Assembly (NCBI RefSeq): GCF_016717175.1
Contig: NZ_JADKFZ010000004.1
Length of the DNA stretch: 64,000 nt
From: Nannocystis sp.
GTDB taxonomy: Bacteria > Myxococcota_A > Polyangia > Nannocystales > Nannocystaceae
Strand: one strand, 5' to 3'
Numbering within the stretch: position 1 is the first letter of the stretch; the number at the start of each line of letters is the position of its first letter. This document shows, one piece after another, positions 1 to 64,000 of this stretch. A program made the translations under genes and the position numbers. Under the pieces are notes generated by a model, which saw only the letters and a list, made by a program, of their open reading frames with translations, was not told the DNA's origin and did no database searches.

Positions 1-826
1 TGTGGTCGCCGCCGGACACGAGGATCGTCGCGTCGGCGAGGCCGCTGACGGGGGCGGGCGCGCTGTGCTTGCTGGCGCCGTCACCGAGCTGTCCCTCGGG
101 ACCTGTCCCGAAGCACAGGACCTTGCCGGCCCGGGTGCGGACGCAGGTGTGCTGCGCGCCGGGGGCGACCTCGATGATGTCCGTGAGGCCCGGTACCTGG
201 GTCGGCGTGACCCAGGCGGTGCGGACCTCGTTGCCGAGCTGACCGCCGCGGTTGTCGCCCCAGCAGACCACGCCGCCGCTGCGGCGCAGGGCGCAGGTGT
301 GGTCGTCGCCGGCGCGCAGGTCGGTGGCGTCGTTGATACCGCGGACGACCACCGGCATGGCGCTGCGCGAGCCGGGTCGACCCTGGCCGTCGCCGAGCTG
401 GCCGTGGACGTTGCTGCCCCAGCACACGACCTGGCCGTCGCGGGTGCGGGCGCAGCTGTGGCTGGTGCCGAGGGCCAGCTGCACGGCGTCGGCGAGGCCG
501 CGGACGCCGACGGGCTTGGGGCTGTCGCGGAGGTTGCCGTCGCCGAGCTCGCCGCTGCTGCCGCGGCCCCAGCAGTCGACGCTGCCGTTCTCGCTGCGGG
601 CACAGGCATGATCGCCGCCGGCGGCGATCTCGACGGGGGGGCCGAAGGGGCTGACCTGGGTGCCCGTGCCGGGGCCGGGCTTGGTGGCGGTGCCGGTGCT
701 GCCGGTCGGTTTGCTCGGGGTGGTGCCGGTCTTGGTCGGGGTGTGCGTGCCGTAGCCGCGGGGGCCCTCGTCGCAGGCGGCGAGCGCGAGCAGGGGGAGG
801 GCGAGCAGGAGCTTACGGGCGGGCAT
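1..826 (-). CDS. RCC1-repeat lipoprotein, 5' complete, 3' end runs off the window
   Basis: Reverse-complement translation from the ATG at 824-826 gives MPARKLLLALPLLALAAC (lipobox) followed by repeated ...CWGxxxxGQLGDG... RCC1-type blades. Absent from the ORF track because there is no stop inside the window. Confidence 0.75.
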   Translation of the reverse strand, partial: MPARKLLLALPLLALAACDEGPRGYGTHTPTKTGTTPSKPTGSTGTATKPGPGTGTQVSPFGPPVEIAAGGDHACARSENGSVDCWGRGSSGELGDGNLRDSPKPVGVRGLADAVQLALGTSHSCARTRDGQVVCWGSNVHGQLGDGQGRPGSRSAMPVVVRGINDATDLRAGDDHTCALRRSGGVVCWGDNRGGQLGNEVRTAWVTPTQVPGLTDIIEVAPGAQHTCVRTRAGKVLCFGTGPEGQLGDGASKHSAPAPVSGLADATILVSGGDH

Positions 827-1298
827 CGAGCAGCAGTATGTGGGTGGCGCGCATTGGACTGCAATGCTCGTGCTGGGCTCGGGCTGGGCTCGCTGGGCTC
901 GGGTGGGCGACGCGGGGCGAGGCTGCCTGGGCCGGGGAGGGGGCCGACGGACTGTGGGGCCCTGCGACGCGGGTCCTCCCGGGGCACGTGCTCGCCGCCC
1001 ATCTGTCCCGATGGACAGGTTGATTTCACCGACCCTGGGGTCGCGGGGACGGGCGGCCGAGGGGCGTCTGCGCGCGAGCCCCGGGTCCTCCCGCTGCGCC
1101 CTCGCCGTCGGCCCCTTGTCCCCGGGCGGACAGCGTCGGCGCCCCGCTCACCGGCCCAGGTGCTCTCGCCCCGCGTGCTCACTCCGCGAGATGTCCGGAG
1201 CGAGACGTCGGGAGAGACGGCGGGCGCGAGACGTCGGGGGCCTTAAAAGGTCGCGGCCCGAAGCGGGAAGCTTCAGGCCGGTCGACGATCTGCTTGCT

Positions 1299-1373
<75 letters not shown>

Positions 1374-1469
1374 AGGAGGAGGGTGTTTATAGGAGCCCCG
1401 GGCGCTTGTCAAAGGCTTTTCGCTGCCATCTGGCTGCGGGTGCGATGGGGCGTTAGGCTGCACGCCGCG

Positions 1470-4400
1470 ATGAAGCCGTCGGACGCAGATCTCGGCGATA
1501 CGACGGGTGTGCCCGAGTCGCCGGGCGTGAAGGCCACGCGATCGTCGGGGCCGCCGCTGCACACCTCGGGCGCGTCGATCGATCCGCTGGCGATGACCGG
1601 CACGAGCTCGGGTCAGGCGACGGCGCGGGTGGGTCGGCCGGGCTTCGACGTCGACGCCGAGCTGGCGCGCGCGCAGCTCGAGACGCGGCTCTACGGGGCC
1701 GGGCGCGGCGAGGGCGGGCCGCGGATCGGGAAGTATCAGATCCTCGATCACCTCGGGCGCGGCGGGATGGGCTCGGTGTACACGGTCTACAACCCGGACC
1801 TCGATCGCAAGAGCGTGATCAAGCTGGTCCGGCCCGATCGATCGAGCCCGGACAGCCGGCGGCGGCTGCTGCGGGAGGCCCGACTGACGGCGACGCTGTC
1901 GCATCCGAACGTGGTCCAGATCCACGACTCGGGCGAGTACCTCGACGAGATCTACGTGGTGATGGAGTTCATCGCCGGGGTCGACCTCGACGCGTGGCGG
2001 CGGCAAGGGCCGCACGCGTGGCCGGAGGTGCTGGCGGTGTATCGCCAGGCGGGGCTCGGGCTGGCGGCCGCGCACGCGCAGGGGGTCGTGCACCGCGACT
2101 TCACGCCGCGCAACGCGATGCTCGGCGAGGATGGGCGGGTGCGGGTCCTCGACTTCGGGCTGGCGCACGCGCGGCGCGATGCGGGCGAGGTGATCGACGG
2201 TGCGCCGGGGTCTGGCGGACCACGGCCCGCTGCGGTGGCGGTGAGCGACGCGATGTCGGAGCCGGGGTCGGGGGACAGCTTGACGGCGACGGGGGCGATC
2301 GTCGGCACGCCGCGCTACATGTCGCCCGAGCAGTTGCGGAGCGTGCCGACCGACGGGCGCAGCGATCAGTTCAGCTTCTGCGTCGCGCTGTGGGAGGCGC
2401 TGCTCGGGCACCTGCCGTTCATGGGCGCCGATCTGTTCGAGTACAACGAGGCGGCGCTGGCCGGGGACATCCGGCCGCCGGAGGATCTGCGGGGGGTGCC
2501 GCGGCGGGTGTTGAAGGCGCTGCGGCGCGGGCTGGCGCCGCGGGCGGACGATCGCTTCGCGGACATGCACGCGCTGCTGGCGGAGCTCGACGTGCGGCCG
2601 CTGCGGCCGTGGATCGGGCTCGCGGGGGTGGCGGGGGCGCTGGCGCTGGTCGGGCTGTGGTTCCTCGCCCTGCCGGCGACGCCAGTGTCGCCGCGCGAGC
2701 AGTGTGCGAGCGAGTTGGCGGACGAGCTGCCGGTGACGTGGTCGGCGCTGCCCGGGCCGATCGCGGGGCGACTGGGGGAGTTCGCGGACCGCTGGCGGGC
2801 GGCGCGGGTCGAGCTGTGCGCGGCGGGTGTGGCGGGCGGGCTGCCGGCGCCGGCGCTGCGGCGCGGGCTGCGTTGCCTGGAGAAGCAGCGGGCGGTGTTC
2901 GTGGGGCTGGTCGATCGGGTGACGGCCGGCGATGCGCTCGAGCTCGACCTCGGGGCGCTGCCGGACAGCGATCGGGTGGCGGCGTGCACGGATCCGCTGC
3001 GCCTCGCCGACGGGGCCGCGCCGCCGTCGCCCGCGGCGCGCGAGGCGGTGAGCCGGGTCGAGGCGGACCTGGCCCGCGCCGAGACGGCGCTGATCCTCGG
3101 GCGCTACGCCGAGAGTGAGGCGATCGCCGCGAGCGCGGTGCGGCGGGTCCGGGAGATCGGTCATGCGCCGACGCTGGCGGCGGCGCTGTACCAGCTGGCC
3201 CGCGCCGAGACCTACGGGCCGAACGCGGACGCGGCCGAGGCGACGTTGCGCGAGGCGGCGGGGCTGGCCGAGCGGCACGACCTGCACGACCTCGCGGCGG
3301 ACATCTATCTGCGCCTGGTGCGGGTGGCGATGGCCCACGGGCAGCGCAGCGCCGACGGCAGCGTGTGGTTCGCGGTCCTCGGCTACAAGCTGGCGCGGCT
3401 CGACGAGCGTCGCGGTCGGCGCTGGGCGGAGGGGCTCGAGTACCTCGGGGCGATCGCCCTCGACGCGCGTGAGCTGGCGACCGCCGAGAGTCTGTTCGAG
3501 CGGGGCGCGGCGGCCGAGGAGGGGGCCGGGCCGCTGCGTCGCGGCCTGGTCGAGCTGCGGCTCGGGCGGGTGCAGCGGCTGCGTGGCGATGCGGCGGGGG
3601 CGGCCGGGCGCTTCGCGCGGGGGCTCGCGCTGGCGGAGGAGGAGCTCGGGCCGGAGCACCCGCAGCTGGTGCAGTTCCTGGTCAACCTCGGCGAGGTGCA
3701 GCTCGAGCTGCGCGAGCTGGAGGCGGCGGAGGCGACGATCGGGCGCGGGCTGGCGATCTCTACGGGCGGGGCGGGCGGGGCGGGGCGCGGCGTGTACCGG
3801 CCGCAGCTGCTGCTCGCGGCGGCGCAGGTCGCCGAGCTGCGGGGCGACATGGCGGGCGCGGGGGCGCTGGCGCGGCAGGCCCGGGCCTTGCTGCGCGACC
3901 GGGCCCTGCCGGCCGATGTCCGCAGCTACCGCGGGGCGGTGCTCGACCTGGTGGCCCGGGCCGCGTTCGCGGCGGGCGACGCGACGGCGGCGCTGGACGC
4001 CTACAGCGAGCTGCTCGCGGTGCCGGAGGGGCACCTGTCCCGAGAGGCAGCTCGCTTGCTGATCGCGTACCGCAACGCGGCCGGGCTGGCGGTGACGCGC
4101 GAGCAGCCGGCGCTGGCGCTGCGCTTCGTGGCCGCGGCGGTGCCCCTGCTGGGCGAGCCGGGGCTGGCGGAGGCGGCCGGCGAGGCGCTGCGGGTCGATC
4201 TGGCGGCCCGCGAGGGGGAGGCCTTGCTGGCCCTGGGGCGGCCGGCGGCGGCGGTCCTGGTCGCCGAGCGCGCGCTCGAGCGCTGGGACCCGCAGGGCCG
4301 GCGGGAGGACGCCTCCACCGCCGACCTGCACCTGCTGTGCTTCGAGGCGCTGAAGCAGCGGGCGCCGACGCAGGCGCTGCCGCACGCGCGGGCGGCCCTG

Positions 4401-4487
4401 CGATACTTCGCGAACGAGGCGTCGCTGCGCGAGATCACGGAGATCCTCGAGACATGGTTGCGCCGCTACCCGGGACCCTCGCGCTGA
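1470..4487 (+). CDS. Ser/Thr protein kinase with TM segment and long C-terminal TPR-like helical-repeat domain
   Basis: Gly loop LGRGGMGSVY, VIK lysine, catalytic loop HRDFTPRN, DFG, SPE. TM helix after the kinase domain. C-terminal ~650 aa Ala/Leu-rich repeats. ATG at 1470 is in frame with the track ORF 840..4487; the stretch upstream of 1470 is low-complexity. Confidence 0.85.
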   Translation: MKPSDADLGDTTGVPESPGVKATRSSGPPLHTSGASIDPLAMTGTSSGQATARVGRPGFDVDAELARAQLETRLYGAGRGEGGPRIGKYQILDHLGRGGMGSVYTVYNPDLDRKSVIKLVRPDRSSPDSRRRLLREARLTATLSHPNVVQIHDSGEYLDEIYVVMEFIAGVDLDAWRRQGPHAWPEVLAVYRQAGLGLAAAHAQGVVHRDFTPRNAMLGEDGRVRVLDFGLAHARRDAGEVIDGAPGSGGPRPAAVAVSDAMSEPGSGDSLTATGAIVGTPRYMSPEQLRSVPTDGRSDQFSFCVALWEALLGHLPFMGADLFEYNEAALAGDIRPPEDLRGVPRRVLKALRRGLAPRADDRFADMHALLAELDVRPLRPWIGLAGVAGALALVGLWFLALPATPVSPREQCASELADELPVTWSALPGPIAGRLGEFADRWRAARVELCAAGVAGGLPAPALRRGLRCLEKQRAVFVGLVDRVTAGDALELDLGALPDSDRVAACTDPLRLADGAAPPSPAAREAVSRVEADLARAETALILGRYAESEAIAASAVRRVREIGHAPTLAAALYQLARAETYGPNADAAEATLREAAGLAERHDLHDLAADIYLRLVRVAMAHGQRSADGSVWFAVLGYKLARLDERRGRRWAEGLEYLGAIALDARELATAESLFERGAAAEEGAGPLRRGLVELRLGRVQRLRGDAAGAAGRFARGLALAEEELGPEHPQLVQFLVNLGEVQLELRELEAAEATIGRGLAISTGGAGGAGRGVYRPQLLLAAAQVAELRGDMAGAGALARQARALLRDRALPADVRSYRGAVLDLVARAAFAAGDATAALDAYSELLAVPEGHLSREAARLLIAYRNAAGLAVTREQPALALRFVAAAVPLLGEPGLAEAAGEALRVDLAAREGEALLALGRPAAAVLVAERALERWDPQGRREDASTADLHLLCFEALKQRAPTQALPHARAALRYFANEASLREITEILETWLRRYPGPSR

Positions 4488-4512
4488 GCGAGGCCACCAG
4501 AAGGACCGAGAC

Positions 4513-4833
4513 ATGCCAGACCTGCTCACTGCATCCACGAATAGCTGCGATGACCCGAAGACCCCGCTGGTCGAGCTGTGTAGCGCGATCCGGCGGCCGA
4601 GGCCGTTGACGGGGAGCGTCGGCGGCGGCGGCGGCTCGGGTGGCAGCGGCCACATGCCGAACCCCGAGGAGCTGGTGGCCAAGGCGCTCGAGCACGTGTG
4701 GGACGCGCTGTCGGATCAGATCCAGACCCTGCGGGCCGAGAACCGCAGCTTGCAGGAGAAGATGGACGCGATGCAGCACAGCTTCGGCAGCGAGCTGGCG
4801 GCGGCGCGCAAGGTCGCCGAGCGCCAGCGCTGA
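4513..4833 (+). CDS. small hypothetical protein: N-terminal Cys pair, Gly-rich linker, coiled-coil
   Basis: 106-aa ORF with a weak SD (gaaggaccgag) and non-random composition (ELVAKALEHVWDALSDQIQTLRAENRSLQEKMDAMQ). No family recognised. Confidence 0.4.
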   Translation: MPDLLTASTNSCDDPKTPLVELCSAIRRPRPLTGSVGGGGGSGGSGHMPNPEELVAKALEHVWDALSDQIQTLRAENRSLQEKMDAMQHSFGSELAAARKVAERQR

Positions 4834-4920
4834 GCGTGACGGGTCGCCGCGGCGGCGCGACGCGAGGCCCTGGGATGAGGGGGCCGGCGTGCGCCGCCGC
4901 GGGATGTTGGCCTCGCTGGT

Positions 4921-5379
4921 TCACGCGGCGGCGCGGCGCGGGCGGGCGATCCGGAGATCGGGGCGCCCGCGCTCGAGCATGAAGCGCCACAGCGGCTTGT
5001 CGCTCTTGGCCCGGTTGCACGGGCCGCAGCTGGGCACCAGGTTGTCCGGGTGGTTGCTGCCGCCGCGCGAGCGCGGGACCACGTGGTCCCGCGTCACCTC
5101 GCGCTTGCACAGGCGCGCGCCGCAGTAGGTGCAGAGCGTGCGCACGTGCCAGAGGTAGTGGCGGAACTCGCTGGTGAAGCAGACATCGAGGCGATCGTGG
5201 ATAACGTCGGCGACGGAGGTCTTCTTGTAGCGTGCGGTCTCCCGGAGCCGGCCCAGACGCCCGTCGCCCTTGCCCTGGCGCAGGCCCATCTTGCGCAGAT
5301 GGCGTGCCAGGTAGAACTCGGGGCCGCGCTCCGGGCGGGGCGTGAGGGTGTCGTATTCGTGTTTCAGCTTGACGTACAT
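4921..5379 (-). CDS. HNH endonuclease
   Basis: CTYCGARL...TRDHVVPRSRGGSNHPDNLVPSCGPCNRAKSDK is a canonical HNH/zinc-finger nuclease motif. Consensus SD AAGGAGG 6 nt upstream of the ATG. Confidence 0.85.
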   Translation of the reverse strand: MYVKLKHEYDTLTPRPERGPEFYLARHLRKMGLRQGKGDGRLGRLRETARYKKTSVADVIHDRLDVCFTSEFRHYLWHVRTLCTYCGARLCKREVTRDHVVPRSRGGSNHPDNLVPSCGPCNRAKSDKPLWRFMLERGRPDLRIARPRRAAA

Positions 5380-5419
5380 GACGGCGCCTCCTTTCGGCTT
5401 GGAACGGGTGGTCGGTGGA

Positions 5420-5626
5420 TCAATCGCGGTAGGTCAGGGTGCTCCACTGCGGGACGGCGACCGGGCCGCCGCGGCGCAGCTCGACCTGGGCCTCGACCTC
5501 CATGTCGCCGCCGGCCAGGCGCACGCGGTCGCCGGTGCGGATGCACAGCTCGCGCAGGCGGGCGGGGGACAGGGGGATGCAGTGGTCCTCGGTGCGGACC
5601 GTGATATCGGCGTGGATCGTGCGCAT
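5420..5626 (-). CDS. 68-aa AbrB/MazE/SpoVT-like (swapped-hairpin) small protein
   Basis: Internal ATG at 5624-5626 preceded by a perfect SD AAGGAGG. VRTEDHCIPLSPARLRELCIRTGDRVRL fits the AbrB/MazE pattern VR..IP...R..L.I..GD.V.L. Lies 40 nt upstream of the HNH gene on the same strand. The longer track ORF 5420..5782 has a non-protein-like N-terminal extension. Confidence 0.6.
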   Translation of the reverse strand: MRTIHADITVRTEDHCIPLSPARLRELCIRTGDRVRLAGGDMEVEAQVELRRGGPVAVPQWSTLTYRD

Positions 5627-5870
5627 GACGGCCTCCTTCTCGGCGGAGCGATGGATGAATGGACAGAGATAAAGCGCGCAGAGGGAGTTGAACCCTCGCT
5701 TCCTCCGTGGCAGGGAGGCGTGCGGCCACCAGCACCTTGCGCGCAGATCGATGGATCGACGGGTGTGGCCGCGACGGGCCAATGCCGCGGCGAATCGGTG
5801 CCCACGGATATGTGGGCACTTGCGGAGCTGCGACGGCGGGCCGCGGTCCGACGGAGGGCCGATCGAGCGG

Positions 5871-5928
5871 GTGTCCCGATGTCGGGGTGCCCCGATGTCG
5901 GGGTGCCCCGATGTCGGGGGGCGCTCGC
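5871..5928. repeat. 17-bp direct repeat x3 (GTGCCCCGATGTCGGGG)
   Basis: gtgtcccgatgtcggggtgccccgatgtcggggtgccccgatgtcgggg read directly, between the two small minus-strand ORFs. Confidence 0.8.
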
Positions 5929-5946
5929 TCGCTCAGCGAGCGGGGC

Positions 5947-6129
5947 TCATTCGCTGCGGAGGTCGGGGCTGGCCTGCAGGTGATAACCTGTGTGGCCTGG
6001 CGCCGTACCTGCGAACCAGCGACCTCGTCCCGACTCGCTCGCATCGTTCGCGGCGAACAGGCCCTTCGCCTGCACTGGGGCGGCGATCGGGAGCTGGGCG
6101 CGAAGCGGCATGTCGTGGACGGAAAGCAT
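5947..6129 (-). CDS. 60-aa hypothetical protein
   Basis: ATG preceded by AAAGAGGTGAACC (strong SD). An upstream TTGACA hexamer. Located in a ~600-bp stretch otherwise free of convincing ORFs. Confidence 0.45.
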   Translation of the reverse strand: MLSVHDMPLRAQLPIAAPVQAKGLFAANDASESGRGRWFAGTAPGHTGYHLQASPDLRSE

Positions 6130-6190
6130 GGTTCACCTCTTTTACAGGCGGGCAGTGTTCCCGAACGCCGCGCCGCTGTCAAGCACCTGA
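6130..6190 (-). promoter_or_regulatory. putative sigma70-like promoter for the 60-aa ORF (TTGACA -35)
   Basis: Minus-strand TTGACAgcggcgcggcgttcgggAACACT....AAAGAGGTGAACCATG. The -35 is a perfect match; the -10 is weak. Confidence 0.25.
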
Positions 6191-6283
6191 ACGCGACGAT
6201 TGTACGAATGCGGTGATAATTTTGTGGCCGGTCCGCGGGGCCTGCTTATATGCGCACTTTCGTTCTGATGGGTTTGTTCCGGA

Positions 6284-8626
6284 TCAGGGCGGCGCGATGC
6301 GGGCGCGGAGGATGTGGTCGCCGAGGGCGAGGGCGTCCAGGCGATCGGGATGACCGTGCTGGTCTGGGCGCAGGCGGCCGATCCAGGTGTAGCGGCCCTC
6401 GAGGTGCGGGGCGCGGGCGTGCATGAAGAAGAACTGGCTGCCGCCGGTGTCCTTGCCGGCGTCGGCGATGCCGACCGCGCCGCGATCGAAGGCGTGGTCG
6501 CCGGGCTCGCTCGGGAGCACGAAGCCGGGGCCGCCCCAGCCGTTGCCGTCGGGGTCGCCGCCCTGAAGCACGAAGCCCGGGACGTCGCGGTGGAAGCGGA
6601 GGCCGTCGTAGTAGCCGCGGCGGGTGAGGGCGACGATCTCGGCGACGGCCCAGGGCGCGGCGGTGGGGTCGAGGTCGATCTCGAGGTCGCCGACCTCGGT
6701 GCTGAGGATCCAGCGGATCGGGGCGCCGGGCAGGCTGCGCGGGTCGAGCGGCGGCGGGGGCAGTGCTGCGGCGGTGGCGATCGAGGCGGCGTTGCCCGGG
6801 CCCGGGTCGGGGGCGGTGGCGATCGCGGCGGCGGGGCCCTGGCCCTGGCCGCGGAGCTGCTGCACGCAGGCGCGGGCGGCCTTGCGGACGGCGGGGCTGG
6901 CGTGGGCGCGGCTGGCCTCGCAGACGGGGAGACCGGCGGCGACACCGGTGGCCGCGAGGGTGGCGAGGAGGGTGCTGTGCAGCTCGGGCTCGCGGGCGGC
7001 GTGGGCGGTGGCGAGGGCGGCGAGGCGCTGCCACAGCGGATCGCTGGCGGCGAGGAGCGATGGCTTGGCGTGGGTCGGTGGCTTGTCGTGCGGTGCGGCG
7101 ATCACATCGGCGGCCGATCCGACGACGCCGAGGACCGGGTCGGCGAGGGCGCGCAGCAGCCAGGCGTGGACGATCGTGGTGGTCGCGGGGTCGTGCCACA
7201 GCGGGCCGAGAGCGGCGACGGCGGCGAGGCGCAGCTGTGGATCGGTGGCGGTGAGGAGCGCGTCGAGCCGGGCGGCGCGCGCGGGCCAGGGGCCGCCGAA
7301 GCCGTGGATCAGCGGGCCGAGCTCGTGGGCCTCGCGCTCGCCGGGGCGCAGCAGCGGGCTCTGGCAGACGAGCGGCGGGCGCCAGCGCGGGTCGTGGGCG
7401 AGGCGCGCGGCGAGCAGGCAGTCGATGCGGGCGAGCAGGCGACGACGAGCTTCGCGGCGGGCGTCGTCGAGGTTGGCTGCGTTGGTGGGTGGGTTCGTGG
7501 GCGAGTTGTTGTTGGTCGCGGTGGGTGGGCTCGTTGGTGTGTTGTTGTTGGTCGTGGCGGGTGGGTTGATCGGCGAGTTGTTGGTGGTCGTGGTGGTGTT
7601 GCGATCGATCGCGGTGCGCAGCTGCTCGAGGGCGTGGCGCTCGCGGATCGAGGGGGCGGTGGTCTCGCTGGCGAGGCACGCGAGGGCGGCGTGGAGCTGG
7701 CGGGCGTGGGCGAGGCGCTGGGGCTCGTCCTGCGTGCGGTCGGCGATGCTGCTGCGGGCCCAGGCGAGGACGGCGAGGACGGCGGTCTGGCGATCGGGGG
7801 CGATGAGGGCGGCGAGGCGGCGCGGGTCGCTGGCGGCGGCGGGCAGCTCGCGGGTGAGGCAGGCTTGCAGCGGCGGTGTGGCGCTGCGGCGGACCAGGCC
7901 GGCGAGGGCGAGGCGCTGGAGCTCGCGGTCGCTGCTGCGGGTGTGGTCCCGCAGGAGGGCGAGGATCGACGGATCGGGGGGCGGCGTGTGCTCGTTGGCG
8001 AGGGCGTAGAGGGCGGCGTAGGTGAGCGCGGGGTCGCTGGCCAGGGCGAGGAGGTTGGCGCGGGTCGGGGCGTCGAGCGGGTGCTTGCGGCGACCGAGCA
8101 CGCCGAGGGCGATCGCGGCGGTGCTGCGCAGGGCCGGGCTCGCGGTCGGGGCGAGGGCGTCGCGCAGGACGGGCAGAGATGCGGGGCCTCCGAGGCGGCC
8201 GAGAGCCTCGGCGATGGCGCGGCGCTCGTCGGCGTCGGCGCGCGGCCAGGCGGTGAGGAGGGCGGCGTCGAGGTCGGTGAGCTCGGTGTCGAGGAGGGCG
8301 GCGATGCCGAGCGCACGCGCGGCGTGCTCGCGTCGGCGAGGATCGTCGCCGCGGAGCAGGGTGAGCAGGGCGGCGATCGCCGGCGGGTCGCCGACGCGTG
8401 CGAGGGCGAGGATCACCGGGCCGGGATCGGGGTCGCCGAGGCGAGCGATGAGGGGGGCGCTGTCGCGGCGCAGCTCGAGCTCGAAGAGGGGGGTCGCGGG
8501 GATCGTTGTCGTGGTTGGGGCGGGGCCGGGGGGCGCGGCGGGGACCTGCGGGGGCGCAGCGGGGACCTGCGGGGGCGCGCAGGCGAGCAGGCAGCTCAGG
8601 GTCGTGAGGGCGAGGGCCGGGCGCAT
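6284..8626 (-). CDS. HEAT/ARM-repeat lipoprotein with C-terminal cyclophilin-type peptidyl-prolyl isomerase domain
   Basis: Signal/lipobox MRPALALTTLSCLLAC. Long PxxAxxALxxL HEAT-like repeats. C-terminus FHRDVPGFVLQGGDP...GGPGF...GSQFFF matches the cyclophilin signature. Confidence 0.85.
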   Translation of the reverse strand: MRPALALTTLSCLLACAPPQVPAAPPQVPAAPPGPAPTTTTIPATPLFELELRRDSAPLIARLGDPDPGPVILALARVGDPPAIAALLTLLRGDDPRRREHAARALGIAALLDTELTDLDAALLTAWPRADADERRAIAEALGRLGGPASLPVLRDALAPTASPALRSTAAIALGVLGRRKHPLDAPTRANLLALASDPALTYAALYALANEHTPPPDPSILALLRDHTRSSDRELQRLALAGLVRRSATPPLQACLTRELPAAASDPRRLAALIAPDRQTAVLAVLAWARSSIADRTQDEPQRLAHARQLHAALACLASETTAPSIRERHALEQLRTAIDRNTTTTTNNSPINPPATTNNNTPTSPPTATNNNSPTNPPTNAANLDDARREARRRLLARIDCLLAARLAHDPRWRPPLVCQSPLLRPGEREAHELGPLIHGFGGPWPARAARLDALLTATDPQLRLAAVAALGPLWHDPATTTIVHAWLLRALADPVLGVVGSAADVIAAPHDKPPTHAKPSLLAASDPLWQRLAALATAHAAREPELHSTLLATLAATGVAAGLPVCEASRAHASPAVRKAARACVQQLRGQGQGPAAAIATAPDPGPGNAASIATAAALPPPPLDPRSLPGAPIRWILSTEVGDLEIDLDPTAAPWAVAEIVALTRRGYYDGLRFHRDVPGFVLQGGDPDGNGWGGPGFVLPSEPGDHAFDRGAVGIADAGKDTGGSQFFFMHARAPHLEGRYTWIGRLRPDQHGHPDRLDALALGDHILRARIAPP
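7480..7620. repeat. lower-GC ~36-bp tandem repeat x3 inside the HEAT-PPIase gene (encodes an Asn/Thr/Pro-rich insert)
   Basis: ggtgggtgggttcgtgggcgagttgttgttggtcgc-type units encode ...TTTTTNNSPINPPATTNNNTPTSPPTATNNNSPTNPPTNAAN... Confidence 0.7.
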
Positions 8627-8639
8627 CGTCGGCGAGTGT

Positions 8640-8796
8640 ACAGAACAATGTTGCGAGGGACCGCGGGCGAGCGAGAGAACAATGTTGCGAGCGGGATGGG
8701 TTGCGCGGGGTATCGCGGCGGGCGTGCCTGATAGCGCGGTGCGGGGTGCCTGATAGCGCGGTGGCGGCGGCGGGGCGCGCCTGATAGCGTGGGGGC
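8640..8796. promoter_or_regulatory. divergent promoter region with direct repeats: AGAACAATGTTGCGAG x2 and TGCCTGATAGCG(C/T)GG x3
   Basis: Repeats read directly between the divergent HEAT-PPIase gene and the cNMP-binding gene, at spacings of ~38 bp and ~23-31 bp. Confidence 0.4.
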
Positions 8797-9330
8797 ATGG
8801 CGAGGTCGGTGCATATTCTGTCGTTGCTGGACGACAGCGACATCGAGTGGTTGGTGCAGGTCGGGCTGCGCCTGAGCGTGCCGCCGGTGGCTCCGCTGGT
8901 GGAGGAGGGGCTGCGCACGCCGTTTCTCTACATCATTCTTTCGGGGGCCTTTCTCGTGACGCAGAGCGCGACGGGGGCGACGGAGCGGTCGCTGTCGGTG
9001 ATCCAGCGCGGGGAGCTGGTCGGGGAGCTGTCGTATCTCGACGCGCGGCCGCCGTCGGCGACGGTGCGGGCGGCCCGGGCCTCGCAGGTGCTGGCGGTGG
9101 CGCGCTCGGAGGTCGCGCGCAGGCTGCAGACGGACGTCGGGTTCGCGGCCCGCTTCTACCGGGCGCTGGGGATCACGGTGGCGATGCGGCTGCGGGCCCT
9201 GACGCGCGGCGAGCCGGAGGACGAGCCGGACCTCGAGCAGCTCGGGCTGGTGACGGTGGACGAGCGGCGCTTCGAGGCGATCATGCGCCGGCTGGAGGGG
9301 CTCCCAGGCGACGCAGACGCAGCGAGTTGA
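8797..9330 (+). CDS. cyclic-nucleotide-binding domain protein (no DNA-binding domain)
   Basis: [11 protein letters not shown]...RSATVRA is a cNMP-binding beta-barrel signature. 177 aa with no C-terminal HTH. Confidence 0.8.
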
Positions 9331-11818
9331 GCACGACGGTGAGGCTGCTGAGGGCCATCGCCAGGGCGGCGAGGGCGGGGTGGAGCGCGCGCAGGAAGCC
9401 CGGGGCGGCGGCGATCGGGTAGAGGGCGCCGGCGGCCACCGGGATCAGGACGAGGTTGTAGATCGAGGCCCACAGCAGGTTCTGGCGGACCACGGCGAGG
9501 GTGCGGCGCGACAGCTCCAGGGCCTCGGGCAGGCCGCGGAGGTCGCTGCGCATGAGGGTGAGGTCGGCGGCGTGGATCGCGACCTCGGCGCCGCTGCCCA
9601 TGGCGACGCCGAGGTCGGCCTGGGCCAGGGCGGGGCCGTCGTTGATGCCGTCGCCGACCATGCCGACCGGGCCGTCCCGCTGGAGCGTGACGATCGCGGC
9701 GGCCTTGTCGGCCGGGAGCACGCCGGCGATCACGTCGGCGGCGGGGATGCCGGCCTGGGCGGCGATGGCGATGGCGACCTGGCGGTGGTCGCCGGTCAGC
9801 ATGAGCACGCGCAGGCCGGCGCGGCGCAGGGTGGCGACGGCCTCGGCGGCCTCGGGGCGCAGGGCGTCGGCCAGGGCGAGCAGGCCGAGCAGGGCGCCGT
9901 CGCGGGCCAGCCAGACGAGGGTCTGCGGGGCCTGCAGGGCGGCGGCGGGGAGGGCGAGGAGGGCGGGTGTCGCTTGGGACAGGTGGGTGGGCGCGGGTGA
10001 GGGTGTCTCTTGGGACAGGTCGATGGTGGGCGCGGGGGAGGGTGGTTCTTGGGGCAGGTCGGTGGTGGATGTCCCGGCGGACAGGTCGGGTGTCGCTTGG
10101 GACAGGTGGGTGGCGGCTGTCCCGGGGGACAGGTTTGATGTCTCTTGGGACAGGTTGATCGTGGCGCTGGCGGTGGCTGTCCCGGCGGACAGGTCGGCGG
10201 CGAGGGCGGTGAGGGCGGTGGTGTCGACGTGGTTGCTGGTGAGCCAGCGTTCGCTGCCGATGAGGAGGTCGTGGCCGTCGACGCGGGTGCGCAGGCCGTG
10301 GCCGCCGACGGCGCGGAGGCTGTCGCTGGCGGGGAGCGCCTGGCCGGCGTCGCGGGCGGCGCTGACGATCGCGCGGGCGAGCGGGTGCTCGCTGCGCTGC
10401 TCGGCGGCGGCGGCGAGGCGGAGGAGCTCGCGCGGGTCGACGCCGGGGGCGGGCGCGAGGGCGCTGAGCGTGGGGCGGCCGCGGGTGAGGGTGCCGGTCT
10501 TGTCGAGGACGAGGGTGCGCAGGGCCTGGGCTCGCTCGAGCGCGGCCATGTTCTTGAACAGGACGCCGCGGCGGGCGGCGGCGCCGGTGCCGACGACGAT
10601 CGCGGTCGGGGTGGCGAGGCCGAGGGCGCAGGGGCAGGCGATCACGAGGACGGCGACGGCGCGCAGGAGGGCCGCGCCGGCGCCCTGGTCGGCGAGCAGC
10701 CACCACAGCGTGAAGGTGAGGCCGGCGAGGGCGAGGACGACGGGGACGAACACGGCGGCGACGCGGTCGACCAGGCGCTGCACGGGGGCCTTGCTGGCCT
10801 GGGCGGCGCGGACGAGGCGGACGATCTGGGCCAGGGCCGTGGCTGCGCCGACGCGGGTGGCCTCGATCTCGAGGGCGCCGTCGCCGTTGACGGTGGCGCC
10901 GGTGACGGGGTCGCCGGTGGTCTTGCCGACGGGGCGGCTCTCGCCGGTCAGCATGCTCTCGTCGACCTCGGAGGCGCCGCTGCGGACGACGCCGTCGACC
11001 GGGATCGCGGCGCCAGGGGCGACCAACACGGTGTCGCGGACCCGGACCTCTGCGGCGGGGATCTCGAGCTCGTGGCCGTCGCGGCGGACCCGGGCGGTGG
11101 CGGGGCGGAGCGCGAGCAGGGCCCGGATCGCGGCGCCGGCCTGGCCGCGGGCGCGGGTCTCGAGCAGGCGGCCGACGGCGACGAGGGTGACGATCGCGGC
11201 GGCGGTCTCGAAGTGGACGTGGTGGCCGAGAGCGTGGCTGCCGAGGGACTCGGCGACGACCACCGGGACGCTGGCGAGGAAGGCCACGCCGGCGCCGAGG
11301 CTGATCAGGACGTCCATGGTGGCGGCGCGGGCCTTGAGCGCGTGCCAGGCCCCGCGCAGGTGCGGCGCGCCGGTGTAGGCGAGGACCGGCAGGGCGAGCG
11401 CCAGCATGAGCCACAGGAGCCACGGGGCGGCCGTCCAGGCGCCGAGCAGGTCGAAGTCGCGGCCCATGCCGAGGACCATCAGCGGGGCGGTGCAGGCGAT
11501 CCCGACGAGGACGCGGCGGCGCTGACTGGCGAGCTCGGCGGCGCGGGCCAGCAGCTCGGCATCGTCGCCGCCCTCGCTGCCCGCGATCACGCTGTAGCCG
11601 GCGGCCTCGACGGCGGCGACCAGCTCACCGCGAGTGACTGTGCCGGGGGTCGCCAGGTGCACGCGGGCGGTCTCACTGGCGAAGTTGACGGCGGCCGCGG
11701 CGACGCCGGGGACGCTGGTGAGCGCGCGTTCGACGGTGTTCGCACAGTTGGCGCAGCGCAGCCCGGCGATCGCCAGCTCGAACTCGGGGTCGTCGGCGGC
11801 GGGCACGGAGCCGAGCAT
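9281..11818 (-). CDS. copA: heavy-metal (Cu+-type) P1B-type ATPase with N-terminal HMA domain
   Basis: [19 protein letters not shown], transmembrane CPC (IACPCALG), [15 protein letters not shown]. Carries an in-frame repeat insertion at 9960-10200. Confidence 0.8.
9960..10200. repeat. in-frame tandem repeat array (~24-27 bp units carrying GGGACAGGT/ACCTGTCCC) inside the P-type ATPase nucleotide-binding region
   Basis: gggtgtcgcttgggacaggtgggtgg...gggtgtctcttgggacaggtcgatgg... encodes (DLSAGT/HLSQAT/NLSQET...) repeats between LLIGSERWL and the [10 protein letters not shown] segment. Confidence 0.8.
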
Positions 11819-11898
11819 ATCGCCGAGTCGGCGGCGGGGTGAGCGCGGCGTGTGAAATTGCTGGACGTGCTGGTGGGGTCGCGGCGATCGTCACGCCG

Positions 11899-12714
11899 AT
11901 GCATCGCATTTCGGTCGCGGCCTTGTTGTTGTTCGCGTGCGGACCCTCGGGCGGCAAGGACCCGTCCTCGACGAGCGAGACCGGCGAGTCCGCGACGGCG
12001 ACGGGCGGGTCGACGACGGTGACGGGCGGGTCGACGACGATGACGCCGACGAGCGACGGGACCGGCGCGACGAGCGACGGGACCGGCGCGGCGAGCGAGG
12101 GGACTGGCGAGACCGCGGGGGTGGATTGCTCGCCGGTCGGGCTGGACGCGTGCCCGGTGACGCAGTGCATCGAGCGCTGGGCCTTCGAGTGCCCGGGCTG
12201 CGGTGTGGAGGTTAACCCGGTGACCTGCTTCGAGATCGATGTCGGCTGCGCCTACCCGCTGCAGAATTGTCCGCTGGCGACGCCCTGCGATCGGGTGTGG
12301 GGGATGGGCTACGACGCGATCGAGGCGTTCGAGAGCGAGGCGGCGGCGCTGTGCATGTTGACGGCGCTGCGCGACGGGACGCCCGGCAGGTTCGAGGTGC
12401 TGTGGGGCGAGATGGGCGACGAGGGCATCAACTACATGCAGGTGTACAGCGGGGGCAAGGGCACGGTGCTGATCGAGTGGGAGGTGGACTGTCAGGGCTG
12501 CCCGGAGTCGGGGGCGGTCGGTCGCTCGGGCCAGCTGACCCTTCAGCCAGGTAGCTACTTCGACGACTGTCTGGCGGCGCCGGACACCGCGTCGCTGATC
12601 CAGTGCGTGTTTGGCTTCGTCGACTTCGCCGCCGGTCAGCCGCCGCCGGACGCCTACGCGCCGCCGTTCACGACCGGCGAGTGCGCGTCGCTGGATCTGA
12701 GCTGCCCGACCTGA
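11899..12714 (+). CDS. secreted Cys-rich lipoprotein, hypothetical
   Basis: MHRISVAALLLFACGPSGG lipobox, Thr/Gly-rich linker, then a Cys-rich domain (>14 Cys). Confidence 0.7.
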   Translation: MHRISVAALLLFACGPSGGKDPSSTSETGESATATGGSTTVTGGSTTMTPTSDGTGATSDGTGAASEGTGETAGVDCSPVGLDACPVTQCIERWAFECPGCGVEVNPVTCFEIDVGCAYPLQNCPLATPCDRVWGMGYDAIEAFESEAAALCMLTALRDGTPGRFEVLWGEMGDEGINYMQVYSGGKGTVLIEWEVDCQGCPESGAVGRSGQLTLQPGSYFDDCLAAPDTASLIQCVFGFVDFAAGQPPPDAYAPPFTTGECASLDLSCPT

Positions 12715-12730
12715 GGTCGCGGGCGCGGGC

Positions 12731-13444
12731 TCAGGTGCAGTAGTTGCCGTTCATGTTGTTGGGCAGGGCGAGGCCGGTGCAGGCCATGCCGATCGGGCAG
12801 TCGGCGACGCCGGTGCACTTGAGGGCGCACACCTTCTGCGCCGGGTTCAGGCTGATCGTCAGGCACTCCTGGACGGCGGGGGCCTTGGGCGCGGGGCCGC
12901 AGTCGGCGACCTGGTTGCACAGCAGGGTGCAGTAGCCGTCGATGACCTTCATCGTCATGGCGTCGGTGATCGTGAAGCAGCCGTCGGTGAGGTTGACGTT
13001 GCAGGGGGTGTTGTCGAGGCAGGACTCGTAGAGGCCGTCGGCGGGCTGCGGGTCCTTCGGGTCGGGTGGGTCGCCGGTGGTGGTGCTGGGGTCGACGTTG
13101 GTGGTGCTGGGGTCGACGCCGGTGGTGGTGCTGGGGTCGACGTTGGTGGTGCTGGGGTCGACGCCGGTGGTGGTGCTGGGGTCGACGCCGGTGGTGGTGA
13201 CGGGGTCGCTGCTGGTCTCGCCGGGGCCCTGGGTGGTCGCGCTGACCTCACCGGTGGTGACGCCGCCGGTCTCGCCGCCGGTGGCGCTGGGGTCGGAGCT
13301 GGCCTGGGTGGGCTGGCTAGCGCTGATGCTGCTGGAGAAGCCGGAGACGTTGGACTTGTCGTCGCCGCAGGCGCTGGCCAGCGAGAGCAGGGAGACGAGC
13401 GCGACGGAGCCTCGCAGGCGGTGAGCGGACGATAAGTAGTGCAT
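12731..13444 (-). CDS. lipoprotein with Thr-rich tandem repeats and Cys-rich C-terminal domain
   Basis: MHYLSSAHRLRGSVALVSLLSLASAC lipobox. (TTGVDPSTTNVDPS)n repeats from the 13075-13205 DNA repeat. C-terminal domain has ~12 Cys. Confidence 0.7.
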   Translation of the reverse strand: MHYLSSAHRLRGSVALVSLLSLASACGDDKSNVSGFSSSISASQPTQASSDPSATGGETGGVTTGEVSATTQGPGETSSDPVTTTGVDPSTTTGVDPSTTNVDPSTTTGVDPSTTNVDPSTTTGDPPDPKDPQPADGLYESCLDNTPCNVNLTDGCFTITDAMTMKVIDGYCTLLCNQVADCGPAPKAPAVQECLTISLNPAQKVCALKCTGVADCPIGMACTGLALPNNMNGNYCT

Positions 13445-13521
13445 TGTCAACGACCCTCCGGGGCGCGCCTGATCTGCGAGCGCCAGCCTCGCTTTGTCTT
13501 ATCGACAACGCGAGCGCAGCG

Positions 13522-15108
13522 TCAAGCGGGAACTCGCGGGGCCGGGGCGGGGGCAGGAGCCGGGGCCTTGCGGCGGCGCAGCCACAACTGCCGACAGGCG
13601 CGCAGGGCCAGGAGCAAGGCCAGCAGGAAGCAGGCGGCCCGGCCCTGGACCAGCAGCATGCTGGCGAGGCCGGTGCTGCTCGGCATCAGCGGCGGCGTGG
13701 CGAACAGGAGGGCGTCCGGGGCGCGACAGAGGACCAGGGCGGCGAGGGTGATGAGGGCCCAGGGGACCAGGGCGGCGCGCAGCAGGGCAGCGTCGCTGCA
13801 GTCCCAGCGCCACACGGCGACGCCGGCGAGGACCAGCAGGCCGAGCAGACCGGGGCCGCTGGCGTAGAGCATGGCCTGACCCTGCGGCGGGTAGACGGCG
13901 GGGTTGGAGAGCGAGGGCCAGCCGCACTCGGCGGTCACGCCGAGGAGGGCGAGCAGGAGCCAGCCGACGCCGAGGGCGGGCGGGAGCCAGCGCGGGCCGC
14001 CGAGCGGCGGTGAGAGCAGGGCGAGGCGGCTGGTCCATGGGACATGGTGCGAACGACCTGTCCTCAGGGACAGGCTGGCGAGGATGATGATGAGGCCGGC
14101 GACGGTCCAGCGCAGCGGGCCGGGGCGGGGGATCGTGGCGCCGCGGGCGGGGTCCTGGAGGGCGGCGGCGAGGGGCCGGCCGCGGGCCTCGGGGTGGAGC
14201 TCGGCGCTGAGGGCGTCGGCGAGGGCGCGGGACAGGTCGACCAGGTGGACCAGCGCCGGCAGGCCGGGGGCCACGGCGCCGCCGAACAGGCAGGCGCGGA
14301 CGATGCGGATCTCCGGCTCGGCGCCGCCGTGGCCCCCGGCGGCGCGGTGGCCGTGATCGGAGAGCACGAGCCAGAGGGTGCCGGGGTCGGAGGGGGCGGC
14401 GGTGTGGAGGACGCCGAGGAGGCTGTCGGCCCACGCGGCCGCGGTCGCGTAGTCGAGGGAGGCGGCGCCGCTGCGGTGGCCGGCCTCGTCGACGCGCAGG
14501 AGGTGGACGAAGGCGAGGCGGGCCGGCGAGGCGATGGCGGCGTGGGCGGTGGGGATGAAGTCGTGGGCGCGCCAGTTGGGCAGGTCGTCGGAGGTGGGGT
14601 CGTCGCTCGCGTCCCATTGCGGCAGGGCGCGGCTGAAGCCGAAGGCGTGGACGATCTCCGGGTGCGATTCGGCGACGGCGACGCTGTCGACCTGACGCGG
14701 GAGCGCGGCGCGGGGCGGCTCGGGGAGGCCGCCGACGTGGTACTGCACGCCCGACTGCTGCTGCGTGCGCCCGGTCCACAGGACGTGCTGCACGGGCAGG
14801 GAGACGGTCGGGAAGCCGACGTCGACGTGGAGCTCCTGGCCGCGGGCGCACAGCTCGGAGAGGTGCGGGAGGCCGGCGGCGTGGCTGCGCGAGAGGCCGT
14901 CGAGGAGGACGACGCGGACGCGGACGACTGGTTCGACGCCGGCGCCGATCGGGGCGCGCGGCCACACCGGGGCGTCGTCGGCGACGGCGCCGTCGACGAA
15001 GAACTGGCGGATGAAGGCGCGACGCCCGGCGCCGATGCCGAGGCCCGCGAGCACGAGCGCGAGCAGCAGGAGGCCGCGGAGCGCGAGGGTGCGGGCGAGG
15101 AAGGTCAT
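13522..15108 (-). CDS. alkaline-phosphatase-superfamily (type I phosphodiesterase/sulfatase-like) enzyme with N-terminal TM and C-terminal polytopic membrane domain
   Basis: ATG at 15106-15108 (MTFLARTLALRGLLLLALVLAG). RVDEAGHRSG and LVLSDHGH metal-site motifs of the AP superfamily. The C-terminal third is hydrophobic. Confidence 0.7.
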   Translation of the reverse strand: MTFLARTLALRGLLLLALVLAGLGIGAGRRAFIRQFFVDGAVADDAPVWPRAPIGAGVEPVVRVRVVLLDGLSRSHAAGLPHLSELCARGQELHVDVGFPTVSLPVQHVLWTGRTQQQSGVQYHVGGLPEPPRAALPRQVDSVAVAESHPEIVHAFGFSRALPQWDASDDPTSDDLPNWRAHDFIPTAHAAIASPARLAFVHLLRVDEAGHRSGAASLDYATAAAWADSLLGVLHTAAPSDPGTLWLVLSDHGHRAAGGHGGAEPEIRIVRACLFGGAVAPGLPALVHLVDLSRALADALSAELHPEARGRPLAAALQDPARGATIPRPGPLRWTVAGLIIILASLSLRTGRSHHVPWTSRLALLSPPLGGPRWLPPALGVGWLLLALLGVTAECGWPSLSNPAVYPPQGQAMLYASGPGLLGLLVLAGVAVWRWDCSDAALLRAALVPWALITLAALVLCRAPDALLFATPPLMPSSTGLASMLLVQGRAACFLLALLLALRACRQLWLRRRKAPAPAPAPAPRVPA

Positions 15109-15254
15109 CCGCGGCGAGGGTAGGCGATCGGGCGCGGGATGTCGCCGCTGCGGGGAGTGCACGCCAGAAGCGGGCAGGCGATCGGGCGCGGGATGCGGGG
15201 AGCGCGGGGCGGTGAGACGTTGAGTGCTGGGGTCGGGCGGTGGAGCCGACGGAT

Positions 15255-16202
15255 TCAGCGCTTCTGCGGGTGGGCCTGGAACCACGCGACGGTGGCCGCG
15301 ACGGCGCGCTCGTGGGGCGTGACCTCGGCGCCGAAGGCTCGCTCGAACTTGGCGTGGCTGAACTGGTAGGGGCGCTCCCACTGGTAGAGGAGCTCGGAGA
15401 GCTCGCGCATGACGGGGATGAAGAGGCCGAGGATCTTGAACACGGCGCCGGGGGCCTCGCCGAGCTTCGGGGGCTTGCCGGCGGCCTGGAAGATCAGGGT
15501 GAGGAGCTCGCGCTGGGTCAGGGTCGGGGCGCAGGGGAGGTGCCAGACCTGGCCCATGGCCTCCTCGTGGCTGCCGAGGGTGATGAGGCCGCGGGCGAAG
15601 TCGTCGAGGTAGATGAACGTGTGGGGCAGGTCGAGCTTGCCCATGACGGCGACCTTCTTGCCGGCGATCGCGGGGTAGAAGACGCGGTCGCCGTAGATCG
15701 TTGTGGTGGTAGCGAGCGGGCCGTAGAAGTCGGGGGCGCGGCCGATCGCGGCGCGCAGCTTGCCGGCGGCGTGGGCCTCGAGGAGCATGTTGGACATCTC
15801 GGCGCGCAGGCGGCCCTTGCGGGTGGTGGCGGCGTACGGGAGGTCCTCCGTCATCGGGCCGGCGACGGGGCCGTAGGCGTAGACGCTCTCGGCGCTGACG
15901 AGGCGGGCGCCGCTGGCCTCGGCGGCGGCCATGACCCCGCGCTGGATCGGCGGGTAGAGCTCGGCCCAGCGGGTGTAGTCGGGGGCGGCGGTGTGGTAGA
16001 GGACGGCGGCGCCGTGGGCCGCTTTGGTGGCGGCGGCGGGGTCGGAGGCGTCGGCGCGGACGACCTCGACGCCGGCCGGGGCCTGCAGGTTGCCGCCGCG
16101 GCTGACCATTCGGACAGGTAGGTCGCGGGCCACGAGCTGGCGCATGATCGCCTGGCCGAGAGCGGCCGACCCGAACACCACGTGGAGGCCCTGGCTTGTC
16201 AT
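15255..16202 (-). CDS. NAD-dependent epimerase/dehydratase (SDR family)
   Basis: HVVFGSAALGQAIMRQL is a Rossmann GxxGxxG-like N-terminus. YxxxK-type SDR fold. Start taken at the ATG at 16200-16202; an alternative ATG lies 12 nt upstream. Confidence 0.8.
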   Translation of the reverse strand: MTSQGLHVVFGSAALGQAIMRQLVARDLPVRMVSRGGNLQAPAGVEVVRADASDPAAATKAAHGAAVLYHTAAPDYTRWAELYPPIQRGVMAAAEASGARLVSAESVYAYGPVAGPMTEDLPYAATTRKGRLRAEMSNMLLEAHAAGKLRAAIGRAPDFYGPLATTTTIYGDRVFYPAIAGKKVAVMGKLDLPHTFIYLDDFARGLITLGSHEEAMGQVWHLPCAPTLTQRELLTLIFQAAGKPPKLGEAPGAVFKILGLFIPVMRELSELLYQWERPYQFSHAKFERAFGAEVTPHERAVAATVAWFQAHPQKR

Positions 16203-16437
16203 CGAGGCTCCCATATCACGATCGCCGGGCGGCCGGCAGCGGCGGCGGAAGGGCATCTGCGAGCGCGTGCCGGGGCTGCCGGGGCGCGGGCGAGGCGGGC
16301 GCTCGCGTGGGGTGGGGGCGGGACGGCGTTTCTCGGGGGTGTGGGCTCGCAGGCGCGGACTGGCAGCGATCGCGCCCGCGGCTGCGGGGCGGCCGATCTC
16401 AGGGGCGGCGCATCAGCAGCGCCGGACATCCCGGATC

Positions 16438-17856
16438 TCAGCCGCGCCGCATCAGCAGCAAGTACGCCGCGCCGGACACCAGGACCCCCGAGAACCACGC
16501 CCCCTGGAACAGGAACAGCGCGCCAGGGATGAGCTTGCCGGCGAGGACGACGGCGACGCCGAGCAGCATCGCGGCGATGGCCTTGAGGTTAAATCCACGG
16601 GTATAGCGATAGGGGCCGCGGCTGTCGTAGAGGCCGTCCAGGTCGAGCTGGGTGCGGCGCAATAGCCAATAGTCGGCGAGCAGGACGCCGCTGACGGAGC
16701 CGAGCAGGCCAGAGTAGCTGACGAGCCAGCCGATGTACATATCGAGGACCAGCCAGGGGCAGAGCAGGACGCCGAGGACGGCGGCGATGAGGCCGCCGCT
16801 GCGGAACGAGACGCGGCGGGGGAAGGCGCTGGCGATCGAGTTGGCCGGGCCGACGACGTTGGCGGCGATGTTGGTGGATAAGGTGGCGACGGCGAGTGTG
16901 AACATTGCGACGAAGGCGAGCAGGGGGCTATCGGCGTCGTGGGCCAGGCGGACGACGAGGTCGACGGGGTTCCAGATCGCGTGGCCGTAGAGCAGGACGG
17001 TGGCGGAGGTGACGGCGACGCCGATGAAGCTAAACAGCAGCATGGTGGTCGGCAGGCCGTAGAGCTGGCCGAGCAGCTGCTCGCGCTGGTCCTTGCAGTA
17101 GCGGGTGAAGTCGGGGATGTTGAGCGAGAGGGTGGCCCAGAACCCGACCATGGCGGTGAGGCCGGGGAGGAACACGTGGATAAACCAGGACAGGCCGCTG
17201 TACTCGGATTCAGTGACGAGGCTCGCTGAATGGGCGAGGATCGTGCCGAGGCCGCCAGCGGCGCTGACGGCCCAGCCGAGCAGGGCGAGGCCGACGACGA
17301 TGAGGAAGGGGGCGGCGAAGTTCTCGAGCCATTTGATTGAGTCGGTGCCGCGCCACACGAACACGACGTTCATGAGCCAGAAGGCGACGAAGCAGATCCA
17401 GCTCGGGAGGGTCAGGCTGATGAAGGTCGCGCCGCCGCCGAGGGTGAGCCATCCGGGCCAGAGGATGCCGACCATGGCGGAGATGGCTTGGCCGCCGATA
17501 TACGTCTGGATGCCGAACCAGCCGCAGGCGACCAGGGCGCGGGCGAGGCTGGGAATGTGGGCACCGAATACGCCGAAGGAGGCGCGGGCGAACACGGGGA
17601 AGGGGACGCCGTAGCGGGTGCCGGCGTGGCCGCAGAGGATCATCGGCACCAGCACGACGAGGTTGCCGAGCAGGATCGCCAGCATGGCCTGCCACCAATT
17701 CATGCCGCTGTCGACCAGCGAGGCGGCCATCATGTAGGTCGGGACGCACACGGCCATGCCGACCCACAGGGCGGCGAGGTGCCAGCGGTTCCAGGTCCGC
17801 TCGTCGGGGCGCGTGGGCGCGAGGTCGGGGTTGTGGAGGACCGGGTCGGTGGTCAT
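16438..17856 (-). CDS. NCS1-family nucleobase/allantoin/thiamine-type permease
   Basis: 12-TM profile. WNRWHLAALWVGMAV...GQLYGLP...NIAANVVGPANS are NCS1 hallmarks. A duplicated start region leaves the alternative start at 17898. Confidence 0.85.
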   Translation of the reverse strand: MTTDPVLHNPDLAPTRPDERTWNRWHLAALWVGMAVCVPTYMMAASLVDSGMNWWQAMLAILLGNLVVLVPMILCGHAGTRYGVPFPVFARASFGVFGAHIPSLARALVACGWFGIQTYIGGQAISAMVGILWPGWLTLGGGATFISLTLPSWICFVAFWLMNVVFVWRGTDSIKWLENFAAPFLIVVGLALLGWAVSAAGGLGTILAHSASLVTESEYSGLSWFIHVFLPGLTAMVGFWATLSLNIPDFTRYCKDQREQLLGQLYGLPTTMLLFSFIGVAVTSATVLLYGHAIWNPVDLVVRLAHDADSPLLAFVAMFTLAVATLSTNIAANVVGPANSIASAFPRRVSFRSGGLIAAVLGVLLCPWLVLDMYIGWLVSYSGLLGSVSGVLLADYWLLRRTQLDLDGLYDSRGPYRYTRGFNLKAIAAMLLGVAVVLAGKLIPGALFLFQGAWFSGVLVSGAAYLLLMRRG

Positions 17857-17898
17857 TGGCGCGCTGCGCTCGTGGTGGAGGACCGGGTCGGTGGTCAT
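17833..17898. repeat. 42-bp in-frame tandem duplication of the permease start (MTTDPVLHHERSAP | MTTDPVLHNP...)
   Basis: gtggaggaccgggtcggtggtcat occurs at 17833-17856 and 17875-17898, so two in-frame ATGs with near-identical first 8 codons. Confidence 0.85.
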
Positions 17899-17930
17899 GG
17901 CATACGCTCGTGGTGGCGGACCGGGGATGG

Positions 17931-18671
17931 TCATGGGCAGTTCTGGACCGGGAGGTCGGTGACCTGCATCGGCTCGCTGGCGGGCACCCAGGGCATGTCC
18001 TGCGGGAAGTCGAGGGTGAGGTCGAGGTCGACTGTGTGCGGGCAGCCGAGCATCGGGTCGATGATGAAGTCGACGGTGCCGGCGCCGGCGATCGCGGCGA
18101 CGCCCATGTTGCCAGGCATGCCGTCGAGGCAGCCGGCGACGCCCTGGGTGATGTTGGCGTTCTGGGCGCCCCACTCGGCGGGGGCGACGATCTTGAGGTT
18201 GGGGTCGCCTTGCGTGGGGTGGGCGACGTGGAGCGTGGTGCAGCGATCGTTCACCACGTCGGCCTTGTGGATCAGGACGTGGTCGAGGCCGCCGGCGAAG
18301 AAGAAGGCGACGTACTGGGCGTCGGGGTCGACGCCGGTGGTGGTGTCGGTGGTGCTGGTCGTGGTGCTGGTCTCACCGGTGGTGCTGGTCTCACCGGTGG
18401 TGGCGTCGCTGGTGGCGGCGTGGGTGGTGATGCTGGCGTGCGTAGTGGCGAGGCCAGTGTCGTGGCCGGTGTCGTGGCCGCTGTCGGTGGTGGTCGACGG
18501 GGTGGTGTCGCTCGAGAGCGGGCTGGTCGGGACGTCGCCGGTGTCGTCGGGGGTCGTGGTGACGTCGGTGGCGCCGGCGGTGCTGCTGGTGCCGGCGGTC
18601 TCGCCGGTGCTGTCGGCCTTGTCGGGGCCGCAGGCGGCGAGGAGGGGCAGAACCAGGAGAAGGCGAGTCAT
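17931..18671 (-). CDS. lipoprotein with Thr/Ser-rich linker and C-terminal Cys-containing domain
   Basis: MTRLLLVLPLLAACGPDKAD lipobox. Linker has TTGETSTTGETSTTTSTTDTTTG repeats. Folded-looking C-terminal ~120 aa. Confidence 0.65.
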   Translation of the reverse strand: MTRLLLVLPLLAACGPDKADSTGETAGTSSTAGATDVTTTPDDTGDVPTSPLSSDTTPSTTTDSGHDTGHDTGLATTHASITTHAATSDATTGETSTTGETSTTTSTTDTTTGVDPDAQYVAFFFAGGLDHVLIHKADVVNDRCTTLHVAHPTQGDPNLKIVAPAEWGAQNANITQGVAGCLDGMPGNMGVAAIAGAGTVDFIIDPMLGCPHTVDLDLTLDFPQDMPWVPASEPMQVTDLPVQNCP

Positions 18672-18729
18672 GAGCCCGGGTGTACGCCGGGCGGCCGCGG
18701 GCTGTCCACGGGGCCGACGAAGCAGGACG

Positions 18730-19142
18730 TCAGGGGCACACGCAGCGGACCTTGTCGCCGCCGTTCGGGACCTTGCCGGTCTGGCCGCAGTCGAGGTCGT
18801 AGCGGGCGCCGGTACAGCGTTGGGCGCCCTTCCCGTCGGGGCTGCAGGCGGAGTACATCTCGACGCAGCCGTCGCCGAGGCCGGGGCGCGGGTGGAGGTC
18901 GCGGTGGCCGGCGAGCGGAGGGGGCGGGGCGGCGGGCGGTGGAGTTGGTGGGGTTTCGGCGAGCGGGGGTGGGGGTGTCGGAGGCGTCGGTGGGGTTTCG
19001 GCGATTGGGGGTGGTGGTGTCGGAGGCGTCGGGGGGTGGGTGCGGTCGGGGGTGTCGGTGGCGTCGGGGCGGCGGGCTTGGTCGGCTCGGTCGGGGCGGT
19101 GCAGGCGAGGAGCAGGGCGCCGAGGAGGAGGAGGCGGTGCAT
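18730..19142 (-). pseudogene. small Pro-rich lipoprotein with 6-Cys C-terminal domain, split by an apparent 1-nt frameshift in a C6 run
   Basis: Signal MHRLLLLGALLLAC in one frame from ATG 19142. The C-terminal GCVEMYSACSPDGKGAQRCTGARYDLDCGQTGKVPNGGDKVRCVCP lies in the +1 frame ending at 18730. The frames join if the run acccaCCCCCCgacg has one extra C. The DNA carries (TPPTPP) repeats. Confidence 0.5.
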
Positions 19143-19190
19143 GGTGGGACGATAACCTGGGTGGGAGCGCGGGCGGTGGGGCACGGGCCG

Positions 19191-19272
19191 GGGTGGGGGG
19201 GGGGGGGGGGGGGGGGGGCGGGGGGGGGGGGCGGGGGGGGGGGGGGGCCCGGGGGGGGGGGGGGGGGGGGGT
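19191..19272. repeat. ~80-nt near-pure poly-G (poly-C on the minus strand) homopolymeric tract
   Basis: gggtgggggg gggggggggg ggggggggcg gggggggggg gcgggggggg gggggggccc ggggggggggggggggggggg read directly. Lies 50-130 nt upstream of the minus-strand lipoprotein start at 19142. Confidence 0.95.
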
Positions 19273-19618
19273 GGGGCCCTGGGGCCCGGGGGCCCGGGGG
19301 CGCCGCCCCGCGCCGCGGGGGGCCCTCCGGCGCGCGACGCCTCCGCTAAAGGCAAGGCGGTCGGCGTCGCCGAGAGCCGGCCCCACCCCGGCCCTGAATG
19401 GGGTGACGTCGCTGCGCGGTATGTAGCAGCGAATGCGACGGGTTGCACTCGATATGTCGCATTGCTGTGAGCCTCGAAGCGCTCACCGTTCAATGCACTC
19501 AAATGGGTCCGGGGCAGTCCTGCGGAGCGTCCGTGTCGGGCGCGCACATTGCTGTCGGGCCCATGTCGCCGCAACAATCGTCGTGGCTGCAGAGGATGCA
19601 ACTCCATTCGAAGCAGGC

Positions 19619-19832
19619 CGTGATGCGTCCAATGTGAATGAGTTGTGGTCGCCGTGTGGCACCTTTCGTTCCTGTCCGAAGAGGCAGGTTGCGAGTCTCA
19701 GGCCGGGGCGGGCCTCGGCGACGCCGTGATGCATGCAATGTGAATGAGTTGTGGTCGCCGTGTGGCACCTTTCGTTCCTGTCCGAAGAGGCAGGTTACGA
19801 GTCTCAGGGCCGGGGCGGGTCCGGCCTCGGCA
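19619..19832. repeat. 107-bp tandem duplication (2 copies) of a lower-GC element
   Basis: gtgatgcgtccaatgtgaatgagttgtggtcgccgtgtggcacctttcgttcctgtccgaagaggcaggttgcgagtctcaggccggggcggg... repeats from 19726 with ~6 mismatches. Copy 2 ends in the hairpin GGCCGGggcgggtCCGGCC. Confidence 0.9.
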
Positions 19833-20013
19833 GGGCCGACCGTACCGTCCTTTAGCGGAGGCTTCGCTTGCCGGAGGGCCGACGGGGGGGTCGACCGAGT
19901 CAAGGGGCGCCGTGGAGAACGAAGTTCTCCAAAGGCGAACCCGCCCTGTCTGAGGCCCTGACCCCCGTCGGACATCCGGCTTCTCGAGGATACGCGCGCG
20001 CCCGCCGGACCCG

Positions 20014-20170
20014 CCCCGGTCCGTGCCACGATACTCGCGGAGTCCTGCTGTGATAGCGAGGATACTCGCGGAGTCCTGCTGTGATAGCCCGGTCCGTGCC
20101 ACGATACTCGCGGAGTCCTGCTGTGATAGGCCGGTCCGTGCCTTGATATTCGCGGACCTGCGATAGCGAG
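20014..20170. repeat. 41-bp tandem repeat (~3.5 copies), lower-GC
   Basis: cccggtccgtgccacgatactcgcggagtcctgctgtgatag repeated, last copy degenerate. Immediately 3' of the cbiX stop on the minus strand. Confidence 0.85.
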
Positions 20171-20180
20171 GGGTCGGCCT

Positions 20181-20558
20181 TCAGGGCAGCTGGGCGCGGC
20201 GCAGGGCGGCGGCGGCGAGGGCGTCGAGCACGGGCTCGTCCATGCCGATCGCGCCGGGGCTCAGGTGGAGGGTCAGCTGCGGGTATGCGGCCTGGACGGC
20301 GGCGATGAGGGCCGGGACGTCGCGCTTGATGTGTTTGCCGCCGGGGCTGAGGAACAGGGGGACGACGGCGATCGTGCGGTGGTCCGTGGCGAGCCTGGCG
20401 ATCGCGGCGGCGAGGGTGGGCCCGTGCTCGAGGGTGGCGACGTGGACCGGCGTGTCCGGGCTGAGCAGGCGGAGGCGAGCCGCGGTGAGCTCGACCGGGG
20501 CGAGCCAGTCGGGGTCGGGGCTGCCGTGGGCGAGCAGGACGATCGCGTCGGCGATCAT
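20181..20558 (-). CDS. cbiX: sirohydrochlorin cobalto/ferro-chelatase CbiX (small form)
   Basis: MIADAIVLLAHGSPDPDW...VVPLFLSPGGKHIKRDVP matches CbiX/SirB motifs. ATG overlaps the serA stop (ATGA). Confidence 0.8.
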   Translation of the reverse strand: MIADAIVLLAHGSPDPDWLAPVELTAARLRLLSPDTPVHVATLEHGPTLAAAIARLATDHRTIAVVPLFLSPGGKHIKRDVPALIAAVQAAYPQLTLHLSPGAIGMDEPVLDALAAAALRRAQLP

Positions 20559-21760
20559 GCGCGGGCGGCTCGCAGCTCGACGGCGAGGATCGAGGCGTGG
20601 TCGCGCAGGCGCTGCAGGAGGGCGGGCGTGGGCTCCTGCTCGAAGGTGATGGTGGCGCAGGCTGCCTGGCCGCCGGCGAAGATGATGTTGCTCATGTTCT
20701 GCACGTTGACCTGCTCCTCGCGCAGGGCCGTGAGCACGCCGGCGAGCACGCCGACGTGGTCGAGGTGGCGGATGACGAGGCTGTAGCGGGTGCTGCGGTC
20801 CGCGAGGTTGACGCTGTGGTGGACCACGCCGTGGGCGGCGTAGTCGTGGACGATGCGCAGGACCTCCTCGGCGATCGCGGCCTCGGCCTGCTCGGTGGAG
20901 GCGCCGATGTGCGGGGTGGCGTAGATGTCCGGGAGCTCGGCGGCGAGGCTCTTGTAGCTGGCCTTGCTGTCGGCGGGCTCGCCCTCGAAGACGTCGAGGC
21001 CGGCGCGCAGCTGGCCGCTGCGGACGGCGGCGGCGAGGGCGGCGTCGTCGACCACGCCGCCGCGCGAGGTGTGGAGGACGATGCTGCCGGGGCGCAGGAG
21101 GGCGAGCTGCTCGGCGCCGATGAGGTGGTGGGTCGCCTTGTTGAAGGGGACGTGGACGCTGACGACATCGGCGGCGCAGAGGAGATCGGCGAGGGACGGC
21201 TGGGGGGTGACGCCGAGGTGCTCGTAGAGCTCGGGGCCGGGTATCTGCGGGTCGTAGGCGAGGAGCTTCATGCCGAAGGCGCGGGCGCGGACGGCGACCT
21301 CGCGGGCGATGACGCCGAAGCCGACGAGGCCGAGGGTCTGGCCCTTGATGCCGCGGGCCTTGCCGAACTTGCCCTTGTTCCACGTGCCCTGGCGCAGCTC
21401 GAGGGTGGCGTCGACGATGCGGCGGTCGAGCGCGAGGAGCAGGCCCATGGTGAGCTCGGCGACGGCGATGGCGTTCTTGCCGGGGCAGTTGGCGACGAAG
21501 ATGCCGCGGGCGCTGGCGGCCTTGAGGTCGATGGTGTTGACGCCGGCGCCGGCGCGGATGACCAGCGAGAGGTTGGCGCTGGCCTGCATCGCGGCGGCGT
21601 TGACGACGGTGGATCGGACGACGAGGATGTCGGCGCGGGTCTCGGCGATCGCGGCGGGCAGGTCGGCCTCGCCGAGCTCGGGGCGGTACACGACCTCGCC
21701 TGTGCGGGCCAGGATGTCGCGGCCCTGGGTCGGGAACTTGTCGGCGATCAGCACCAGCAT
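20555..21760 (-). CDS. serA: D-3-phosphoglycerate dehydrogenase with C-terminal ACT domain
   Basis: GLVGFGVIAREVA NAD-binding GxGxxG, 2-hydroxyacid dehydrogenase catalytic HIGASTEQA, C-terminal ACT-like domain. ~400 aa. Confidence 0.9.
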   Translation of the reverse strand: MLVLIADKFPTQGRDILARTGEVVYRPELGEADLPAAIAETRADILVVRSTVVNAAAMQASANLSLVIRAGAGVNTIDLKAASARGIFVANCPGKNAIAVAELTMGLLLALDRRIVDATLELRQGTWNKGKFGKARGIKGQTLGLVGFGVIAREVAVRARAFGMKLLAYDPQIPGPELYEHLGVTPQPSLADLLCAADVVSVHVPFNKATHHLIGAEQLALLRPGSIVLHTSRGGVVDDAALAAAVRSGQLRAGLDVFEGEPADSKASYKSLAAELPDIYATPHIGASTEQAEAAIAEEVLRIVHDYAAHGVVHHSVNLADRSTRYSLVIRHLDHVGVLAGVLTALREEQVNVQNMSNIIFAGGQAACATITFEQEPTPALLQRLRDHASILAVELRAARA

Positions 21761-21789
21761 GCGCGCAGAGATATCACAGGCGCGGGGAG

Positions 21790-21892
21790 CGGTGGATCGC
21801 GGATCTGGCGGTGGGCGGGTCGTGTCTGGCAGGCGGCGGATCGGCGTGCGGTGTGCAGGAGCGGGTGGATCGCGGATCTGGCGGTGGGCGGG
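21790..21892. repeat. ~35-bp direct repeat (74-bp period) immediately upstream of the lipoprotein start at 21903
   Basis: gagcggtggatcgcggatctggcggtgggcggg recurs as gagcgggtggatcgcggatctggcggtgggcggg. Confidence 0.7.
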
Positions 21893-21902
21893 AGATCCCG
21901 GT

Positions 21903-23975
21903 ATGTGTGGGGCCGTGCGTGGCGCGGAGCGACTGCTGTGGGGTTCGTTGTGGCTGCTCGGCTGCGGGGCGGGCGAGCGGGGGCCGTCGGCCAGCCCGTC
22001 GCCGCCGCCGGCGAGCGGGGCGGTCGGTGGGCAGGAGCGCAGCGCGGGGCCGCCGGCTGCGGGTGCGGGGACCGGTGGTGGGATCGCGGGTGTTGCGGGT
22101 CTCGGTGGTGGGTCGAGCGCTGCGGGGCCGGGCGTGGTGGCGCAAGCGGTCGCGGCGAGGCCGGGGCCGGCGGACGCGGGCAGCTGCCCGGCGCAGGACG
22201 ATCCGGGCTACGGGCTGCTGGTGGTGCCGCAGCGGGCGGTGGTCGGGCAGCAGCTGACGATCCTGGCGGCGACGCTCGACGACGAGGCGGCGATCGCCGT
22301 GCGCGTCGACGCCGGGCCGCGGGTGCAGGAGGCGGGGGAGGGTGTCCCTGCGGACATGTCCTTTCGGACTGGTGTGCCGGCGGCGACGATCGTCCGCCTG
22401 ACGCCGACGCAGGCCGGCGAGCTGACGGTGGTCGCCGGGCGCGGCGGGGTCGGGCACGCGTGCTTGCGGGTCAAGGTGCGGGCCGCGGCGGCGCGCGAGG
22501 CCCCGCCGGCGGCGCCCGGGAATCAGGCGTGGCCGAGCGTGCGCGGGTGGGACGCGGGCGAGGAGGCGTTGTACTCGGCGTGGCTGCGCGAGCTGTTCCA
22601 CGCCGAGCTCGGGGCCGACCTGGCGACCACGGCGCTCGACCAGATCACGAGCGACGCGGGGCGCAACCTGCTGCATGGGTCGCTCGGCTGGGACGAGGAC
22701 GCGAAGCACCCGACCGGGCTGGCGATGCGGCCGGACTGCGCCGACGTGCCGTACTTCTTGCGGGCGTACTACGCGTGGAAGCGCGGGCTGCCCTTCGTGT
22801 TCCGCGGCTGCTCGCGCGGGAGCCCGGGCAAGGCGCCGCGCTGCGGTGAGGGGACGGACAACGCGGCGGCGCAGGACGGCACCGGGCCGCAGCCGGGGCA
22901 GCTCGGGGCGGTGCAGTACTACCTGCGGCGGACGCTGGCGTGGGGGGTGCACACGGGCAACGGGCGGGTGGCGATGACGGACGAGCGCAGCGACCTGTAC
23001 CCGGTCCGCCTCGATCGCCGGGCGCTGCGGCCGGGCACGGTGTACGCGGATCCCTACGGGCATATTTTGGTGCTGGTGGAGCTGTTCGAAGGGACAGGTG
23101 GTCGACCGGGGGTGCTGTACGCGGTCGACGGTCAGCCGGACGGGAGCATCACGCGCAAGCGGTTCTGGGAGGGCAACTTCCTGTGGAACCCGGACCCGGG
23201 GCTCGGCGGATCGGGGTTCAAGAACTTTCGTCCGGTGGTGGTGAGGGACGGGGTGGCGGCGCAGATGACCGACGCGGAGATCGCCGGGGCGCCGGGCTAC
23301 GGGGATGGATCGCCGGCGCAGGCCGAGCTGGCGGCGCCGGCCTTTTATGACGCGATGGAGCGCATCATCACGCCGGGGACCCGCGACGCGCTGCTGGCCC
23401 AGGAGGAGGCCGTGGCGGCGCTGTTCGAGCAGGCCCGCGTGCGCGTGACCTCGGTGGCCAACGGCGACGACTACTTTAAAAAGAACCCGGGCGCGACGGT
23501 GGCGATGCCGGAGGGCTTCAAGGTGTTCGAGACGACGGGGGCGTGGGAGTCGTACTCGACGCCGGCACGCGACCTGCGGCTGCTGATCGCGATGGACGTG
23601 GTGCGCGGCTTCTCGGACAAGGTGCGGCGCCAGCCGGCGGTGTTCGGGGTGACCGAGGGGCCGGGGCTGGACGAGTTGATCGTGAAGCTCGAGCAGGCGC
23701 GCGGGGAGCTGCTGGCCGCGCCGCGCTTTCGCTTCGAGTACCGGCGCAGCGACGGGTCGACGTGGGGGCTGACGCTCGCGGATCTGATGACGCGGGCGAG
23801 CGCGCTCGAGGCGGCCTACAACCCGAACGACTGCCCGGAGCTGCGCTGGGGCGCGAAGCCGGGGAGCGACGAGGCGAGGACCTGCGGGCGCACGGCGCCG
23901 GCGGAGCAGCAGGCGAAGATGCAGCGGTACCGGAGCTGGTTCGCGGAGCGCAAGCGTCCGGCGCGGGGGACCTGA
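21903..23975 (+). CDS. large secreted lipoprotein, hypothetical
   Basis: MCGAVRGAERLLWGSLWLLGCGAGE lipobox, Gly/Ala-rich linker, then a ~550-aa globular region with balanced composition (WGVHTGNGRVAMTDERSDLYPVRLD...). No family recognised. The upstream part of track ORF 21270..23975 is low-complexity. Confidence 0.7.
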   Translation: MCGAVRGAERLLWGSLWLLGCGAGERGPSASPSPPPASGAVGGQERSAGPPAAGAGTGGGIAGVAGLGGGSSAAGPGVVAQAVAARPGPADAGSCPAQDDPGYGLLVVPQRAVVGQQLTILAATLDDEAAIAVRVDAGPRVQEAGEGVPADMSFRTGVPAATIVRLTPTQAGELTVVAGRGGVGHACLRVKVRAAAAREAPPAAPGNQAWPSVRGWDAGEEALYSAWLRELFHAELGADLATTALDQITSDAGRNLLHGSLGWDEDAKHPTGLAMRPDCADVPYFLRAYYAWKRGLPFVFRGCSRGSPGKAPRCGEGTDNAAAQDGTGPQPGQLGAVQYYLRRTLAWGVHTGNGRVAMTDERSDLYPVRLDRRALRPGTVYADPYGHILVLVELFEGTGGRPGVLYAVDGQPDGSITRKRFWEGNFLWNPDPGLGGSGFKNFRPVVVRDGVAAQMTDAEIAGAPGYGDGSPAQAELAAPAFYDAMERIITPGTRDALLAQEEAVAALFEQARVRVTSVANGDDYFKKNPGATVAMPEGFKVFETTGAWESYSTPARDLRLLIAMDVVRGFSDKVRRQPAVFGVTEGPGLDELIVKLEQARGELLAAPRFRFEYRRSDGSTWGLTLADLMTRASALEAAYNPNDCPELRWGAKPGSDEARTCGRTAPAEQQAKMQRYRSWFAERKRPARGT

Positions 23976-24073
23976 GGCGCTGCAGGGCGCAGGGGACCGG
24001 AGGGGGGGCAGGGCCTGGCATGAGGGACCTGAGGCCCGGGGCCGGGCTGGCGCGAGGGACCTGAGGGCCCGGG

Positions 24074-24721
24074 TCAGGGGTGGCGCGGGGCGTGCTCGAG
24101 GGCGCCGAGGATCATGCCGGTCATGGCGGCGGCCATCGCGGGGTCGTCGAGGCGCTTGGGGTCGCGGCGCAGGGTGGTGCGCACGAGGCCGCCGAGGGCC
24201 TGCACGAGGGCCGCGCCGAGCAGCTCGGGGGCGGCGAGGCGGAGCTCGCTGCGGGCGCGCAGGGCCTCGCCGACCCGCAGCTCGAGCTCTGTCTCGAAGT
24301 GGTCGATGCTGGCGCTGGCCTGGCGGGCGGCGCACTGGTGGAGGGCCTGGTGGAGGCGCGGGGCGACGCGGTGGGCGGCGACGATGGCGGCGACCAGCTG
24401 GGCGACCGCGCCGGGCAGCGGGCGGTCGCGGATGCCGGCGAGGGCTTCGCCGAGGACGCTGCTCATGACGGCGATGTGGCGGCGCACCAGCTCGTCGATG
24501 AGGGCGTCGCGGTCGGTGAAGTACTGGTAGAGCGAGCCGATGCTGACGCCGGCCCGCTCGGCGATCGCGTTGGTGGTGGCGGCCTCGGCTCCGTGGCGCT
24601 CGAGGATCTGAGCCGCGGCCTTGAGGATCGCCTCGACGGTCGCCTGGGCTCGACCCTGGATCGGGCTGCGACGGGGCTGGGGGCGCTTCTTGTGGGCTTT
24701 CGGGCGGGTGGGGGTGGGCAT
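24074..24721 (-). CDS. TetR-family transcriptional regulator
   Basis: N-terminal HTH ILKAAAQILERHGAEAATTNAIAERAGVSIGSLYQYFTDRDALI is the TetR signature. Confidence 0.85.
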   Translation of the reverse strand: MPTPTRPKAHKKRPQPRRSPIQGRAQATVEAILKAAAQILERHGAEAATTNAIAERAGVSIGSLYQYFTDRDALIDELVRRHIAVMSSVLGEALAGIRDRPLPGAVAQLVAAIVAAHRVAPRLHQALHQCAARQASASIDHFETELELRVGEALRARSELRLAAPELLGAALVQALGGLVRTTLRRDPKRLDDPAMAAAMTGMILGALEHAPRHP

Positions 24722-24792
24722 CGGGAGAACGCGAGTGGCGAATATCTGAGCAAAGGCTCATCTTCTTCGCAAGCCAAAAAGGAAAGGCCACC

Positions 24793-25470
24793 ATGCGAAA
24801 GATCGTCAAGCTGTTGCGCTTTGGAAGCACGTACATCCGCCTCGTCCGCGACGCGGGTCGCCTTGATCTGGTGTTCGCCCTCGCGGACGCGCTGGCCGAC
24901 CCGAAGGAGCCGCCGCCGGGGCTCACCGAGATGCTGGGTCGGCCGGGAGTCGCGGAGTATATGGCCGGGTCGATGGCGCCGCTCCAGGTCGAGTTGGTGG
25001 CGCTGCGGGCGATGCCCGCGGGCAGCCTGGGGCGGGCCTTCGCGGCCTTCCTCGACCAGCGTGGGCTCGATCCGCACGGGCTCTATCACAGAGACGCGGA
25101 GCAGGTCGTCACAGATGTCGATCGCTTCAAGCTGCACATGGAGCGGACCCACGACGTGTGGCACACGGTGCTGGGCTTCGAGACGGACGTCGCGGGCGAG
25201 CTGGGGCTGCAGGCGTTCACGATGGCGCAGCTGGATTCACCGCTGGGCGCGGTGCTCCTGTCGGCGGGGCTGCTCAACGGGCTGCTGTTGGCGCCGGAGG
25301 ATCTGACGCGGCGGATGGAGGCGATCGTCCGCGGCTGGCGGCTGGGGCAGAGCTTGCGGCCGCTGTTCGGCGCCGACTGGGCCAGCATGCTGGGCTGGCA
25401 GCTCACGGAGGTGCGGGCCCACTTCGGCGTGCGTGACGAGGACGTGCGGGTCGCGGCGATGGCGGCGTGA
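24793..25470 (+). CDS. Coq4-family (ubiquinone biosynthesis Coq4-like) protein
   Basis: THDVWHTVLGFETDVAGELGLQAF matches the Coq4 HDxxH(x)10-11GE motif. Divergent from the TetR gene. Confidence 0.65.
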   Translation: MRKIVKLLRFGSTYIRLVRDAGRLDLVFALADALADPKEPPPGLTEMLGRPGVAEYMAGSMAPLQVELVALRAMPAGSLGRAFAAFLDQRGLDPHGLYHRDAEQVVTDVDRFKLHMERTHDVWHTVLGFETDVAGELGLQAFTMAQLDSPLGAVLLSAGLLNGLLLAPEDLTRRMEAIVRGWRLGQSLRPLFGADWASMLGWQLTEVRAHFGVRDEDVRVAAMAA

Positions 25471-25589
25471 GCGTGGCTGCGGCGGGGGAATAATCGCCGC
25501 GATGGGCGTGCGGGGGTGACGACGCGGTGGAGCGGGCGAATGGCGCCCGCGGTTGACACCCGCGGGCGCGCGCGCGAGAACGCGGGCCC

Positions 25590-26451
25590 GTGCGCCGCCT
25601 CGCCTGTCTCTGGCTCGCCTCCTCGCTGATCGCGGTGGGCGGGCCGGCGCGCCCGCTGCACGCGGCGCCGGTCAGCGAGCGCGCGGCCGATGTGCCGCTC
25701 GCGGTCGAGGGACCTGCGCCAAAGGACAGGTCGGGAGAGGCTGGCGCGGAGGACAGGTCGGCTGGCTCCGGGGTCGGGGTCAGCTGGCCCGGAGGACAGG
25801 TCGGGAGAGGCTGGCCCGGAGGACAGGTCGGGGTCGGCTGGCCCGGAGGACAGGTCGGCTGGCTCTGGGGACAGGTCGACGCCGCGGTCGGCGGCCGAGG
25901 GGATGCCCGCGGCGCCGCGGGTGCCGGCGCCGACGGCTGCGATCAAGGATGGGGGCCCAGAGCTGGTCACGGTGGCGGTCGGGCTCGGGCCCTCGGCGCC
26001 GGGCTCGAAGGCGGAGACGGCGGTGGTCGACGCGCTCGAGCGCGCCGCCCGGGCCTCGCAGGCGCCGCCGACGCTGGTTCGCCGCCTGCGGGCCGGGGCG
26101 GGCGAGGGGCGGGCGATCTGCCGCGAGCGTCGCGACGACCTGGTGCTGCTGCTCGAGTACATGCCCGATCGACCCGAGCCGGTGTTGGTGCCCCGGGACT
26201 GCCGCCTCGACCGTGAGCTGGCGCTCCGGGGGAAGGAGGCCGCAGGTGAGCCGGCCCTCATCGGCGTACTGTGGGAGGAACATCGGGCGCTCGTCCGCGG
26301 CGGGGCCCGCGAGCGCAAGGTGAGGATCAGCCGCAAGGTGAAGACGGGCCTCATCGCTGGCGGGGCGATCGTGGTCGTCGGGCTGGCGATCGTGCTGGTT
26401 GTGGTCAACAGCTTGCGCCGCGAGACGGTCGTGCTCACAGTGGGGCCATGA
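25590..26451 (+). pseudogene. secreted repeat protein with C-terminal TM helix; apparent 1-nt frameshift in a G4 run within the repeat array
   Basis: Signal (V)RRLACLWLASSLIAVGGPARPLHA in the frame starting 25590. The downstream part (PEDRSGEAGPEDRSGSAGPEDRSAGS...VLVPRDCRLDRE...IAGGAIVVVGLAIVLVVV) is in the next frame (track ORF 25690..26451). The frames join if tccGGGGtcgggg loses one G. The stop overlaps the next gene's ATG (ATGA). Confidence 0.5.
25720..25875. repeat. 27-bp tandem repeat array with AGGACAGGTCG core (5-6 copies)
   Basis: ...ggaggacaggtcgggagaggctggcccggaggacaggtcggggtcggctggcccggaggacaggtcggctggctctggggacaggtcgac... Units are multiples of 3 except for one 43-bp unit. Confidence 0.85.
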
Positions 26452-27491
26452 CGCTTGCGGCACGTTTCGGGCGCTGGTTCATTTCTTTGTCCCTCGCGCT
26501 CGTGGCGGCTGTATTGCTGTACGTGGGGCTGTTCGTGGGGCTGTTCGTGGGCCCCGTCGGGGTGGCACACGCGGAGTCGGGCACGCTGGCGGGCTGGCAG
26601 CTGTCGACGGCGAGCAGCGAGCTGATCGTCGGGCGGGTGACGCTGCGCTACGACCCGAGCCTGGCCGACGAGGCGCGCGAGCTGGCGGACTACATCCCGG
26701 GCTCGTGGCGGGAGATCGAGAAGGCGCTGGCCGGCGACCTCGACGACCGGCTGACGATCAACTTCGTGGCCCACGCGGGGCGCATCGCCGAGGGCACCGG
26801 CATGCCGCGCTGGGCCGCCGGGGTGGCCCACTCGGAGAGCGGGGAGATCGTGATCTCGAAGCACGCGCCGGACGGCTCGCTCAGCGACCTCGACTCGCTG
26901 CTGCGCCACGAGATGGCCCACGTCGCCCTGTATCGGGCCACGGGCGGGCAGGAGCTGCCGCGCTGGTTCCACGAGGGCGTGGCCGAGAGCTTCGGCAACG
27001 AGATCGATCTGCTGCGCAGCCAGACCCTCGCGGGCGCGGTGTTCGGGCCCGGCGTGCCGGCGCTCGATCAGCTCGAGGACAACTTCCACGGCATCGACCC
27101 GATCGCGGTCACGGTGAGCTACGCGGCGGCCCGCGACTTCGTGAACCACCTCCGCTACCGCGACGACGGCTCCGACCTGCGCCAGCTGATGACCGAGCTG
27201 CGCCGCGGCACCAACTTCGAGGCCGCGTTCGTCAAGGCCTTCGACCGCAGCCTCGGGGAGCTCGACGGCGAGTGGCGCAGCGGGCTGACGGGGCGCTTCG
27301 TGTGGTTCCCGGTGATCAGCTCTGGCGGGCTGCCCTTCGCCGCCCTGTCGCCGCTGGTCGTGATCGCGGCGGTGCGTCGGCGTCGCCAGCTGAAGGCCGG
27401 CTGGGACCGCCTGAGCCGCGAGGACGAGGCGCTGCACGCCGAGGTCGCGGCGGTGCTGCGCCGGCCCGGGCTGGTGCTGGCGCCGTCCTGA
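26448..27491 (+). CDS. HExxH zinc-metallopeptidase-like membrane-anchored protein
   Basis: N-terminal TM (FISLSLALVAAVLLYVGLFVGLFVG), HEMAHVALY...HEGVAESFG (HExxH + downstream E), C-terminal TM. Confidence 0.65.
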   Translation: MTLAARFGRWFISLSLALVAAVLLYVGLFVGLFVGPVGVAHAESGTLAGWQLSTASSELIVGRVTLRYDPSLADEARELADYIPGSWREIEKALAGDLDDRLTINFVAHAGRIAEGTGMPRWAAGVAHSESGEIVISKHAPDGSLSDLDSLLRHEMAHVALYRATGGQELPRWFHEGVAESFGNEIDLLRSQTLAGAVFGPGVPALDQLEDNFHGIDPIAVTVSYAAARDFVNHLRYRDDGSDLRQLMTELRRGTNFEAAFVKAFDRSLGELDGEWRSGLTGRFVWFPVISSGGLPFAALSPLVVIAAVRRRRQLKAGWDRLSREDEALHAEVAAVLRRPGLVLAPS

Positions 27492-27518
27492 GCGGGTGAG
27501 ACCTCGCCTGGCCTCAGG

Positions 27519-27590
27519 GACATGTCCGTGGGGCCTCGGCTGCTGACTCCGTCCTGAGGGGGGCGCTTCGCCTGGCCCCACGGACATGTC
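27519..27590 (+). terminator. long GC-rich inverted repeat (17-19 bp stem, ~35-nt loop) 28 nt after the metallopeptidase stop; possible terminator/regulatory hairpin
   Basis: gggacatgtccgtggggcc ...loop... ggccccacggacatgtctg. Each arm contains the GACATGTC palindrome. No U-tract. Confidence 0.35.
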
Positions 27591-27692
27591 TGCAAGGCCA
27601 GGTGGATCGGCGCGGCCGAGGTCGAGGGGGCAGGTGGCGCGCCGAGGGCGCGGCTTTACAGGAGGGGGCGCGCTGGGCTATGGCCCCGGACG

Positions 27693-28274
27693 ATGCAACG
27701 GATCGGTGCAGGGACGCTGCGCGGGCGGGTGCTTCGGCCGCTGCCGGCTGCGATCGCGGGCCTGCGTCCGACCGGGTCGAAGGTGCGGGGGGCGATCTTC
27801 GATCGCCTGCACCTCGGGCTCCCGGACATGGTGGTGCTCGATCTGTTCGGGGGCAGCGGGGCCCTGACGATCGAGGCGCTGAGCCGCGGCGCAGCCCGGG
27901 CCACGATGTTTGAGCAGCACCCGAAGGTGCTGGCACACCTGCGGACGCAGCTCCGTGAGTTCGCGCTCGAAGATCGGGTGCGGCTGTTCGCGGGCGACGC
28001 GTGCGAGCTGCTGCGGCGCCCCGTGGCGGTGCTCGGTGGGCCCTTCTCGCTGGTGCTGGTCGATCCGCCCTACGCGATCACCACGGCCGTGCTGCCGATC
28101 GTGGCGGCGCGCCTGAGCGGGGGTCTGCTGGTCCCGGGGGCCACGCTGGTGTGCGGGTACGATCGCGCGACTCGCCTGCCCGCGTGGCCGGCGGGGTTCA
28201 CCGTCGAGACCTCGCGTCACTACGGTCAGGCCGGGGTGGATTTTGTCCGCTGGGACGGCGGCTCCAGCCGCTAA
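27693..28274 (+). CDS. rsmD: 16S rRNA (guanine966-N2)-methyltransferase RsmD
   Basis: RIGAGTLRGRVLRPLP...RPTGSKVRGAIFDRL...DLFGGSGALTIEALSRGA...VLVDPPY are RsmD family motifs. Confidence 0.85.
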   Translation: MQRIGAGTLRGRVLRPLPAAIAGLRPTGSKVRGAIFDRLHLGLPDMVVLDLFGGSGALTIEALSRGAARATMFEQHPKVLAHLRTQLREFALEDRVRLFAGDACELLRRPVAVLGGPFSLVLVDPPYAITTAVLPIVAARLSGGLLVPGATLVCGYDRATRLPAWPAGFTVETSRHYGQAGVDFVRWDGGSSR

Positions 28275-28309
28275 GCTGGGGACACCCGAAAAACCCCGAG
28301 GCGACGCCG

Positions 28310-29527
28310 ATGATCGACCTACCCACCAACGCTCGCGCCGGCATGCTGAGCTCGTCGCCCACTCTGGCGATCTCCGCCCGTGCGGGCGAGCTGCGGGCGC
28401 AGGGCAAGGCGGTGCTCAACTTCAGCGCTGGCGAGCCCGACTTCCGCCCGCCGGCCGCGGTCACGGCGGCGCTCACCGAGTTCCTGGCCACGCGGCCGGT
28501 GCACTACACGCCGGTCGCGGGGATGCCCGAGCTGCGTGACGCGGCGGCGGCCGAGCTCGGTCGCTACCACGAGCGGCCGGTGCTGCGGAGCGAGCTGCTG
28601 GTGTCGTGCGGGGCCAAGCACAGCCTGGCCAACCTGTTCATGGTGACGCTGGCGCCGGGCGACGAGGTCGTGATCCCGGCGCCGTACTGGGTGTCGTACG
28701 TGGACATGGTGAAGCTCGGGGACGGCGTGCCGGTGGTCGTGTCGACCCGGCGCGAGGACGGGTGGCGCCTGCAGCCGGACGATCTGGCGGCGGCCCTGAC
28801 CCCGCGGACGCGCTTCGTCGTGATCGGCAACCCGACCAACCCGACGGGCGCCGGCTACAGCGCGGCGCAGCTGCGGGCGCTCGGCGAGGTGATGGCCCGG
28901 GTGGCGCCGCAGTGCTGGCTGCTGGTCGACGACATCTATCGCCGGCTGGTGTACGGCGACTTCGTGCACGCGAGCGCGTTCACGGCGCTGCGCGGGGTGA
29001 CGGAGCAGATCGTGGTGATCGACGGGGTGTCCAAGAGCTTCGCGATGACGGGCTACCGCATCGGCTTCATGCTCGCGCCGGCGAAGGTGGTCGCGGCGGC
29101 GTCGCGGCTGCAGGGGCACGTCACCTCGGGCGCGGCGACAACCTCGCAGGTGGCGGCCCTCGCCGCGCTGCGCGACCCGAGCTGCGAGCCGGCGGTGCAG
29201 GCGATGCACGCCGCCTTCACGCGGCGCCGCGAGTTCATGCTCGCGGGGCTGCAGGCGCTGCCGGGGGTCGACACCTTCGCGCCGGACGGGGCCTTCTATT
29301 TGTTCGCGGACATCTCGCGCCACCTCGGGCCGGGCACGCCCTTCGCGGACGATCTGGCGCTGGCGACCTGGTTGCTCGAGCAGAAGCTGGTGGCGACGGT
29401 GCCGGGCACGGCCTTCGGCACGCCCGGGTTCCTGCGCATCTCGTATGCGACCGACGACGAGAGTCTGCGGGCCGGGCTTGTGCGGATCGGCGAGGCGATC
29501 GGCGGGCTGGCGACGGCGCGGGCCTGA
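28310..29527 (+). CDS. class I/II pyridoxal-phosphate aminotransferase (aspartate/aromatic aminotransferase-like)
   Basis: LNFSAGEPDF, NPTNPTG, PLP-lysine motif SKSFAMTGYRIG, and a 406-aa length typical of AspC-family. Confidence 0.85.
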   Translation: MIDLPTNARAGMLSSSPTLAISARAGELRAQGKAVLNFSAGEPDFRPPAAVTAALTEFLATRPVHYTPVAGMPELRDAAAAELGRYHERPVLRSELLVSCGAKHSLANLFMVTLAPGDEVVIPAPYWVSYVDMVKLGDGVPVVVSTRREDGWRLQPDDLAAALTPRTRFVVIGNPTNPTGAGYSAAQLRALGEVMARVAPQCWLLVDDIYRRLVYGDFVHASAFTALRGVTEQIVVIDGVSKSFAMTGYRIGFMLAPAKVVAAASRLQGHVTSGAATTSQVAALAALRDPSCEPAVQAMHAAFTRRREFMLAGLQALPGVDTFAPDGAFYLFADISRHLGPGTPFADDLALATWLLEQKLVATVPGTAFGTPGFLRISYATDDESLRAGLVRIGEAIGGLATARA

Positions 29528-29619
29528 GGTCTCGTCGCGGCGCGGCGGAGCTCGTGCCGCTCGTCGGCGAGGCGATCGGCGGGCTGGCGACGGCGCGGGC
29601 CTGAGGTCTCGTCGCGGCG
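29489..29619. repeat. 76-bp tandem duplication (2 copies) spanning the aminotransferase stop codon
   Basis: cggcgaggcgatcggcgggctggcgacggcgcgggcctgaggtctcgtcgcggcg occurs at 29489-29543 and 29565-29619. The second copy re-encodes the C-terminal GEAIGGLATARA* in another frame. Confidence 0.85.
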
Positions 29620-29623
29620 AAGC

Positions 29624-31381
29624 TCAGACGCGGGCGTCGGTCTCGAACAGGCGCTCGAGCTCGTCGGCGGACTGCTTGGCGTGGGCGATCAGGGCCTGCT
29701 CGTTGTCGCGGAGGGTGAATTGCTCGGCGAGGACGCGCTCGTCCCAGCGGCGGAAGGCGAGGGTGAGCTCGTGGGCGTCGGCGCGGCCGAGCTCGGTGAG
29801 TGCCTGCTCGGCGAGCTCGAGGCTGGACACGAGGGTCTCGCGGATCACCGTGTCGGCGCCGGCGGCGACGAGCGCGTGGTTGTGCTGGCGGTTGCGGCTG
29901 CGGGCGAGGATCCGCAGCTGGGGGAAGTGCTGGCGCGCGTGCTGGACGATGTGGAGCGCGGCCTCGGTGTCGTCGACGGCGACGATCAGGAGGCGGGCCT
30001 TGTGGGCGCCGGCGGCGTGGAGCAGGTCGAGGCGGGCGGCGTCGCCGTAGAAGATCTTGCTGCCGTAGCGGCGCACGAAGTCGATCTGGGTCGGGCTGAC
30101 CTCGAGCGCGGTGAAGCCGACGCGGGCCATGCGGAGCACGCGGGCGACGATCTGACCGAAGCGGCCGAAGCCGGCGATGATGACCCCGTGGGCCTCGTCG
30201 ATGGTGTCGAAGGGGCGCGGATCTGCGGCTGTCTCTCGGGACAGGCGGTCGCGCAGCAGGAAGAGCAGCGGGGTGGTGACCATCGACAGGGTGACGACCA
30301 GGATCAGCATGTCGGCGGTCGGGCGGTCGAACACGCCGGCCGCGATCGCGGCGCTGCAGACGACGAAGGCGAACTCACCGCCCTGGGACAGGGCGATAGC
30401 GAGGTCGAGGGCGCCGTGGCGCGGCAGCTTGAAGACCAGGCGGCCGAGCACGAGCACGGCGAGCAGCTTGACGGCGACCAGCGCGAGGACCAGGCCGGCG
30501 AGGGTGAGCGGCTGCTCGGCGAGCAGGCCGAGGCGGGCCGACATGCCGACGGCGACGAAGAAGAGGCCGAGCAGGAGGCCCTTGAAGGGGTCGATGTCGG
30601 CCTCTAGCTGGTGGCGGTAGGGCGAGTCGGCGAGCAGCACGCCGGCCAGGAAGGCGCCGAGGGCCATCGACAGGCCGACCTGTTCGACGAGGATCGCGGT
30701 GGCGAGGACGATGAGGAGGGCGAGCGCGGCGGAGAGCTCGCGGATGCGGGTGCCGGCGACGACGCGGAACAGCGGGCCGAGCAGGTAGCGGCCGGCGAAC
30801 ACGAGGCCGACGATGACGCCGAGGGCGAGGCCGACCTGGGCGAGGCCGCTGCGGCCGGCGGCCTCGGCGGCGCGGGCCGTGCCGAGCAGGGGGAGGACGG
30901 CGAGGAGCGGGCTGGCGGCGACGTCCTGGAACAGGAGGATGCCGAACGCGGCGTGGCCGTGAGGGGTGGCGAGGCTGTGGCGGTCGGCGAGGATCTGCAG
31001 GACGATCGCGGTGGACGAGAGGGCGAGGGCGAGGCCGGTGACGATCGCGGCGCTCGGGGGCAGGCCGAGCAGCCAGGCGAGCGGCGCGAGCAGGACGGCG
31101 CTGACGGCCACCTGCAGGCCGCCGTACTCGAACACCTGGGCGCGCAGCTGCCACAGGCGGGCGGGCTGCAGCTCGAGGCCGACGAGGAACATGAGCAGGA
31201 CGACGCCGAGCTCGGCGAAGTGGAGGGTCGAGTCGACCTCGTGGATGAAGCCGAAGCCGGAGGGGCCGATCGCCACGCCCGCGGCGAGGTAGCCGAGCAC
31301 GGCGCCGAGGCCGAGGCGCTTGAACACCGGGACCGCGACGACGGCAGCGGCGAGGAAGATCGTGGCCTGGGCGAGCTGCAT
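29624..31381 (-). CDS. kefB: CPA2-family K+/H+ antiporter with C-terminal TrkA-N (KTN) domain (KefB/KefC-type)
   Basis: MQLAQATIFLAAAVVAVPVFKRLGLGAVLGYLAAGVAIGPSGFGF matches the KefB N-terminus. Na/H-exchanger TM core. C-terminus has GVIIAGFGRFGQIVARVL Rossmann. Start taken at the downstream ATG (31379-31381) of a duplicated start region. Confidence 0.8.
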   Translation of the reverse strand: MQLAQATIFLAAAVVAVPVFKRLGLGAVLGYLAAGVAIGPSGFGFIHEVDSTLHFAELGVVLLMFLVGLELQPARLWQLRAQVFEYGGLQVAVSAVLLAPLAWLLGLPPSAAIVTGLALALSSTAIVLQILADRHSLATPHGHAAFGILLFQDVAASPLLAVLPLLGTARAAEAAGRSGLAQVGLALGVIVGLVFAGRYLLGPLFRVVAGTRIRELSAALALLIVLATAILVEQVGLSMALGAFLAGVLLADSPYRHQLEADIDPFKGLLLGLFFVAVGMSARLGLLAEQPLTLAGLVLALVAVKLLAVLVLGRLVFKLPRHGALDLAIALSQGGEFAFVVCSAAIAAGVFDRPTADMLILVVTLSMVTTPLLFLLRDRLSRETAADPRPFDTIDEAHGVIIAGFGRFGQIVARVLRMARVGFTALEVSPTQIDFVRRYGSKIFYGDAARLDLLHAAGAHKARLLIVAVDDTEAALHIVQHARQHFPQLRILARSRNRQHNHALVAAGADTVIRETLVSSLELAEQALTELGRADAHELTLAFRRWDERVLAEQFTLRDNEQALIAHAKQSADELERLFETDARV

Positions 31382-31486
31382 CCCGGCGGTGATGGTTACG
31401 CGAGCTCGCGGGCGGCGGCGAGGAAGATCGTGGCCTGGGCGAGCTGCATCCCGGCGGTGGTGATTACGCGAGCTCGGGGCGGGCGC
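31351..31486. repeat. 68-bp tandem duplication (2 copies) at the bioB stop / kefB start junction, creating a 17-codon uORF
   Basis: gcggcgaggaagatcgtggcctgggcgagctgcatcccggcggtgatggttacgcgagctcg repeated from 31419 with ~4 mismatches. The upstream copy encodes MQLAQATIFLAAARELA* (31396..31449, minus). Confidence 0.9.
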
Positions 31487-32567
31487 CGAGGACGGGGAGG
31501 CGGCGGACCGGCGCACGGGGGGAAGCGGCCGCTGCGGCGAGCTCGGGGCGCGGGGCGCCGCAGACGGAGCCCTCGAGGCCGAGCTGGGCGAGCATGTCGA
31601 GGTCGTCCTGGACCGAGCGGTTGGGGGTGGTGAGGAAGTCGCCGATCATCATGCCGGAGGCGCCGGCGCTGAAGATGAGCGGCTGGAGCTGGCCGAGGTG
31701 CTGGCGGCCGGCGGCGATGAAGATGTTCTGGCGCGGGAGGGCGAGGCGGAAGCAGGCGATGATGCGCAGCATCTCGAGCGGCTGCAGCGGCTCGGAGCGG
31801 GCCAGGCGGGTGCCGTCGACGCTGACGAGGAAGTTGATCGGGACCTCGTCGACGTCGAGGGCGCGCAGGTCCATGGCCAGCTCGGCGCGGTGCTCGGGGC
31901 GCTCGCCCATGCCCATGATGCCGCCGACGCAGGTGCGCAGGCCGAGCTCCCTGGCGTGGCGGATGGTGGCGATGCGGTCGTCGTAGCTGTGGGTGGTGAC
32001 GACCTCGCCGAAGTAGCCGCGGCCGGTCTCGAGGTTGTGGTTGAACTCGGTCATGCCGGCGTCCTTGAGCCGCTGCAGGCCGGCCTTGCTGACGAAGCCG
32101 AGCGAGGCGTGGGCCTCGGTGAAGCCGGCCTCACGCACGGCGCGGATGCCCTCGACCATGTGCTCGAGCGCGCGGGAGCCGTCTTCGTAGCCGCGGGTGG
32201 CGGTGACCAGGCCGAGCGCGCTGGCCCCCTGGGCCTGGGCGCGCAGGCTGGCGCTGACCATCTGATCGTGCGTGAGGAATTTTTCGGCGCTGACGCCGGT
32301 GTCGAAGTGCTTCGACTGGGCACAGAAGCCGCAGTCCTCGGGGCAGCCGCCCTGCTTGGCGTTGACGATCGAGCACAGGTGGACGTGGTTGCCGAAGCGC
32401 CCGCGGCGGACGCGGTCGGCGGCGGCGATGAGCTCCCAGGTGTCGTGCTCACCGGCGAGGTAGCGGGTCAGGCTGGCAGCGTCGAGCGCGTCGAGCTCGC
32501 CAGCGAGGACGCGATCGGCGATCGCGTGCGGGGCGGGGAGATCGAGGGGCCGCGCTTCATGCTGCAT
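31464..32567 (-). CDS. bioB: biotin synthase
   Basis: Radical-SAM CSIVNAKQGGCPEDCGFC (CxxxCxxC), a YNHNLET-type motif, and biotin-synthase length. Confidence 0.9.
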   Translation of the reverse strand: MQHEARPLDLPAPHAIADRVLAGELDALDAASLTRYLAGEHDTWELIAAADRVRRGRFGNHVHLCSIVNAKQGGCPEDCGFCAQSKHFDTGVSAEKFLTHDQMVSASLRAQAQGASALGLVTATRGYEDGSRALEHMVEGIRAVREAGFTEAHASLGFVSKAGLQRLKDAGMTEFNHNLETGRGYFGEVVTTHSYDDRIATIRHARELGLRTCVGGIMGMGERPEHRAELAMDLRALDVDEVPINFLVSVDGTRLARSEPLQPLEMLRIIACFRLALPRQNIFIAAGRQHLGQLQPLIFSAGASGMMIGDFLTTPNRSVQDDLDMLAQLGLEGSVCGAPRPELAAAAASPRAPVRRLPVLGARPELA

Positions 32568-32823
32568 GGCCGCGAGATATACCGCAGGCGACCGGCGTGG
32601 CCGAGTGCGCAGCGCTCAGGCTGCGACGGCGGCGTGCATGGCCCTGCGCGGGAGGTCGGAGGGAGCTCGTGCGGCCGGCGGGAGGCGATCGCGGTGGTCT
32701 GCGGGCTCGTGCGGCCGAGGGGAGGCGAGCGCGGTGGCAGGAGGGGGCCTCGCGCGGCCGGGGAGGCTATCGCGGCGGGGGAGCTGTGTTACCCTCCCGG
32801 CGCCCTGCGAGGGGGAGATCGTG

Positions 32824-33870
32824 ATGACCGCATCCACTGCTACATCCGAGGCCGCGGCGACGACGACGGCGGAGCACGCCGCCGCCGAGATCGCCGCCCA
32901 GTTCAAGGGCCAGAGCAAGGACGACACGCTGCGCGACTATCTGGCGATGCTGCGGATCCGTCGCTTCGAGGAGTCTGCCGCGCGCGCGTACACGCGCGGG
33001 AAGATCAGCGGCTTCCTCCACCTCTACATCGGCCAGGAGGCGATCGCGGTGGCGACCAAGCAGGCGATCGCGGCCCACGACCGGGTCGTCTCGGCGTACC
33101 GCACCCACGGCTTCGCCCTCGCGCTCGGCAGCGACATCAAGGCCTGCGCGGCGGAGCTGTTCGGCAAGGCGGCGGGGCTGGTCGGCGGGATGGGCGGGTC
33201 GATGCACTTCTTCGACAAGGCGCACCAGCTGTGGGGCGGCTACGCGATCGTGGGCAACCACATCCCGGTCGCGACGGGGCACGCCTTCGCCAGCAAGTAC
33301 ACCGGCGACGGCGCGGTGACCCTGGTGTTCATGGGCGACGGGGCGGTCGGCATCGGCCCGGTGCACGAGGGCATGACCCTGGCGGGGGTGTGGAAGCTGC
33401 CGATCGTGTTCATGGTCGAGAACAACCAGTACTCGATGGGCACGCCGCTCAAGCGCAGCGTGCCGGTCGAGGACATCACGGCGCGGGCGGCCGGCTACGG
33501 GTTTCCCAGCGACCGCTTTCACGTGACCTCGGTGCACGAGACGCGGGCCCGCATCGCCGCGGCGGTGGACCGGGCGCGGGCCGACAACCAGCCGAGCCTG
33601 CTCGAGCTCATCACGTACCGCTTCCGCGGGCACAGCATGAGCGACCCGGCGAAGTACCGGCAGAAGGAGGAGGTCGACACCTGGCGGCTGCAGGACCCGC
33701 TCGAGCGCACCTTGCTGGCGCTGCAGCAGCTGCACGGCCTCGACGAGGCGACGCTCGAGCAGCACGACGCGAAGATCATCGCCGAGGTCGACGCGGCCTA
33801 CGAGTTCGCCGAGGCGACGCCGCAGCCGCCGCCCGAGGCGCGCTTCGAGAACATCCTGGTGGGGGAGTAA
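32824..33870 (+). CDS. pdhA: pyruvate dehydrogenase E1 component alpha subunit
   Basis: TPP-binding GDGA...NN motif (VFMGDGAVGIGPVHEGM...VENNQYSMGT) and phosphorylation-loop-like YRFRGHSMSDP. Confidence 0.9.
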   Translation: MTASTATSEAAATTTAEHAAAEIAAQFKGQSKDDTLRDYLAMLRIRRFEESAARAYTRGKISGFLHLYIGQEAIAVATKQAIAAHDRVVSAYRTHGFALALGSDIKACAAELFGKAAGLVGGMGGSMHFFDKAHQLWGGYAIVGNHIPVATGHAFASKYTGDGAVTLVFMGDGAVGIGPVHEGMTLAGVWKLPIVFMVENNQYSMGTPLKRSVPVEDITARAAGYGFPSDRFHVTSVHETRARIAAAVDRARADNQPSLLELITYRFRGHSMSDPAKYRQKEEVDTWRLQDPLERTLLALQQLHGLDEATLEQHDAKIIAEVDAAYEFAEATPQPPPEARFENILVGE

Positions 33871-33873
33871 GCC

Positions 33874-34854
33874 ATGGCCATCTTGCAGATCCGTCAAGCC
33901 ATCCGCGACGCGATGAAGGAGGAGATGCTCCGCGACGAGCGGGTGTTCCTCATGGGCGAGGAGGTCGGCCACTACAACGGGGCGTACAAGGCCAGCGAGG
34001 GGCTGCTCGAGCAGTTCGGGGCGCGGCGCGTGATCGACACGCCGATCGTCGAGACCGGCTTCGCCGGGGTCGGGATCGGGGCGGCGATGTGCGGGCTGCG
34101 GCCGATCATCGAGTTCATGACCTTCAACTTCTCGGCCGTGGCCTTCGACCAGATCTTGAACAACGCGGCCAAGATCCGGCACATGACGCACGGGCAGTTC
34201 GGGGTGCCGATCGTGTTCCGCGGGCCGAACGCAGCGGCGCACATGCTGGGTTCGACGCACAGCCAGGCATTCGAGCCGTTCTACGCGCACATCCCCGGGC
34301 TCAAGGTGGTCGCGGTGGCGACCCCCTACGACGCCAAGGGGCTGCTCAAGTCGGCGATCCGCGACGACAACCCGGTGGTCTTCCTCGAGGCCGAGCTGAT
34401 GTACTCGGTGAAGGGCGAGGTGCCCGACGAGGAGTACACGATCCCGATCGGCAAGGCCGACATCAAGCGCGAGGGCAAGCACGTCACGCTGATCACCTGG
34501 GGGCAGGCGGTGCCGATCTCGCTGAAGACGGCCGAGCTGGCGGCGAAGGAGGGCATCGAGGTCGAGGTGATCGACCTGCGGACGCTGCGGCCGCTCGACA
34601 CCGACGCGATCCTCGCCAGCGTGATGAAGACCAACCGCGCGGTGGTGCTGTTCCACGGCTGGCCCTACGGCGGGGTCGGCTGCGAGGTCATCGCCCGCAT
34701 TCAGGAGCTGGCCTTCGACCACCTCGACGCGCCCGTGCTGCGCGAGTGCTACGAGGACGTGCCCTTCCCGTACGCCGAGAACCTCGAGCACCTGTGCCTG
34801 CCGACCCCCGAGAAGGGGCTCGCGGCGGTCAAAAAGGTGCTCTACAAGCGATAA
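33874..34854 (+). CDS. pdhB: pyruvate dehydrogenase E1 component beta subunit
   Basis: LMGEEVGHYNGAYKASEGLLEQFG...IIEFMTFNF is a transketolase-like E1-beta signature. 4 nt after pdhA. Confidence 0.9.
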   Translation: MAILQIRQAIRDAMKEEMLRDERVFLMGEEVGHYNGAYKASEGLLEQFGARRVIDTPIVETGFAGVGIGAAMCGLRPIIEFMTFNFSAVAFDQILNNAAKIRHMTHGQFGVPIVFRGPNAAAHMLGSTHSQAFEPFYAHIPGLKVVAVATPYDAKGLLKSAIRDDNPVVFLEAELMYSVKGEVPDEEYTIPIGKADIKREGKHVTLITWGQAVPISLKTAELAAKEGIEVEVIDLRTLRPLDTDAILASVMKTNRAVVLFHGWPYGGVGCEVIARIQELAFDHLDAPVLRECYEDVPFPYAENLEHLCLPTPEKGLAAVKKVLYKR

Positions 34855-34908
34855 CGGGCGATAACGGGCGATAACGGGCGATAGAAGCGACAGAAGGAAA
34901 CAGACGCC

Positions 34909-36327
34909 ATGGCAACCGTGGTCCAGCTCCCGCGACTCAGCGACACGATGGAAGAGGGCGTGATCGCCAAGTGGCGGATCAAGGTCGGCGACAAGGTCAA
35001 GCGCGGCCAGGTCATCGCCGAGATCGAGACCGACAAGGCGACGATGGAGTTCGAGTCATTCGACTCGGGCGTCGTGCTCAAGCTGATAGCGACGGAGGGC
35101 GAGACGCTGCCGCTCGGGGCGCCGATCGCCGTGCTCGGGCAGGCGGGCGAGAGCCCGGACGGGGCGAGCGCGGGTGCCGGCGCGAGTGTTGGCGCGAGCG
35201 AACCGGCAGCGGCGACGCCGGCGGCTGAGGCGAGCAAGCCGGCAGCGGCGGCTGAGGCGAGCAAGCCGGCAGCGGCGGTGGCCGAGGCGGCGGCGAGCAG
35301 TCCCGAAGGCCAGGTAGCGAAGGACATGTCCAAAAAGCCAGCCGGGGACGGCGCGCGGGTGCCGGCGTCGCCGCTGGCGCGGCGTCTGGCGCGGGAGCAC
35401 GACCTCGAGCTCGGCGAGATCAGCGGCAGCGGCCCGCACGGGCGGGTCGTGAAGGCGGACGTCGACCAGGCGATCGCGGCGGCTGGCAAGGCGCCAGCGA
35501 CCGCTGCGGCTGCGGGGACGAGCGCTGCTGCGGCGCCGGTTGCTGCGGGGACGCGCTCGGGGGGAGCGACGGCCGCGGCCGCCGTGAAGCCCGTGGGTGC
35601 GGCGACGGCCGAGGTCGACGCCGACGGGCGGCCCTACGTGTCGCGCCCGGCGCGGACGATCAAGCTGAGCCAGATGCGCAAGACGATCGTCAAGCGCATG
35701 GGCCAGAGCAAGCGCGAGGCGCCGCACATCTACCTCACGACGGCGATCCGCATGGACCGGGCGCTGGCGGTGCGGGCCGAGATCAACGCGGCGGTCGACG
35801 GGACCAAGGTCAGCGTCAACGACCTCATCGTGCTGGCCTGCGCCAAGGCGCTGCGCAAGCACCCGAAGGTGAACGCCAACTACACCGAGGCCGGCATCGT
35901 CGAGCACGGCGACATCCACGTCGGCGTGGCGGTCGCGCTGGACGACGGGCTGGTGGTGCCGGTGGTCCGCTTCGCCGAGCAGAAGTCGATCACGGCGATC
36001 TCGCGCGAGACGCGGGACCTCGGCCTGCGGGCCAAGGCCAAGGAGCTGCGCCCGGAGGAGATGGCGGGGAGCACCTTCACGATCAGCAACCTCGGGATGC
36101 TCGGCGTGGAGAGCTTCATGGCGGTGATCAACCCGGGCGAGGGGGCGATCCTCGCGGTCGGGGCGACGGCCGACGAGGCGGTGGTCGAGGACGGGGCCGT
36201 GGTGATCCGCAAGGTCATGCGCGTGACGATGTGCTCCGACCACCGGGCCTTCGATGGGGCCGACAGCGCCCGCTTCCTGCAGACGCTGAAGGCGCTGCTC
36301 GAGGCGCCGCTGGCGATGTTCAGCTGA
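34909..36327 (+). CDS. pdhC: dihydrolipoamide acetyltransferase (E2) of the pyruvate dehydrogenase complex
   Basis: Lipoyl domain IETDKATMEF, Ala/Pro-rich linkers, E3-binding PLARRLAREHDLEL, catalytic DHRAFDGA. Confidence 0.9.
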   Translation: MATVVQLPRLSDTMEEGVIAKWRIKVGDKVKRGQVIAEIETDKATMEFESFDSGVVLKLIATEGETLPLGAPIAVLGQAGESPDGASAGAGASVGASEPAAATPAAEASKPAAAAEASKPAAAVAEAAASSPEGQVAKDMSKKPAGDGARVPASPLARRLAREHDLELGEISGSGPHGRVVKADVDQAIAAAGKAPATAAAAGTSAAAAPVAAGTRSGGATAAAAVKPVGAATAEVDADGRPYVSRPARTIKLSQMRKTIVKRMGQSKREAPHIYLTTAIRMDRALAVRAEINAAVDGTKVSVNDLIVLACAKALRKHPKVNANYTEAGIVEHGDIHVGVAVALDDGLVVPVVRFAEQKSITAISRETRDLGLRAKAKELRPEEMAGSTFTISNLGMLGVESFMAVINPGEGAILAVGATADEAVVEDGAVVIRKVMRVTMCSDHRAFDGADSARFLQTLKALLEAPLAMFS

Positions 36328-37003
36328 GCGAGCGGCCGCTGACCGCGGTGACGAGGGCGGCGAGGCTGGTGCTCGCGTCGCCCTCGACGCGCTGGATCGC
36401 GAGCTCGATCAGGTCGATCGGGGTGGGGTCGTCGGCGGCGAGGAACGCGAGGGACAGGGCGGCGTGCTCGTCGTCGAGGATCCAGCGGCCGCCGTGGCGG
36501 GCTCGCAGGAGCTCGCCGGCGAAGGCTGCGAGCTCGACGACGGCGCGCCAGTGGCGGAGCTCGTCGGCGTCGCGGAGGACGATCGGGGTGGCCTGCTCGA
36601 GCTGCGCGAGGCCGGCGAGGTCGCGGCCGAGCCCGCGATCGCGCGCGATGCGGGTGGCGAGGCCGGCGAGGGCGAGGCGGACGATCGCGGTGAGGTCGGG
36701 CGGGACGCCAGCGAAGGGGTGATGGACGTCGGTCCACAGCTCGGCGCCGGCGGCCGCGATCGCGGCGCGCAGGAAGGCGGGCGGCAGATGCTGGCACCTG
36801 TACTCGAGGACAGGTGGCGGAGCATCGATCGGGAAGTCGCGCCGCGGCGAGCGCAGGCGCAGGGCGGCGTAGATCAGGGAGAGCTCGGGCTCGGCCTCGA
36901 TGTGGGCGGGGCGGCGGTGGTCGGTCTGCAGCCAGCGAGTGCGGCCCGCAGGGTCGGTGTAGACGAGGTCGACGCAGTCGAGCGAGCTGAACAAGGCGGG
37001 CAC
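36320..37003 (-). CDS. hypothetical protein
   Basis: ~228-aa C-terminal portion of track ORF 36320..37378 with protein-like composition (LDCVDLVYTDPAGRTRWLQTDHRRPAHIEAEPELSLIYAALRL...). GTG start at 37003 is tentative; the upstream extension is Pro/Arg low-complexity. Confidence 0.45.
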   Translation of the reverse strand: MPALFSSLDCVDLVYTDPAGRTRWLQTDHRRPAHIEAEPELSLIYAALRLRSPRRDFPIDAPPPVLEYRCQHLPPAFLRAAIAAAGAELWTDVHHPFAGVPPDLTAIVRLALAGLATRIARDRGLGRDLAGLAQLEQATPIVLRDADELRHWRAVVELAAFAGELLRARHGGRWILDDEHAALSLAFLAADDPTPIDLIELAIQRVEGDASTSLAALVTAVSGRSLS

Positions 37004-37095
37004 GCTAGCATGCGGCGGCGGGGGGGCCGGTGGGCGCGGGCTTGCTCGCGGCGGTGGGGTGTCGGGGTGGCGCGGGTCCGTGGTAGGGTGGCGAC

Positions 37096-37569
37096 GTGCG
37101 GGGACTGCCTCGAATTCTCCTCGTGGCTGCGGTGGTCGTGGCGCCGCTGGCGTGCGCGAGCGGGCCGCGGCGGACCAACGGCGAGCTGCGGATGCCGGTG
37201 GCATCGAGTTCGTCGGGGGCGTCGGGGTCATCGGGGCGGACGACGCGGCAGCAGGTGCTGGACCGCGACCGGGCGTTGATCGCCGGGCTGGCGACCAGCC
37301 TCGCGTTCGGGATCGTCGGGCTCGGGATGCTGCTGGCCAACGCCAACCTGGCGCGACCGGCCGACACGGCGCCGCCACCCGGGATGCCGGCCGTGTTCGC
37401 GGTGTCGGGCGGGGTGATGAGCGCGGGCTTCCTGGCGGCGATCCCGTTCGGTGTGGCGGTCGAGCGCCACCGCAATCGCCATCCGGAGTACTTCAGGCCG
37501 CGTGCGCCGCGGCCGAGCGCGTCGCTGCGGCCAGGGGTTCGTCTCGCGCCGACGCCCGCGCAGCCGTGA
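37096..37569 (+). CDS. small membrane/lipoprotein, hypothetical
   Basis: Signal LLVAAVVVAPLACASG plus two further hydrophobic segments. GTG start. Confidence 0.4.
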   Translation: MRGLPRILLVAAVVVAPLACASGPRRTNGELRMPVASSSSGASGSSGRTTRQQVLDRDRALIAGLATSLAFGIVGLGMLLANANLARPADTAPPPGMPAVFAVSGGVMSAGFLAAIPFGVAVERHRNRHPEYFRPRAPRPSASLRPGVRLAPTPAQP

Positions 37570-37667
37570 CGGCGGGTCCGATCTCCGACTGATGGCGTCA
37601 CTGATCGCTGATCGCTGATCGCTGACCCATGATCGGTGCTCGCGGATCGCCGAGCAGTGATCGGCGA

Positions 37668-39197
<1,530 letters not shown>

Positions 39198-39240
39198 CGA
39201 GCCCCGGGATCCTAGCCAGGTTTGAGCGCGTGAACGTTGG

Positions 39241-40167
39241 CTAAAAGCGCAGACCGAGGCCGCCGGGGCCGACGGCGACGCGGGTCCGCGGCCGCGTCTT
39301 GGCGAGGGCCATGAGGGCCGCACCGGCGACGAGGGTGACGCCAGCCAGGACACCGCCGACGACGGCGAGGCGGTTGCCGGCGCGGCCGCGCTGGATCAGG
39401 CCCTCGGCGAGCAGGGCGTCGATATCGCGCCCGGGATCGGCGGCTCGCTCGTCGCGCAGGCGGGACTCGGCGTGGGCGCCGACGCCGAGGCCGGTGGCGA
39501 ACAGGGCGAGGCAGAGGCCGCCGGCGCCGAGCAGGGCGGCGCCGGCGATCACCCGCGGGTCGGGGCCGGGGACCGGGGCGGGGGCGAGGCGCAGCGGGGG
39601 TGCACGCGGCGGTGGCACCTCGGCGACGGGCTGGTCTTCGGGACAGGTCGCTTCGGCCAGCTGGGCGTCGAGCTCGTCGCGCAGCTGGAGCGCCTGGCGC
39701 ACGCCGTCGAGCTCGTGGGCGGCGAGGCCGTGGGCCGCGTCGGCGGCGGCGAGGTAGTCGCGGACGAGGGTGCGGGCGCGACACAGCTGCGCGGGGTCGT
39801 GGCTGCGGGCGTGGGCCTGGCGGCGGGCGGCGACGCTGTCGAGGAGGGCGAGGGCGCGGCTCTCGTGGGTCTCGCGCGACTCGACGAGCAGGGCGAGGAC
39901 CTCGGCGTAGCGGTCGGCGGCGGCGGCGAAGTCACCGGCCTGGGTGGCCTCGTTGGCGGCGCCGTAGATCGCCTCCAGGCGGGCGCGCTCGTCGGATGGC
40001 GGCGCCTCGCTGCTGTGGGCGCCGGCGTGGGCCGGGGTCGCGAGGGCGAGGACGACGGCGGCGATCAGGGTCCGCAGGCCCCTGGCGCCCTGGCGGGCAC
40101 CCGCCTGCAGGCCCGCTGGGCCGCGATCCTGGCGCTTTCGCGGGCAATTGCGAGCCGCAAGGTACAC
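39241..40167 (-). CDS. membrane-anchored hypothetical protein (TPR-like helical N-domain, C-terminal TM pair), co-oriented upstream of the kinase
   Basis: Signal LIAAVVLALATPAHA, helical repeats, C-terminal hydrophobic segments. Ends 44 nt before the kinase start. Confidence 0.5.
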   Translation of the reverse strand: MYLAARNCPRKRQDRGPAGLQAGARQGARGLRTLIAAVVLALATPAHAGAHSSEAPPSDERARLEAIYGAANEATQAGDFAAAADRYAEVLALLVESRETHESRALALLDSVAARRQAHARSHDPAQLCRARTLVRDYLAAADAAHGLAAHELDGVRQALQLRDELDAQLAEATCPEDQPVAEVPPPRAPPLRLAPAPVPGPDPRVIAGAALLGAGGLCLALFATGLGVGAHAESRLRDERAADPGRDIDALLAEGLIQRGRAGNRLAVVGGVLAGVTLVAGAALMALAKTRPRTRVAVGPGGLGLRF

Positions 40168-40230
40168 CGGTGTGCAGGATCACCGATGGCCGGCCCCGGT
40201 GCAAGCCGACGAGGGTGATAGCATCGGCCG

Positions 40231-40632
40231 ATGTTCGCGCGGAGCCAGCGACGAGCCGGCCGGCGCTCGCTGAGGGGCGCCGCGGGGCTGGCTCTCGGGG
40301 GGCTGCTCGGCTGCTTCGTGCCGGATTTCCTGGCTTATACGCCGTGCCTGAGCGCGGACAGCTGCGCGGAGGCCGGGCTGCTCGGCTGCCTGTTGCCGCC
40401 GGCGGACAGCGGCCTGCGCGGGCTGTGCACGCTGGCCTGCGAGGACGACGCGGGCTGTCCGGAGGCGGCCGACGGCGACGCGCCGGCTCGCTGCGCGGGG
40501 GTCGGCGAGCGGCGCCTGTGTGTCCTTTCGTGCATGGACGGAGAGACATGTCCCGAGGGACATGTCTGTAAGGAGGTGTCCGGGATCGACGAGGGCGCGG
40601 CGCGGCTGTGCTTCCCGGAGGCGGCGCCGTGA
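40231..40632 (+). CDS. small Cys-rich lipoprotein
   Basis: LALGGLLGC lipobox and 12 Cys in 133 aa. The stop overlaps the next gene's GTG (GTGA). Confidence 0.5.
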   Translation: MFARSQRRAGRRSLRGAAGLALGGLLGCFVPDFLAYTPCLSADSCAEAGLLGCLLPPADSGLRGLCTLACEDDAGCPEAADGDAPARCAGVGERRLCVLSCMDGETCPEGHVCKEVSGIDEGAARLCFPEAAP

Positions 40633-42221
40633 GGGGGCTGGGGCGCGGGCTGGTGGTCGGGCTGGGCCTTTGGCGCGGGTTGGGGCTGGTGGTCGGGCTG
40701 GTGCCGGTGGTGGCGGCGGCGATGGTGCCGGTGCACGCGCAGCAGCAGCCGATCGTGGCGCCCGTGCGCGGGGCGGGCGATCAGTTCGGGTCGGCGATCG
40801 CGGTCGACGGCGACTTCGCGGTGATCGGCGCGCCGACGCGGACCTCGGTGTACCTGGGCGCGGGCGCGTTCTATCTCCTGCAGCGCAGCGGCGACACCTG
40901 GACGGTGACGCTGACCTACGACGAGCTGACGACGACGAGCCCGAACCGGGCGCTCGGGAGCTCGCTGGCGATCCGCGGCGATCTGCTGGCCGTGGGGGCG
41001 CCCGGGGCCAGCGCCGTCGGGCAGACCTACCTGTACCGCTACACGCGGGGGCTCGGCTGGACGATGGCGACGCTGCTCGGGTCGCCGCTGCCGACGGTGG
41101 GGGCCCGCTTCGGCGCGGCGGTCGGGGTGGCGCAGGGGCAGGTGCTGGTCGGCGAGACGGTCGAGAGCTTGCCGCCGGTCGACATGGTGACGGGCAAGGC
41201 CCATGTGTTCGACGAGGCGAGCAGCTGGGTCGCCACGCAGACGCTGACGCCGGTCGACAGCGAGGCCGGCGATCGCTTCGGGCTGGCGATCGCGGTCGAC
41301 GGCGACATCGCGGTGATCGGGGCGCCAGGCAAGGAGGGGGCGCGCGGGGCGGCCTATGTGTGGACGCGCTTCGGCGCGACGTGGACGCAGGCGCAGAAGC
41401 TGGTGATCGCGGGCGACCGGGTGATCGACGACTTCTTCGGGCAGACGGTGGCGGTGGCGGGGGAGCGGGTGCTGGTCGGGGCGTACGGTCGCAATGGTCA
41501 GCTCGGGGCGGCGTACCTGTTCGTGCGCAGCGGCGACACGTGGACGCAGACGCAGGAGCTGACCGCGGACGAGCCGACGATGTTCGAGGTGTTCGGCGGG
41601 CGGGTGGCGCTGACGTCCGAGCACGCGCTGGTGGCCGGCTGGGGCTACGAGTTCGTCGACGCGATCGGCTCGCGCGGGGGCGGGTACCTGTTTCGCGGCA
41701 GCGGCGAGGCGCTGACAATGCTGGCGGCGCTGCGGGCCGACGACGGGGTGCCGGGCGATCTGCTCGGCGTCGGCGCGGCGCTGTCCGACCAGGCGGCGCT
41801 GCTCGGCGCGCCCTTCGACGACGCGCCGGCCAATCCGCCCAACATGAGCAAGGCGCCTGGCTCGGCGCAGGTGTTCGGGCTGCTGCAGGCGGTCGGGGAG
41901 GGCTGCGTCGACGACCTCGACTGCGGGGCGGAGGCCCGCTGCTGCGAGGATGTGTGCGCCGAGGTGTCGCTGTGCGCGGTGGCCGGCTCGAGCAGCGGCG
42001 GGGGCGAGGGGTCGAGCGGCGGGGCGGCGACGACGCCGACGACCGGCGGTCCAGAGCAAGGCAGCAGCGGGACGGGCCCGCCGGGCGTGAGCTTCGAGCC
42101 GGGTGAGGCGGGCTGCGCCTGCGGGGCGACGCGGCCCAGCGGCGTCGCCGCCGCGTGGTGCTTCGCGCTGCTGCTGAGTTTGCGCAGGCGACGGGTGGCG
42201 AGTCGCCGGGTCGGGATGTAA
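40629..42221 (+). CDS. FG-GAP/integrin-alpha-like beta-propeller repeat protein with MYXO-CTERM sorting tail
   Basis: Repeated DxFGxAVAV/DGDxAVIGAP blades. The C-terminus GCACGATRPSGVAAAWCFALLLSLRRRR is the MYXO-CTERM pattern. Confidence 0.8.
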   Translation: MRGLGRGLVVGLGLWRGLGLVVGLVPVVAAAMVPVHAQQQPIVAPVRGAGDQFGSAIAVDGDFAVIGAPTRTSVYLGAGAFYLLQRSGDTWTVTLTYDELTTTSPNRALGSSLAIRGDLLAVGAPGASAVGQTYLYRYTRGLGWTMATLLGSPLPTVGARFGAAVGVAQGQVLVGETVESLPPVDMVTGKAHVFDEASSWVATQTLTPVDSEAGDRFGLAIAVDGDIAVIGAPGKEGARGAAYVWTRFGATWTQAQKLVIAGDRVIDDFFGQTVAVAGERVLVGAYGRNGQLGAAYLFVRSGDTWTQTQELTADEPTMFEVFGGRVALTSEHALVAGWGYEFVDAIGSRGGGYLFRGSGEALTMLAALRADDGVPGDLLGVGAALSDQAALLGAPFDDAPANPPNMSKAPGSAQVFGLLQAVGEGCVDDLDCGAEARCCEDVCAEVSLCAVAGSSSGGGEGSSGGAATTPTTGGPEQGSSGTGPPGVSFEPGEAGCACGATRPSGVAAAWCFALLLSLRRRRVASRRVGM

Positions 42222-42271
42222 GAGTTTCATTGCCGCTGCAACGAGGGCGGCGTCGCGGACGAACGCCGGCC

Positions 42272-44131
42272 ATGCACACACGCAACACGGCAGCGATCAT
42301 CGGGATCGGGATGATGTGGGTCGCGCTCGTCGCTGGCTGTTACACCGGGGCGGTGGCACAGGAGGCGAGCGAGGGCGGTGAGATCGAGGGCAGCGGGGGC
42401 AGCGGCGGCAGCGGGGGCGCGGCGGGTGAGAGCAGCGGCGAGGTCGGCGAGAGCAGCGGCGGTGAGTCCGAGGGGCGCATGCTGGACGCGGGCAACCAGG
42501 CGCCGGAGATCGTCGACCCGGGGCCGCAGAGCGTCGCAGAGGATGAGTCGCTGGCGCTGGCGCTGACGGTCCACGATCCCGACGGCGATCCGCTGCGGGT
42601 GTGGGCGCTGGGGCTGCCGCCCGGGGCCAGCTGGGACGAGCCGGCGCGGGTGCTGCGGTTCCGGCCGGACTTCATCCAGGGCGGGCAGCAATGGACGGTG
42701 ACGATCGTCGCCGACGACGGGGCGCGCCGCAGCACGCTCGCGGTGGAGGTCGCGGCGATCGACAGCATCCGTCCGCCCGAACCGGAGATCCTCGGGGTCG
42801 AGGAGCTCGACGGCTTCACTCGCATCACCCTGTCGCAGATCACGGACGACTACCTGGCGAGCCCGGGCAACGCCGGCCAGGAGTTCGCTGCGTTCGTGAT
42901 GGTGCCGGCGTTCATGGACGAGGCTGAGCGCTTCCCGGTGCGGATCGGGCTGCACGGGATCGGCACCGCGACGCCGCCGAGCAGCGGCAGCGCCAGCGAG
43001 TTTCGCATCGGCCCGCACGACCCGGACAACACCTACTGGTGGGGCTACGACGCCGGCCTGCCGGACGCCGACCCGCTCGGCGTGGACGTGCCGGACTACA
43101 CGCAGCGGCGGGTGATGCACCTGCTCGGCTGGGTGCTGGAGTCGTATCCGCAGGCCGACGCGGGGCGGGTGTACGTGGCCGGGAGCTCGATGGGCGGGGC
43201 CGGGGCGATGACGCTGGGGCTGTGGTACGCGCGGCACTTCGCGTACCTGAGCGCGCAGCTCGGGCAGTCGGTGCCGCGCAACCACCGGCCGTCCCGCGTG
43301 GCCCAGCTCGAGGGGCTGTGGGGTCCGAGCGACGCGCCGGTGTGGGACAGCCTCGACCTGACGTGGGTGCTGGCGACGTCGGCGGAGGCGCGCGAGCAGT
43401 ACATGTTCGTCCGCCACGGGAAGGACGACCCGACGATCCACTTCGGGGCCGCGGTGCTGGCGAGCCCGCGGACCGGCGAGCGCCTGTACGACGCGCTGCA
43501 GGGGCTGGCGGTCGGGCACCTCGCGGTGTGGGACGAGGGGGCGCACGGTCCGGCGGACCCGAAGCTCGGCGCGGGCTGGTGGGACGACGGCTTCTCGCCG
43601 ATCTACGACGGGACCAGCTTCCTGCGCAGCGACCTCGCGTTCCCGGCCTTCAGCCTGTCGTCAGCGGACGGCGATCCGGGCGACGGCGGCGGCAACGGCA
43701 AGCAGAGCTGGGACGTGAACGCCGGCTACGCGGGCGTGCTGGAGGTGGCGGGGGACACCGGCTGGAACGGCGAGATCGCGGGGGCGCTGAACCGCTTCCT
43801 GCGCTGGGACGCGACCGCGGTCGTCGACACGCTCGACCGCTTCGCCGTGCCGCTGCACGTCCACGACGGCGACGGTGAGGATGCGCCGGCGGCCGGGTAC
43901 CCGAGCCGCGGCGACCGCTTCGACGGCGAGCTGCCGGTGGTGGTCGACGTGACGCCGCGGCGAGTGCAGGCGTTTCGTCTGCGGCCGGGCGAGGTGGTGG
44001 CGTGGCGCTTCGGCGCGCAGTCGGGCGAGGCGATCGCGAACGCGACGGGCGAGCTGACGATCCCGGGGCTCGAGCTGGGGCTCGACTGGCAGCTGCTCGA
44101 GCTGCGTCGGGTGGCGATCCTGGTGCGCTGA
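42272..44131 (+). CDS. lipoprotein with cadherin-like (CADG-type) domain and alpha/beta-hydrolase (esterase/peptidase-like) domain
   Basis: VALVAGC lipobox. NQAPEIVDPGPQSVAEDESLALALTVHDPDGDPL is a dystroglycan-type cadherin-like domain. GSSMGG is a nucleophile elbow. Confidence 0.7.
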   Translation: MHTRNTAAIIGIGMMWVALVAGCYTGAVAQEASEGGEIEGSGGSGGSGGAAGESSGEVGESSGGESEGRMLDAGNQAPEIVDPGPQSVAEDESLALALTVHDPDGDPLRVWALGLPPGASWDEPARVLRFRPDFIQGGQQWTVTIVADDGARRSTLAVEVAAIDSIRPPEPEILGVEELDGFTRITLSQITDDYLASPGNAGQEFAAFVMVPAFMDEAERFPVRIGLHGIGTATPPSSGSASEFRIGPHDPDNTYWWGYDAGLPDADPLGVDVPDYTQRRVMHLLGWVLESYPQADAGRVYVAGSSMGGAGAMTLGLWYARHFAYLSAQLGQSVPRNHRPSRVAQLEGLWGPSDAPVWDSLDLTWVLATSAEAREQYMFVRHGKDDPTIHFGAAVLASPRTGERLYDALQGLAVGHLAVWDEGAHGPADPKLGAGWWDDGFSPIYDGTSFLRSDLAFPAFSLSSADGDPGDGGGNGKQSWDVNAGYAGVLEVAGDTGWNGEIAGALNRFLRWDATAVVDTLDRFAVPLHVHDGDGEDAPAAGYPSRGDRFDGELPVVVDVTPRRVQAFRLRPGEVVAWRFGAQSGEAIANATGELTIPGLELGLDWQLLELRRVAILVR

Positions 44132-44163
44132 GCGACGGGTGAGGGCCGCGGGGGCGCGGCGGC

Positions 44164-44706
44164 TCAGGGCGCCGGCTGGCCGTCGCGGCGGGCCTCGCTG
44201 AGCAGGCGCTCGAGCAGCTGGATCTGCTGCTGTTGCATCTGCACGAGCTCGGACCACTGGCGCTCGCGCAGGAGGTCGAGCTTCTCGTGGAGGTAGCGGA
44301 TCTCGAGCTCGGCCTTGAGGTTGACCTCGTAGTCGTGGGCGGCGTCGGCCCGGTCGCGGGCGGCCTGGCGGTTCTGCGACATGAGGATGACCGGGGCCTG
44401 GAGGGCGGCGAGCATCGACAGGGCGAGGTTTAGCAGGATGAAGGGGAAGGGGTCGAAGGCGCCGCGGCCGAGCGAGACGTTGCAGATGATCCACACGGCG
44501 AGCACGCCGAGGCAGATCAGGATGAAGGTCCACGAGCCGCCGAAGCTGGCGATGCGGTCGGCGATGCGCTCGCCGAAGGTGCGCTGGTCGTCGAGGGCCT
44601 GCTGAACGTCGCGGCTGATCGCCGTTCCGGCGCGCAAGGCCTCGACGACGCGGAGCTCCTGGGCGTCGAGCTCACGGGAGTCGCTGGGCGGTTCGAGGGG
44701 CTGCAT
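44164..44706 (-). CDS. DUF1003-family membrane protein
   Basis: GGSWTFILICLGVLAVWIICN...PFPFILLNLALSMLAALQAPVILMSQNRQ is the characteristic DUF1003 core. Confidence 0.7.
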   Translation of the reverse strand: MQPLEPPSDSRELDAQELRVVEALRAGTAISRDVQQALDDQRTFGERIADRIASFGGSWTFILICLGVLAVWIICNVSLGRGAFDPFPFILLNLALSMLAALQAPVILMSQNRQAARDRADAAHDYEVNLKAELEIRYLHEKLDLLRERQWSELVQMQQQQIQLLERLLSEARRDGQPAP

Positions 44707-44738
44707 GGCCTGGCGAGCCTACACCGGCGGTCTGCGGT

Positions 44739-45735
44739 TCAGGAGGTGGCGATCACGGCGATGCCCAGGACGATGAGGTAGGGGACGAAGGGGAGCAGGC
44801 CGACGCGCACGAGCAGGGTCATGAGGGCGCGCAGGGTCAGGCTGCCGACCGCGAAGCTGGCGGCGAAGCCGAGGGCGTAGCTGGTCGGGGCGATGCTCGT
44901 GGCGCTGCCGTGCTGCCACAGGTCGAGCGACTCCTTGAGCGAGGCGCCGAGGATCGCGGGGATCGCGAGCAGGAAGGAGAAGCGGGCCGCGGGCAGGCGA
45001 CCGAGGCCGAGGGCCATCGCGGCGGCCATGGTCGAGCCGCTGCGCGAGATGCCGGGCAGGATCGCTACCAGCTGGGCGAGGCCGATGACGAGGCCCTGCC
45101 ACGGGCGCGGGGCCTCGAGGCTGGCGACGCTGTCGTCGCGGCGGTGCGAGAAGGCGAGCAGGGCGGCGGTGATGAGGAAGCCGCAGCCGATCCAGCGGGT
45201 GCTGGTCTCGGCGGCGAGGACGATCGCCATGGTCGTGTCGCTGAGCGCGAGGGCCAGCGGGAGGGTGCCGAGGATGAGCGCGAGCAGGAGGGCGCGGGCG
45301 GTGTTCAGGGGCGGGCCGACGCGCGCGGGGACCAGGTCGCGCGAGGGGCCAGGTGGTGGGCCAGGGTTAGCACCTGGCCGGGCCCGCGGCGGGGGGGGGC
45401 CAGGGGCCTGGCCGTGAACCTGGCCCATTGGACAGGTCGTCGGCGAGCGCGAGGGGGTCGCCGACGGGGGCTGTGGGGGTCCCGGTGTGGTGGACGATCG
45501 CGACCTGGCGCGGCTGGAACACGGCGCGGGCGAGGGCGCCGAGGTCGTGGCGGTAGAACAGCAGGACGGCGACCAGGGTGCCGGCGTGGACGACGATGTT
45601 GAAGGTGTGGCCGCCGCTGGCCGCGTCGACGCCGAGCCAGGTCTGGGCCAGGGCGAGGTGGCCCGAGGAGGAGATCGGGAGGAACTCGGCGACGCCCTGG
45701 AGGGCGCCGAGGGCGAGGGCCAGCAGCGGGCCCAT
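44739..45735 (-). CDS. uppP: undecaprenyl-diphosphatase (UppP/BacA), interrupted by a 1-nt frameshift at a C9 (G9 on plus) homopolymer at 45391-45399
   Basis: N-terminal half (MGPLLALALGALQGVAEFLPISSSGHL...) is in the frame of track ORF 45367.. The C-terminal half (...LLLALILGTLPLALALSD...PGISRSGSTMAAAMALG...) is in ORF 44739..45428. Removing one C from the C9 run joins them. Confidence 0.75.
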
Positions 45736-45746
45736 GCCGGGGTCGC

Positions 45747-47597
45747 TCACGCATCCTCCGCGGGGGCCTCGTTGGCGGCGGAGCTGTCCTCCGGGACAGC
45801 CGCGGACGCGTGCTCGGCGGAGCTGTCCTCCGGGACAGCCGCGGACGCGTGCTCGGCGGAGCTGTCCTCCGGGACAGCCGCGCGCGCGCGCTCGACGACG
45901 CCGCGCTCCCACAGCTGCTCGTCGATCGCGCGCATGAGGGCCGCGGTGCTGCGGCGCTCGTTGGCGCTGATGAAGTAGGTGTGGCGGTCGGCGTCGGCGC
46001 GGCGCTGGTTGAGCTCGTCGGGACCCAGGCGGTCGATCTTGTTGTAGACCCACAGGCGGGGCACGGCGCCGGCACCGATCTCGCCGAGGATCGCCTCGAC
46101 GGTGGCGCGCTGCTGGTCCTGGTCGGGGTCGCTGGCGTCGACGACGACGAGCAGGAGGTCGGCCTCGGCGACCTCCTCGAGGGTGGCGGAGAAGGCCTGG
46201 ACGAGCGCGGGGGGGAGGTCGCGGATGAAGCCGACGGTGTCGAGGAGGACGACCTCGTAGTCCTTGGGGAAGCGGATCCTGCGGACGCTGGGGTCGAGGG
46301 TGGCGAACAGCTTGTCCTCGGCGACGACGGCGCTGTCGGTGACGGTGTTGAGCAGGCTGCTCTTGCCGGCGTTGGTGTAGCCGACGATCGCGACCACGGG
46401 GACGCCGGTGCGCCGGCGCAGGGCTCGACGCTGGTCGCGGCGCTGCTTGAGCGCGAGCAGGCGGCGCTCGAGGTCGTGGATGCGCTCCTTGGCGCGGCGG
46501 CGGTCGATCTCGAGTTTGGTCTCGCCGGGGCCGCGACCACCGATGCCGCCGGCGAGCCGCGACATGGCGGTGCCGTGGCCGATCATCCGCGGCAGGAGGT
46601 AGCGCAGCTGGGCCAGCTCGACCTGCAGCTTGCCGTCGGCCGAGGTGGCGTGCTGGGCGAAGATGTCGAGGATGAGGGTGGTGCGGTCGATGACCTTGAG
46701 GTCGGTGCGCTCGCCGATCTCGCGGGCCTGCGAGGGGGTGAGGTCGGGGTCGCAGATCAGGAGCTCGACGTCCTGGGCGAGGGCCCGCACGAGCACGTCG
46801 CGCAGCTTGCCCTGGCCGAAGAAGGTGCGCGGGTCGGGGCCGGGGCGGCGCTGGGTGGCGAGGTCGACTAAGTGGAGGCCGTCGGTGCGGCACAGCTCGC
46901 GCAGCTCCTGCTCGCGGGCGTGCAGCTCGGGGCCCTCGCCCTGGTGGATCATGAGGGCCATGGCGCGGGTGCCCTGCGACTCGGCGCGCGCGCCCGCGGT
47001 GGCGGCGACGAGGCCGGCCTCGAGGTCGCGGATGAAGCCGAGGAAGTCGGAGGGCATGTCCGCGGCGGGCCGCATGCCGGTGGTGTGGCCGGGGTCGTCG
47101 TCGTCGCGGGCGAGCACGCCGAGCGGGACGCGCGGGAAGCCGCGCACGACGAAGATGTCCTTTGAGCCAGGTTGTGGCGGGGCCAGGCTGGCGAGGTCGA
47201 TCTGGACGCCGGCGGGGCCGCGGTGGATCGCGGCGAGGAGGTCGAGGCGCAGCTTGGCGAGGTCGGCGAGCTCCTCGCGGGTCGGCGGGTCGGGGACCAG
47301 GTGGGTGAGGACCAGCCGGACGCCGCGCAGGCGGCCGCCCTGGCCGCGCACGCGGGTGAACTCCGGGAGGGCGAGGCTGTGGGCGTCGCCGAGGATGACG
47401 CGCTGGACGCGGCCGCGGCGGTCGATGAAGAGGCCGAGCTGGCGGTTGAGCTGGTGCGAGAGCTCGAGCAGGTCGCGCGCGAGCACGGCCGAGATGACGC
47501 TCGTCGGCGGGACCTGGCGCGCGCCGAGCCGCTGCAGCGCGCGGGCCTGGCTGCTCTTGAGGTTCGCCGTGTCGCCGTGGACGATCGGGTCGCTCAC
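45747..47597 (-). CDS. hflX: GTPase HflX with C-terminal repeat extension
   Basis: G-domain VAIVGYTNAGKSSLLN...DTVGF...NKID. N-terminal HflX domain. GTG start overlaps the upstream gene's stop. C-terminal (AAVPEDSSAEHAS)x3 encoded by the 45778-45895 repeat. Confidence 0.85.
   Translation of the reverse strand: MSDPIVHGDTANLKSSQARALQRLGARQVPPTSVISAVLARDLLELSHQLNRQLGLFIDRRGRVQRVILGDAHSLALPEFTRVRGQGGRLRGVRLVLTHLVPDPPTREELADLAKLRLDLLAAIHRGPAGVQIDLASLAPPQPGSKDIFVVRGFPRVPLGVLARDDDDPGHTTGMRPAADMPSDFLGFIRDLEAGLVAATAGARAESQGTRAMALMIHQGEGPELHAREQELRELCRTDGLHLVDLATQRRPGPDPRTFFGQGKLRDVLVRALAQDVELLICDPDLTPSQAREIGERTDLKVIDRTTLILDIFAQHATSADGKLQVELAQLRYLLPRMIGHGTAMSRLAGGIGGRGPGETKLEIDRRRAKERIHDLERRLLALKQRRDQRRALRRRTGVPVVAIVGYTNAGKSSLLNTVTDSAVVAEDKLFATLDPSVRRIRFPKDYEVVLLDTVGFIRDLPPALVQAFSATLEEVAEADLLLVVVDASDPDQDQQRATVEAILGEIGAGAVPRLWVYNKIDRLGPDELNQRRADADRHTYFISANERRSTAALMRAIDEQLWERGVVERARAAVPEDSSAEHASAAVPEDSSAEHASAAVPEDSSAANEAPAEDA
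45778..45895. repeat. 39-bp in-frame tandem repeat x3 at the 3' end of hflX, containing the near-palindrome CTGTCCTCCGGGACAG
   Basis: ggcggagctgtcctccgggacagccgcggacgcgtgctc repeated three times. Confidence 0.85.
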
Positions 47598-49560
47598 GAG
47601 GCGTCGCTGTCGCCGGTGTCGAGCACGCGCAGGGCCACGGCGAGGGCCTGCTGGGCGTGCAGCGCGGCCTCGCGGCGGCGGTGGAGCCCAGCCTCGGCGC
47701 GCTCGAGGTTGCCGGTCAGGTCGTCCTGGATCGCGACGAGCTCGCGGATCCTGGCGGCGGCCTCGTCGGCCTGGCTCTGGGCCTGGTCGGCGGCGATGTC
47801 GGCGGCCTGCTGGAGGCGCTGGATCTCGGCGCGGGCGTGGGCCTCGGCGGTGGCGAGGTTGTGGGTGAGGCGCTGGATCTCGGCGCGGGCGCTGTCCTCG
47901 GTGGCGGCCAGGCTCTGGGTGAGCTGGGAGATCTGGAGGCGGGCGTTCTCCTCGGTCTCGGCGAGCAGCTGGGACATGCGCTCGCGCTCGTGCTGGGCCT
48001 GCTGCTGGGCCGCGGTGAGCTGGCGCTGGGCCTGCTGCTGGGTGTCGGCGAGCTGGCGCTGGGCCTGCTGCTGGGTGTCGGCGAGCAGGTGCTGGGCTTG
48101 CTGCTGGGTGTCGGCGAGCTCCTTCTGCAGGCCGTCGACGGTGATGCGGTGCTCCTGCGTGAGCTCGTCGATCTCGGCCTGGTGCTGATCACCGAGCGAG
48201 GCGATGGCGGCGGCGCGCTCCTTACGGGCGGTGGCGAGGCCGTCGGCGAGCTCCTGGCGGGCCAGCTCGAGCTGCTGGGCGAGACTCGCGGCCTGTTCGC
48301 GGGTGTTCTCGAGGTCCTCGTGGATGCCGGCGACCTGCTCCGAGAGCGCCTGCACGCGGGCGGCGAGGCCGTCGCGCTCCTGCTCGAGCTCGGCGATCTG
48401 GCTGGCCTGCGTGGCGATGTGCTGGCGGGCCTCGGTGGCGGCGGCGCCGGCCTGCTGTTGGGTCTGGGCGAGCTGCTGCTGGACGCCGACGAGCTGGGCC
48501 TCGGTGTCCTTGAGCTTCTTGAGGGTGACCTCGAGGCGGGTCTTGAGGCCCTCCTCGCGCTTGAGCAGCGTCTGCTTGTCGCGCTGGGCGGCCTCGGAGG
48601 TCTCGCGCGAGGAGAGGACCTGCTCCTGCGAGCTGACCAGCTGGGTCTCGAGCTCGCCGAGCTGGGCCTGGAGCTCGCGGTGGTGCTTCTTGGCGTCGAG
48701 GACGGCGCGCTCACGCAGCTCGAGCTCGTCCTTGAGGGCGAGGATCTCGCGGTTCTTGGCGTTGAGCTGCGACTTGAGCTGGAGCGCCTCGCGCTGGGCC
48801 TTGAAGCCGGCGCCGGACGACTCGCCGTCGCCGACGGCGAGCTCGGGGACGGGTCCGGAGATCCGGCTGGCGCCGGAGGCCTCGCTGACGACGCCGCTGC
48901 GCGAGCGGGCCGGCGGCTCGGCGCTGCGGCGCACGGCGACGGTGTGATCGTCGTCGTCGCGGAGCTCACCCGTCTGGTTGCCGCTGGTGGCGGTCAAGTT
49001 GTTGAACTCGTCGGCGAACTCGCGTTCGAACTGCTGGTGCGGGGCGGGTGGCGGGGCTCGGATGCCGGAGGGCTCGCTGAGCTCGACGTCGAGGCGGGGG
49101 CGGGCGCGGGCCTCGGGGCGGGAGATCGGGCGCGGACTCGCGGGCGCAGCGGCGGCGGCCGGGGCGGCGCGGCCGGGCTCGCCGAGGTTCAAGTACGGGC
49201 GCACGGCGGCGAGCAGGCGATCGGCGTCGACCGGGAGGCGCAGGTACTGGTCGGCGTGGGTCTTGAGGTTGCGGTGCTGCTCGATGACATCGTCGCTGGC
49301 GTTGGACGAGTAGAGCACCAGCGGGATCTTGCGCGTGTCCTCGTTGCGGCGCAGGCGGTTGCACACCGAGAAGCCGGTGGTCAGCGGCAGCTCGGCGCGC
49401 AGGAGGATGATGTCCGGCGCGGCCTGGCGGGCGACGTTGACGGCCTCCGGTCCGTTCTCCGTGACCGTGAACTCGAACCCGTACGGCGCGAGGATGCTCT
49501 TGAGGGTGGCGGGAGTCTTGCCGTCAGCGTCGATGATCAGGGCAGAGAACACGGGCGGCA
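47594..49560 (-). CDS. FrzS/AglZ-like protein: N-terminal response-regulator receiver-like domain plus long C-terminal coiled coil
   Basis: ALIIDADGKT...DIILLRAELPLTTGFSVCNRLRRNEDTRKIPLVLYSS is a CheY-like fold, followed by ~450 aa of heptad coiled coil with ADTQQQAQ repeats. The start is uncertain: a GTG near 49560 or the ATG at 49711 with a Pro/Arg-rich extension. Confidence 0.65.
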
Positions 49561-50020
49561 GGTTATCCGACCTGCCGGTGCTGTGACCAGAGGCGCGCCG
49601 AAAGTCGAGGCGGGGTGGGGCGCGGGGGCGGGTCGTGGGGTGCAGGCCGGGCTGTCGGGGCGGGTCCTGGGCCAGGAGCAATTGCTGGCCAGGCGCGGCG
49701 TTGCTGGCCATGGCGGGGCGCGGGGCGATTTAGCGCATGATGAACGGTCGCGGGTGCGGGAGTTGCCGGGCCGGGGGCCGCGTCGGATCGGGCCGGGACC
49801 GGAGCCAGACCTCCGGACCTCGCCGCGTCGACGAGCCGGGCGCGGCGGGTGTCGGGGCCGGGCCTTTTGGACATGTTCCTTTGGACATGTCCCTTGGCGC
49901 AGGCCGTGGCGCGTGGCGACGCGCGTGTGTCCAGAGCGGCGGGCCGACGCGCGGCGGCGTGGCTTGACCGGGGTCGGCGGTCTGGCTACGAAGGATCGGT
50001 TTTTGGCGGGAGGTGCTGCG

Positions 50021-51346
50021 ATGGGCGTGCGTCATTGGTCGGTGTTGGTGTCCCTCACGGTGGGCAGCGCGGGGCTGCTGGTGGCGCATCCGTTGCTCGC
50101 TGCGCCGCAGCTCAAGAAGACGACGCCGCAGGTCGCAGTGCAGCCCGCGCGCAAGCTGGAACCGGCGCCGGGGACCGGGGGCGGGCGCTTCGTCACGTTG
50201 CCGCAAGCGGGCGGCCCGGTGGTGCGAGACAACCAGACCGGGCGCATGTGGCTGCGGGCGCCGGCGACCAGCAAGTACGGGTTCGCGGCGGCGAAGGCCG
50301 CGTGCGATGCGAAGGTTGTCGGGGGCCACGACGACTGGCGGCTGCCTCGCATCGAGGAGCTCAAGGGTTTGCTGTCCGGACCGGTGGAGGCGCCGCTGCC
50401 GGCGGGGCACCCGTTCACCGTGACCGGGACGTACTGGTCGTCGACCGAGACCTCGGACACAGGGGCGCTGCAGATCCTGGTCTTCAACGGCAACATGTTC
50501 CACGACATGAAGACCAGCGAGCTCGGGGCGTGGTGCGTGCGTGGCGGGGGCGACACCTCGTACCCGAACAGCAACCCGCGCTTCCACGTGATCGGGGCGG
50601 ATGTCGAGGACGCGCAGACAGGGCGGCTGTGGAAGCGGCAGCCGACCGGGATCGGTGGCTGGCACGCGGCCCGGATCGAGTGCCGGGCGCACGGGGCGGG
50701 CTGGCGGCTGCCGACGATCGCCGAGCTGACGGGGCTGCTCGACATGAACGCGGCGGAGACCAAGCTACCGGCGGGGCACCCGTTCCTCAACGCGTGGGCG
50801 CCCTATGATCAGCGGCAGATGTGGTCGAACGACTCGAGCAGCATCAGCGCCGCGGCGACGCTGCGCTTCGCGGACGGCGTGGTCGGGGGGGCCGACAAGG
50901 CGGCGTCCGACGGGATGAGTCGCTGCATCAAGATGGACCTCGGCGCGGCCTGGCCGGTCGGTCCGGTGGGTCGCTTCGCGCTGCGCCTCGGCGACGCGGC
51001 GGTGCTCGACCAGGAGACGCGGCTGCTGTGGGAGCGCGCGCCGGCGGCGAGCGGCGTGCAGTACCCCGACGCGGCGGCGGCGTGCGCGGGCAAGTCGATC
51101 GCCGGGGTCGGCGGGTGGCGGCTGCCGACGCTCGTCGAGATCACGACGCTGATCGACTACAACATCTCGAGCGGGGCCAAGCTGCCGGCGGGGCACCCCT
51201 TCGTCGGCATCGTCACGGGCGACTACTGGACGACCACGCCGCACACCTCGGACATGAAGACGCTGGACCTCGGCAACGGGCTGCCGGGGCACATGTCGCA
51301 GATGGGCGGGCACCTCTACGGCTGGTGCGTGCGCGCCGAGCCGTGA
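50021..51346 (+). CDS. secreted protein with three DUF1566 (Lcl C-terminal-like) repeats
   Basis: Signal peptide, then three repeats of D..TGL.W.R...........A...C......GGWRLPT..EL..L....KLPAGHPF....YWSST. Confidence 0.75.
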   Translation: MGVRHWSVLVSLTVGSAGLLVAHPLLAAPQLKKTTPQVAVQPARKLEPAPGTGGGRFVTLPQAGGPVVRDNQTGRMWLRAPATSKYGFAAAKAACDAKVVGGHDDWRLPRIEELKGLLSGPVEAPLPAGHPFTVTGTYWSSTETSDTGALQILVFNGNMFHDMKTSELGAWCVRGGGDTSYPNSNPRFHVIGADVEDAQTGRLWKRQPTGIGGWHAARIECRAHGAGWRLPTIAELTGLLDMNAAETKLPAGHPFLNAWAPYDQRQMWSNDSSSISAAATLRFADGVVGGADKAASDGMSRCIKMDLGAAWPVGPVGRFALRLGDAAVLDQETRLLWERAPAASGVQYPDAAAACAGKSIAGVGGWRLPTLVEITTLIDYNISSGAKLPAGHPFVGIVTGDYWTTTPHTSDMKTLDLGNGLPGHMSQMGGHLYGWCVRAEP

Positions 51347-51406
51347 CGGCTGGTGCGTGCGCGCCGGGCCGTGCGCGCCGAGCCGTGACGGTCCTTGTGC
51401 GGGGGC

Positions 51407-52270
51407 TCAGCGCGGGCGCTCGGCGTCGCGGAGGGCGTGGCCGAGGCTGAGCAGCAGCATGTACTCACGGGCGTCGCGCAGGGTCTGTTCGTCGCCGCTG
51501 CTGAGGGTGTGGCGGACGCCGTCGGACTCGAAGGCGACGGCGGGCCGGCCCTGGACCTGGCCGAGCCAGTAGCTGCGGCCGCGGTACTCGTGGGCGCGGC
51601 TCGGCCCGGGCTGCTCGGCGCCGGCGGGCCCCCTGGCGGGCCCCCTGGCGGGCTGATGGCGATCGAGCACCAGGCGGGCGCCGACGCGGCGCTTGACGAT
51701 GACGGAGCGGGCCTCGCCGAGCTCGGGGTTGTCCCCCGGGAGGGCCGCGCCGACCAGGCGCACGCCGGCGGCGGGGCGTTCGCCCGGAGCTTCGGCGCCG
51801 ACGATCAGCGGGGCGGCGGTCGCCACGGTGCTCGCGGCGGTGGCGACGGTCGGGCTGGCCTCGAGGACATGTCTCTCGGTTCCTGTCCGCGTGACCAGGA
51901 AGAGGGCGAGGGCGGTGGCGCCGGCGGGGACCATGACGGCGGCGCCGCGGAGGAAGCTGCGCAGGCGGGCGGCGAGGCCCGGGCGGAGCTCGCCGGCGGG
52001 GCGGAGCTCGGCCTCGGCGGCGTGCTCGCGGTCGACGGCGTCGAGCTCGAGCAGGACGCGGGCCTGCAGCGCCTGCGGGGCTGGCTCTCGGGACATGTCC
52101 CGGAGGACCTGGCGGACGGTTCGTTGCTCGTCGACCATGTCCCGAAGGACAGGATCTTCGGCGAGCACGGCCTCGACCCGGGCGCGCTCGGCGGGCCCGA
52201 GCTCGTCGTCGACGAAGGGCTGGATGAGGGCGATGAGGCTGTCGCTGGCGGACTTGGCTTCGGGGCTCAT
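51407..52270 (-). CDS. anti-sigma factor (single TM) cognate to the upstream ECF sigma
   Basis: ATG overlaps the sigma stop (ATGA). Short cytoplasmic N-domain, one TM (AAVMVPAGATALALFLVT), periplasmic C-domain. Confidence 0.6.
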   Translation of the reverse strand: MSPEAKSASDSLIALIQPFVDDELGPAERARVEAVLAEDPVLRDMVDEQRTVRQVLRDMSREPAPQALQARVLLELDAVDREHAAEAELRPAGELRPGLAARLRSFLRGAAVMVPAGATALALFLVTRTGTERHVLEASPTVATAASTVATAAPLIVGAEAPGERPAAGVRLVGAALPGDNPELGEARSVIVKRRVGARLVLDRHQPARGPARGPAGAEQPGPSRAHEYRGRSYWLGQVQGRPAVAFESDGVRHTLSSGDEQTLRDAREYMLLLSLGHALRDAERPR

Positions 52271-52917
52271 GCTTGACCTCGCTTGCGGTACGCGGCGAGC
52301 GACACGGGCGGCTCGGCCTTTGCCTCCACGACCAGGCCGGCCTCGACGGCGGCGGGGTAGAGGAGGGTGTGGAGCTGGCGGCGGCCGCGGTAGATGCGGC
52401 TCATGACGGTGCCGATCGGGCACTCCATGACCTCGGCGATCTCCTTGTAGGAGAGGCCCTCGATGTCGGCGAGGGCGACGGCCATGCGGTAGTCCGGGGG
52501 GAGCTGCTGGAGGGCGGCGTCGATGCGCTCGCGGGTGCCGAGGCGGCCGAGGGCCTGCTCCGGGGTGAGCATGTGGGCGGGGGCGGGGCCGCAGGCGCCG
52601 TCGTCGGCGGCGCTCTCGTGGTGGACGGCGAGCGCACCGTTGGCGATGCGGTCGCGGTTGGCGGTGTGATAGCGGGTGATGAAGGTGTTGCGCACGATGG
52701 TGAAGAGCCACGAGCGGACGCTCGTGCCGGGCTTGAAGCTGGCCCAGAAGCGGTAGGCGCGGACCATGACGTCCTGCGCGAGATCTTCGGCCTCGGCCCG
52801 GCTCCGGGTCAGGCGGAGGGCCATGCCGAAGACGCGGTCCAGCTGGGGGAGGACCGTGTCCTCGAAGGCGCGACGAGCAGCGGCGTCCATGCGGGGGTCG
52901 GAACCGGAGGGGGTCAT
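52267..52917 (-). CDS. ECF-family RNA polymerase sigma factor
   Basis: Region 2 (AEDLAQDVMVRAYRFW...RSWLFTIVRN) and region 4 HTH (LSYKEIAEVMECPIGTVMSRIYRGR). An alternative start is the second in-frame ATG (MDAAARRAFED...). Confidence 0.85.
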   Translation of the reverse strand: MTPSGSDPRMDAAARRAFEDTVLPQLDRVFGMALRLTRSRAEAEDLAQDVMVRAYRFWASFKPGTSVRSWLFTIVRNTFITRYHTANRDRIANGALAVHHESAADDGACGPAPAHMLTPEQALGRLGTRERIDAALQQLPPDYRMAVALADIEGLSYKEIAEVMECPIGTVMSRIYRGRRQLHTLLYPAAVEAGLVVEAKAEPPVSLAAYRKRGQA

Positions 52918-53035
52918 GGGCTATTCCCGTGCGCTTTCTCGTGTTCCTCGAGCGGTGTCGGAGCGGGGGTGGAGCGGCGGTCCGCGGGGGCAGGCGCGCC
53001 ATCACGGGGTCCGGGGCGAGTATGTTCTCGCCGCG

Positions 53036-54490
53036 ATGACCACGCGACCGTCCGTCACGGAGCCCGAGGCAACATACACGAGCCCGCTCGGCCAGCGCTA
53101 CGCCACGCCGGCGATGCTGGCCAACTTCTCGGACCGGCGCCGGGTGCTGCTGTGGCGCGACCTGTGGATCGCGCTCGCGGAGGCCGAGCGGGGGCTCGGG
53201 CTGCCGATCTCGGCGGCGCAGGTCGAGGCGCTGCGGGCCGCTCGCGAGCAGATCGACATGGGCCGGGTCGCCGAGCTCGAGGCCCGCCTGCGCCACGACG
53301 TGATGGCGCACGTGCACCACTTCGGCGAGGTGGCGGGGGCGGACGCGGCGAAGATCATCCACCTCGGGGCGACCAGCTGCTTCGTCACCGACAACGCGGA
53401 GCTGGTGATGATCCGGGCCGGGCTCGAGCTGGTGATGGACCGGCTGGTGGCGGCGCTCGAGCGGCTGGCGGAGTTCGCCCGGGCCCAGCGCGAGCAGCCC
53501 TGCCTGGCCTTCACGCACTTCCAGCCGGCCCAGCTGACGACGGTCGGGAAGCGGGCCTGCCTGTGGGCGCAGGACCTGGGCCTCGACCTCGAGACGATCG
53601 CGGCGCTGTGCGAGCGCCTGCCGCTGCGCGGGGTGAAGGGGACGACGGGGACGCAGGCGTCGTTCCTCGGGCTGTTCGCGGGCGACCACGCGAAGGTCCG
53701 CGAGCTCGATCGACGGGTCTGCGCGGCGATGGGGTTCGCGGGGTCGATCGCGGTGAGCGGGCAGACCTACACGCGCAAGCTCGACACCTGGGTGGTGTCG
53801 GCGCTGGCCGACGTGTGCGGCTCGGCGGCCAAGCTGGCGACCGACCTGCGCCTGCTGGCGCACAAGCGGGAGGTCGACGAGCCCTTCGAGGCGCACCAGG
53901 TCGGGTCGTCGGCGATGGCGTACAAGCGCAACCCGATGCGCAGCGAACGGATCTGCAGCCTGGCGCGCTTCGTCCACTCGCTGGCGAGCAGCCCGCGCGA
54001 GACGCACGCGAATCAGTGGTTCGAGCGCACGCTCGACGACAGCGCGAACCGGCGGCTGGTGATCACGGAGGCGTTCCTGGCGACCGACGCGGTGCTGAAC
54101 CTGGTGGTCGACGTGTGCGGCGGGCTGATCGTCCACCCGGCGGTGATCGCCGCCAACATGCGCGACGAGCTGCCGTTCATGGCGACCGAGGACGTGATCA
54201 TGCGCGGGACGGCGGCGGGGGCGAGCCGGCAGGCGCTGCACGAGGCGGTGCGCACGGCCAGCCTGGCGGCGGTGGCCGGCATGAAGGAGGGAGCGGGCAA
54301 CGACCTGGTCGCGCGCATGCTGGCCGACCCGGAGCTGGCGCCGCACGTGAACCCGGGGGCGATCGACCCGCGGCGCTACGTCGGGCGCGCGCCGGAGCAG
54401 GTCGACGAATTTCTCGGCGAGACGCTGGGGCCGCTGCTGGCCGCACACGCGCAGCGTCGCGGTCGCTTCGTGCCGGGGGTGCGGGTCTAG
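53036..54490 (+). CDS. purB: adenylosuccinate lyase
   Basis: Fumarate-lyase signature GSSAMAYKRNP. Length and N-terminal YATPAM...W match PurB. Confidence 0.9.
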   Translation: MTTRPSVTEPEATYTSPLGQRYATPAMLANFSDRRRVLLWRDLWIALAEAERGLGLPISAAQVEALRAAREQIDMGRVAELEARLRHDVMAHVHHFGEVAGADAAKIIHLGATSCFVTDNAELVMIRAGLELVMDRLVAALERLAEFARAQREQPCLAFTHFQPAQLTTVGKRACLWAQDLGLDLETIAALCERLPLRGVKGTTGTQASFLGLFAGDHAKVRELDRRVCAAMGFAGSIAVSGQTYTRKLDTWVVSALADVCGSAAKLATDLRLLAHKREVDEPFEAHQVGSSAMAYKRNPMRSERICSLARFVHSLASSPRETHANQWFERTLDDSANRRLVITEAFLATDAVLNLVVDVCGGLIVHPAVIAANMRDELPFMATEDVIMRGTAAGASRQALHEAVRTASLAAVAGMKEGAGNDLVARMLADPELAPHVNPGAIDPRRYVGRAPEQVDEFLGETLGPLLAAHAQRRGRFVPGVRV

Positions 54491-54554
54491 CAGCCCGGCG
54501 TTCGCGGGCTCGCGGCGGGAGAAAAAAGCGACGCTCGCCGGTTGATTCGCGCGC

Positions 54555-54824
<270 letters not shown>

Positions 54825-54839
<15 letters not shown>

Positions 54840-54905
54840 GGCTGTCCGAGGGGACAGGTTGCGGCCGGCGTGCTTGATGTGAGGCTGTCCGAGCGGACAG
54901 GTCAG
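54825..54905. repeat. ~45-bp tandem duplication (2 copies) carrying GTCCGAG(G/C)GGACAGGT, between convergent genes
   Basis: cctgatgtgaggctgtccgaggggacaggttgcggccggcgtgcttgatgtgaggctgtccgagcggacaggtcagcgg read directly. Confidence 0.7.
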
Positions 54906-55804
54906 CGGCGACGACGGAGCAGGAGGGCGAGCGGGAGCAGGAGGGCGAGCGAGGCGGGCTCGCCGGGGCTGCCGTTGCAGCCGCAGCCGCTGCTGCGCTC
55001 GGGGTCGGTGTTGATGCAGTCGCAGTCGCTGCAGTCGGGCGGGCGCAGGTCGAGGCCCGAGGCCTGCTCGAGCCAGCACAGGCCGCCGATCGGCGCGGCG
55101 TAGAAGCCGCCCTTGCCGCAGGTGTAGCCGCGCGAGGTGACGCCGGCGAGCACGTACTCGCCGCTGGCGAGCTTGGCGAAGGCGGGGCCGCCGGAGTCGC
55201 CCTGGCACGAGTCGAGGCCCATGCCGCCGGCCTGGAACTCGAGGCCGGAGCCGCTGAACTTGGTGATCGGGACGTCGACCTGGCGCTTGATGCCGGTGAT
55301 GTCGCCCTCGTTGAGGCCGTAGCCGACGACGGTGACCTTGTTGTCGACGGCCATGAGCTCGTCCCACTCGTCCTGGTCGGCGATCGGGCGCGGGAACTCG
55401 AGGATGTCGGACTGCGGCTTGGTGAGCACGAGGAAGCCGTAGTCGTGGATGTCCTCCTTGCAGCTCTTCGCGCCGCAGAACTCGGGGTCGAAGCCGATGG
55501 CGGCGACCTTGTAGACCGGGACCGGGAAGTTGACGTCGTCGCCGCGGCGGACGGTGATGCTGCTGAGCGAGGGCTCGGACTCGAGGCAGTGGGCGGCGGT
55601 GAGGACGATGGTCGGGCTGACGAGGGTGCCGGTGCACAGCGAGCTGCCGAGGGTGATGGCGACGACCGCCGGCCAGGCGCCCGGCTCGACGACCTGGCCG
55701 CCGTAGATCGGGACGGGCGGCGGTGGGACGGCGGTGAGGGTGCCCGTGGGGGTGGCGAGGGCGATCACGGCGGCGAGCCCGGAGAGCAGCATGGCGGCCA
55801 GCAT
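54902..55804 (-). CDS. trypsin-like (S1 family) serine protease with MYXO-CTERM tail
   Basis: Signal peptide, TAAHC (His), GDSGGP (Ser). C-terminal GCGCNGSPGEPASLALLLPLALLLRRRR. Confidence 0.8.
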   Translation of the reverse strand: MLAAMLLSGLAAVIALATPTGTLTAVPPPPVPIYGGQVVEPGAWPAVVAITLGSSLCTGTLVSPTIVLTAAHCLESEPSLSSITVRRGDDVNFPVPVYKVAAIGFDPEFCGAKSCKEDIHDYGFLVLTKPQSDILEFPRPIADQDEWDELMAVDNKVTVVGYGLNEGDITGIKRQVDVPITKFSGSGLEFQAGGMGLDSCQGDSGGPAFAKLASGEYVLAGVTSRGYTCGKGGFYAAPIGGLCWLEQASGLDLRPPDCSDCDCINTDPERSSGCGCNGSPGEPASLALLLPLALLLRRRR

Positions 55805-55849
55805 ACCGTGTTCACCGTGGGGCCGCGGTGAGCGATGCTGCGCCCGTGA

Positions 55850-57232
55850 TCACAGGCTGGCGGCGGGGAGGTCGACGATCGGGCCGAGGTCGAGGTCGGC
55901 GAGCGGGGCGTCGACGAGGGACGGGTCGCCGACGACGACGATCTGGAGGTCGTCGAGGGCGAAGTGGCTGCGCAGCGAGCGGGTGACCGCGGCGGCGTCG
56001 CAGGGTGGGGGGCGAGCGTTCGGGAGCGCGTGCCAGTGGGCGCGGGCGAGGCTCTGCAGCTGGTCGGCGTCGGTCTGGCGGCGGTACAGCTGCTCCAGGG
56101 CCTCGTGGACGCAGACGCGGGCGACGAGCCCGGGAGCGAGGCCCTGGCGGCGCAGGCGGGCGAGGGTGTCGGCGATGACGCCGAGGCTGCGGCCGACGGC
56201 GGCGGCGTCGACCTGGGTGACGATGCGGAGCAGGCCCGGGCCGCGGGCGGGCTCGCGGCTCACTTCGACGCCGTAGGTCGCGGCCATGTCGTCGCGCAGG
56301 CGCTCGCCGAGGGCGCTCTGCACGATGTCGGCGGCGACCTGGGTGGCGAGGTCGTCGTCGGCGATCGCGGCGGCGCGGCCGAGCACGACGACGGCCTGGG
56401 CGAGGCCCGGGCGGGCGATGCGGTGGATGGCGCGGCGCGGGGCGGGCGCGAGGGCGGGGAGCCCCTGCGGGTCGGCGGGGCCGCTCCAGCCGGCGAGTCC
56501 GGGGGCGGCGGCGGCGACGAGGGCCTGCGGGTCGGCGTCGCCGGCGACGACGATCGTCAGCGCGGCGGGGCCGAGGCTGCGCTGGCCGTGCTCGCGGACC
56601 TGCTCCAAGGACCATGTCCCGGAGGACAGCTCGCTGGTCGCGTGGGGGTGGCCGGGCGGGAGGCTGACGCGGCGCAGGCCGGCGAGCGCGAGGGTTGTTG
56701 GGTCGTCGCGGGCGCGGGCCCGGGCGGCGGCGAGTTCGGCGGTGATGTCGGCCAACTCGGCGGCCAGCTCGGCGGCGTCGCCGGGCTGGTCGAGCGGGCG
56801 GCGGATCGCAGCGAGGAGGGCGCGCAGCGCCGCGGGGGCGTGCTCGGCGGGGACCTCGGTGGCGAGCAGGGCGCCCGAGCTGCTGATGTGCAGCTGCGGC
56901 GCGCCGCCGAGGTCGGCGAGGGCGGCGGCGAGGCTGCCCTCGCGCTCGTCGTGGCCGCGCAGGAGGCCGAGCAGGAGGGCGCTGAGGCCCGGGCGATCGG
57001 GCGGGTCGCTGGCGTGGCCGAGGCGGAGCGACAGGCCGAGGGCGACGCTGCGCGGGCCGGCGCCGGGGCGCGTGATCGGGGTGAAGTGCAGCGGCACGTC
57101 GGCGACGACGAGGCGACGGGTGGCGGGCGCGGGCGGGAGCGCGGGCGCGGGCGGGGCCGGCGGCGGCGTGCGCCGCCAGACCGAGCAGGCGAGGGTGGCG
57201 GCGGCGAGGGTGAGGACGAGGGCGCGAGACAT
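55850..57232 (-). CDS. M16-family (insulinase-like) peptidase, non-catalytic/beta-type subunit
   Basis: Signal MSRALVLTLAAATLAC. M16 fold-like length and conserved C-domain features. No HxxEH motif. Confidence 0.75.
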   Translation of the reverse strand: MSRALVLTLAAATLACSVWRRTPPPAPPAPALPPAPATRRLVVADVPLHFTPITRPGAGPRSVALGLSLRLGHASDPPDRPGLSALLLGLLRGHDEREGSLAAALADLGGAPQLHISSSGALLATEVPAEHAPAALRALLAAIRRPLDQPGDAAELAAELADITAELAAARARARDDPTTLALAGLRRVSLPPGHPHATSELSSGTWSLEQVREHGQRSLGPAALTIVVAGDADPQALVAAAAPGLAGWSGPADPQGLPALAPAPRRAIHRIARPGLAQAVVVLGRAAAIADDDLATQVAADIVQSALGERLRDDMAATYGVEVSREPARGPGLLRIVTQVDAAAVGRSLGVIADTLARLRRQGLAPGLVARVCVHEALEQLYRRQTDADQLQSLARAHWHALPNARPPPCDAAAVTRSLRSHFALDDLQIVVVGDPSLVDAPLADLDLGPIVDLPAASL

Positions 57233-57382
57233 GGCGCGGGGGACAGGTGCGAGGAGACAGGTGCGAAGGGACAGGTTGGAAGGGACAGGTGGGATGGCCG
57301 CGGGGACAGGTGCGAAGGGACAGGTGGGGATGGCCGAAGGGACAGGTGGGAGGGGACCGGTGGGGATGGCCGAAGGGACAGC
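57233..57382. repeat. intergenic tandem array of ~14-25-bp units built on GGGACAGGTG (about 9 copies)
   Basis: ggggacaggtgcgaggagacaggtgcgaagggacaggttggaagggacaggtgggatggccgcggggacaggtgcgaagggacaggtggggatggccgaagggacaggtgggaggggaccggtggggatggccgaagggacagctcaggtgg. Lies directly upstream of the ATG at 57232, between the two M16 genes. Confidence 0.9.
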
Positions 57383-58723
57383 TCAGGTGGGTGGGGTGGC
57401 GAGGATGATGGCGCGGCGCGGGGCGGCGAGGAGGGTCCTGGCGGCGGCGGCGACGTCGGCGGGGGTGACGGCGAGCCACTGGGCGAGGTCGTGCTCGAGG
57501 CGGTCGGGGTCGCCGAATGCGGCGGCGTAGCCAGACAGGAGGCTGGCGCGGGTGAGCAGGTCCTGGGGGGCGCGGCGCAGGCGCTGGGCGAGGCGCAGGC
57601 GGGCGCGGCGGAGCTCGGGCTCGGCGAGCTCGCCGGCGGCGACGCGGGCGAGCACGCCGTCGATCGCGGCGAGCAGGCGGGCCCCGTCGCTGCCGGGCGG
57701 GCCGATCAGCTCGATGACGGCGACCGACTGCTGCGGCTGGCTGAACTGCTCGGCGCCCAGGGCGGCGACGAGGGCGGCGTCGGGGCCGGCGAGGCGGCGG
57801 AAGGCGCCGGCGTGGAGGGCCGCGAACAGGACGTCGAGGGCGGCGTCGCCGTCGGCGTGCAGGCCCGGGCTGGCCCAGCCGCACAGGGCGCTCGGCGGGC
57901 CGCCGGTGGCGACGCGCTCGTGCTGCGGGCCGTCGGCGGGGAGCGGCGGGAGCGGGCGCGGGCGCCTGTCCCGGGGGACAGGTGAGCCGGGGATGCTGGC
58001 GAAGTAGCGGTCGATCTGGGCGCGGGTGTCTTGCGGGAGGTCGCCGACGATCGTGAGGGTGGCGTTGCTCGGGGTGTAGTGGGCGGCGAGGAAGGCGTCG
58101 ACGTCGGCGGGGCGGATCGCGGCGATCGCCGCGTGCGGGCCGATGACGGTGTGGTGGTAGGGGTGCTCGGGCGGGAAGAGGCGGGCGAACAGGCGCTCGA
58201 TGCGGGCGCCGCGGGGGTCGGTCTCGCGTCGCTGGCGGCGCTCCTGGGCGACGATCGCCTGCACCGAGGCGAGGGTGTGGGCGCCGGTGCTGCCGCGCAG
58301 GTAGCCCATGCGGTCGGCCTCGAGCCACAGCACGGTGGCGAGGCCGGCCTGCGGGGCGAGGGTGTAGTACTCGCTGCTGTGGAGGTCGGTCTCGGCGTTG
58401 TCGTGGTGGATGAAGGCGCGGGCGCGGGCGCGTTCGCGGGCCTCGGCGTCGATGTGGCGCGAGCCCGCGAACATGAGGTGCTCGACGACGTGGGCGAGGC
58501 CGCGGCGCTGCGGCGGATCGTCGACGGCGCCGACGTGGTAGCGCAGGTGCACGGCGACGAGCGGGAGCCGGGCGTCGCGGCGGAGGATGACCTCGAGGCC
58601 GTTGGCGAGGTGGTAGTGCGCGTCGCCGGGGGCGCGGGCGGAGCTCGGGGTCGCGGGGGCGAGGTCCGGTGCCGCGGGCGCGAGGGCCAGCCAGGCGGGC
58701 AGCAGGGCGGCGAGGATGCGCAC
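57383..58723 (-). CDS. M16-family zinc peptidase (catalytic, HxxEH)
   Basis: Signal (V)RILAALLPAWLALAPAAP. Inverted zinc-binding motif HVVEHLMF...E. GTG start at 58721-58723. The upstream extension of track ORF 57383..60163 is low-complexity. Confidence 0.8.
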   Translation of the reverse strand: MRILAALLPAWLALAPAAPDLAPATPSSARAPGDAHYHLANGLEVILRRDARLPLVAVHLRYHVGAVDDPPQRRGLAHVVEHLMFAGSRHIDAEARERARARAFIHHDNAETDLHSSEYYTLAPQAGLATVLWLEADRMGYLRGSTGAHTLASVQAIVAQERRQRRETDPRGARIERLFARLFPPEHPYHHTVIGPHAAIAAIRPADVDAFLAAHYTPSNATLTIVGDLPQDTRAQIDRYFASIPGSPVPRDRRPRPLPPLPADGPQHERVATGGPPSALCGWASPGLHADGDAALDVLFAALHAGAFRRLAGPDAALVAALGAEQFSQPQQSVAVIELIGPPGSDGARLLAAIDGVLARVAAGELAEPELRRARLRLAQRLRRAPQDLLTRASLLSGYAAAFGDPDRLEHDLAQWLAVTPADVAAAARTLLAAPRRAIILATPPT

Positions 58724-58942
58724 GAATTGACCATGGGGCGACGACGTCGCGGGGGTCAAGGGCAGGGCCGGTCGCGGTCCGATCGGGTGGGCGCGAAGCG
58801 GGGCGCGCAGGGACGGCGGAGCGTGAAAGGCGGCGCACACTCGGGCCGGGGCGGGCCTGGGATCCGTACGGGGCGGGCGGCGCCGCGGTCGTGAAGGCCG
58901 GCGGAGAAATCTGGTAATGCTCGGGCCGCCGCGGAGCCTCGC

Positions 58943-60199
58943 TTGTCCACCTCCTCGACTCCTCCCTCCGGCGATCGCCAGACCCCGCCCCAGGTGGTGC
59001 GGCCGGACCTGCCGCCGCGCTTCGAGCTCGACCACGACTTCACGGAGGCGCTGGCCCACATCGCGGCGATCCGGACCCGCCGCAAGCTCGAGCGCGACCC
59101 GGTGTACCGCGAGATCAAGCCGCAGCTCGAGCGGGTGCTGCGGGGCTTCGAGTGGGACCTCGAGCCGACGCTCGGGACCTCGCTGACGGCGCGGCGGCCG
59201 GGCGTGGTGCGGGTGGCGGCGTGGAACGTCGAGCGAGGCAAGCGCTTCGCCGGGCTGCGGCACGCGCTGACCCACGACCCGGTGCTGCGCGAGGCGGACG
59301 TGCTGCTGCTGACCGAGGTCGACATCGGCATGGGTCGCTCGCAAAACCTCAACGTGCCGCGCGAGCTGGCGGCGGCGCTGGGCATGGGCTACGTGTTCGC
59401 CAACTATCACATCGTGCTGGCGGAGGGCGACCGCGGCGAGCGCGGGCACGGGATCCCGAACACCAAGGCGATGCACGGCTGCGCCCTGCTGACGCGCTTC
59501 CCGGTGCTGCGCTTCGAGGCGGTCGACCTGGCGGAGCGCAAGGACAAGTTCCACGCGACCGAGAAGCGCATCGGCAACAAGCGCACGCTGCTGTGCGAGC
59601 TGCTGCTGCCGGACGGGCCGCTGTCGCTGGCGCTGGTCCACCTCGATCCGTTCACGGGGCCGCGTCACCGGGCCAACCAGCTGCGCCAGATCGTGGCCCG
59701 GATGCGCCGCTTCGGCGGCGAGCGGATGCTGCTGGGCGGCGACCTCAACACCAACACCTACGACCTCGGCAGCGGCCGCGGCATGGTCTACAACATGCTC
59801 TACAAGCTGACGCGCTTCGGCTTCGAGGGCACGGTGGAGCAGTACATGAAGCCGGAGGAGATCCTCGAGCGCAAGGTGTTCGACGCGCTGCGAGCGGGCG
59901 GGCTGGCGATCGAGGGCTTCAACGACTTCGCCCGCGGGACCATTTACTACGACGTGTACGACCCGGAGATGGCGCGCAAGGCCCTCGACTACCTGCCGAA
60001 GCCGGTGTGTCGGTGGTTGATGGGCTGGCTCGAGCGCCGGCTCGAGCCGTGGGACGGCCGGGTGCCGCTGCGGGTCGACTGGTTCGCGGGCGCCGGGCTG
60101 CGACCGCGCTCGCCGCAGGTGATCGAGCGGCCGATGGTCGACGGGCAGATCATCAGCGACCACAACCCGATCCTCGTCGACCTCGAGCTGGCGAACTAG
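58943..60199 (+). CDS. endonuclease/exonuclease/phosphatase (EEP) family protein
   Basis: VAAWNVERG...LLLTEVD...GGDLNTN...SDHNPILVDL are EEP catalytic motifs. Start uncertain (TTG 58943 or a downstream GTG). Confidence 0.7.
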   Translation: MSTSSTPPSGDRQTPPQVVRPDLPPRFELDHDFTEALAHIAAIRTRRKLERDPVYREIKPQLERVLRGFEWDLEPTLGTSLTARRPGVVRVAAWNVERGKRFAGLRHALTHDPVLREADVLLLTEVDIGMGRSQNLNVPRELAAALGMGYVFANYHIVLAEGDRGERGHGIPNTKAMHGCALLTRFPVLRFEAVDLAERKDKFHATEKRIGNKRTLLCELLLPDGPLSLALVHLDPFTGPRHRANQLRQIVARMRRFGGERMLLGGDLNTNTYDLGSGRGMVYNMLYKLTRFGFEGTVEQYMKPEEILERKVFDALRAGGLAIEGFNDFARGTIYYDVYDPEMARKALDYLPKPVCRWLMGWLERRLEPWDGRVPLRVDWFAGAGLRPRSPQVIERPMVDGQIISDHNPILVDLELAN

Positions 60200-60360
60200 G
60201 GCGCCGCGGACGTCGCACGACGTCGCCGATGCTGTGTCGAGCTACGAGGCGGCCACGAAGCGTGGTCGCGCGGGCGCGTGGTCGCGCGGGCGGGTGTGGG
60301 TGGGCCTGTCGCTGCGGGCGAGAGACGGGTAAATTCGCGGCCCGTGGAGGCGCAGCGGAC

Positions 60361-62148
<1,788 letters not shown>

Positions 62149-62210
62149 CCCGGGCTGGCCCCCGGGACATGCGCCGAAGGACATGGCAGATCGGACATGT
62201 CCTCGCGGCC

Positions 62211-64000
62211 ATGTTGATCGCGGGCTGCGCGGCGCGGGGCAAGGGGACGGCGGCAGCGAGCGCGCCAGCGGCCGAGCAGGCGGCGACGGGCGGCGGGGCG
62301 GCGATCGCTGCGTGCACGCAGCAGGCGGCGGTCGTGGAGCTGGCGCTCGAGCGGCACGCGGATCGCTACCTGTGGGAGGAGATCGAGGCGCTCGTGCAGC
62401 GCTGGGTCGCGGCGGGTGGGGCGGGGTCCGGCGTCACGGCGGGCGGCGGGACGGCGGGGTCCGGCGTCACGGCGGGCGAGCTCGTGGCCTGCGGGCAGGT
62501 GGCCGAGGCGGCCTTGTTGGCGGCGGCGCGGCGCTGGGCCGAGGCGGGTGCGCGTGGCGGCGGTGGGCAGGACCACGACCTGGCGCAGCGGGCCTACCGG
62601 GCGCTGGCGAGCCACTTCCCGGGGGCGGAGCAGGAGCTGGACTTCGCGTTCGGGCGGCTCGACTGGGCGCGGGCGCTGCGGACCGCGAACGAGCTCGGCG
62701 AGCAGACGCTGGCGGCCGAGCTCTACGCGTCGGCGCAGCAGCACCACGCAGCGGCGCTGCGGCGCGGCGGGCTGCGGCCGGAGCAGGCGCGCATGGCAGC
62801 GAGCGAGCAGCTCGAGGCGACGCGGCGGGTGCTCGACTACCAGGCGGGCTGGCAGCCGACGGCGTGGTCGCCCGAGCCGTGGATCTGCGCGCCGGACCCG
62901 GGCGGGCGCTGCGTGACGCGGCCGAGCTCGGCGGTGACGATCCCGCTGCCGCCGGCCGAGGCGCAGATGCTGGCGGCGTACGAGCTGTACCTGGGGGAGC
63001 CGGCGACGCGCGAGCTGCCGGAGGCGGCGACGGTGGCGGTCGATAGGGCCGAGCTGCTGCTGCGGCATGGTCGGCTGGCGGAGGCGGAGGCGGGGCTGCG
63101 CGAGGTGCTGCGGGCGCGCGACGGCGACGCGGTGGGGGCGCGGGCGGGGCTGCTGCTGCTGCGATCGCTGCAGGCGCGCTGGCAAGATCCGGCGGCCTCG
63201 CCGGCCGCGCAGGCGCAGGCGCGGGCGGGGCTCATCGCCACCACGAGCGAGCTGCAGCGGCTGCGGGCGTGGCACCTGGCGACCCCGGCGGGCGAGGAGA
63301 TCCGGCGGGCGACGCCGGGGCTGCGGGCGGCGGCGCTGTGGCAGGCGGCCGCGGCGGCGCGCGCGAGCGGGGCCTTCGCCGAGTGCGCGCAGGTCCTCGA
63401 GGACATGTCCGAAGAGACCGGTCCCGAAGGCCAGCCGGAGTCGACGCTGCGCTTCGAGGCGGCGGCGTGTCACGAGGAGGGCGGGGCCTTCGCGGCGGCG
63501 ATCGCCGGCTACGGCGAGTGGCTGCGCCGCTTCGTCGGCGAGCCGCGGACGGCGGAGGCCTTGCTGCGCCTGGCCCGGATCAACGAGCGGGTGCAGAACG
63601 TCGAGGACGCGCGCGACTACTACATCCGCTTCGTGGCGCTGGCGCCGGGCGACGCGCGGGCGAACGAGGCGAGGCGGCGATCGATCGCGCTGGCGCTGGT
63701 GACCGGGACGGTCGACGCGGAGCAGGTGGCGGCGCTGACCCGCGATCGTCGCAGCGGTGATCGGCGGCTGGCGGCGGCGATCCGGTTTCGTACGGAGGTG
63801 CGCCCCGGGAGCCCGCTCGAGCGGGTGGCGGCGTACCTGCAACAGTTCGGGCGCGACGGCGGGGAGGAGCGGCTGGCGATCGCCCACCTGCGGGCGGCGG
63901 AGGCGTTGATGCGCAGCTCGTGCCCGGTCGGGGCGCTCGAGGGTCTGTGCGTCGAGGTGACGCGCGACCGGACGCTCGGGCGGGTGCTGCCGCGGGACCG
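62211..64000 (+). CDS. TPR-like helical-repeat lipoprotein, 3' end beyond the window
   Basis: ATG at 62211 with MLIAGCAARG lipobox, then ~590 codons open to the window end with Ala/Leu/Arg-rich TPR-like repeats. Absent from the ORF track because no stop is reached. Confidence 0.55.
   Translation, partial: MLIAGCAARGKGTAAASAPAAEQAATGGGAAIAACTQQAAVVELALERHADRYLWEEIEALVQRWVAAGGAGSGVTAGGGTAGSGVTAGELVACGQVAEAALLAAARRWAEAGARGGGGQDHDLAQRAYRALASHFPGAEQELDFAFGRLDWARALRTANELGEQTLAAELYASAQQHHAAALRRGGLRPEQARMAASEQLEATRRVLDYQAGWQPTAWSPEPWICAPDPGGRCVTRPSSAVTIPLPPAEAQMLAAYELYLGEPATRELPEAATVAVDRAELLLRHGRLAEAEAGLREVLRARDGDAVGARAGLLLLRSLQARWQDPAASPAAQAQARAGLIATTSELQRLRAWHLATPAGEEIRRATPGLRAAALWQAAAAARASGAFAECAQVLEDMSEETGPEGQPESTLRFEAAACHEEGGAFAAAIAGYGEWLRRFVGEPRTAEALLRLARINERVQNVEDARDYYIRFVALAPGDARANEARRRSIALALVTGTVDAEQVAALTRDRRSGDRRLAAAIRFRTEVRPGSPLERVAAYLQQFGRDGGEERLAIAHLRAAEALMRSSCPVGALEGLCVEVTRDRTLGRVLPRD

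Follow-up and report, generated by a model that had tools for sequence, protein, structure and literature searches.

An intergenic island beside cbiX in Nannocystis contains two inverted copies of a dispersed, structured repeat module

The DNA between cbiX and a lipoprotein gene in Nannocystis sp. is organised by two inverted copies of one structured module, located at 19803-20030 (plus strand) and at approximately 19158-19434 (minus strand) of the window, as we call the whole stretch of 64,000 nucleotides that was analysed. The module is an imperfect palindrome of ~230-300 bp that is specific to Nannocystis; its two copies surround 0.4 kb of non-coding DNA, and each folds on itself when single-stranded. 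On balance, we read the island as a decayed, non-autonomous, MITE-like pair of palindromic repeats. A sequence-only reading of the same interval had proposed a structured RNA locus or a decayed mobile or repeat element rather than simple spacer DNA. What it observed is real and its interpretation is partly supported, since a dispersed repeat of conserved secondary structure makes up the core of the island and is missing at the orthologous sites of relatives.

Results

The island and its surroundings

The window has a GC content of ~72%, and its nearest relatives by SerA are Nannocystis or Nannocystaceae, several of them from wastewater metagenomes. The island lies on the minus strand between the stop codon of cbiX (20181) and the ATG of a frameshifted lipoprotein gene (19142). 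cbiX (20181..20558, minus strand) forms the right edge, and homology with the island-less relatives stops at its stop codon. The lipoprotein gene (18730..19142, minus strand) adjoins the left module and is part of a segment that is missing from the related locus L009. The spacer had been given as ~900 bp; a gap is present, but its real length is 1038 bp (19142-20181). The local GC content is indeed low, with 62-67% over 19350-19950 compared to ~72% around it, whereas the left fifth of the gap is a poly-G tract with 86% GC (19190-19300). It was also correctly seen that the gap contains no credible ORF: ORFs of up to 176 amino acids are present, they overlap the repeats and none has a Pfam match. 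Small protein genes were considered for the island and rejected on these grounds.

The imperfect hairpin with a 12-bp stem at 19425-19470 was recovered with a folding energy of -26.4 kcal/mol (z = -2.2 on the plus strand). It overlaps with the unique non-coding interior of the island (19435..19616), a potential cargo slot with 62% GC, for which no homolog was found in any related locus compared and whose ORFs are without Pfam match. The sequence-only reading missed a 77-nt inverted repeat, in which 19321-19397 and 19804-19880 are ~83% complementary. The whole 560 bp closed by this repeat fold far better than shuffled sequences on both strands (z = -7.6 on the plus strand and -9.3 on the minus strand).

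The island had no blastn match in plasmid and phage collections, and scanning viral contigs with a pattern for the module gave 0 matches. A covariance-model search against Rfam had been suggested as a check for a structured RNA. Run with Rfam 15 on the island with its surroundings (3.5 kb) and on the module by itself, and with E values of up to 10 admitted, it gave no family match and only chance-level hits (E ≥ 0.5).

A family of module copies

A pattern derived from the inverted repeat was run against species-representative genomes and hit one stretch, in a Nannocystis sp. MAG (L001); a more degenerate pattern run against metagenomes hit five contigs (L002-L006). Using blastn and nhmmer, two inverted copies of the module were located in L001 and two in L003, one copy each in L002, L004 and L005, and one copy that is cut by the contig end in L006. 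Altogether, 10 copies or part-copies are present in seven sequences, two in the window and eight in the six contigs, which stem from the Nannocystis MAG and two metagenomes. The rest of the 64-kb window holds no further copy, and none was found in ~75 kb of related sequence counted without redundancy. The core of the module comprises ~225 nt; in the commoner subfamily homology reaches ~50 nt inward and ~25-40 nt outward of it.

The right module has a complete core (19803..20030, plus strand) according to blastn and nhmmer matches to the copies in L001-L006. The left copy, which runs from its inner to its outer end on the minus strand (19158..19434), was detected with blastn against L005 (positions 157-440) and with nhmmer (E = 1.9e-14). 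Three parts of it are recognisable, the first 77 nt of the core (19321-19397), the inner extension (19398-19434) and the outer end (19158-19195), and its middle is masked by the poly-G tract.

Identity between module copies is 85-97% in the family comparison. The copies L001L and L003R come from different samples and have unrelated flanks and cargo, yet they share 97% identity along the entire module. The left copy of the window matches the copy in L005 with 98% identity in the first ~80 nt and with 93% identity in the inner flank. The two copies of the window share only 76% identity over the first 80 nt and are therefore not a recent pair. In L005, the interior beside the copy that is near-identical to the left module of the window (1-110, minus strand) is the start of a gene (MRWLLPIACGSLVAALVW...), and lipoprotein 1 is not found on the outer side. 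Since both interior and outer side differ, the same module stands beside different DNA in a related genome.

The module folds into a covarying three-element structure

A consensus structure was computed with RNAalifold from seven complete copies. Pairs were counted on that structure, and as controls the partners were slid by 1-3 columns and 500 shuffles were made. The consensus fold has 67 pairs in three elements, a closing stem, a small hairpin and a long hairpin. Altogether, 96.5% of the cells are paired, compared to 38-48% with slid partners, and 20 pairs show changes on both sides, compared to one to four in the slid controls; none of the 500 shuffles reached the observed values.

The closing stem of 20 bp is made by the two ends of the module (19807-19825 with 20004-20022). 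These ends are inverted over 18-20 bp and read GGGCCGGnGCGGTCCGGC and GCCGGACCGCnCCGGCCC. The stem is 98.5% paired across the seven copies, and seven of its pairs have changed on both sides. We also considered that the 5′ strand of the stem pairs with a nearby direct repeat, GCCGACCGCACCG; this was rejected, as the changes in the window subfamily co-vary with the distal partner. The closing stem is followed by a second helix (19826-19829 with 19985-19988), the small hairpin (19830-19867) with an invariant AGC at 19854-19856, and the long hairpin (19870-19980, 111 nt), which has a GAA-loop apex, GGAGAACGAAGTTCTCC, and two conserved G·A mismatches near its base.

The reverse strand folds nearly as well, with -112 compared to -120 kcal/mol and likewise 20 covarying pairs. 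Because both strands fold alike, the strand is not assignable, and the structure may be a palindrome at the DNA level. The arms of a DNA palindrome can be corrected against each other during replication, which can mimic compensatory evolution without any selection for structure.

Tandem arrays at the module edges

The two tandem repeats of the island had been described as unrelated families. They are not independent of each other, since each straddles one boundary of the same module. At the inner edge, the duplication reported with a 107-bp unit was confirmed by TRF and a repeat search, with a unit of 106 bp, 1.9 copies and 95% matches (19617-19819 or 19617..19825, plus strand). In this unit, ~69 nt from the inner side of the right module are joined to the initial 37 nt of the core, and the duplication is shared with the ortholog L004. 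At the outer edge, the array that had been read as 3.5 copies of 41 bp was measured by repeat searches as a 42-bp array at 20015..20171 (plus strand) with four units (42, 31, 42 and 42 bp), which are spaced by 31, 42 and 42 bp. A full 42-bp unit combines the final 15 nt of the module (CCCGGTCCGTGCCAC) with a 27-nt core (GATACTCGCGGAGTCCTGCTGTGATAG), which occurs three times exactly where 0 occurrences are expected by chance.

The outer array differs in size between close relatives: the window has four units and L004 has two, and L026 shows at least two, whose spacer is different. The corresponding edge of the copy L001R borders on a 44-bp array of unrelated sequence (2.9 units), and no tandem array was found at the module edge in four other copies. 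The fold of the 42-bp array is no better than that of shuffled sequences (z = +0.5 and +1.3), and the array sequence was found nowhere else in the 64-kb window. Iterons or a structured RNA in the 42-bp array were considered and rejected on the grounds of this fold. A CRISPR array was rejected because the 27-nt and the 15-nt parts both repeat, leaving no unique spacers, and because the period is only 31-42 bp. We infer that the arrays are slippage products promoted by the adjacent hairpin and not functional sites. Uniqueness of the repeat units together with a lack of covariation had been named as evidence against a special element. Neither part of this statement applies here: the 27-nt and 106-bp units do occur only at this locus and in its orthologs, but the module that they adjoin is multi-copy and shows covariation.

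Each of the 106-bp units contains the sequence GTGGCACCTTTCGTTCC (19648-19672 and 19754-19778, plus strand), which resembles the -24 element of sigma-54 promoters (TGGCAC) but is combined with an imperfect -12 element. The sequence is oriented toward the right module, and the other module subfamily lacks it.

The poly-G tract and the frameshifted lipoprotein gene

At the place of the long hairpin of the left module lies a tract of almost only G and C (19196..19320), which on the minus strand contains 98 C, 25 G, 2 A and 0 T. The only runs of at least 12 G in the 64 kb fall into this tract. Between two exact anchors shared with L005, the window has these 125 nt whereas L005 has 132 nt that form an ordinary hairpin (51 C, 44 G, 22 A and 15 T). 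We know of no biological process that strips A and T from a segment while keeping its length. The tract has nearly the same length as the hairpin that it replaces and the neighbouring gene is frameshifted at a homopolymer; for these reasons we regard 19196-19320 as very probably an artefact of base calling, polishing, consensus building or assembly, which arose at a hairpin that resists sequencing. This part of the island should be treated as unreliable sequence.

The neighbouring lipoprotein gene encodes a signal peptide and lipobox (MHRLLLLGALLLAC) in one frame and a Pro/Thr-rich linker with a Cys-rich C-terminal domain in another. The frame switches near a run of six G at 19031-19036. This break is either a sequencing indel or a sign that the gene is a pseudogene.

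Inverted pairs with unrelated interiors

Three loci contain two copies of the module (the window, L001 and L003), and in all three the TCAGGG end points inward and the interiors are unrelated. Under random orientation, one particular arrangement in all three pairs has a probability of (1/4)^3 or ~1.6%, a value that is based on only three pairs. While the pair in the window encloses non-coding DNA, the L001 pair encloses 4.3 kb with an nSTAND6 NTPase/metallophosphatase gene, and the L003 pair encloses 1.15 kb with the gene for a Cys-rich secreted protein. Genes downstream of modules are cbiX, an RPE65-family gene and a methyltransferase gene; in L006 the gene that adjoins the module codes for a type II DNA methyltransferase.

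The cargo of L001 (1933-5262) encodes a protein of 1109 amino acids with metallophosphatase and nSTAND6 NTPase domains and TPR repeats, which matches PDC-S60, a candidate defence family of PADLOC. The part for the C-terminal TPR repeats shows a 205-bp tandem repeat (3.1 units) as well as apparent frameshifts. A fragment of 72 amino acids with an HxHxDH-like motif (SHCHADH) is located directly inward of the right module of L001 (5347-5565, minus strand); it is probably the remnant of a gene for a protein with a metallo-beta-lactamase fold.

Presence and absence among relatives

The island is present in the window, in L004 (88-93% nucleotide identity) and in L026 (94% over serA-cbiX). Relatives of comparable divergence are without it: it is absent from L009, where serA-cbiX has ~89% nucleotide identity and is followed by a 100-bp spacer and then by different genes, and it is likewise absent from L021-25. 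In L001 a module is located downstream of the RPE65 gene; at the same place the 94.5% identical L018 has an ordinary terminator.

Comparison of the window (18690-20180) with L009 (11603-16995) identifies a replacement hotspot, which lies between cbiX and the second lipoprotein/permease genes. The hotspot holds 1.5 kb in the window (the island and lipoprotein 1), 5.4 kb in L009 (genes for an RCC1-repeat protein, a 110-aa protein, an ECF sigma factor and a Ser/Thr kinase) and a convergent CBS-domain gene in L021-25. L021, L022 and L023, which are different assemblies of an 84% relative, end at the same base ~150 bp past the CBS-domain gene, and L024 ends ~20 bp earlier. The coinciding contig ends suggest a repeat just beyond that these assemblies did not resolve; module sequence is not visible in L021-L024 themselves.

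Discussion

The reading of the island as a decayed MITE-like repeat pair is consistent with its being a short element without ORFs (core ~225 nt, no Pfam) that has terminal inverted repeats, is present in multiple dispersed copies and has empty orthologous sites (L009, L018 and L021-25). Covariation along the whole long hairpin counts against it, as a classical DDE-type MITE does not need such covariation. A transposase or an autonomous copy was found in none of the loci compared, and the candidate ends in the window and in L001 showed no direct repeat; since the outer ends are fuzzy, a target-site duplication is not definable.

Copies would have spread or been exchanged between loci either by a trans-acting factor, with a transposase or recombinase as candidate, or by homologous recombination of one copy with another. 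Two copies whose like ends point inward would behave as long terminal inverted repeats around interchangeable cargo. Replication slippage at the edges of the module may account for both tandem repeats, the inner 106-bp duplication as well as the outer 42-bp array with its variable number of units, and the hairpin of the left copy would have defeated sequencing and left the poly-G tract. Pairs of MITEs that bracket cargo are known, as in the MITE-flanked integrons of Acinetobacter.

REP/REPIN and ERIC sequences are intergenic hairpin repeats of 20-130 nt, often located between convergent genes and present in hundreds of copies; for REPINs compensatory changes in the hairpin are documented. The module is likewise intergenic and hairpin-forming with compensatory changes, but it is much longer (~230 nt), branched and seemingly rare, and no RAYT-type gene was seen. 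With the MITEs of bacteria, for which a review of prokaryotic elements gives an outline (PMC10969869), it shares the small size, the lack of ORFs, terminal inverted repeats of 18-20 bp, dispersed copies, presence/absence polymorphism and pairs that flank unrelated genes. It differs from them in that neither a target-site duplication nor a parent IS was seen, in covariation throughout and not at the ends alone, and in a copy density that appears low. For Porphyromonas gingivalis, a MITE that contains a minisatellite is described (PMC4596501); it is similarly a non-autonomous inverted-repeat element with a tandem array. The arrays of the module are located on the boundaries and not inside, and their units differ between copies (42 bp here and an unrelated 44 bp in L001).

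Several other explanations were weighed against the MITE-like reading. The modules could be genes for functional small RNAs or 3′-UTR/terminator elements, with the 27-nt repeats as putative protein-binding sites that control the lipoprotein gene or cbiX. The strongly conserved, covarying structure agrees with this, as do a UUCU after the long hairpin, a neighbouring gene whose 3′ end abuts the outer end of the module in five of six cases, and G-U pairs that are somewhat commoner on the inner-to-outer strand. However, the island is missing at the orthologous sites of relatives that keep both flanking genes, the neighbours of the different copies are unrelated, and the 85-97% identity between copies points to recent copying and not to convergent function. 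The promoter scan showed no promoter-like site, including none of the sigma-70 type, and the only terminator-like matches are weak and lie inside the 106-bp unit; the 42-bp array is structureless, freely variable in copy number and found nowhere else in the window. Together with the lack of an Rfam family and the similar folds of both strands, this speaks against the discrete ncRNA or regulatory locus of the sequence-only reading, and we consider a regulatory role of this kind quite unlikely. An assembly error that created the entire island, by a mis-join or a collapsed repeat, is hardly credible. It is true that the poly-G tract looks artefactual, that the adjacent gene is frameshifted at a homopolymer and that contigs of other assemblies break inside the repeats, but the right module, the 106-bp duplication and the cbiX junction recur in independent assemblies: L004, a JGI metagenome, has 93% identity over part of the island, L026, a Logan run, has 94% over serA-cbiX and into the repeats, and L005 reproduces the left module with its flanks.

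The module might also be a copy of a retron msr-msd ncRNA gene without a reverse transcriptase (RT), similar to the msDNA-like repeats of Nannocystis exedens, which would have spread by DNA duplication or through reverse transcription by the RT of a distant retron and whose copies might still serve as templates in trans. We regard this as the chief alternative, possible but rather unlikely. Read from the inner to the outer end, the consensus fold has the layout of retron ncRNAs as outlined in PMC7736814 and PMC6868368: the terminal inverted repeats form a closing stem of the a2/a1 type, and a small hairpin (19830-19867) is followed by a 111-nt stem-loop (19870-19980), an order that is reversed on the opposite strand. 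From the long hairpin to the 3′ strand of the stem the module measures ~134 nt, close to the 144-160 nt given for the Nannocystis msDNAs Ne144 and Ne160 in PMC6868368, and its invariant AGC occurs as TAGC, GAGC or CAGC, all of which are among the variants listed there for retron priming sites. The host genus is the same as well. N. exedens is the only organism with reported RT-less duplicated msr/msd-like repeats, and for its Retron-Nex1 (Ne160) duplicated msr/msd repeats with no RT within a kilobase are on record (Lampson and Rice 1997, Mol Microbiol 23:813, as cited in PMC6868368). According to the account in PMC6868368, the priming G belongs to an NAGC that is located at the inner end of the a2 strand or follows it immediately. 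In the module, however, the NAGC (19853-19856) comes ~30 nt after the a2 strand in the 3′ direction, where the loop and the stem of the small hairpin meet, and the bases directly after the closing stem are CUCGGC. In the window and in L001-L013 there is no ORF of at least 150 amino acids with a YxDD box plus an NAxxH or VTG motif. Rfam includes a retron msr family, but the module has no match in Rfam. Both strands fold about equally (-120 and -112 kcal/mol), and inverted pairs around cargo are not a feature described for retrons in the literature consulted. The module thus resembles the RT-less msr-msd repeats of Nannocystis in genus, in dispersed or duplicated copies without an adjacent RT, in the layout of the fold and in the AGC with T, G or C before it, a comparison made by description only, and it differs from them and from retrons in the misplaced AGC, in the lack of an RT-linked master copy among the copies found and in the inverted pairs around cargo. 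Because of the misplaced AGC and the lack of an RT nearby, we do not file it as a retron ncRNA. The family has possibly been described already in 1997. A combined scheme is very unlikely: in it, retron-type ncRNA genes would have turned into structured terminal repeats of a cassette-like mobile unit that captures arbitrary cargo, among it defence genes such as that for the STAND NTPase of L001, and is moved by a trans factor, for instance a retron RT or a DEDE/SWIM protein. Type XIII retrons of myxobacteria are accompanied by a transposase-like DEDE/SWIM protein (PMC7736814).

As a decayed MITE-like repeat pair, the element probably has no dedicated function at this locus; at most, it may serve as a structural terminator or as an insulator that separates cbiX from the lipoprotein gene. 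In annotation, the island should consequently not be labelled as a regulatory RNA of either gene. For a structured Nannocystis repeat family that brackets variable DNA, sequence, fold and boundaries are now defined and can be searched for in complete genomes. If retron-type modules did form the ends of a cargo-capturing cassette, retrons and gene mobility would be linked in a way that has not been described before. Should the family be identical with the msDNA-like repeats found in 1997 by hybridisation and cloning, the loci described here would provide the genomic anatomy for a nearly forgotten observation, and the spread of retron RNAs or DNAs within a genome would become a testable question.

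Follow-up and report, generated by a model that had tools for sequence, protein, structure and literature searches.

The bioB-kefB locus and its repeated junction

The stretch of DNA analysed here (64 kb, hereafter the window) carries, on its minus strand, bioB and a downstream gene for a KefB/KefC-like K+ efflux protein. The BioB protein scored 345 bits against the NCBIfam equivalog TIGR00433, above its cut-off of 225. The best NCBIfam matches of the downstream product were KefC (668 bits) and KefB (598 bits), both under the respective equivalog cut-offs (752 and 804), whereas the CPA2 subfamily model TIGR00932 was passed (272 bits, cut-off 238). As only the subfamily model was passed, "KefB/KefC-like" is the defensible name, and the label kefB proposed in the earlier note is retained below in this broader sense only. 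On either side of the pair lie a divergent gene for an E1 dehydrogenase and a convergent one for an aminotransferase, and the pair therefore looks like a two-gene unit; the adjacency of bioB and kefB is kept in relatives down to 63% KefB identity. The features of the locus are the following:

31464-32567, minus strand: bioB (biotin synthase), 367 aa, ending in LGARPELA and the stop; Pfam Radical_SAM and BATS, TIGR00433
31479-31492, minus strand: upstream homology arm in the bioB tail, starting with TCCTCGGCGCCCGC; resembles the arm at the unit end, TCCTCGCCGCCGCC (6 nt exact, 11/14 overall)
31411-31478, minus strand: repeat unit A, with CCC GAG CTC GCG TAA (bioB end), the spacer TCACCACCGCCGGG, and ATG to GCC (13 codons copied from kefB)
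31396-31449, minus strand: upstream ORF (uORF) of 17 codons, MQLAQATIFLAAARELA and stop; 13 kefB codons fused in frame to the R-E-L-A-stop of the copied bioB end
31343-31410, minus strand: repeat unit B, with CGC GAG CTC GCG TAA (copied bioB end, which is the uORF end), the spacer CCATCACCGCCGGG, and the true kefB-like start, ATG to GCT GCC
29624-31381, minus strand: KefB/KefC-like CPA2 K+ efflux/antiporter gene with a KTN domain, 585 aa; Pfam Na_H_Exchanger and TrkA_N

At the junction of the two genes, TRF reported a 68-nt period with 2.2 copies, 92% matches and a score of 254 (31343-31492). Alignment of 31343-31410 with 31411-31478 gave 94% identity (64/68), the four mismatches of unit B relative to unit A being located at unit positions 2, 16, 19 and 65. 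Both units lie on the minus strand, as do both genes, and they abut head to tail (31478-31411 and 31410-31343) with nothing between them. A degenerate 61-nt pattern of the unit matched the window exactly twice, compared to zero matches in 100 dinucleotide-preserving shuffles; the 68-nt repeat is present at the junction and far exceeds chance expectation. A dispersed repeat or mobile element was ruled out, as the 61-nt unit had no further matches in the window.

Each unit comprises the final bioB codons with TAA, a 14-nt spacer and the first 13 codons of kefB. The bioB gene is unaltered by the duplication and keeps its own native end (GGC GCC CGC, followed by CCC GAG CTC GCG TAA, with the stop at 31466-31464), and the gap from this stop to the ATG of kefB is 82 nt. 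The kefB-like gene starts with ATG at 31381, its first codons being ATG CAG CTC GCC CAG GCC ACG ATC TTC CTC GCC GCT GCC GTC GTC. A longer KefB translated from an upstream start, the frame being open back to 31516, was ruled out by protein lengths: homologues are 584-590 aa long and the NCBI protein MBK9754166.1 (P0001, "MAG: ... Nannocystis sp."), 100% identical to the protein of the window, has 585 aa, which makes the second ATG, at 31381, the kefB start. A further relative (P0002) is 99% identical.

As the repeated unit is a full stop-spacer-start module (68 = 29 + 39), the 13 copied kefB codons run in frame into R-E-L-A-stop, an outcome with a 1-in-3 chance. The resulting uORF begins with ATG at 31449 (ATG CAG CTC GCC CAG GCC ACG ATC TTC CTC), ends with GCC GCC GCC CGC GAG CTC GCG TAA (stop at 31398-31396) and is translated as MQLAQATIFLAAARELA. 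TRF, the repeat alignment and the translation bear out the earlier description of a 68-bp tandem duplication by which the kefB start is copied and a uORF of 17 codons arises, with near-identical copies each holding the bioB end and stop, a spacer and the kefB start. The distance from the uORF stop to the kefB ATG, previously given as 12 nt, is actually 14 nt, so that the 14-nt gap occurs twice, once between the bioB stop and the uORF ATG and once between the uORF stop and the kefB ATG. The surroundings of the uORF start (-29 to +39) match those of kefB at 64 of 68 nt; having inherited the whole translation-initiation region of kefB, the uORF is very probably translated.

Distribution, polarity and age of the duplication

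Six metagenome contigs (L075-L080) from ENA, JGI and NCBI assemblies, several of them labelled wastewater, carry the same two 68-nt units and encode KefB proteins 97-98% identical to that of the window (P0004, P0005, P0007). All six (6/6) have the 82-nt distance from bioB stop to kefB ATG that is seen in the window. Among them are at least four kefB haplotypes, any two contigs differing at 0-11 positions; kefB is identical in three of the contigs, which are possibly re-assemblies from related samples. A scan of metagenome contigs with the 27-mer at the 5' end of kefB returned a single contig, already in the set, and the scan of genome contigs returned one close species (L001).

A third lineage was represented by four Logan contigs encoding a BioB (P0121) 98% identical to that of the window, with a spacer exactly matching that of unit A. 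Three of them (L088-L090) stop exactly 34 nt past the bioB stop; the 31-mer at their end is the final one found in unit A alone, and its last 30 nt occur twice in the window junction. These ends are the signature of a de Bruijn graph breaking at the entry of the repeat, the Logan assemblies being built with k=31. The fourth contig (L091, from SRR30303840) has the same BioB protein and passes from the unit-A spacer straight into kefB, i.e. a single-copy junction. As the two units share an identical core of 45 nt that cannot be bridged by any 31-mer linking unit-specific positions, L091 is either a true one-copy allele (revertant or ancestral type) or a collapse of the k-mer graph. The comparison with orthologous loci proposed in the earlier note recovered the duplication in six independent contigs, with three further contigs breaking at the repeat.

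More distant relatives have one junction each. It reads TAA, 15 nt and ATG in four of them at 86-87% KefB identity (L001, L082, L083 and L084), TGA, 7 nt and ATG in L086 (81%), and TAG, 28 nt and GTG in L087 (63%), and the uORF was not found in any single-copy outgroup examined. The single junction in all of these relatives (63-87% KefB identity) identifies the duplication as the derived state.

The kefB genes of the window and of its sister lineage (L075-L080) are 97.3% identical at the DNA level and differ at 36 of 586 third-codon positions (6.2%). Over the 68 nt of the unit, the paralogous copies differ at 4 (window A/B) and 5 (sister A/B) positions, the orthologous copies at 5 (A) and 4 (B), and the crosswise pairs at 5-6, i.e. 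the two copies have diverged by 6-7% from each other and the tree of the four units is nearly star-like. As the copies are as diverged as the lineages and the tree is close to a star, the duplication arose at about the time of the lineage split or somewhat earlier. Among the nine variable columns of the four units, one is a shared difference between A and B (unit position 2, where the codon of unit A is CCC and that of unit B is CGC in both lineages), one is concerted (unit position 21, where both copies of the window have A and both sister copies have G), and seven are singletons. The concerted change suggests gene conversion between the units. Four of the singletons fall in the 14-nt spacers, one is synonymous in bioB, one is synonymous in kefB, and one is non-synonymous in the uORF (A13G). 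Two units throughout, the shared CGC and the lineage-specific singletons together point to one origin followed by vertical inheritance.

The sister lineage also has a 17-codon uORF (MQLAQATIFLAAGRELA and stop), and the ATG, frame and stop of the uORF and both 14-nt spacers are intact in the window and sister lineages. Against a neutral rate taken from the third-codon positions of kefB between these two lineages, one substitution was seen in the uORF compared to approximately 3.3 expected (Poisson P ~0.16, a low-power test), and evolution after the duplication proceeded at a roughly neutral rate. One of the readings in the earlier note, a recent duplication, is correct insofar as the event is derived and missing from relatives at or below 87% KefB identity, but the event is not recent at strain level: at least two lineages carry it, and these are 6.2% apart at kefB third positions. 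These alignments show how the duplication is built, that it is inherited and derived, and roughly how old it is.

Probable origin of the duplication and proposed consequences for kefB translation

In the scenario favoured here, a 68-bp head-to-tail copy of the bioB-kefB junction would have arisen in the common ancestor of uncultured (wastewater) Nannocystis forming a species-level clade, probably through replication slippage. The two direct repeats involved, both GC-rich and imperfect, would be TCCTCG-GCGCCCGCC (bioB tail) and TCCTCG-CCGCCGCC (codons 9-13 of kefB), once 68-69 nt apart. This slippage origin is likely, judging from the flanking arms: TCCTCGGCGCCCGC at the bioB end and TCCTCGCCGCCGCC at kefB codons 9-13 share 6 nt exactly and 11 of 14 nt overall, while the outgroup shares exactly only CTCG. 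The similarity of the arms at 31479-31492 also explains the additional 0.2 copy reported by TRF. Such arms are the expected substrate for slipped-strand or microhomology-mediated tandem duplication, though the fit is not a textbook one, as the junction (GCC/CGC GAG) needs one added substitution, or else 71 nt must have been duplicated and 3 nt then deleted. This extra junction change (CCC to CGC, unit position 2) is common to all carriers. With 36 TRF rows within the 64-kb window, short tandem duplication is commonplace in this genome.

An older round of duplication absorbed into bioB was also considered, based on the internal PRPELA and terminal RPELA-stop of the protein (21 nt at 86% identity, 69-nt spacing). 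It was ruled out since, among 120 BioB homologues, the internal CGxPRPEL and an ending RRLPV[LVM]A-stop are conserved across Nannocystaceae, only the terminal RPELA being clade-specific.

Tandem duplications, those of bacteria included, are reported to form predominantly through microhomology (bioRxiv 10.64898/2026.02.28.708716). Long GC-rich arms are reported to be approximately 1000x more prone to such duplication, and a new tandem duplication is lost at about 1e-4 per cell in S. pombe, which is 100x the rate at which it forms (PMC8639346). Compared with these events (PMC8639346; bioRxiv 10.64898/2026.02.28.708716), the junction of the window is alike in its exact head-to-tail short unit (68 nt here), its single copy in relatives, the GC-rich direct repeats flanking the ancestral unit and the many similar short tandem arrays in the same genome. 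It differs in that its arms are imperfect (6 nt exact, 11/14) and its junction needs an extra change, in that it is fixed and about 6% diverged whereas those duplications are subclonal and rapidly reverting, and in that its unit happens to cover a complete stop-start junction.

The duplicated segment comprises a stop codon, the 14-nt spacer, a start codon and 13 codons in all from that start, leaving bioB with its native end, kefB with its native start and a 17-codon mini-ORF between them. By inspection, no AGGAGG-like core was found at a usable distance before the kefB ATG in the spacers of the window or the outgroups, and in the absence of this Shine-Dalgarno core kefB may rely on upstream translation. 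In E. coli, coupling varied at +14 nt and dropped by 80-90% or more at 38 nt (PMC10666635); given this steep decay of reinitiation with distance, an untranslated gap of 82 nt would be harmful. The uORF, on the other hand, restores the 14-nt geometry twice, and as its stop lies 14 nt before the kefB ATG, like the ancestral bioB stop, the prior regime of kefB initiation or coupling would be reproduced. With the translation-initiation region of kefB copied as well, the duplication would be nearly self-compensating, hence tolerable, and such a change would have been tolerated and then fixed.

As each unit repeats the stop-14 nt-start geometry, the genes may plausibly be coupled in translation as a passive result, though termination-reinitiation across 14 nt is itself doubtful, given the variable effects at this distance in E. 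coli. The junction resembles termination-reinitiation systems in its close, co-oriented genes, in a downstream start without an obvious Shine-Dalgarno sequence and in a short ORF ending just upstream. Well-documented coupling, in contrast, involves -4/-1 overlaps or very short gaps (PMC6728339; PMC10666635; PMC12548453), and neither was found at these junctions, with 14 nt at both junctions of the window and 15, 7 and 28 nt in relatives (7-28 nt).

The earlier note had also raised the possibility of an attenuation device. Leader-peptide attenuators of the trpL or ermCL type consist of a short translated ORF just before the regulated gene, and the uORF directly upstream of kefB is alike in this respect. 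It differs from them in that the junction yielded neither alternative hairpins nor a terminator, and the uORF neither a stalling motif nor regulatory codons; its peptide consists of the KefB N-terminus and the BioB C-terminus and is not conserved beyond the clade bearing the duplication. The 201-nt junction RNA folded no better than shuffled sequences (z = -0.61; single-copy outgroup z = +1.26), no intrinsic terminator or sigma-70-like promoter was detected at the junction, and a search of the junction against Rfam returned zero family matches even at E <= 1. Together with the lack of a uORF in the outgroups and of detectable constraint on the uORF, these results do not sustain the attenuation proposal: the likeness to a leader or relay ORF is only superficial and the structural hallmarks of an attenuator are missing.

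Overall, the junction is best read as a tolerated, nearly self-compensating duplication of a stop-spacer-start module by slippage or a microhomology-type process, persisting as a near-neutral by-product, a reading to which we assign a probability of roughly 0.7 and in which near-neutrality is suggested by the substitution pattern and the restored geometry.

With respect to persistence, the single argument for selection, the copies share 39-45 nt of perfect identity, yet both have been kept in at least two lineages through approximately 3% neutral divergence each, which sits uneasily with simple neutrality. It is a hint that the two-copy state is retained by selection, or else that reversion is much slower in this organism.

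Alternative readings and significance

As fresh tandem duplications normally revert fast, a selected relay uORF is kept as a live rival, though an unlikely one. Under this alternative, the duplication would have been kept because the mini-ORF sets kefB translation, acting as a two-step termination-reinitiation relay that restores a short distance from stop to start, lowering or buffering the KefB:BioB ratio, or keeping a kefB start without Shine-Dalgarno sequence unfolded. It is consistent with the start, frame, stop and both 14-nt spacers being intact in two lineages, with the kefB ATG having no AGGAGG-like core upstream in the window and outgroups, with the expected loss of coupling across an 82-nt gap without the uORF (PMC10666635), and with a persistence that contrasts with the rapid deletion which 39-45 nt of perfect identity should favour (PMC8639346). 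The signal of constraint, however, is not significant (1 substitution vs ~3.3 expected, P ~0.16), a non-synonymous change in the uORF (A13G) is among the few changes seen, and an in-frame stop had a 1-in-3 chance without selection. Moreover, kefB works from a plain junction in all of the outgroups, none of which has the uORF, and searches for a stalling motif, alternative hairpins or a terminator at the junction found nothing. The one-step birth of a 17-codon relay cistron that tunes or insulates KefB-like synthesis relative to BioB, and is maintained by selection despite strong mutational pressure towards repeat collapse, is accordingly given a minor share of our confidence.

Instability of the copy number is a still weaker candidate and appears improbable. 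Here the junction would repeatedly duplicate, convert and collapse through slippage or unequal exchange, populations would be polymorphic for one, two or more copies, and the two-copy state would be a snapshot. The single-copy junction of L091 (SRR30303840), which has the same BioB protein as the repeat-broken L088-L090, would fit such a hotspot, as would the gene conversion suggested by the concerted change at unit position 21. Against it, exactly two units are present in the window and in all six resolved sister contigs (6/6), zero three-copy alleles were seen, and L091 may itself be a k=31 graph collapse.

A false duplication made by assembly in the source MAG is very improbable, and an artefact is effectively excluded at the level of the clade: although the window does derive from a MAG (as the name of P0001 indicates) and contains a suspicious G run of ~87 nt (19190-19276), the same structure occurs in six contigs across projects and assemblers, whose names (k127_, k141_, NODE_) suggest k-mers exceeding the unit length, the two copies differ at 4 positions, and a third lineage with the exact unit-A spacer of the window is broken at the repeat.

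Under the preferred reading of a tolerated, near-neutral duplication, the junction is a clean and well-dated case of an ordinary mutational process acting at an operon junction and breaking neither gene. A whole gene junction was copied with both genes left intact, and a uORF with a ready-made initiation region was born in one step. For annotation, kefB should be started at the second ATG, and assemblies made with k=31 or other short k-mers are fragmented by the repeat. Even if the uORF proved to be selected, the understanding of K+ efflux or biotin synthesis would be unchanged; the locus would then lend itself as a natural, tractable model of how leader or relay cistrons originate in bacteria.

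Palindrome at the boundary of the two junction copies

The following feature was seen at the boundary between the two 68-nt tandem copies of the bioB-kefB junction (unit A and unit B), where it occupies the end of the uORF, the 17-codon mini-ORF lying between bioB and the kefB-like gene:
31399-31410, perfect 12-nt palindrome CGCGAGCTCGCG.
Where the units meet, CCC had become CGC, and this converted the ancestral 8-nt palindrome CGAGCTCG into the longer form; both the change and the 12-nt palindrome were common to the window and the sister lineage, whose kefB DNA is 97.3% identical and which has the same duplication.

Junctions in relatives and the BioB tail

A one-copy bioB-kefB junction, in which the unit-A spacer runs straight into kefB, was found at positions 1377-1506 of a Logan contig of a relative (L091, SRR30303840), whose BioB protein is the same as that in the three Logan contigs broken at the 68-nt repeat. 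Either the one-copy allele is genuine or the k=31 graph collapsed at this junction. In the lineage with 84% KefB identity (L085, Logan SRR11928969), bioB was not recognisable in the 111 nt upstream of kefB (positions 1-111, all that is present 5' of kefB on the contig); this stretch contained a small tandem repeat, catcaccccggccg, in about 2-3 copies.

A C-terminal tail with the pattern CGxPRPEL...RRLPV[LVM]A* was common to BioB proteins across Nannocystaceae, and an extra terminal 'RPELA*' was present in the window clade and its 86% relatives. The DNA of this extension was 86% identical to the sequence coding for the internal PRPELA motif, which lies 69 nt upstream; the two form a repeat pair (family D7) in the window:
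31468-31488 and 31537-31557, bioB tail repeats.
The terminal extension possibly arose by a small copy event of older date.

Other repeats in the window

Two further repetitive stretches were located outside coding sequence:
19190-19276, intergenic near-pure G run of about 87 nt (88% match to period 1).
19617-19819, tandem duplication of a 106-bp unit (1.9 copies, 95% identical).
The former may be either a true G-tract or an artefact of sequencing or assembly in the MAG. The latter, within an unusually AT-richer non-coding stretch, had a GC-rich hairpin-like GGCCGGGGCGGGCC at the end of each copy; it gave no match in Rfam and is possibly a small-RNA-like element that was duplicated.

The 10-mer GGGACAGGTS occurred 15 times in the window, compared to 0.41 copies expected by chance, mostly on the + strand:
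100, 4032, 9976-10108, 14229, 23091, 25868, 39640, 57240-57348 and 57975, GGGACAGGTS sites.
Several copies were part of short tandem arrays, those that TRF lists at 9952-10155 and 57264-57381, and the motif also adjoined the TRF array 25783-25858. The motif resembles a short repeat in dispersed copies, or a family of binding sites.

Follow-up and report, generated by a model that had tools for sequence, protein, structure and literature searches.

Three frame breaks in GC-extreme tandem repeats of a Nannocystis metagenome-assembled genome as probable local consensus errors

We analysed a stretch of 64,000 nucleotides (the window) from a metagenome-assembled genome (MAG) of Nannocystis sp., in which three genes are broken in their reading frames: a small Cys-rich lipoprotein gene (18730..19142, minus strand), the gene of a secreted or membrane-anchored repeat protein (25590..26451, plus strand) and uppP (44739..45750, minus strand). 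The 229-aa open reading frame at 44739..45428 (minus strand) is 100% identical to MBK9754179.1, a Nannocystis sp. MAG protein annotated as undecaprenyl-diphosphate phosphatase on a 915,480-bp contig, and further proteins of the window have adjacent accessions under the locus-tag prefix IPO88. The G+C content of the window is 74%, and its GC skew stays near +0.18 over the whole length. This strong skew is natural to the lineage, as short-read contigs of relatives, in opposite orientation, have a skew of -0.18 to -0.19. The asymmetry of homopolymers of at least 6 nt in the window (30 runs of G, 0 of C) was accordingly rejected as a sign of artefact. The original prediction described three single-nucleotide frameshifts at homopolymer runs. 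All three breaks are present in the sequence as given; a single nucleotide is involved only in the lipoprotein gene, the other two lesions being a 5-nt deletion and a scrambled patch.

The uppP gene ends with a stop codon at 44739-44741. An ATG is found at 45735, and GTG at 45750 is likely the true start because relatives begin with MSDPGMGPLL. Translation, the Pfam BacA match and alignment with intact relatives delimit an N-terminal part (45409..45750, minus strand), which contains the conserved EFLPISSSGH region together with copy one of a PLALADDLS..GPG loop repeat. The C-terminal part (44739..45375, minus strand), the one deposited as the 229-aa MBK9754179.1, is fully conserved including PGxSRSG and the last transmembrane helix. 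Between the two lies a scrambled patch free of A and T (45376..45408, minus strand); it holds the G9 run that had been predicted, at 45391-45399. The N-terminal frame stops at TAA 45367-45369 and the remainder is in the +1 frame, open from 45749, so that a single uninterrupted uppP reading frame is absent in the window.

Outside the patch, the gene looks healthy. Both halves match BacA/UppP (PF02673), the joined product doing so in two stretches with E=3.7e-58 and 197.7 bits (cut-off 33.4), and every one of the 6613 homologs found carries the same domain. At the invariant alignment columns, including E17-H26 and P227-G233, the window has the residue of all 14 homologs compared. The dN/dS ratio against L004, a Logan short-read contig whose UppP is 93% identical, is within the range of intact neighbouring genes; with few counts and GC3 close to saturation, the ratio shows only that uppP is no worse than they are. 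Apart from the patch, uppP has no sign of decay.

The patch itself was defined by DNA alignment with L004 and the JGI contig L001. Intact Nannocystis UppP relatives are 313-347 aa long because of a lineage-specific Pro-rich loop; the UppP of Enhygromyxa (275 aa) is without it. In the nearest relatives, the loop contains two tandem copies of PLALADDLS(D/N)GPG, encoded by a repeat unit of 34-45 nt. The position of the patch corresponds to their second ALADDLSDGPG copy, where the window reads GCCCCCCCCCGCCGCGGGCCCGGCC. At the DNA level, the second copy of the relatives is CGCGCTCGCCGACGACCTGTCCGATGGGCCAGGT and the window has GCCCCCCCCCG-----CCGCGGGCCCGGCCAGGT, with flanks that match well. Compared with L004, the patch has about 12 substitutions, all A and T removed and a net loss of 5 nt, and within an 8-kb alignment of the two every other net coding indel is a multiple of three. 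Against the protein of a second Nannocystis MAG (the sister, discussed below) the loss would be about 14 nt, as judged from the peptide.

It had been claimed that in each gene the two halves join perfectly once a homopolymer changes by one base. Deleting one C does close the uppP frame, but it yields WPPPPRAR instead of the HTGPALADDLSDG of the closest relative; a correction restricted to homopolymers would thus lead to wrong proteins. The sister UppP (MBK7826557.1, 94% identical) has the loop GSRPGPHTGPALADDLSDGPGANPG, to be compared with GSRPGPWPPPPRARPGANPG in the window after the one-base repair. The uppP defect is therefore a scrambled patch rather than a one-base slip, and it is this patch that breaks the frame. 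The patch is unique in the window, where no second copy was found that could act as a gene-conversion donor. An exact-pattern scan of JGI metagenome contigs for the uppP loop of this strain gave no match.

The lipoprotein consists of a signal peptide (LLLAC), a Pro/Thr-rich linker encoded by a 42-nt tandem repeat and a Cys-rich domain; its relatives are single open reading frames of 120-136 aa. The frameshift site is a G6 run (C6 on the coding strand) at 19031..19036, minus strand, about 40 nt away from the position near 18990 originally given for the C6. Here a T (A on the coding strand) is missing from CGTCGGTGGGGT. The repeat unit ACCCCACCG has become ACCCCCCG (in longer context, ACCCCACCGACGCC has become ACCCCCCGACGCC), GG and GGGG being merged to G6, and the adjacent unit at 18985-18996 retains the T and reads ACCCCACCG. 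With the base restored, the product has 137 aa. The sister protein MBK7826535.1 is of equal length and identical to it at 136 of 137 residues, including those across the repair site. The break is thus a true single-base deletion merging two runs.

A G/C tract of 122 nt (19199..19320) begins about 57 nt upstream of where lipoprotein translation starts; it includes G24, G12, G15 and G21 and has A or T only at 19272, 19280 and 19300. One stretch of this region free of A and T measures 77 nt (19195-19271). Two short-read relatives, L010 and L008, have about 20 nt (AGGCGCGCGCACCCAGCCGG) in place of the tract, and match the window on both flanks or on the flank next to the gene. Homopolymers longer than 10 nt are rare in bacterial genomes (PMC9262707). 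The tract is probably corrupted as well, which would make it the fourth such anomaly in the window. In the same region, the segment 19199-20008 is inverted with respect to L008, the closest short-read relative, and the more distant L010 has the arrangement of the window.

The repeat protein is composed of a signal peptide, an array of 27-nt tandem repeats of EDRSGEAGP type, a conserved domain and, at the C-terminus, a membrane anchor. Its relatives are single open reading frames of 253-280 aa, and the MEGAHIT contig L007, from a relative about 95% identical, encodes it in one open frame. One unit of the array measures 43 nt, which is not a multiple of three. The break lies inside the array at 25764..25789 (plus strand), where GACAG is absent after 25772 in GGCTCCGGG^GTCGGGG. 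G4 runs (25770-25773 and 25776-25779) do adjoin the site, as in the proposed slip in a G4 run near 25775, but the lesion is the loss of GACAG. We built two repairs, one by removing a single G (286 aa) and the other by adding GACAG after 25772 (288 aa). In exact-sequence look-ups, the 288-aa version is identical to the sister protein MBK7826541.1, and the 286-aa version has no match in the protein collection. This difference identifies the lesion as a 5-nt deletion, not a 1-nt slip.

The repeats of the window include a palindromic family. Palindromes of the type CTG(T/G)CC-N4-GGACA(G/T)GTC form in-frame arrays in the uppP loop, the repeat protein, the C-terminus of HflX and the HAD domain of a P-type ATPase; the arrays occur in genes of either orientation and almost always on the same chromosomal strand. 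The core TGTCC-N4-GGACA occurs 15 times at exact spacing against about 0.2 expected (16 times if spacers of 2-6 nt are allowed), in about 10 independent places. The 10-mer GGACAGGTCG occurs 13 times against 0.3 expected, and of GGACAGGT the plus strand has 29 copies, the minus strand 3. Copies are found in coding tandem repeats of either gene orientation as well as in intergenic arrays, and short-read relatives share some of them at orthologous positions. Both the uppP lesion and that of the repeat protein fall in degenerate copies. A literature search on repeats or GC skew in Nannocystis found nothing relevant.

Elsewhere in the window the reading frames are in order. About 45 other genes are full length. 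Segmentation of frames by GC3, which scores the lipoprotein and repeat-protein regions as non-coding, gives uppP as the sole frame change without a stop codon. A Pfam scan matched 33 of 45 other predicted proteins, and the domains of larger enzymes and transporters are covered nearly end to end (Transp_cyt_pur 5-438/440, Aminotran_1_2 3-361/361, Na_H_Exchanger 3-374/375); some matches are partial, though no split domain was seen among the 45. By the GC3 frame plot and Pfam coverage, the window thus has no excess of broken genes beyond the three. It also contains about 45 tandem arrays, the majority of them in frame. The uppP G9 is the only run of at least 8 nt outside the tract at 19.2 kb, and 25 other runs of G6-G7 come without any other frame break, contrary to the notion of an error systematic over homopolymers. 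An Rfam scan of the window returned two tRNAs only. Because this census shows no other broken gene and mostly in-frame arrays, the assembly is accurate in ordinary sequence, and its defects are confined to a few GC-extreme repeats.

The most informative comparator is the sister MAG (proteins MBK78265xx, on a 418,025-bp contig), which we compared at the protein level and by exact-sequence look-ups. Its gene order is that of the window. Coq4, BioB, the E1-beta subunit of PDH, an MA-type peptidase and a cNMP-binding protein are identical in both; the other proteins differ by a few residues, and about half of those compared are 100% identical. At the sites of all three window breaks the sister is intact (for uppP, the loop peptide only is known). 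Its uppP is instead frame-shifted in the last transmembrane helix, where LPFVPYL, invariant in all homologs, has become LPSSPTCRPGPRRDRHLLNRRPPV (LPSSPTCRPG...), a place at which the window is intact; four other residues of the protein differ as well. By these protein differences the sister MAG is a close comparator, neither the same strain nor a replicate. Two assemblies nearly identical at the protein level in this region thus each carry private frame breaks at different positions.

In short-read assemblies of relatives (L004-L006, L001-L002, L007 and L008) the three genes are single open frames. The same is true of close aligned orthologs generally, and truncated hits, where traced, proved to be internal starts or partial calls. 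For two of the three window genes, the minimal repair gives an intact allele that is independently observed: exactly, over 288 aa, for the repeat protein, and at equal length with 136 of 137 residues for the lipoprotein.

The lesions thus exist, are private to the window assembly, and have repaired alleles in an independent, near-identical assembly. We have good confidence that the three frame breaks are local consensus errors of the MAG assembly, and the cause most likely lies in sequencing or polishing rather than in mutation. Consensus error is favoured because the lesions are private, because the sister gives the exact repair for two of them and is itself broken elsewhere in uppP, and because both the uppP patch and the 19199-19320 tract put G/C-only sequence where relatives have mixed sequence. 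The original prediction arrived at the same general explanation, an error of a long-read assembly. It stands as the best supported one, on different evidence (private lesions and repairs present in the sister), and fails in its detail of one-base homopolymer errors.

The probable course of events is as follows. The MAG was very probably built from error-prone long reads, as a 915,480-bp contig from a metagenome bin of 74% GC points to long reads, and we infer that the technology was Nanopore. All three lesions lie in extremely GC-rich tandem repeats encoding flexible linkers. Such repeats give a poor long-read consensus, and short reads map to them ambiguously or cover them thinly, so that polishing fails or even worsens the sequence. 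The other genes checked are full length and the uppP patch is the sole out-of-frame coding indel over 8 kb against L004, which fits a polished assembly with residual errors in hard regions. In the organism, the uppP, lipoprotein and repeat-protein genes are most likely intact. The likely true lipoprotein sequence would have a T restored (plus strand) after 19032 inside G6, CGTCGG^GGGGT; that of the repeat protein would have GACAG restored after 25772; and in uppP a normal second ALADDLSDGPG unit would replace 45376-45408.

From their accession ranges, we suspect that the window MAG and the sister MAG are part of a public activated-sludge Nanopore MAG set. That set was made by CANU followed by Racon, Medaka and then Racon with HiSeq X reads (PMC8012365). 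It has several Nannocystaceae bins, among them bins with paired depth values of about 9-12 and 12-17 (PMC8012365), in unlabelled columns that we read as Nanopore and Illumina coverage. Two more specific causes were rejected. Firstly, the boundaries of 500-nt Racon windows do not explain the lesions, whose spacings are not multiples of 500. Secondly, poly-G as a dark-cycle artefact of two-colour Illumina chemistry has no support if the reads are of HiSeq X, a four-colour platform.

Some observations count against an artefact. Neither the 5-nt deletion nor the roughly 30-nt patch with its many substitutions resembles the classic one-base homopolymer error, real slippage is naturally frequent in tandem repeats, and the copy number of these arrays varies among relatives, and the three products are all envelope proteins, a class favoured by real contingency loci. 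The breaks could then be real and very recent inactivating mutations, or dominant population variants, caused by slippage or recombination between repeat units, and the genes young pseudogenes. We consider this unlikely. All three sites do lie in tandem arrays that vary in copy number or unit structure among close relatives, and both the 5-nt deletion and the replacement of a unit are plausible outcomes of repeat instability. The uppP gene can be dispensable, as in E. coli, where bacA/uppP single mutants are viable and the PAP2-type phosphatases PgpB, YbjG and LpxT serve as a backup (the argument for an assembly error from essentiality of uppP is weak for the same reason), and its breakage in both sister MAGs could mean relaxed selection. 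Yet for real evolution the ratio of frameshifts to substitutions would be very high, with three private ones within 64 kb when about half of the compared proteins are entirely identical to those of the sister. The uppP gene keeps its invariant columns (14 homologs) and a dN/dS like that of intact neighbours. An A/T-free scramble is, moreover, hard to obtain by slippage, and it recurs in more extreme form in the non-coding 19199-19320 tract.

The palindromes allow a related idea, that the frame breaks are real products of hypermutable palindrome arrays, a repeat-driven contingency system that switches off envelope genes in a myxobacterium; we hold this to be quite improbable.

Slipped-strand phase variation would make the G9, G6 and G4 tracts contingency switches of envelope genes. 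Such switches are classically recognised by a tract like G9 within coding sequence, the three products all belong to the envelope, and the lipoprotein gene has a long poly-G tract in its promoter region. Conservation of the tracts is lacking, however. At the uppP site, relatives read CCCCCGCGCGC or CCCCCAGCCGC; at the lipoprotein site, those with the full repeat unit have ACCCCACCG, and the sister encodes TPPTPP. A conserved homopolymer with length polymorphism is absent at both sites in relatives and in the sister strain. In addition, the event near 25772 is a 5-nt deletion and not a change of tract length, and adding or removing one base in G9 leaves the conserved uppP peptide unrestored. 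Phase variation and recoding, both offered originally as alternatives, fail on conservation, since neither the tracts nor the frameshifts are conserved in relatives, and we regard the former as very improbable. Programmed ribosomal frameshifting, in which tRNA-Pro would slip by +1 on the uppP C9 and so connect the N- and C-terminal frames (+1 slippage is favoured at CCC-C) and analogous events would serve the other two genes, is extremely improbable: none of the close orthologs aligned is frameshifted at any of the three sites, each site requires a shift of its own with no signal in common, the uppP fusion is without the conserved repeat peptide, and the single-strand fold of the patch region is not significant (z = -1.76).

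Taken together, the frame breaks are most likely not real biology, and the case serves mainly as a warning. The public annotation of the MAG contains truncated proteins (a 229-aa "UppP", a 182-aa and a 42-aa fragment, the last found solely in a RefSeq WP_ entry). These are best taken for artefacts and give no grounds for recording gene loss, pseudogenes, phase variation or recoding in Nannocystis. Besides one-base homopolymer slips, residual errors of polished long-read MAGs can take the form of multi-base deletions and scrambled G/C-only patches, concentrated in GC-extreme tandem repeats. Real breaks would mean that one strain has lost UppP along with two envelope proteins, a finding of moderate interest.

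Among known phenomena, the closest are indel artefacts of Nanopore sequencing of the R9 era (PMC9262707, PMC8012365); fragmentation of gene calls by Nanopore consensus indels is well documented (PMC9262707). The likeness lies in breaks private to one contig of long-read scale, in their location at G/C runs and low-complexity repeats, in one one-base deletion that merges two G runs, and in split gene calls of which the depositor keeps only the distal open reading frames (229 aa and 182 aa). The window differs in having lesions of 5 nt and of about 30 nt (the latter with about 12 substitutions) and in that its ordinary G6-G7 runs are unaffected. Young pseudogenes formed by repeat-mediated deletion resemble it in small deletions within tandem repeats of otherwise intact, conserved genes. 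Here, however, three cases in 64 kb greatly exceed the number expected from the very low divergence between the proteins of the window and those of the sister, and the G/C-only scramble is without an obvious mutational origin. Finally, the contingency loci of Neisseria, Haemophilus and Campylobacter share with the window poly-G/C tracts inside or upstream of envelope genes, where a change of length would switch the frame. They differ from it in that the tracts of the window are absent from orthologs and from the sister, one of the three events is no length change, and no on/off pair differing only in tract length was seen.

The window is marked by a short, dispersed palindrome, TGTCC-N4-GGACA, which occurs 15 times at exact spacing, against about 0.2 occurrences expected, and 16 times when a spacer of 2-6 nt is allowed. 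Its half-site GGACAGGT is strongly biased in orientation, with 29 copies on the plus strand of the window versus 3 on the minus strand. Examples lie at 1004, 10070-10191, 14059, 22343, 40549, 45785-45876, 52138, 54843-54899, 56615 and 57967, and degenerate copies at 25785-25852, 45421 and 57295-57380. The palindrome is found both in coding tandem repeats, in genes of either orientation, and in intergenic arrays.

The gene of a heavy-metal P-type ATPase (9284-11818, minus strand) encodes, at 9952-10200, about 85 extra residues inserted in frame and composed of DLSQ/DLSAG-type tandem repeats whose 39-48-nt units contain the palindrome. The insertion falls within the HAD/hydrolase domain, which is matched by Pfam in two separate stretches. 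At the C-terminus of HflX, a 39-nt unit (AAVPEDSSAEHAS) is repeated three times (45776-45894), each copy holding the hairpin CTGTCC-TCC-GGGACAG, and the palindrome is present at the same position in five short-read contigs of relatives (L001, L002 and L004-L006). Finally, two M16-family peptidase genes are separated by DNA that holds, at 57240-57381, a tandem array with units of 14 and 36 nt (GGGACAGGTGCGAA / ...GGGGATGGC). In the EDRS repeats of the repeat-protein gene the rare codon AGG recurs, suggesting that a constraint acts on the DNA itself.

The lipoprotein and CbiX genes are separated by non-coding DNA with repeats (19617-19825 and 20015-20171): a tandem duplication of 106 nt, four tandem units of 42 nt (CCCGGTCCGTGCCACGATACTCGCGGAGTCCTGCTGTGATAG) and an inverted repeat with arms of 32 nt (19321-19352 / 19849-19880). 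A search of Rfam gave no match for the repeats at 19617-19825 and 20015-20171. In the same interval, imperfect inverted repeats with the core CCCCGG(C/T)CCGTGCC (19180-19198 and 20009-20027) bound a segment of about 810 bp (19199-20008), which lies in opposite orientation in the MEGAHIT contig of the closest relative (L008); a more distant relative (L010) shares the arrangement of the window. The segment could represent a misassembly, an inversion between strains or a switch that flips in front of the lipoprotein gene.

Directly upstream of the lipoprotein gene lies a tract of 122 nt (19199-19320) with only three A/T bases, all the others being G or C. It includes homopolymers G24, G12, G15 and G21, and its longest A/T-free run reaches 77 nt. 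In two short-read relatives this position is taken up by ordinary sequence of about 20 nt (AGGCGCGCGCACCCAGCCGG), and the tract is probably a corrupted patch of consensus. The sister MAG, a second assembly from a nearly identical strain, has a break of its own: its UppP (P0001, MBK7826557.1) is frameshifted in the invariant last helix (window equivalent ~44745-44800), and the resulting tail matches the out-of-frame translation of the window. At least two deletions together with substitutions are required to explain this, and the lesion is a second scrambled patch, in a different assembly from that of the window. Further assembly breaks may have split the sister genes for a KefB-like antiporter and PDH E2 (window counterparts 29627-31381 and 34909-36324); neither protein was found in the 90% identity clusters of window proteins, and the proteins flanking them are 100% identical between the sister MAG and the window.

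Beside uppP, two DUF3179 genes separate it from the DUF1003 gene in relatives (L004-L006, ~1905-3101); in the window a mere 32 nt lie between the two (44706-44739). GC skew is about +0.18 throughout the 64 kb and stays positive in both gene orientations (+0.14 and +0.23). Since the short-read contigs of relatives give the mirror value, the skew is a genuine, unusually strong strand asymmetry of the Nannocystis lineage.

Follow-up and report, generated by a model that had tools for sequence, protein, structure and literature searches.

What occupies the 150 bp between two adjacent M16 peptidase genes in a 64,000-nt stretch of myxobacterial DNA (hereafter the window) is a tandem array of short repeats, and the question arises whether this tract is a promoter, an element acting on the RNA, or the product of a repeat expanded inside an operon. 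The original prediction that the array fills the whole gap proved exact: it extends (57,233–57,382, minus strand) from the TCA at 57,383–57,385, the stop codon of the upstream minus-strand gene, to the CAT at 57,230–57,232, the ATG of the downstream minus-strand gene, with Pfam matches to PF00675/PF05193 on both sides. The predicted number of about nine irregular units was also confirmed, the units being 14, 21 or 22 nt long and the last one cut to 8 nt.

By parsing of the sequence and with Tandem Repeats Finder, the plus strand was resolved into a 7-nt lead GGCGCGG and nine units, adding up to 150 nt. The units start with GGGACAGGTG or a one-mismatch variant thereof and read GGGACAGGTGCGAG, GAGACAGGTGCGAA, and GGGACAGGTTGGAA (units 1 to 3, 14 nt each), GGGACAGGTGGGATGGCCGCG (unit 4, 21 nt), GGGACAGGTGCGAA (unit 5, 14 nt), GGGACAGGTGGGGATGGCCGAA (unit 6, 22 nt), GGGACAGGTGGGAG (unit 7, 14 nt), GGGACCGGTGGGGATGGCCGAA (unit 8, 22 nt), and the cut-off GGGACAGC (unit 9, 8 nt). 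In sense direction the array is TGA-GCTGTCCC...CACCTGTCCC-CCGCGCC-ATG, in which each unit is composed of the core CACCTGTCCC, 4 nt, and an optional GCCATCC(C). The TGA of the upstream gene adjoins the first, shortened core, and the heptamer CCGCGCC (57,233–57,239, minus strand) adjoins the ATG, so that the last core lies 7 nt from the start codon, as it does in the relatives L132, L002, and L128 described below. Comparison of the units located the GCCATCC module in the 21-nt long unit at 57,282–57,302; further long units on the minus strand are situated at 57,317–57,338 and 57,353–57,374. Matches to this module are found in L138, within the units, and in L003, where the spacer is present as a single copy (GCCATCTCCCAC). 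Tandem Repeats Finder reported periods of 14 (3.7 copies, 84% matches, score 76) and 36, corresponding to 14+22 (3.3 copies, 87% matches, score 187). If at most one mismatch is allowed, the 10-mer core occurs 31 times in the window, 8 of these copies falling within the array, versus 7.16 ± 2.37 times in shuffled sequences (0 of 100 shuffles reached 31). The array contains half-sites only, in direct orientation and without hairpins. The sense strand of the 150 bp (55% C, 15% G, 22% T, 8% A; C/G ratio 3.6) has no ATG, GTG, or TTG and no stop codon, and the 14- and 22-nt unit lengths disrupt every reading frame.

The upstream gene, M16-A (57,383–58,723, minus strand, with a GTG start at 58,723 according to orthologue alignment), encodes an active M16 peptidase subunit, for which both M16 domains (Pfam) and the HxxEH zinc motif (HVVEH) were found. 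M16-B (55,850–57,232, minus strand) encodes an inactive M16 subunit with the inactive domain only and a lipoprotein-type signal peptide (MSRALVLTLAAATLAC...). M16-B begins with ATGTCTCG in the window and with ATGTCCCG in several orthologues; the latter start has TGTCCC in common with the core located 14 nt upstream. M16-B shows no Shine-Dalgarno sequence. The third gene (54,902–55,804, minus strand) encodes a trypsin-like serine protease, and its TGA is directly followed by CCTGTCC-GCTC-GGACAG. With exact-protein look-ups and two homology searches, a conserved string was recovered from related genome and metagenome contigs (labelled L followed by a number). It consists of a divergent Exo/endo/phosphatase gene, M16-A, M16-B, and the trypsin-like gene; after these come convergent genes that encode a small protein and an adenylosuccinate lyase. 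A metagenome scan with M16-B yielded one C-terminal fragment, which does not include the junction. Since the nearest named relatives of M16-A belong to Nannocystis species (50–51% identity), the source organism appears to be an uncultured Nannocystaceae-like myxobacterium. In case of L001, the last 228 bp (2861–3088) are not alignable with the window; the break is close to window positions 54,916–54,951 and lies near an 18-nt repeat (two copies) in the C-terminal part of the trypsin-like gene, which may be another variable repeat.

The junction between M16-A and M16-B is short in several relatives. N. exedens has no repeats in this region, and in the gene calls of one assembly the two genes overlap by 4 nt (ATGA). 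The gap is 9 nt in L130 and 29 nt in L003 and L004, where a single core is present (TGA-CCTGTCCC-AAGA-GCCATCTCCCAC-GCGCC-ATG). L128 and L129 carry 72 nt, a duplicated junction with a 13-codon mini-ORF. In this mini-ORF (MSRFAFTAALVAP followed by a stop codon; positions 2058–2129 of L128, present also in L129), the M16-B start is fused with the end of M16-A, and a second TGA-CCTGTCCC-GAGAGCC-ATG follows. Overlaps and short gaps of this kind are a signature of co-transcription and translational coupling. Due to the co-orientation of the genes, their conserved order, and the overlapping or near-abutting junctions in the outgroups, we infer that M16-A and M16-B are co-transcribed and were ancestrally translationally coupled. 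The conserved string of M16-A, M16-B, and the trypsin-like gene, together with these overlaps and short gaps, speaks against the initial view of the tract as a promoter region, and we propose to annotate it as an intercistronic tandem repeat instead. A read-through of the TGA, which would fuse M16-A and M16-B, was rejected as well: the 150 bp are in frame and free of stops, but gaps of 82, 29, and 203 bp in relatives are not multiples of three, and M16-B has its own signal peptide.

Further relatives carry expanded junctions of varying construction. L132 and L133 contain six 14-nt units (82 bp), L002 about eleven 16/21-nt units with AAAMGC spacers (195 bp), and L138 27-nt units. In case of L134 and L135, four 58-nt units (203 bp) each include the last 29 nt of M16-A and its TGA. 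L005 has four units of 27 nt that share the frame of the downstream gene and start from an ATG overlapping the upstream TGA (ATGA). Gene callers mis-handle the junction, placing the start of the downstream gene at the ATGA overlap in one N. exedens assembly as well as in L005. Taken over the relatives, unit counts of 1, 4, 6, 9, and about 11 are found at the junction, with unit lengths between 14 and 58 nt.

A fixed copy number across strains had been named beforehand, together with a transcription start upstream of the array, as evidence against a variable promoter spacer; such a fixed number was not found, as the array differs in three of the four close pairs compared. The exception is the pair of the window and L001, which are 98.57% identical over 2860 bp without gaps and whose arrays differ by one SNP. 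The flanks of the window and of L131, L132, and L133 are about 96% identical, with 150 bp versus 82 bp between the genes, and L003 and L134 (98.6–98.9% identity) have one versus four copies. L002 and L138 are 99.15% identical over 2696 bp; this identity ends 11 nt beyond the stop codon, from where their arrays consist of wholly different, non-alignable units; each of these two states comes from one assembly, and metagenome assemblies can mis-size tandem repeats. An assembly artefact was ruled out as general cause, since most states recur in independent assemblies (two each for window/L001, L003/L004, L132/L133, L134/L135, and L128/L129) and L001, an independent wastewater assembly, has the same 150-bp array with one SNP. 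The M16 junction thus changes faster than its flanks and could be a useful marker for strain typing.

Within a lineage the spacers between cores are uniform, namely TTCG in the window, AAAMGC in L002, and AAAG-ACCATCCCAAC in L138, and they differ between lineages. This pattern reads as the signature of local and independent amplification. The module GCCATC(N)CCCAC is probably ancestral because it occurs in the long units of the window as well as in L003 (single-copy spacer) and L138 (array units). The core CCTGTCCC at the junction is perfectly conserved across lineages whose M16-B proteins are only 53–66% identical, and in four lineages the last core is located exactly 7 nt from the ATG. Purely neutral slippage predicts neither of these two features. 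They hint at selection on the core, possibly by way of an RNA- or DNA-binding factor or of access to the start site.

The core is not confined to the M16 junction. In sense direction, CACCTGTCCC is the 5' arm of a mini-palindrome CTGTCC-N4-GGACAG with a stem of 6–7 bp and a loop of 4 nt. With up to one mismatch, the palindrome (CTGTCCNNNNGGACAG) is found 22 times in the 64-kb window versus 0.12 expected, and every related contig tested, among them N. exedens and two MAG contigs of Nannocystis, carries it at a density of 1.4–10 per 10 kb. Copies often adjoin the TGA at real gene ends, as observed for the trypsin-like gene (window, L003, L005, and L134), M16-A, and a STAS-domain gene (L002). Two hairpin copies (TGA-GG-CTGTCC-N4-GGACAGGT) are located between convergent genes at 54,837–54,904, strand unspecified; the pair at 54,837 and 54,880 arose through duplication of 43 nt, stop codon included, and a gene end with its hairpin is tandemly duplicated also in L002 (1040/1096, 56 nt). 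Within M16-A, a full palindromic copy (CGCCTGTCCC-GG-GGGACAGGTG, 57,963–57,984) is read as SPVPRDRR, and in L005 this site is expanded in frame with core copies every 33 nt.

Five core arrays occur in the 64 kb, of which the one at the M16 junction is the only one without the 3' arm. An in-frame core array (9,950–10,200, minus strand) in a copper P-type ATPase (ORF 9,281–11,890, minus strand) encodes an insert of approximately 80 residues with DLS/HLS/NLS repeats (DLSAGTA / NLSQETS / HLSQATP) between the N-domain and the P-domain. The insert is missing from CopA 3J09, where query residues 527–629 align with chain residues 493–513. At 45,776–45,894 (minus strand), three 39-nt units in exact register, carrying CTGTCC-TCCG-GGACAG hairpins, form the in-frame C-terminal tail of an HflX-type GTPase. 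A 27-nt array (GGAGGACAGGTCGG...CTGGCCC) is situated at 25,724–25,877 (plus strand) in the context of the 5' end of a plus-strand gene, and here the G-rich strand is the sense strand. A signal-peptide ORF (from 25,590) and the ORF of the downstream domain (25,690–26,451) are in different frames across this array, which may be due to a frameshift or to a mis-sized repeat. Core and palindrome are thus dispersed, yet the array units vary from locus to locus in the window. Due to the in-frame arrays and the duplications of gene ends with hairpins, the genome seems to multiply core-containing segments wherever they are located.

A genome-collection scan for three CCTGTCCC cores spaced 4–28 nt apart returned matches from many phyla; those listed were mostly unrelated tandem repeats, and among them full hairpin-unit arrays were present in at least two Nannocystis MAG contigs (L046 and L028). 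In Rfam, the locus and the whole window gave two tRNAs only and no family on the array. Paper searches returned nothing relevant on the motif itself or on REP-like or comparable repeats in myxobacteria. Intergenic GGACATGTCC palindromes and TTTGGACATGT(T/C)CC direct repeats at 22,343–22,370 and 49,866–49,895 may represent a sister family of the TGTCC/GGACA core. Other repeats of the window are of different type. A minus-strand ORF, which starts at 19,143 with a lipoprotein-like signal (MHRLLLLGALLLAC), is preceded at a distance of 47 nt by an approximately 85-nt, almost pure G tract (poly-C in sense direction) at 19,190–19,276; this tract may be either a genuine homopolymer belonging to a promoter region or a poly-G artefact of sequencing or assembly. 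At 19,617–19,819 and 20,030–20,156, a 106-nt repeat (1.9 copies, 95% matches) and 31- and 42-nt repeats are found in non-coding DNA of lower G+C content, and the 106-nt unit carries TGGCACCTTTCGTTCC, which resembles a sigma-54 promoter.

The strand on which the core appears deserves caution. The G+C content of the window is about 74%, and the GC skew is positive (0.10–0.28) over all 64 kb, whatever the strand of the genes. GGACAGGT was counted 29 times on the plus and 3 times on the minus strand, or about 12:3 by independent locus in a rough tally. A skew of approximately 0.18 alone predicts about 3:1. As the tally by locus is near this expectation and the array at 25,724–25,877 has a G-rich sense strand, the orientation is no evidence for a function in the sense of the transcript, and a replication- or transcript-oriented function was discarded as explanation of the bias.

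From these observations, we consider it probable that the tract is a slippage-generated, MIRU-like intercistronic minisatellite (VNTR) within a single operon of M16-A, M16-B, and the trypsin-like gene. The anatomy of the array, the dispersed family, the synteny of the operon, the variability between strains, and the composition and predicted structure of the RNA on which this explanation builds are direct observations. The seed would be one copy of the lineage-specific mini-palindrome, in sense direction ACCTGTCC-N4-GGACAG, which commonly stands directly after TGA stops, in an ancestral spacer of about 15–29 nt (TGA-CCTGTCCC-N4-GCCATCNCCCAC-GCGCC-ATG). Short direct repeats in or near the seed, e.g., the TGTCCC of the core and of the ATGTCCCG start 14 nt away, could then give rise to slipped-strand mispairing or unequal exchange, and this TGTCCC may offer a ready microhomology for the 14-nt period. 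Slippage of this kind would generate the 14-, 22-, and 36-nt periodicities of the window and, independently, those of 16/21, 27, and 58 nt in sister lineages. On the operon mRNA, the array would form a 150-nt linker that is ribosome-free, C-rich, G-poor, and almost without structure, and which replaces the tight coupling seen in relatives. Rho loads on C-rich, G-poor, unstructured, and untranslated RNA. Considering this behaviour and that of translational coupling, the most likely outcome would be a length-dependent reduction or decoupling of the expression of M16-B and the protease, through lost coupling and through Rho loading on naked RNA. Like co-transcription, the slippage mechanism and any effect on expression are what we infer from the arrangement; the array may be close to neutral, and an internal promoter or a processing site within it is conceivable. 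The subunits of an M16 pair must assemble 1:1, and the junctions of the relatives (0, 1, 4, 6, 9, and about 11 units) provide a natural series for the effect of spacer length on the ratio of the two subunits.

An unlikely alternative is a selected RNA element, in which the array serves as rut-like site or as ribosome standby platform that sets the ratio of M16-A to M16-B and the protease, repeat number being a heritable rheostat. Composition and fold agree well with it. The sense RNA of 150 nt is predicted to fold with −17.2 kcal/mol, compared to −66 ± 13 kcal/mol for 150-nt background windows, which places it among the least-structured 0.3%, and with 190 nt the value is −22.2 kcal/mol (z = +0.8 versus shuffles). 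An untranslated stretch of 150 nt with 55% C and 15% G has the sequence properties expected of a rut site, i.e., at least 70–80 nt of C-rich, G-poor, and unstructured RNA, as is established for such sites. The arrays of other lineages are likewise C-rich and G-poor, every expanded lineage having retained this composition although the units differ, and the conservation of the core and of its 7-nt distance to the ATG as well as the variation in length between close strains would also suit a selected rheostat. On the other hand, this composition results automatically from multiplying a C-rich core, minus-strand transcripts are C-rich in general given the plus-strand GC skew of +0.1 to +0.28, and core arrays occur in frame inside proteins as well, where such an RNA role is not needed.

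The reading as promoter of M16-B, with the array as phase-variable spacer or as multimerised regulator sites, is very unlikely. Its best arguments are that copy number and structure of the array differ between close relatives, that the core is conserved, and that the genes encode proteases of secreted or lipoprotein type, which may often be under contingency control. The array is, however, intercistronic in a conserved co-oriented string whose junction overlaps or nearly abuts in relatives, and two strains 1.4% apart carry arrays identical but for one SNP. Classical phase-variable promoters have homogeneous tracts of 1–7 nt units. In contrast to the very short and homogeneous units expected of a contingency locus, those of the window are 14, 21, or 22 nt long with 84–87% matches, and over the lineages the units are long, imperfect, and lineage-specific (14–58 nt); variation in copy number among close strains, a second mark of such loci, was observed in three of four pairs. 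Of the proposed copy-number-dependent promoter spacer, the variability in copy number therefore stands (82 versus 150 bp, one versus four copies), whereas the promoter spacer itself finds no support, the tract being intercistronic and its units imperfect and 14–22 nt long. A dedicated operator, and with it the idea of multimerised regulator binding sites, fits poorly with a core that recurs both at stop codons and, in frame, within unrelated genes. Between 56,800 and 59,200, neither strand yielded a sigma-70-like promoter or an intrinsic terminator, which is weak evidence at 74% G+C, the scan being uninformative for atypical high-G+C promoters. Promoter-like hexamers are lacking in the array, and its sense strand has no TA and no TTG; this is weak evidence too, since 40% of the 150-mers of the genome are without TA.

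Equally in the range of the very improbable is a REP/BIME- or MITE-like cluster, the units of which would stem from transposition rather than local slippage, e.g., through an enzyme of RAYT type that acts on hairpins. The family is indeed a short palindrome dispersed over the ends of genes as well as between convergent ones, and the full hairpin-unit arrays of L046 and L028 among the matches listed are in agreement with mobility. The M16 array, however, consists of direct half-sites without hairpins, many copies of the family are intragenic, and the scanned ORFs of the window yielded neither a transposase nor a RAYT domain. Spacers uniform within and different between lineages speak against transposition as well, and units that include the last 29 nt of the upstream gene indicate local duplication. 

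A function of the plus (antisense) strand, either as template-strand G-quadruplex blocking RNA polymerase or as GGA-rich, CsrB-like sponge RNA, has next to no probability: one canonical G-quadruplex motif (57,339–57,365), nine GGGACAGG units with GGA, and the position of the G-rich repeats of Xanthomonas and Nostoc, immediately before ORFs and on their non-coding strand (PMC4692102), can be cited in its favour, but 45 such motifs on the plus strand of the window versus 1 on the minus strand make the single one of the array unremarkable and rule it out as a special feature, and the sponge of CsrB/RsmZ type was rejected because no plus-strand promoter or terminator (56,800–59,200) and no Rfam match at the locus were found, the plus strand is predicted to fold barely more stably than shuffled sequences (z −2.1), and the GGA motifs lie outside the predicted loops.

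Returning to the intercistronic minisatellite, it is tempting to speculate on a wider role of its seed. A so far undescribed family of mini-palindromes (ACCTGTCC-N4-GGACAG) that abuts stop codons across Nannocystaceae-like Myxococcota might seed hypervariable arrays, which would act as expression rheostats between cistrons, via Rho or lost translational coupling, and as variable linkers within genes (CopA, HflX, M16-A), perhaps with a dedicated enzyme for its spread or maintenance. In its entirety, this scenario is doubtful. The repeat family documented here for an uncultured myxobacterial lineage marks gene ends, enters coding sequence while keeping the frame, and is a recurrent nucleus of local tandem duplications.

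Among known systems, Rickettsia palindromic elements and in-frame repeats (PMC3184786) resemble the family members that are in frame in CopA, M16-A, and the HflX tail. They are single insertions of 100–150 bp, however, whereas tandem units of 21–48 nt built on an 8-nt core are found here. The heptameric GGGNATC and GGGGA(C/T)T repeats of Xanthomonas and Nostoc occur preferentially as four units, which matches G-quadruplex formation; they are not tied to surface genes only, and their function is not established (Rehm et al. 2015, PMC4692102). As in the present case, they are short G-rich tandem repeats distributed over the genome, mainly between co-oriented ORFs, with the G-rich strand being non-coding and the repeat located within 50 bp upstream of an ORF or overlapping a stop codon, and related genomes carry repeats of highly variable length and sequence at the corresponding intergenic site. 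The array differs from them by its palindrome-derived units of 14–22 nt and by a G-quadruplex potential that does not exceed that of the rest of the plus strand.

Similar to the REP/BIME elements of proteobacteria, the parent family is a short, G+C-rich, over-represented palindrome at the 3' ends of genes and inside operons, sometimes in clusters. Its stem of only 6–7 bp with a 4-nt loop sets it apart, many copies are intragenic and in frame and not extragenic, and no RAYT gene occurs among the window ORFs scanned. Stem-loops are a property of the dispersed family and not of the M16 array, which lacks the 3' arm and clusters direct repeats instead of alternating orientations.

MIRU-VNTRs of Mycobacterium are direct repeats in operon spacers that vary between strains and are transcribed polycistronically (Supply et al. 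1997, reviewed in PMC3184786). The array agrees with them in consisting of direct tandem repeats in an operon spacer in the same orientation as the flanking genes, in the scattering of its core and palindrome over a high-G+C genome (22 palindromes and five arrays in 64 kb), in its absence from the homologous site of relatives, and in its differing copy number between strains; moreover, the in-frame units of L005 and the mini-ORF of L128 touch the neighbouring stop and start codons as MIRUs do. In contrast, its units measure 14–22 nt (36 nt for the super-unit) and not the 40–100 nt of MIRUs, the array of the window has neither ORF nor start codon, the common part is only a core of 8–10 nt that belongs to a palindrome, and length and sequence of the units differ between sister lineages. 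By analogy, the array appears to work like the MIRU, REP/BIME, and GGGNATC systems while being a member of none of them.
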